Assembly: GCA_963709405.1 (NCBI GenBank)
Contig: CAVPXM010000043.1
Location: 1-14,252, forward strand
Source of the DNA: an uncultured Nitrososphaerales archaeon
Lineage (GTDB): Archaea > Thermoproteota > Nitrososphaeria > Nitrososphaerales > Nitrososphaeraceae
Direction: 5' to 3'
Length of the DNA: 14,252 nucleotides
Numbering within the stretch: the stretch's first letter is position 1; each line of letters begins with the position of its first letter. Under the pieces are notes generated by a model. The model saw nothing but the letters and a program-made list of their open reading frames with translations. It was not told the DNA's origin and did not search any database. Below are positions 1-14,252 of this stretch, piece after piece. A program made the position numbers and the translations under genes.

Positions 1-459
1 AATATGTGAATTCCACTAATTTGTTTTGTTTGTTGATTGCTCAGGTGTTACTTACAACCGTATCTTTATTAGAATTAATCGGTAACATAATTTGATTACG
101 TAGAATAGCTGATAATCCTATCGCAACAATTAACACATTTTGGATCGAATCCCCAACCATTTTCATAAATATGACAGCATGACTCCTTACCTCTTAATAG
201 TTGAATTGTTATTGACATATTCCTGAAGTTTAGTTAAGCCTAGAGATGCACATATAATATATATAATATAAATATACATAAATATACTATTGCTTATGTG
301 GATGTTCTCTCATGTTCAAATATACTCAGAATATATGAGCGTTCGCATCTAAAGCTTTATTGAAGTCAATAGCAAGTTTCATGGCATTTTGCCAATTTCA
401 CAGTATGAAACAAAATTGGCATGTGAAGAAGCAGAAAATTATGCTCGAGTCTCAATTAG

Positions 460-1260
460 TTAGCTGATATAACTGGTATTAGATGGTTTACGTGGCATAC
501 TCGATTGGGGATATTCCAATCCTTCTCGAGCTATTTGCTGTTGTATAGTTTGGATTAGCATCTCCGTGTCTTTTGCTTTCTTCTCAAGGTTAGTCATATC
601 TACTGAGATTCCAAGTATTGAAATCAAGCATTCTAATATGGACTTGGAAGCTTTGGCATCAACAACGTAACCTGATGTTTCTACCAATAAACAAGTACCT
701 TGGATTCCCAGAAGCTTCGCAACACCAACAATAAGGCCATTCATCCCTGCTACTATACCACCTTTATTCATAGGGAAGACATTTTTTTCATTAAATGTGT
801 TTACTATGTCTATATCAGTTGCTGTTCCAAATATACGCGGGTTGTCCACAAACACCCCAGTAACGTATGCTGCCATAGTGAAGACCTTTTTTGTATTGAA
901 CTTTGCAGCAATGTCTAAGATTTGTTCAGCCAGAAGATATTCAGAATCTGGATTTTCTGGCTGCGAGTCTCCAGTCAACAATAGCAAGTCATTATTGCTA
1001 GAAGAAAGAGCCTTTGAATAAAAAATAGTATTCTTCATAAGTTCTGCTACGCCATTTGATCTGATCACAATCTGTGGAGGAAATGAGCTGGAGTAGATGT
1101 CAGCTAGATGGTTTGCATTAAGCTCTTGAATCAAATGATCGATTGCTAGTTTTCCAACATATCCGCTTCCAGGAAAACCACAAATTAAATATGGAGAATG
1201 GAGCTCTGGCATATCGGAAGAATGATAAACTACTTTCATTCTGCGTATGGACGGTAGCAT
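460..1260 (-). CDS. PAC2 family (proteasome assembly chaperone-like) protein
   Basis: N-terminal LICGFPGSGYVGKLAIDHLI, then LLLLTGDSQP, GMNGLIVG and ETSGYVVDAKA, ending in YIS; these match archaeal PAC2-family proteins. ATG at 1260 preferred over TTG at 1269, but the start is uncertain. Confidence 0.88.
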   Translation of the reverse strand: MLPSIRRMKVVYHSSDMPELHSPYLICGFPGSGYVGKLAIDHLIQELNANHLADIYSSSFPPQIVIRSNGVAELMKNTIFYSKALSSSNNDLLLLTGDSQPENPDSEYLLAEQILDIAAKFNTKKVFTMAAYVTGVFVDNPRIFGTATDIDIVNTFNEKNVFPMNKGGIVAGMNGLIVGVAKLLGIQGTCLLVETSGYVVDAKASKSILECLISILGISVDMTNLEKKAKDTEMLIQTIQQQIAREGLEYPQSSMPRKPSNTSYIS

Positions 1261-1321
1261 TTGATTCAAAGGCTATTCAACTATATTCTCAGCTATGTGA
1301 CAATATTTATAAAGTCTCTGT

Positions 1322-1582
1322 CTAACCCCATCCATATAGCATAGGCAAAAAAAATGGCCTGCTAAATGAATTAGTAAGCGAAAGGGCTATCCATGAAATA
1401 TAGAAGGTGTAAAAACTTGCAGCATTTACTCCAAACAGAATCTTCCATAAATCACTTAATGATTGATACGATTGTACTCGCAAATCTGTTAGATTTTTTT
1501 CTAGTTTATATTTACCATCATCTTCTGTCGAATTTATTGATACCTTTTTTGACAGTTTATCTATTTCTCCATCTTTTATCAT
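1322..1582 (-). CDS. small hypothetical protein, possibly membrane-anchored (~86 aa)
   Basis: Part of the 1322..1717 ORF from the ATG at 1582 (MIKDGEID...). Charged N-terminus and a hydrophobic/aromatic C-terminal half. No family recognised. Confidence 0.4.
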   Translation of the reverse strand: MIKDGEIDKLSKKVSINSTEDDGKYKLEKNLTDLRVQSYQSLSDLWKILFGVNAASFYTFYISWIALSLTNSFSRPFFLPMLYGWG

Positions 1583-1846
1583 CTTACAACAACAATAATA
1601 ATAAGACAAGCAGTCCCTTTTAGTATGTACGTCTACACTGTAATTCAGAGCACTATTATATAATAAGATTAAAAAAGTCGTCGAATTCGTCATTCGATGA
1701 TAGAGGTCAATTTGCAAGACTACGTGTTGTGCACACTAGGGCAAGATACTGGTGCTTTTGATTCAAATGCACTCTAACGGTATCCAAAATCACTACATGA
1801 AAAAACAACATTGGTTAAGTCTTCTCCAGGCGTACTAGTAATCGCC

Positions 1847-1854
1847 TTTAATAA
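1847..1854 (+). promoter_or_regulatory. putative archaeal TATA box of the CoA-transferase gene
   Basis: TTTAATAA about 27-34 nt upstream of the ATG at 1881, the spacing expected for a leaderless archaeal transcript. Confidence 0.45.
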
Positions 1855-1880
1855 GAGGAAGAAAGTAATCATATCAAAAA

Positions 1881-3527
1881 ATGTTTTCTAAAATTGTTGA
1901 CGTAATGACTCCTCTCTCTGAAATAAGAGATAATGCCATTATTGCAATTTCAGGATTCAATATGGCTACTACTCCTGAGTATTTAATTCTTGAACTTTAT
2001 AGACAACATGTTGAAGAAGGACATCCAAAAAATATATTTATAATCTCAGATGCCCTACCTGCCAGCCCCGGAAGAGCCTTAGATCAAATCGCAGAAAGAA
2101 TATACAAAGAGTCTAATCAAGAATTTCTCAGAGGTGCCTTGATGCCTTTTTTGGGCTTTTCTCCATGGCTCCAGAAGATGGTAGCAGATAACAGGATCGA
2201 ATGGTACGGATGGCCGATAGGCATAACCGCATATTGGTTCAGAGAGATAGCAGCTGGAAGACCAGGTCTATTGACTAAGATAGGTGTAGATACGTTCCTC
2301 GATCCCCGCAAAGAGGGTGGGGCATTGAATGAACTCGCAAAAAAGAACCTCTCGTGCAAAGTTAGAGTACTTGATATTGAAGGAATAGATTACCTTTTAT
2401 ACCAGGCTCCAAAGCCAGATTTTGCTTTGATCAGAGCTTCTGTGTCCGATGAGAAAGGTAATCTGTCATTGCAGGATGAGGGATTGAGAGGTACTATTCT
2501 TAGCATTGCCCAAGCGGCTAGAGTAAGACCACGTCAGGGTGTAGTCATAGCCCAGGTAAGATGGATAACAAGATCCGGTACTATGAATCCAAGAGATGTA
2601 GATGTACCTGGCCCATTGGTAAATAATGTTGTAGTTGCACCAAAAGAATATCATTGGCAGAGCGCCACTATAGAGTATGATCCTAGAATCTCGTATAAGG
2701 TAATGCCTCCTATAACTGAGAAACTATTGAACGATATCACTAGAACATCTTTGAAGGACGATGAAAAAATAATAGCCAGAAGGATTCTGCTGGAGTTAAT
2801 AAGATTATTCAAAAGCAGACGAGATACTGTATTAGTCAACCTAGGAATAGGAATTCCAGCTATGATCTCATTAGTAGTCGCCCAAGAAGACGTAACAGAA
2901 GCAATTATATCGGTACTTGAATCCGGTCCTTGGGGAGGACTTGCTCTATCAGGAAATGACTTTGGATTAGCAATAAGCCCATTCGCACTTTCGACTATAC
3001 CTGATGTTTTCTCTAACTTTGAGGGCGGGATAATCGATGCTGCTTCTCTTGGTTTTCTACAAGTTGATAAAAAAGGAAATGTAAATGCATCTATGTTGCC
3101 TGGTAGATTCTTTGGACCAGGCGGATTCCCAGTAATAGCCGGAGGGGTGCCTAGAATTTACTTTGCAGGAACTTTCACTGCAGGAAGAACCGAGATTAGC
3201 GTCTCGTCTAATAAGGTGAAAATAATGCATGAGGGTACAATATCAAAGTTCATCGAAAGCGTGTTTATGGTTGCATTTAGCGGACAGCAGGCAATAAAAT
3301 TTGGGCAAGAGATTCTCTATATTACTGAGAGAGCGGTTTTCAGACTAACTAGAGATGGAATAGTTCTCGAAGAAGTTGCTCCTGGAATTGACATTGATAA
3401 AGATATAATACCTAACATGGGTTTCAGGCCTATAATAAGAGGATCAATAGAGGAAATGGATAACAGAATCTTTAATGAATCAAAAATGGGCGTTAGAGAT
3501 GAGATTATGCAAATATTTGAGACATGA
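1881..3527 (+). CDS. family I CoA-transferase, fused alpha/beta (propionate CoA-transferase / YdiF-like)
   Basis: 548 aa with AAGRPGLLTKIGVDTFLDPR, ALIRASVSDEKGNLS, VNLGIGIP, LESGPWGG (E347, codon 2919-2921, at the catalytic Glu position), FLQVDKKGNVNAS and YITERAVFRL..EVAPGID. Confidence 0.92.
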   Translation: MFSKIVDVMTPLSEIRDNAIIAISGFNMATTPEYLILELYRQHVEEGHPKNIFIISDALPASPGRALDQIAERIYKESNQEFLRGALMPFLGFSPWLQKMVADNRIEWYGWPIGITAYWFREIAAGRPGLLTKIGVDTFLDPRKEGGALNELAKKNLSCKVRVLDIEGIDYLLYQAPKPDFALIRASVSDEKGNLSLQDEGLRGTILSIAQAARVRPRQGVVIAQVRWITRSGTMNPRDVDVPGPLVNNVVVAPKEYHWQSATIEYDPRISYKVMPPITEKLLNDITRTSLKDDEKIIARRILLELIRLFKSRRDTVLVNLGIGIPAMISLVVAQEDVTEAIISVLESGPWGGLALSGNDFGLAISPFALSTIPDVFSNFEGGIIDAASLGFLQVDKKGNVNASMLPGRFFGPGGFPVIAGGVPRIYFAGTFTAGRTEISVSSNKVKIMHEGTISKFIESVFMVAFSGQQAIKFGQEILYITERAVFRLTRDGIVLEEVAPGIDIDKDIIPNMGFRPIIRGSIEEMDNRIFNESKMGVRDEIMQIFET

Positions 3528-4227
3528 CATGATCGTAAAATCTGTTCAAGTAGTAAATTGGTCAGAAGCATACTTGTAAGTACATTCTATAGGTTAGAAT
3601 TAGCAGCAAATAAAGCGCAAAAACTCCTTCTCGAAGTTAAGTGTAGAAGGAAGGCTTGATAGTAAAATCTTAGAGATAACACATGGAATGATATTGACTC
3701 TTTCTTTAATGCAAGACCTATGACTTTTCATCGCAGCTGATGATTACTTATAATTAATTCATTTCTTGCATTTTTCAAAGACTTATACACTATATTCGTT
3801 TGTGCAAATTACTACCTGTATCATATCTTCTATATCATCTATCTCACAGCTAACAAATATATTAATTCGATAGTAACTTAATTATACTCTCGTGAGTAAA
3901 ATGATGAATATTGCGATAGTAGCATTGGACTGAATTATAATGATAGAACAAATCTTACTGTGGGAAATAAACTAGATATACCTTAATTATTTACAGAGGT
4001 TAGACTCCAATAAATTCTGAGCTGATAAGTCCAAAATCGGTAGACAGATCATTGTTTAGTTCCATGGCTCAATGCGGTCGACGTTCATCAAATGGAGTAT
4101 TAGAGAATGAATGCAATAATGCGGTGTTTAGACAAGAGCTATGAACTTACGTAACAATGTCGGTACCGTCTTTTTCATCATTACCACGCAGATTAAAGTA
4201 GTCCTCCTTTTATACTAATCTGAGGCC

Positions 4228-5763
4228 ATGGATTTCAAAGAACTTAATGATAAAAGGAATGAACATTCATTCGGGGGTGGAAAGGAAAAGCAAGAAGAGC
4301 GCAGAAGGAAAGGAAAGTTGACAGCTTTTGAAAGGATGGACACCCTGTTTGATTCCCAAACCTTCGTAGAGCTTGATCATTTTGTGACTCATGAATGCTC
4401 CGACTTTGGCATGGAAAAGAAAAAGTATCTCGGAGATGGAGTGGTAACAGGTCATGGCCTGATTGATGGTAGGGTGGCATTTGCTTTCTCACACGACTTT
4501 ACAGTATTAGGCGGATCTTTAGGTTGGGCATTTGCCTCTAAAGTTACGAAGGTAATGGACCTTGCATTGAAACAAGGAGTTCCAATAATAGGTGTAAATG
4601 AATCTGGAGGAGCTCGTATCCAAGAAGGAGTAACTAGTCTAGCTGGTTATGCGGAGATTTTTCATAGGAATGTGAAAGCTTCAGGAGTTGTTCCTCAAAT
4701 ATCTCTTATAATGGGTCCTTGTGCAGGAGGAGCAGTATATTCTCCAGCTTTGACAGACTTTATAATCATGAACAACTCGGCATACATGTTTATTACTGGT
4801 CCAGAGGTAGTTAAGGAGGTCACTAATGAGAATGTAAGTTTCGAAGAGCTTGGCGGAGCCCAGATCCATAACGAAAGGAGTGGAGTTGCACATTTTCTTG
4901 TTGAGGATGAATATGAATGTTTTAGAATTCTGCGGTCACTTCTTTCGTTCATTCCGTCAAACAACTTAGAAAATCCACCTCGCATAGCTCCAACAGATGA
5001 TCCCAAGAGACAAGACTATGAACTCAACTCGATCCTGCCTTCAAATCCAAATATGTCTTATGATATGGGATCAATAATCAGAAAAATTGTAGACAATGGC
5101 GATTTCCTTGAAGTGCAAAAATACTGGGCGCGAAATATAATAGTAGGCTTCGCAAGACTTGACGGCAACTCAGTAGGCATTGTAGCCAACAATCCTGAAT
5201 CATTGGCTGGGGTTCTTGATATTGATTGCTGCGATAAGGCTACACGATTTACAAGGTTCTGTGATTGCTTTAACATTCCTATAGTCGCTTTAGTAGATGT
5301 GCCAGGCTTCCTTCCTGGAACTAGTCAAGAATGGGGGGGGATAATTAGGCATGGAGCAAAACTTCTCTATGCCTTCTCAGAAGCTACAGTGCCTCGACTC
5401 ACAGTCATAACACGAAAAGCTTACGGTGGAGCATATGATGTTATGAATAGTAAGCATATAGGAGCAGACTTCAATTTTGCGTGGCCCACTGCAGAGATCG
5501 CTGTCATGGGGCCAGAAGGTGCTTCTAATATTATATTTAGGAAGGAAATATTAGGGTCGAAAAACCCAGAAAAGAAAAGAATAGAATTAGTACAAGATTA
5601 TAAGAATAAATTCTCCAATCCTTACATCGCAGTTTCAAAAGGCTATATAGATGAGGTCATAGAGCCTAAAGAAACCAGAGAGAGGCTGATTACATCACTT
5701 AAGCGTATTTACAGAAAGAGGGAGGTAAAACCTATGAGGAAACATGGCAACATCCCAGTTTAG
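4228..5763 (+). CDS. pccB: acyl-CoA (probably propionyl-CoA) carboxylase, carboxyltransferase subunit
   Basis: 511 aa with GDGVVTG, DFTVLGGSLG, SGGARIQEG, GPCAGGAVYSPALTDF, DVPGFLPG, RKAYGGAYDVMNSKH, AWPTAEIAVMG and terminal RKHGNIPV. Confidence 0.93.
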   Translation: MDFKELNDKRNEHSFGGGKEKQEERRRKGKLTAFERMDTLFDSQTFVELDHFVTHECSDFGMEKKKYLGDGVVTGHGLIDGRVAFAFSHDFTVLGGSLGWAFASKVTKVMDLALKQGVPIIGVNESGGARIQEGVTSLAGYAEIFHRNVKASGVVPQISLIMGPCAGGAVYSPALTDFIIMNNSAYMFITGPEVVKEVTNENVSFEELGGAQIHNERSGVAHFLVEDEYECFRILRSLLSFIPSNNLENPPRIAPTDDPKRQDYELNSILPSNPNMSYDMGSIIRKIVDNGDFLEVQKYWARNIIVGFARLDGNSVGIVANNPESLAGVLDIDCCDKATRFTRFCDCFNIPIVALVDVPGFLPGTSQEWGGIIRHGAKLLYAFSEATVPRLTVITRKAYGGAYDVMNSKHIGADFNFAWPTAEIAVMGPEGASNIIFRKEILGSKNPEKKRIELVQDYKNKFSNPYIAVSKGYIDEVIEPKETRERLITSLKRIYRKREVKPMRKHGNIPV

Positions 5764-5927
5764 TCAATTATTCTTACAAGTTTTTGCCATAATTAGAACA
5801 ATCAATCATGAATAAATTTGCAATAAACAAACTAAAAGGTTATGCAGTTCACTCCTAGCCATAACGTGATAGTCATACTGAAACTGGGAGAATTTGACTC
5901 TTCTGCATAAAATATGCTTGAGGAACA

Positions 5928-5934
5928 TTTAAAG
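5928..5934 (+). promoter_or_regulatory. putative TATA box for accC-accB
   Basis: TTTAAAG about 27-33 nt upstream of the in-frame TTG at 5961, within a ~200-nt gap after pccB. Confidence 0.35.
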
Positions 5935-5960
5935 CCAAAAGTTTGAGTTTTCCTCTTGTT

Positions 5961-7463
5961 TTGTCTTCATTGTCGAAAAACGTCCTAATAGCAAATAGAG
6001 GAGAAATTGCAATAAGAATAGCGAGAACATGCAAGAAACTTGATCTCAAGCCGTTTGGTATCTATTCCGATGCCGACAAGGGTTCCCTTCACATAAGACA
6101 ATGCGAGAGAGCAGTAAACATAGGAGGGTTTACGTCATCAGAAAGCTATCTTAAGATGGATAAGATAATTGATGCTGCCAAAGAACTTGGCTGTGAACTA
6201 ATACATCCTGGATATGGATTTCTTTCTGAGAACTCTAACTTTGTAATGCTTTGCAAGAAAGAAGGGTTGACTTTCATAGGACCATCATACCAAGCAATGA
6301 GTATTACAGGAGATAAAGCTCGTTCTAGAAGAGTTGCTTCAAAAATTACGTCAATAGTCGACGGAGATGAGGTATCTAATGAAAGGAGTGCTATAGAGCT
6401 AGCAGAAAAGATTGGGTATCCTGTAATTCTTAAGGCAGTACATGGAGGAGGTGGAAGAGGCCTTAGGATATTAAGATCATTCGAAGAGCTAAAGGAAGCG
6501 TTTGCCGCTTCTAAGAATGAGGCAATGATAAGTTTCGGTTCAGATAGAATATACGTCGAAAAATACATAGAAAATCCAAGACATATAGAAGTCCAGGTAC
6601 TCGCAGATGATTCTAAAATAATTCATCTAGGAGAAAGGGAGTGCTCAATTCAACGACGCCATCAGAAACTCATTGAGGAGACTCCTTCTCCAGCTCTTAC
6701 TGTGGAAATGAGGAATGAAATTACTAAAACAGCCATAGCAATAATGAAAGAAATGGGGTACACAAATGCAGGTACTGTCGAATTCCTATTTAAGGATAAT
6801 AAGTTTTATTTCATGGAAGTCAATGCGAGGATACAAGTTGAACACCCTATAACAGAGGCAGTTACAGGTGTAGACATAGTGGAAGAGCAGCTCAGGATAG
6901 CATTAGGTAGTGGGCTATCGATAAAGCAAGAAAATGTAAGATCAAAAGGACATGCAATAGAATGTCGAATAAATTCAGAACATCCCTTAAGTTTTGTTCC
7001 TTTCTCAGGAACCATTACGAAATTCATAGTTCCTAATGTGGAAGGTATTAGGGTCGATACAGCCATGTATCCTGGATACTCAATACCAGTTTTCTATGAT
7101 TCACTAATTGCGAAGATTATATCACTTGCAAATAGCCGCTTGGAAGCGATAGAAAAGATGAAAAGCTCACTCATCTCTTTTAGGATTTCAGGAATTCCAT
7201 CAACCATCCCATTCCACATTTCGGCATTGAATGATACAAGGTTCGTTGACGGAAAATATGACACATCATTTATCAATGAAATGACTTCATTTTCATCAAA
7301 GGATGGGGAAATAGCTGCAGCACTATTATCGTTCATGCCAAAGAGAATCGAGTTCTTAAAAAATGAAACACAGTATATGAGTAATGATCCATGGATGCAG
7401 GGTAGGTACGATTTTATCGACACATTTGACCATCACGCTAATATAAAAAAGTGGATTATATGA
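5961..7463 (+). CDS. accC: biotin carboxylase subunit of acyl-CoA carboxylase
   Basis: VLIANRGEIA, IHPGYGFLSEN, KAVHGGGGRG, RHIEVQ, ERECSIQRRHQK, EVNARIQVEH, IECRINSE and YDSLIAK. The start is a TTG at 5943, 5961 or 5970; 5961 fits the TATA spacing. Confidence 0.93.
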   Translation: MSSLSKNVLIANRGEIAIRIARTCKKLDLKPFGIYSDADKGSLHIRQCERAVNIGGFTSSESYLKMDKIIDAAKELGCELIHPGYGFLSENSNFVMLCKKEGLTFIGPSYQAMSITGDKARSRRVASKITSIVDGDEVSNERSAIELAEKIGYPVILKAVHGGGGRGLRILRSFEELKEAFAASKNEAMISFGSDRIYVEKYIENPRHIEVQVLADDSKIIHLGERECSIQRRHQKLIEETPSPALTVEMRNEITKTAIAIMKEMGYTNAGTVEFLFKDNKFYFMEVNARIQVEHPITEAVTGVDIVEEQLRIALGSGLSIKQENVRSKGHAIECRINSEHPLSFVPFSGTITKFIVPNVEGIRVDTAMYPGYSIPVFYDSLIAKIISLANSRLEAIEKMKSSLISFRISGIPSTIPFHISALNDTRFVDGKYDTSFINEMTSFSSKDGEIAAALLSFMPKRIEFLKNETQYMSNDPWMQGRYDFIDTFDHHANIKKWII

Positions 7464-7900
7464 AAATTAAGGTAAATGATACCCAATATGATATAGAAAT
7501 TAGGGGGAACAAAGTCAAGGTTAACAATGATAAAGAACTAGTAGTAACACAATTGAATAAAGATGAAATAAGAATAGGGGACAAAACATTTCAATTAGAT
7601 TTTGTAGGAGAAGCGGATCCCTCATTCATGATTATTAACGGTATGGTATATATCGTGTCAAAAGAATCTCTGATCCATGCCTCATTTAAAGAAATAAAGG
7701 CTCCTATAGGCGGCAGGATAGTAAGTGTTTTGGCAGATGTAGGAAGCATAGTCAAGAATGGTCAGGTTCTGTTCGTCTTGGAAGCAATGAAGATGGAGAA
7801 CAGACTAATATGTCCAATCAGTGGAAAAAGAATTAAAGAAATCAAAGTTGTCAAAGGTCAATCGGTAATGACAGGCGAAGTTCTTCTAAGATTTGAATAA
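7460..7900 (+). CDS. accB: biotin carboxyl carrier protein
   Basis: EAMKM biotinylation motif (7781-7795) in a C-terminal biotinyl domain. The ATG at 7460 overlaps the accC stop as ATGA, suggesting translational coupling. Confidence 0.92.
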   Translation: MKIKVNDTQYDIEIRGNKVKVNNDKELVVTQLNKDEIRIGDKTFQLDFVGEADPSFMIINGMVYIVSKESLIHASFKEIKAPIGGRIVSVLADVGSIVKNGQVLFVLEAMKMENRLICPISGKRIKEIKVVKGQSVMTGEVLLRFE

Positions 7901-8120
7901 CAGCACAAAAATATAAAACCTACCTGTTAAGCTCAGCAATCAAAGATATGATACTAAGAATACTTTGGGTATCAGCTTGATAGTCTTCAGATGTGGTTTG
8001 TATATGGCTATAATAAAGGAACCAATTTGCGGCATAATGTTACTTAATTGTAATTATGATCAAGATCAAATGTGATTCAATATAATAGTGTAAACTATAC
8101 GTTTACATAATTGATAATGA

Positions 8121-8138
8121 TAAGATTAAGATTAAGAT
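8121..8138 (+). repeat. (TAAGAT)3 short tandem repeat upstream of the CBS gene
   Basis: Three exact copies, followed by degenerate TGGAT/TAGAT. Confidence 0.7.
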
Positions 8139-8160
8139 TGGATTAGATACACTGATAGTT

Positions 8161-8604
8161 ATGAAAGTCGCAGATATTATGAGGAAAAAACTTGAAACCA
8201 TTGAAGAATTATCTTCTATTCAAGAAGCAGCCAAGAAGATGAAAAACAAAAATGTGAGCTCTCTGATAGTGGTTGATGCCAATGGTAAGCCACAAGGCTT
8301 AGTTACTGAACGTGACTTGGTGAGGAAAGTGTGTGTTAATGACGTGCGTACTAGTGTGATAACAAATAAGGAAATAATGTCTTCTCCTATCATTACTATT
8401 GAGTCTAACTCTTCTCCATCAGAGGCTGCAGATATGATGTTGCAATACAACATAAGACATCTGCTTGTAGTTCATGATGCTAACAGTAATTTGGATAACA
8501 ATCCTATTGGCATAATTACGCCGCTTGACTTTACAAGGTATCAAGAGTATGCAAACGATAATGAAAAAGATTCTATTGAAAAGATATTGGAATATTACAT
8601 ATAA
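8161..8604 (+). CDS. CBS domain pair protein
   Basis: MKVADIM..., VSSLIVVD..GLVTERDLV, IMSSPIITI and IRHLLVV..GIITPLDF form two CBS motifs. Confidence 0.9.
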   Translation: MKVADIMRKKLETIEELSSIQEAAKKMKNKNVSSLIVVDANGKPQGLVTERDLVRKVCVNDVRTSVITNKEIMSSPIITIESNSSPSEAADMMLQYNIRHLLVVHDANSNLDNNPIGIITPLDFTRYQEYANDNEKDSIEKILEYYI

Positions 8605-9213
8605 ACATAGATTCAATTGTCACTCAGAAACAGCAGGAATTGTAAAGATCTATTACTGAAATATCGATCATCTATTTGTTTGCAGAAAGTAAATGATCTT
8701 GGAAAATCACAACAAACGTTTCAATAATGACTACTAATAAATCTGTAAGAGTAAATGATACAACATCAATCGTGACAAGTAAATGATTTAGAAATCTGAG
8801 TCGTCTCAATCAAGGAGATACAGATAGAAAAATAAGAATACAACAACTGAATTCGTGACATTTAAGATGAATTATGAAATAAGGTGTATTGCGGAATCAA
8901 ATTGATCTGGCAATAAATAGGAACGAATCTAGGTTGGAAATGATACTACTGAAAAAGAAATTACTGCTTCTTATTTAATTGGAATCTAGATTTGAAAATA
9001 AACATATATCAATGAATATATACAGAAATCATATCCGAGTGGGATCTAATAACTAACGTAACTGTTTTTTGTTAGGTTAGATTCAAGCGATAATACTACA
9101 GATCCTTGAGATGATTATGATATAATCCCAATTGCAAGTGTACATTCCCTTTAAAACAATAACTAAAATAGTTTATATTTAGATCTACGCGTAAAGAAAT
9201 TATTGCTAAATAA

Positions 9214-9531
9214 GGATTCCATACGCATAATGGCAGCGTCTATTATACTAAAAAAGAGTCTGAGAGAAGAGAGATTTATCTCACAAAATGTATGAAGTAT
9301 CTTACATTCCTAGATTATACCGCATTGGAAGCTAGAGGAAAAAGCATTGAATCAAAATTGTCTGAAAAGGATAGAGAAATGCAAGCTATGAAGCAAAAAT
9401 ATGAACATGATATCCAGAGGATCCGTGAAGAGACTAATCAGCGATTTAATCAGATTATGTCAATGATACAGCATAATCCCAAACTGGCACAGGTTAAGAG
9501 CATTGTAATATCATTGGCAATTACTTTGTAA
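9214..9531 (+). pseudogene. C-terminal remnant of a probable tyrosine recombinase/integrase
   Basis: The frame of the 79-aa ORF is open back to a TAA at 9211-9213. It reads HNGSVYYTKKESERREIYLTKCMKYLTFLDY, then a coiled coil ending IMSMIQHNPKLAQVK. The H-x4-YY motif and tail resemble Nitrososphaerales integrase C-termini as I recall them. The N-terminal part is absent. Confidence 0.55.
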
Positions 9532-9728
9532 AGTGAATATGATTATTATGACAAACTAATTTTATGGCTACAGCTTTAGCTAACTCATAGCAAAATGACC
9601 AGAGATACTTTACATAATGAACTTATCGTGCCATTTACATAACTGTTAAGCCAGAGGCGTTATTAGATAGGAGAATAGGAGGGGAAGAGAAATCAGTGTT
9701 AAGGAAGTCGCTATTTGTACTAGCTTAT

Positions 9729-10575
9729 TTATGAACCTTTTAATTGCGCTTTAACTGCATTGTAGTAAGTCTTGTCTGGATTTTGTTTTTGCAGCTCTAC
9801 AAGTTTCTCCCATCCATCGTTACGATAATCAAATTTCCAGCGATATAACGCTGGTTCAGGGTAAGCCAACTGTTTGAATTCACTATTGATGGTCCACATA
9901 CAGTCAAGTACAGCTTTAATTTCTTTTTCCATACCACCATTTGTGAAATTGTCAAAATGACGCACAAGATTTTCAGTGGAGTATATCCTTCGCTGAAATG
10001 ATACTTCAGCAACTGAAGCCAAGTAGCCAGCCTTTGTGGAACTCAACATCTCTGACATACGAAGCTGAATGTCTGCAATTTTAGTAAATACTGTAGAATA
10101 AAGCTGTTTTTTGAATTCTCGATCTCCAATGACTTTTGACCATTTTAACACGGAGCGAACCAGATAGGCATCAACTGTTTCGTAAAAAATGTGAAAACAC
10201 TCTAATAGTAAGGTCAATATAGAATTCATCTGTGTTGCATCCAACGAACCTTGTTTGTGCTTAAGATATAACCTATCAAATTCCTTACTAATCTTTTTTA
10301 ACATAGCATAATATGATTTATCAAAATCATCTAGTTCCTTAGATACTGCAAACAATATGTTTCCTGCAGTATGAGAAAAACTCTCTCAAGCTATATGTCT
10401 ATCTATTTTTGGGATGGGTTCTAACTACGTTATCTTCACGTAATTCATCAATCGTATTAAGAACTGGGACCCTGGAAAGCTTTCCGTACATGGCCTTTAC
10501 CACGCTTTCCTTATTACAACCTGGGTTACTATATATGTGTTCAGTGACCAGTCCGCGCCTTTGGTTATCATCCAT
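9729..10575 (-). pseudogene. disrupted gene: N-terminal wHTH-like domain plus helical C-terminal domain
   Basis: ATG at 10575 gives MDDNQRRGLVTEHIYSNPGCNKESVVKAMYGKLSRVPVLNTIDELREDNVVRTHPKNR, then a TAG at 10401-10399. A frameshift near 10376-10390 (GAGAGAG/T5 run on the minus strand) would join it to the 208-aa ORF 9729..10355. Confidence 0.6.
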
Positions 10576-10580
10576 CTCGA

Positions 10581-10608
10581 TCAGTATACTGACCAGTATA
10601 CCAGTATA
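10581..10608. promoter_or_regulatory. palindrome plus direct repeats, candidate operator
   Basis: Perfect palindrome TCAGTATACTGA at 10581-10592 and CAGTATA at 10582, 10594 and 10602, between two divergent starts (10575 - and 10649 +). Confidence 0.5.
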
Positions 10609-10648
10609 TACAATTATCTATAATTATTGTATAAGTTTATGTATATTT

Positions 10649-10783
10649 ATGATGAGTAGTACGATTTTCATTAAGACTGCAACAAGAGAACGCCTGAAAC
10701 ATATGGGCATTAAGGGACAGACCTATGATGAATTAATCAAGTCCAGGGTCAGCGGTATAAAAGAATCTTTTTCTAGATTCTAA
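10649..10783 (+). CDS. small ribbon-helix-helix / antitoxin-like DNA-binding protein (44 aa, possibly truncated)
   Basis: MMSSTIFIKTATRERLKHMGIKGQTYDELI matches the archaeal TI-x-I-xxx-TRERLK-x-x-G-x-KG-x-TYD-x-x-I pattern. This is the real part of the 10409..10783 ORF. Confidence 0.65.
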   Translation: MMSSTIFIKTATRERLKHMGIKGQTYDELIKSRVSGIKESFSRF

Positions 10784-10837
10784 GTATTGATTATTTTTAT
10801 ACTTGTAAATGTCTGATAACTAAATAGGGAACATTGC

Positions 10838-11593
10838 ATGTACTCAAATTATAGTACCAATCTGAAACTCGTCATAATTGTTTTAACATTAATCTCTTCG
10901 ATATCTTTTAGCTTGTCATTAAATATGGCTCCTACGTCACTGAATATCAACAAATTTGCCTTTGCCGAGCAGAACCCTGTGCTACCGAATTATAGAGGAG
11001 ATCATCAAGCTTTCGAACCATCCAAAATGCTCGATAATCGGACGACTTTGTCCTTTAGCGAGATCCAACCCAAGTCACTGGTACATTATCAACCTATAAC
11101 TCCTGCCATCCATTATTATACAGGCAATTCCAATCAAGTAAGTATAAACAGTTTCCCGACATCGACAACAAATATGATTAACTCAACTAATCCTTCTAGT
11201 ATCGTTCAATCTGTATCGCTACCACACTATCAGCCTATTGCTCCTGCAGGTTCAGAGGATCCCATCAGAAGTACGGATAATACCTATTCTGGCGGACATG
11301 AATCATCCTTGGCCAGCGGTGGCAATGATCATGCAAGTACAAATGATGGTGGTCATCACAGCAGTAACGACAATAGCCACGGTGGAGGAAGCCATTCCGG
11401 TAATGCGCACAAGTCCTCATCAAATCACAATAATAATGATCATGCCGGGAGTCATCATAGTAGTAACCATTCCAGTAGTCATCACCATGGAGCATCTGCA
11501 TCAGCAGGTGATGGTGGAGCATCTGCATCAGCAGGTGATGGTGGAGCATCTGCATCAGCAGGTGATGGTGGAGCATCTGCATCAGCAGGCTAA
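10838..11593 (+). CDS. secreted or membrane-anchored low-complexity His/Ser/Gly/Asn-rich protein
   Basis: N-terminal hydrophobic segment with a later AFA-E cleavage-like site, a duplicated HYQPIxPA motif, a His-rich tract and a C-terminal GASASAGDG repeat. Confidence 0.75.
   Translation: MYSNYSTNLKLVIIVLTLISSISFSLSLNMAPTSLNINKFAFAEQNPVLPNYRGDHQAFEPSKMLDNRTTLSFSEIQPKSLVHYQPITPAIHYYTGNSNQVSINSFPTSTTNMINSTNPSSIVQSVSLPHYQPIAPAGSEDPIRSTDNTYSGGHESSLASGGNDHASTNDGGHHSSNDNSHGGGSHSGNAHKSSSNHNNNDHAGSHHSSNHSSSHHHGASASAGDGGASASAGDGGASASAGDGGASASAG
11489..11589 (+). repeat. 27-bp coding tandem repeat, about 3.7 copies
   Basis: GGAGCATCTGCATCAGCAGGTGATGGT exact at 11489, 11516 and 11543, partial at 11570. 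Confidence 0.95.
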
Positions 11594-11743
11594 TTGCATC
11601 TGGCATATCTAAAAGAATAGCTTACAATAATGCCAAGGTATTTCGATGAAGTGGCCTGAGGAAGTTGACTACAAGCGGTTTTCCTAAGGCAGTGAATATA
11701 ACGATGCTTGCACTACCATGCTAGTTTTGAAATTGGATTCCAT

Positions 11744-11870
11744 CCGTCATGGTATCCATAGTAACCATAGTACATATTCAATTCTGTATAACAAAAAAGA
11801 CGTTGTATATATGATATAGCATTCGTAATATGAAATCCAAGTACTATGGATAGCTTGACATCTATGACGG
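11744..11870. repeat. imperfect inverted repeat A (9-bp units, 67-bp AT-rich spacer)
   Basis: Arms 11744-11773 and 11841-11870 match 21/30 by hand count, with exact ends CCGTCAT and CCATAGTAC. The left arm contains GTCATGGTA-TCCATAGTA-ACCATAGTA. Confidence 0.65.
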
Positions 11871-12152
11871 TCCGCCAGTTTCCAGTTACAGTGATCAGCT
11901 ATACATATAGAATGTACTGCAAATCGCAGGGCCCGTATTTAAATCCCATAATCGTAATCCAAATCAGACTATATCGGATATTGCATCAAATCTAGAGTAA
12001 ATCATATGGAAAAAAGTGTATCCATAACAATATGCAGCATACCAGATTTTAAACATTCTCTAAAATAAGACATTATAAGTATAGACTGAAGGTTCGATAT
12101 ACATTGAGATTGATGATATAACTACATGTGTATATTCTCGATCGTGGGCACG

Positions 12153-12505
12153 CGCTCATCGCTAGGGATACAAAACTCGAAAACTGACAAGGATGTTGAG
12201 GGCACACAAGTTCATGTTCCCCGTTACCAACCAATTCAGCTATAGATATAGACAGAACAAGTCTGAGCTCAATAAACGGTTTCTTTTATGATGATCCAAA
12301 TATATCATATACGGCACCCCAGGAGCACACTTTAGACCAAAGCCCGTGTCGCGCAATAGTTGCCATAAAACAAGGATACTTTTACTGCAAATTACATCCT
12401 GACATAAAGGATGCATATCTTGAATTGATAGAGCATCATATCAAGTACAAAGATCCTCAGGAGCACAGATCGGAGTTATTGAAATTATTAAATATTGCCA
12501 AAACT
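12153..12505 (+). pseudogene. gene remnant copy 1, Zn-finger-like C-terminal domain
   Basis: Frame open from 12200 with no in-frame ATG before the motif: ...FFYDDPNISYTAPQEHTLDQSPCRAIVAIKQGYFYCKLHPDIKDAYLELIEHHIKYKDPQEHRSELLKLL. Homologous to 13691-14029. Confidence 0.65.
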
Positions 12506-12533
12506 GGCTCGGATCTCTACAGCTGTTCTCCTA

Positions 12534-12929
12534 CTAGTGTGTTTGATCTCTACGCTCGTGTGATGCTCCTCTACCTGTTAATGTGCCAGTATAATCGCCT
12601 GAAATTTCATTCGCAAAGTCAAAGTCATTTAATCTTTTGAGAATATCACATGTTAATCTCATATTAGTTACGTAGTGAGTACCATTGTCGTATATTGCAG
12701 GAACAAATCCAGTAGTATTCCATATGTGATCCTTGCACCATTGCGAATCAGTACCCTTCTTGGTAAATACTTCAACCATGTAAAAAGGTGCACGTTCAGT
12801 CTTATCTTGTTCCCGTACTAGAAGTTCATGAATGAGCGTAGGATCTACTTTTGGAAGGTATGTTTGATATAGTGTCTCTAGTCCTCTGAAGACATATCTT
12901 ATTTCTTGCAATTCTGTAGTCATCATCAT
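12534..12929 (-). CDS. conserved hypothetical protein (Nitrososphaeraceae-type)
   Basis: 131-aa ATG ORF with protein-like composition (YLPKVDP.LIH.LL.REQ, FYMVEVFTK, PAIYDNGTHYVTN). Recalled as a family found in soil ammonia-oxidising archaea; function unknown. Confidence 0.75.
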   Translation of the reverse strand: MMMTTELQEIRYVFRGLETLYQTYLPKVDPTLIHELLVREQDKTERAPFYMVEVFTKKGTDSQWCKDHIWNTTGFVPAIYDNGTHYVTNMRLTCDILKRLNDFDFANEISGDYTGTLTGRGASHERRDQTH

Positions 12930-12935
12930 TTATTA

Positions 12936-13121
12936 CTATACACCATCTTTCCTATGACGACGACTTGCACTTTGTGAGATCATGACAGTTTTAATTTCTT
13001 TGAACATGCAAGGTCTTATTTTTTCGTCCTTGATTCCGCAGGCGGTAAAATGCCACGCCAGTTCCAGCGAAATATAAGTAACAACAAATCCGATAACTAC
13101 ATACAGGATGTTTTCAATCAT
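12936..13121 (-). CDS. small single-pass membrane protein (61 aa)
   Basis: N-terminal TM segment ILYVVIGFVVTYISLELAW and a basic tail. 6-nt gap to the next gene and a TATA-like CTTAATTAA ~24-32 nt upstream suggest a two-gene operon. Confidence 0.65.
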   Translation of the reverse strand: MIENILYVVIGFVVTYISLELAWHFTACGIKDEKIRPCMFKEIKTVMISQSASRRHRKDGV

Positions 13122-13437
13122 TATTACTTAATGTCTAAATGCTGTTAATTAAGCTCAGTAAAAACTATCTATGATTAATCAGAATAACGGTGTATATATT
13201 GTAAAGTAGTTACTTGTCGCAAATCGAAGAATTCAAGCGATCGATATTGAAAATTTGTGCAAACAGGATGTTAGCTCGTTTTGCGGCCTGTCAGATTATA
13301 TATATTTTCAGGAAATGAGGCATTATCTGTATAGACTGACTTGGTTAGATATACGAACATTGATCAGATAATGCTTCATTTGTATGTCAGTCATGGACGC
13401 GCGCAGCAGTTGATCATACAGATATCGTCTTATAATT

Positions 13438-13560
13438 ACACCCGGGATACCCGGGATAATTTCATATTCTAATTATACTCTCGGTATACGTAGTAATTGT
13501 ATATCCATAATATCTTAAATTCTTCCTTAGGTTAGAAAATAACCCGGGTATCCTGGGTGT
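13438..13560. repeat. inverted repeat B (GC-rich 9-bp units, 71-bp AT-rich spacer)
   Basis: Arms 13438-13463 (ACACCCGGGATACCCGGGATAATTTC) and 13535-13560 match 23/26. The left arm contains ACCCGGGAT twice in tandem. Confidence 0.85.
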
Positions 13561-13690
13561 TAGATGATACTAGATCCAACTCTATGGATAAATCTACAGT
13601 TGCAGTACATCTGGTCGCTCTACGGAATTCTATCCACTGATGCGTACTAGCAGGTTCGACTTTCCCGGTTTCCTGTTCTAAGGAAATTTA

Positions 13691-14029
13691 CGCTCAAATC
13701 ACTAGCGATATTAACGGGAAACTTTGAGGGGACGCGCCTACTCATGTTCCCAGTTAAATGTCCCTTACGCTATATATATAGAAGACACGGCCAAAATCAG
13801 GCCGATAACTGACTTCTCTTATGACGATCCAATATACGCCATATACACCGCTCCCAAAGCAAGATTTAGACCAAAGCCCGTGTTATCCAATAATTGCTAT
13901 AAAGCAGGGATACTTTTAGTGCAGATTGCATCCTGAGATAAAGTATGTACGCCAGAATCGAGAGAATCAAATACAAAGATCCTCTATTACATAAATCAAG
14001 TTCTTGAAATTAGCTGACATTCCCAAACT
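13691..14029 (+). pseudogene. gene remnant copy 2, Zn-finger-like C-terminal domain
   Basis: FSYDDPIYAIYTAPK, frameshift, DLDQSPCYPIIAIKQGYF*CRLHPEIK (TAG at 13917-13919), frameshift, IKYKDP. Shares the exact 19-mer TTTAGACCAAAGCCCGTGT with copy 1. Confidence 0.7.
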
Positions 14030-14177
14030 CATATGAGCAAGTCGATCTTATCAATAGGTAAAACTATCAGGACTCGTGATGGAACTTAATATCTGTCGAC
14101 CCCGCCAATTGATGATATCTATAGGTAGTAGCAATTAGTGGATGTGAACCAAAGTATTTAGTTCATCTAGCAAGTTT

Positions 14178-14252
14178 TTAAGAAATGAAGTCTTCGTTTA
14201 TTTTAGATAAAGCATCGTATACTCCGTCTTCATCTAGCTCCAGGATTAATCT
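14178..14252 (-). CDS. possible 3' end of a gene extending beyond the window
   Basis: Open frame RLILELDEDGVYDALSKINEDFIS* from the window edge; too short to assign. Confidence 0.25.
   Translation of the reverse strand, partial: RLILELDEDGVYDALSKINEDFIS

Follow-up and report, generated by a model that had tools for sequence, protein, structure and literature searches.

Four genes on a short contig of a Nitrososphaeraceae archaeon form a genomic unit that encodes a CoA-transferase and a three-subunit acyl-CoA carboxylase, and this carboxylase set is a paralog separate from the canonical carboxylase of ammonia-oxidizing archaea (AOA). We propose, with roughly even confidence, that the unit is an accessory C3-acid module of soil Nitrososphaeraceae combining a YdiF/Pct-type transferase with a propionyl-CoA-type carboxylase. 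The transferase would pass CoA from a resident thioester (acetyl-CoA or succinyl-CoA) to propionate, or to a short acid like it, in free form, and the carboxylase would then convert propionyl-CoA, bicarbonate and ATP to (S)-methylmalonyl-CoA. The substrate, CoA donor, flux direction and physiological role are what we infer; propionate as the substrate and an assimilatory direction are predicted from one specificity residue, family membership and gene linkage. The preliminary description of this DNA, which had read the locus as a CoA-transferase plus carboxylase module for propionate, is partly supported.

The window (the whole stretch analyzed, 14 252 nucleotides) is a complete 14 kb contig from a Nitrososphaeraceae genome of 100 contigs, in which amoA was also found, bearing out the earlier supposition that the host is an ammonia oxidizer. 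The features discussed are as follows.

460..1269, minus strand: PAC2-family paralog, upstream neighbor of the transferase (PAC2, 5.9e-47).
1881..3527, plus strand: fused family-I CoA-transferase of YdiF/Pct type, 548 residues (Pfam CoA_trans, 1.8e-31).
3528..4227, no strand: unique spacer of 700 nt, no open reading frame above 43 residues.
4228..5763, plus strand: carboxyltransferase (beta) subunit of PccB type with Asp404, 511 residues (Carboxyl_trans, 6.2e-188).
5943..7463, plus strand: biotin carboxylase (alpha) subunit, 506 residues (Biotin_carb_N, CPSase_L_D2, Biotin_carb_C).
7451..7900, plus strand: biotin carboxyl carrier protein, 149 residues (Biotin_lipoyl, 1.4e-12; EAMKM biotinylation motif).
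8161..8604, plus strand: stand-alone CBS-pair protein (CBS, 3.7e-29, two domains).

Reading frames and domain content confirm the four intact, co-oriented genes first described for the transferase, carboxyltransferase, biotin carboxylase and biotin carrier, and all four are under purifying selection (dN/dS of 0.06–0.14; 0.06–0.12 for the transferase and 0.07 for the carboxyltransferase). For accB, translation probably begins at the ATG at 7460, which forms an ATGA overlap with the accC stop codon, and relatives align from residue 4 onward; the TTG start assigned to accC is uncertain. The CBS-pair protein is a recurrent neighbor of the module, with orthologs of 84–89% identity downstream of accB in three genomes of the same genus and a near-copy (89%) elsewhere in the genome on contig C32. 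The PAC2 gene has a second copy (61%) on contig C21, and its adjacency to the transferase is repeated in one other genome (G001, contig C129).

In the transferase a single chain unites the A and B domains (Pfam A domain, residues 13–252; TIGR02428 B domain, residues 308–506), and its best solved relative is YdiF from Escherichia coli (PDB code 2ahu; 4.2e-83 over residues 17–537). Its B domain retains the E-x-G motif, LESGPWGG in the window pairing with VETGPIGG in YdiF, and we take the glutamate of this motif to be the catalytic one. Identity with the staphylococcal FadX equivalog (NF052271) was rejected, the NCBIfam model scoring 295 bits against a curated cut-off of 750. The name 'propionate CoA-transferase' stems from automatic annotation, and the NCBIfam score lies far under any equivalog cut-off. 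Among the Nitrososphaerales genomes searched the transferase clade is limited to Nitrososphaeraceae, and lone paralogs also exist, for example on contig C20 of the same genome.

The three carboxylase subunits are complete by domain content: PF01039 matches the carboxyltransferase over positions 3–493 of a 493-position profile, the biotin carboxylase exceeds the cut-offs for PF00289, PF02786 and PF02785, and the carrier has the biotinyl-lysine motif (A/S)MKM as LEAMKMEN near its C-terminus. Among NCBIfam models, the carboxyltransferase scores best with that of the methylmalonyl-CoA decarboxylase alpha subunit MmdA (TIGR01117), at 792 bits. This falls short of the 999 cut-off, and the window encodes an ATP-grasp biotin carboxylase but no membrane beta subunit; MmdA was therefore rejected and the enzyme is taken to be a carboxylase rather than a sodium-pumping decarboxylase. 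No epsilon-type assembly subunit was seen for the window carboxylase.

The preliminary description had called this a second, probably acquired carboxylase, differing in its carboxyltransferase motifs from a canonical enzyme that has no transferase beside it. A canonical pccB-accC-accB set is indeed present on contig C47, with identities to the window of 56% for the carboxyltransferase and 44–45% for the biotin carboxylase; it reads GAYIAMGSKNL where the window has GAYDVMNSKHI, and the HGNIPV motif described for the window is likewise confirmed. No CoA-transferase adjoins the C47 set, and tblastn with the transferase found none in 20 canonical loci of relatives, each covered to about ±4 kb. Trees of pccB (FastTree with 140 rows; IQ-TREE under LG+C20 with 60 rows) place the second copies in a clade with a support of 100, outside the canonical AOA and Bathyarchaeia clade (support 97–98), and in the accC tree the window set likewise forms its own clade (100), here among archaea. 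The two groups are separated by an identity gap, second copies being at least 71% and canonical copies at most 60% identical to the window pccB. The proposal of a second enzyme outside the canonical 3HP/4HB clade thus stands; that of acquisition is not supported, as an approximately unbiased (AU) test forcing the second and canonical Nitrososphaerales copies together did not reject a single origin (p-AU of 0.195) and accC branches among archaea. Identity of the window set with the canonical 3HP/4HB carboxylase was rejected on the grounds of clade, an Asp at the specificity site and occurrence in 61 of 201 genomes.

At this site, Asp404 of the window carboxyltransferase aligns with Asp407 of the Methylorubrum extorquens propionyl-CoA carboxylase (PCC; PDB code 6ybp) and, by offset, corresponds to Asp422 of Streptomyces coelicolor PccB (PDB code 1xnv). 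Of 13 second copies, 11 read GAYDVM and the other two have Cys at the site, while GAYIAM is found in all 12 canonical copies from the family and all four f13 copies; all canonical AOA copies carry a hydrophobic Ile or Cys here, and the window does not match GAY(I/C)AM. Changing the D422/D407 position to Ile raises activity towards acetyl-CoA (PMC7835884, PMC10266731), yet a Thermobifida enzyme with Asp at this position is promiscuous (PMC7835884). The residue is important but not the sole determinant of specificity, and its presence points to a predicted preference for propionyl-CoA in the window enzyme.

Across 201 genomes of the family, a second pccB is found in 61 and a YdiF-like transferase in 66, with both in 46, the carboxylase only in 15, the transferase only in 20 and neither in 120 (raw counts, uncorrected for relatedness or genome completeness). 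The coupling is not obligate, as the 15 and 20 genomes with a single gene show. The expected linkage of transferase and carboxylase in relatives is borne out, as 20 or more of the 61 genomes with a second pccB have the transferase within 5 kb of the carboxylase genes; the linked pairs span at least six genera, 16 of the 20 having been verified on fetched DNA, and occur in four arrangements (upstream co-oriented, divergent, downstream convergent and downstream co-oriented). In genus g14 both genes are present in five of 37 genomes, always adjacent, and no genome has one alone. Second-copy pccB was not found in 16 genomes of other families of the order, nor in a 150-genome sample of the phylum. 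Genes for the epimerase, the B12-dependent mutase and MeaB, which belong to the methylmalonyl-CoA pathway, lie together elsewhere in the same genome (contig C55, 151603–154820), and MeaB adjoins the transferase in one relative.

The 700 nt spacer between the transferase and pccB was counted against the main reading. It shows no similarity to the rest of the genome or to the loci of relatives, and in other genera the spacer is shorter, about 105–195 nt. Within its last ∼45 nt lies a promoter-like, A/T-rich block, also conserved in front of other second-copy pccB genes: CTTTTATACTAATC, located about 15–30 nt before the pccB ATG, is common to five of 11 other upstream regions, with a one-base variant in genome G022, and the T-run preceding it is altered in the window. 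The transferase and carboxylase genes of the window are probably separate transcription units.

A possible reading, towards which we do not lean, makes the module an auxiliary branch of the autotrophic cycle, in which the second enzyme would take the propionyl-CoA step over from the bifunctional canonical enzyme and the transferase would activate cycle acids (3-hydroxypropionate, 4-hydroxybutyrate or succinate) without ATP, perhaps when energy is scarce. The resident 3HP/4HB cycle itself passes through propionyl-CoA, so the carboxylase would have no need of propionate from outside, which also counts against the main reading. The division of the paralogs by site residue (canonical Ile, second Asp), the 15 of 61 genomes with the carboxylase but no transferase and a neighborhood in which genes for stress and energy sensing, not transporters, are found all fit such a branch. 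However, the canonical enzyme alone suffices in about 70% of the sampled family genomes and in all AOA of other families that were searched, tight linkage of the transferase across many genera is not required by this reading, and AOA use synthetases for their acid-activation steps.

The neighborhood also bears on a reversed pathway for anoxic survival, which we think improbable. With the resident mutase and epimerase, succinate would be converted via succinyl-CoA and methylmalonyl-CoA to propionyl-CoA and CO2; the carboxylase would make ATP by running backwards, as reversal of propionyl-CoA carboxylase does, and the transferase would release propionate by handing the CoA of propionyl-CoA on to a further succinate. 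Anaerobic eukaryotes have a similar propionate branch, and in soil ammonia oxidizers the module would then perhaps serve a program for hypoxia or dormancy. The enzymes listed for the eukaryotic branch (PMC7828693) are the same set: transferase, propionyl-CoA carboxylase, epimerase and mutase. Beside the module no transporter for short-chain acids is a recurrent neighbor, a point against the main reading; its surroundings contain CBS, Usp, Hsp20, P-type ATPase, NAPRTase, class-I GAPDH and Zn alcohol dehydrogenase genes, and by our own count 40 CBS, Usp and Hsp20 genes fall within ∼300 kb around 24 loci, compared with about one per 80 kb across the genome of the window. This likeness to a hypoxia or dormancy set and the occurrence of the locus in sequencing runs of DNA that include peat and sediment are consistent with the reversed route, but anaerobic bacteria usually employ decarboxylases or transcarboxylases in place of an ATP-dependent carboxylase, and the enrichment in stress genes may merely mark flexible genome islands (PMC6563490).

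The module may instead handle other acyl groups (acetoacetate, 3-hydroxybutyrate or butyrate from polyhydroxyalkanoate turnover) with a promiscuous short-chain acyl-CoA carboxylase, which we regard as very improbable. YdiF-type enzymes take several short acyl-CoAs, two of the 13 second copies have Cys and not Asp at the specificity site, and a short-chain dehydrogenase adjoins the transferase in two genomes (G207 and G228), in G207 together with a PhaC-like protein. Such neighbors are, however, confined to one or two of the 24 loci, and Asp at the site marks enzymes that carboxylate propionyl-CoA (PMC7835884). That the contig is a mis-binned bacterial fragment or a functionless decaying duplicate is hardly credible: despite its 14 kb length in a 100-contig genome with an estimated contamination of 3.7%, and broken copies in some relatives, mis-binning is contradicted by G017 and the single-contig genome G211, where second and canonical copies share a contig, and by dispersed repeats of the window that recur on other contigs of its genome, while the low dN/dS values and the finding of the second clade in Nitrososphaeraceae only, in searches of 41 relatives and of 150 genomes from the phylum, also speak against this reading.

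A C3-acid module touches on the old question of whether soil ammonia-oxidizing archaea are strict autotrophs or users of organic acids, as it could permit supposed autotrophs to use propionate; under the reversed reading, a supposedly strictly aerobic lineage would gain a fermentative energy route that works without oxygen. The second pccB is present in about 30% of the sampled Nitrososphaeraceae species, with the transferase adjoining in about a third of those, and module-bearing and module-free relatives offer a natural comparison for 13C-propionate tracing. No discussion of the module genes was found in the literature searched, where they appear only in a supplementary KO table of one paper (PMC11131427); if the row in that table is read correctly, one or more strains in culture (column MY3) have both KOs, and an existing culture is then suited to a test of the module. 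Surveys of metagenomes or transcriptomes that use 'Acc/Pcc' as a marker of autotrophy would, in many genomes, place two non-equivalent enzymes under one label.

Compared with known systems, the window set shares with the canonical AOA carboxylase its three-subunit make-up, the gene order pccB-accC-accB and a ∼510-residue carboxyltransferase of the PccB/MmdA/12S class; the canonical enzyme is found in essentially all AOA, whereas the second copy occurs in under a third of the family genomes, often beside a CoA-transferase. MmdA alpha resembles the carboxyltransferase as its top NCBIfam model and differs in its partner, a membrane beta subunit. The beta subunits of bacterial PCCs (S. coelicolor PccB, PDB codes 1xnv/1xny; M. 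extorquens PCC, 6ybp) give full-length matches at 2.4e-186 and 1.3e-193, share the Asp (D422/D407) within GGAYDVM and, in Chloroflexota and other bacteria, reach 60–65% identity, but the window set has an archaeal host and carries biotin carboxylase and carrier on separate proteins. A sister relationship of bacterial PccB to the second copies is weak (support 82), and accC groups with archaea. YdiF (an acyl-CoA:acetate CoA-transferase) and Pct have the fused alpha/beta family-I build and a length similar to that of the window transferase, and the glutamate of the YdiF E-x-G-P-x-G-G motif is conserved, although the kinship is distant and the substrates of the window enzyme are only predicted. 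The closest pathway is the methylmalonyl-CoA pathway (CoA-transferase, PCC or transcarboxylase, epimerase and B12-dependent mutase), the four activities of which are all encoded in the genome; the accessory module supplies only the first two steps, and the last two fall to resident genes of the autotrophic cycle on another contig.

The preliminary description placed four intact, co-oriented open reading frames (ORFs) in the window, and they were found at the positions it gave, with Pfam confirming the family of each:

1881–3527, + strand: CoA-transferase, 548 aa, ORF intact
4228–5763, + strand: carboxyltransferase (pccB), 511 aa, ORF intact
5943–7463, + strand: biotin carboxylase (accC), 506 aa, ORF intact
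7451–7900, + strand: biotin carrier (accB), 149 aa, with an EAMKM biotinylation motif

Purifying selection acts on all four genes (dN/dS 0.06–0.14), and accB likely starts at the ATG at 7460, in an ATGA overlap with the accC stop. The 700 nt between the transferase and pccB contain no ORF longer than 43 aa; when this stretch was compared by blastn and tblastx with the genome and with every fetched locus, in search of a relic gene, there was no match. Rfam and tRNA scans of the whole window were empty, and comparison by eye of the regions upstream of pccB and the transferase revealed no common motif. No mobile-element hallmarks were found in the window; its five unnamed ORFs lack a Pfam or PHROGs match. 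Positions 9226–9650 and 11594–14252 are dispersed repeats with 74–99% identical copies on many other contigs of the same genome (C6, C30, C36, C49, C73, C97 and others), which is probably why the contig ends here; an ORF of 131 aa at 12534–12929 belongs to a multi-copy family with about ten loci.

The window makes up the entire contig C43 of its genome. That genome (4.83 Mb in 100 contigs, 91% complete, 3.7% contamination, 37% G+C) carries a 4-hydroxybutyryl-CoA dehydratase-type gene, clustered genes for methylmalonyl-CoA epimerase, mutase and MeaB on contig C55 and an archaeal amoA on contig C21, the last bearing out the earlier supposition of an ammonia oxidizer; the host, a member of the Nitrososphaeraceae, is an ammonia-oxidizing archaeon (AOA). 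A Pfam search found exactly two full carboxyltransferase genes in this genome. The other one lies on contig C47 in the order pccB–accC–accB, next to genes for a peroxiredoxin, a class-V aminotransferase and ribosomal protein S7. It lacks an adjacent CoA-transferase and represents the canonical acetyl-/propionyl-CoA carboxylase of the 3HP/4HB cycle. The window and C47 proteins are only 56% (carboxyltransferase) and 44–45% (biotin carboxylase) identical; the window does hold a separate second carboxylase locus, as had been proposed. Among 41 relatives, each genome with a window-like copy (74–93% identity) also has a C47-like copy (55–59%), and misbinning is ruled out by G017 and the single-contig genome G211, where one contig carries both.

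The canonical accC on C47 (locus L004, 7207–8713, minus strand) is split into two overlapping ORFs of 202 and 336 aa, with the frame changing near EFEMAG, outside any homopolymer; the gene is intact in G001, of the same genus, and in G006 its frame stays open up to where the contig stops. Either misassembly or a genuine defect could account for the split, and in the latter case the biotin carboxylase of the window would be the only intact one in the genome. A window-type pccB relic of about 44 codons (83% at the protein level) occurs at C37:26393–26529 and C96:4219–4355; C96 is a near duplicate of part of C37 (94–99% identity), which points to duplication or to an assembly of mixed strains.

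Trees of pccB (FastTree with 140 carboxyltransferases; IQ-TREE LG+C20 quick search with 60 sequences) both place the window-like copies in one clade (support 100) outside the canonical clade of Nitrososphaerales and Bathyarchaeia (support 97–98), with a bacterial group as a weak sister (support 82). The second accC copies also form their own clade (support 100; FastTree, 62 biotin carboxylases), within an archaeal cluster and beside two Thermoplasmata-type sequences (support 90). These placements set the second enzyme apart from the canonical one. Forcing the second and canonical Nitrososphaerales pccB together costs 16.3 log-likelihood units and is not rejected by the AU test (p 0.195); the second set may be either an acquisition from outside or an old, fast-evolving paralogue.

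The best solved relative of the transferase is Escherichia coli YdiF (4.2e-83, residues 17–537), whose glutamate-bearing motif is kept (LESGPWGG versus VETGPIGG in YdiF); with the NCBIfam FadX model, whose cut-off is 750 bits, the transferase reaches 295. Close relatives in a large protein collection are automatically named 'propionate CoA-transferase' or 'acyl CoA:acetate/3-ketoacid CoA transferase' and, where an organism is given, come from Nitrososphaeraceae or 'Candidatus Nitrosopolaris'. In a search of 40 relatives, transferase matches were confined to the family of the window, where 14 of 24 genomes carry the gene, often in several copies. In the window's genome, a 76% identical paralogue adjoins a CBS-pair gene on contig C20 (44575–46900), and the CBS gene of the window has an 89% identical copy at C32:8645–9085. 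Many transferase matches carry an apparent in-frame stop ('1 TAG' or '1 TAA'); pseudogenes or recoding were rejected as the cause, the stop being the gene's own in both cases checked. Truly broken copies, split into several pieces, occur in six genomes (G004, G020, G006 on C467, G345, G350 and G312).

The pccB motifs given in the preliminary description proved correct when the sequences were checked. Within GGAYDVM, Asp404 of the window's enzyme aligns with Asp407 of the M. extorquens enzyme (6ybp) and corresponds, by offset, to residue 422 of Streptomyces coelicolor PccB (1xnv). Selectivity, according to one study, is governed by D422 of PccB and by I420 of AccB, a promiscuous enzyme, with I420D narrowing AccB to propionyl-CoA; the residue is described there as 'important, but not sole', a Thermobifida enzyme being promiscuous despite its Asp (PMC7835884). 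Another study gives increased acetyl-CoA activity for D407I of the M. extorquens enzyme (PMC10266731). At this site, second copies have Asp (11 of 13) or Cys (2 of 13), canonical copies have Ile in all 12 from the family and all four from another family (f13), and either Ile or Cys is found in other families of the order. This pattern agrees with a split of roles between a canonical bifunctional enzyme and an accessory enzyme predicted to prefer propionyl-CoA.

A reading as two unrelated neighbours, suggested by 13 loci of which 5 had the transferase linked, was overturned by a sample of 201 family genomes and by the fetched loci. In this sample, second pccB copies were called at an identity of at least 71% to the window and canonical ones at 60% or less, with nothing in between, and the transferase was called at E 1e-60 or better. 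The second pccB is present in 61 genomes and the transferase in 66; counts uncorrected for relatedness or completeness are 46 with both, 15 with the carboxylase only, 20 with the transferase only and 120 with neither, the last including all five genomes flagged as unpublished. Judged by coordinates, no more than 5 kb separates the transferase from the carboxylase genes in 20 of these 61 genomes (21 with a copy cut by a contig end, locus L029 of G226), and 16 of these 20 loci were verified on fetched DNA. Its placement varies: upstream and co-oriented, often with a gap of only ~105–195 nt (G297, G363, G202, G279, G309), divergent (G020, G228), convergent after accB (G287, G303, G265, G207) or co-oriented after accB (G249). 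In one genus (g14), both genes occur, always adjacent, in five of 37 genomes, and no genome has only one. Identities to the window covary between linked pccB and transferase (Spearman 0.73, n=13), for which shared descent alone would also suffice. Genes that stay close together while their order changes usually form a functional unit, and this pattern supports the proposed module; the linkage stands, but strict coupling does not, given the genomes with only one partner.

Individual loci show further features. MeaB, the mutase chaperone, directly adjoins the transferase in L175 (G265:C37), and in L179 (G207:C15) a PhaC-like hydrolase and a short-chain dehydrogenase are neighbours of the transferase. 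L164 (G001:C129, same genus) is a degenerate second copy of the locus without pccB, in the order PAC2, transferase, multicopper oxidase, insertion sequence (IS; DDE_3), accC and an ORF in the accB position; its PAC2–transferase adjacency is that of the window. In L022 (G020:C3), there are two DDE_Tnp_4 IS copies with identical scores, one between pccB and accC and the other past accB and a broken MFS gene; the adjacent transferase is frameshifted, and the module is thus decaying in G020. The second-copy accC of L170 (G363:C22) matches in three pieces, which suggests frameshifts, with transferase, pccB and accB intact.

No short-chain acid transporter recurs near the module. Around the module and lone transferase copies (loci L017–L029, L158–L165 and L169–L182), recurrent genes encode CBS-pair proteins, universal stress proteins (Usp), Hsp20, P-type cation ATPases, nicotinate phosphoribosyltransferase with isochorismatase, class-I GAPDH, Zn alcohol dehydrogenases, P-II and multicopper oxidases, with now and then an integrase or IS copy. 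A manual count gave 40 CBS, Usp and Hsp20 genes in 17 of 24 loci (~300 kb in all), an approximately ten-fold enrichment when the yardstick is their density in the window's genome (~31 CBS, 25 Usp and four Hsp20 genes in 4.83 Mb). One survey counts UspA, CBS proteins, multicopper oxidases and P-II among the genes most often carried by integrated mobile elements in Thaumarchaeota (PMC6563490), and the module may accordingly reside in flexible islands; its surroundings resemble both a dormancy-type gene set and such cargo. Of the words sampled from 1881–8604, half or more occur in each of 18 sequencing runs from 11 studies (16 DNA, two of unknown kind) of soil, peat, rhizosphere and freshwater sediment, and protein clusters at 75% identity or above number more than 120 in a large collection; the locus is common in soils. 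Two RNA runs, by the sampled-word index only, contain 0.33 (X19) and 0.16 (X20) of the words, which is not evidence of expression.

The best-supported reading of these sequences is the entry of C3 acids into central metabolism: CoA would be transferred to propionate, ATP-dependent carboxylation would yield methylmalonyl-CoA, and the resident epimerase and mutase would convert this to succinyl-CoA. There are three rival readings. The enzymes may serve as a side branch of the autotrophic cycle, operating without outside propionate, or act on other acyl substrates tied to polyhydroxyalkanoate turnover. They may also work in reverse, gaining ATP from succinate under anoxia. ATP-yielding reversal of the pathway is known. 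A figure legend in PMC7828693 lists the enzymes for the propionate branch.

Full-text searches, chiefly of main texts, found no paper discussing either a second Acc/Pcc in AOA or a transferase of the Pct type. The main text of PMC11131427 has only 'Acc/Pcc' and never mentions propionate or CoA-transferase; in its supplementary Table S14, K01026 (pct) and K01966 (pccB) are entered for some of the genomes, both for a cultured strain in column MY3, a position counted from the right and maybe one column off. The module is worth a bench test. It is a real and conserved accessory module, built from known kinds of enzyme in an unexpected host, rather than a new kind of system.
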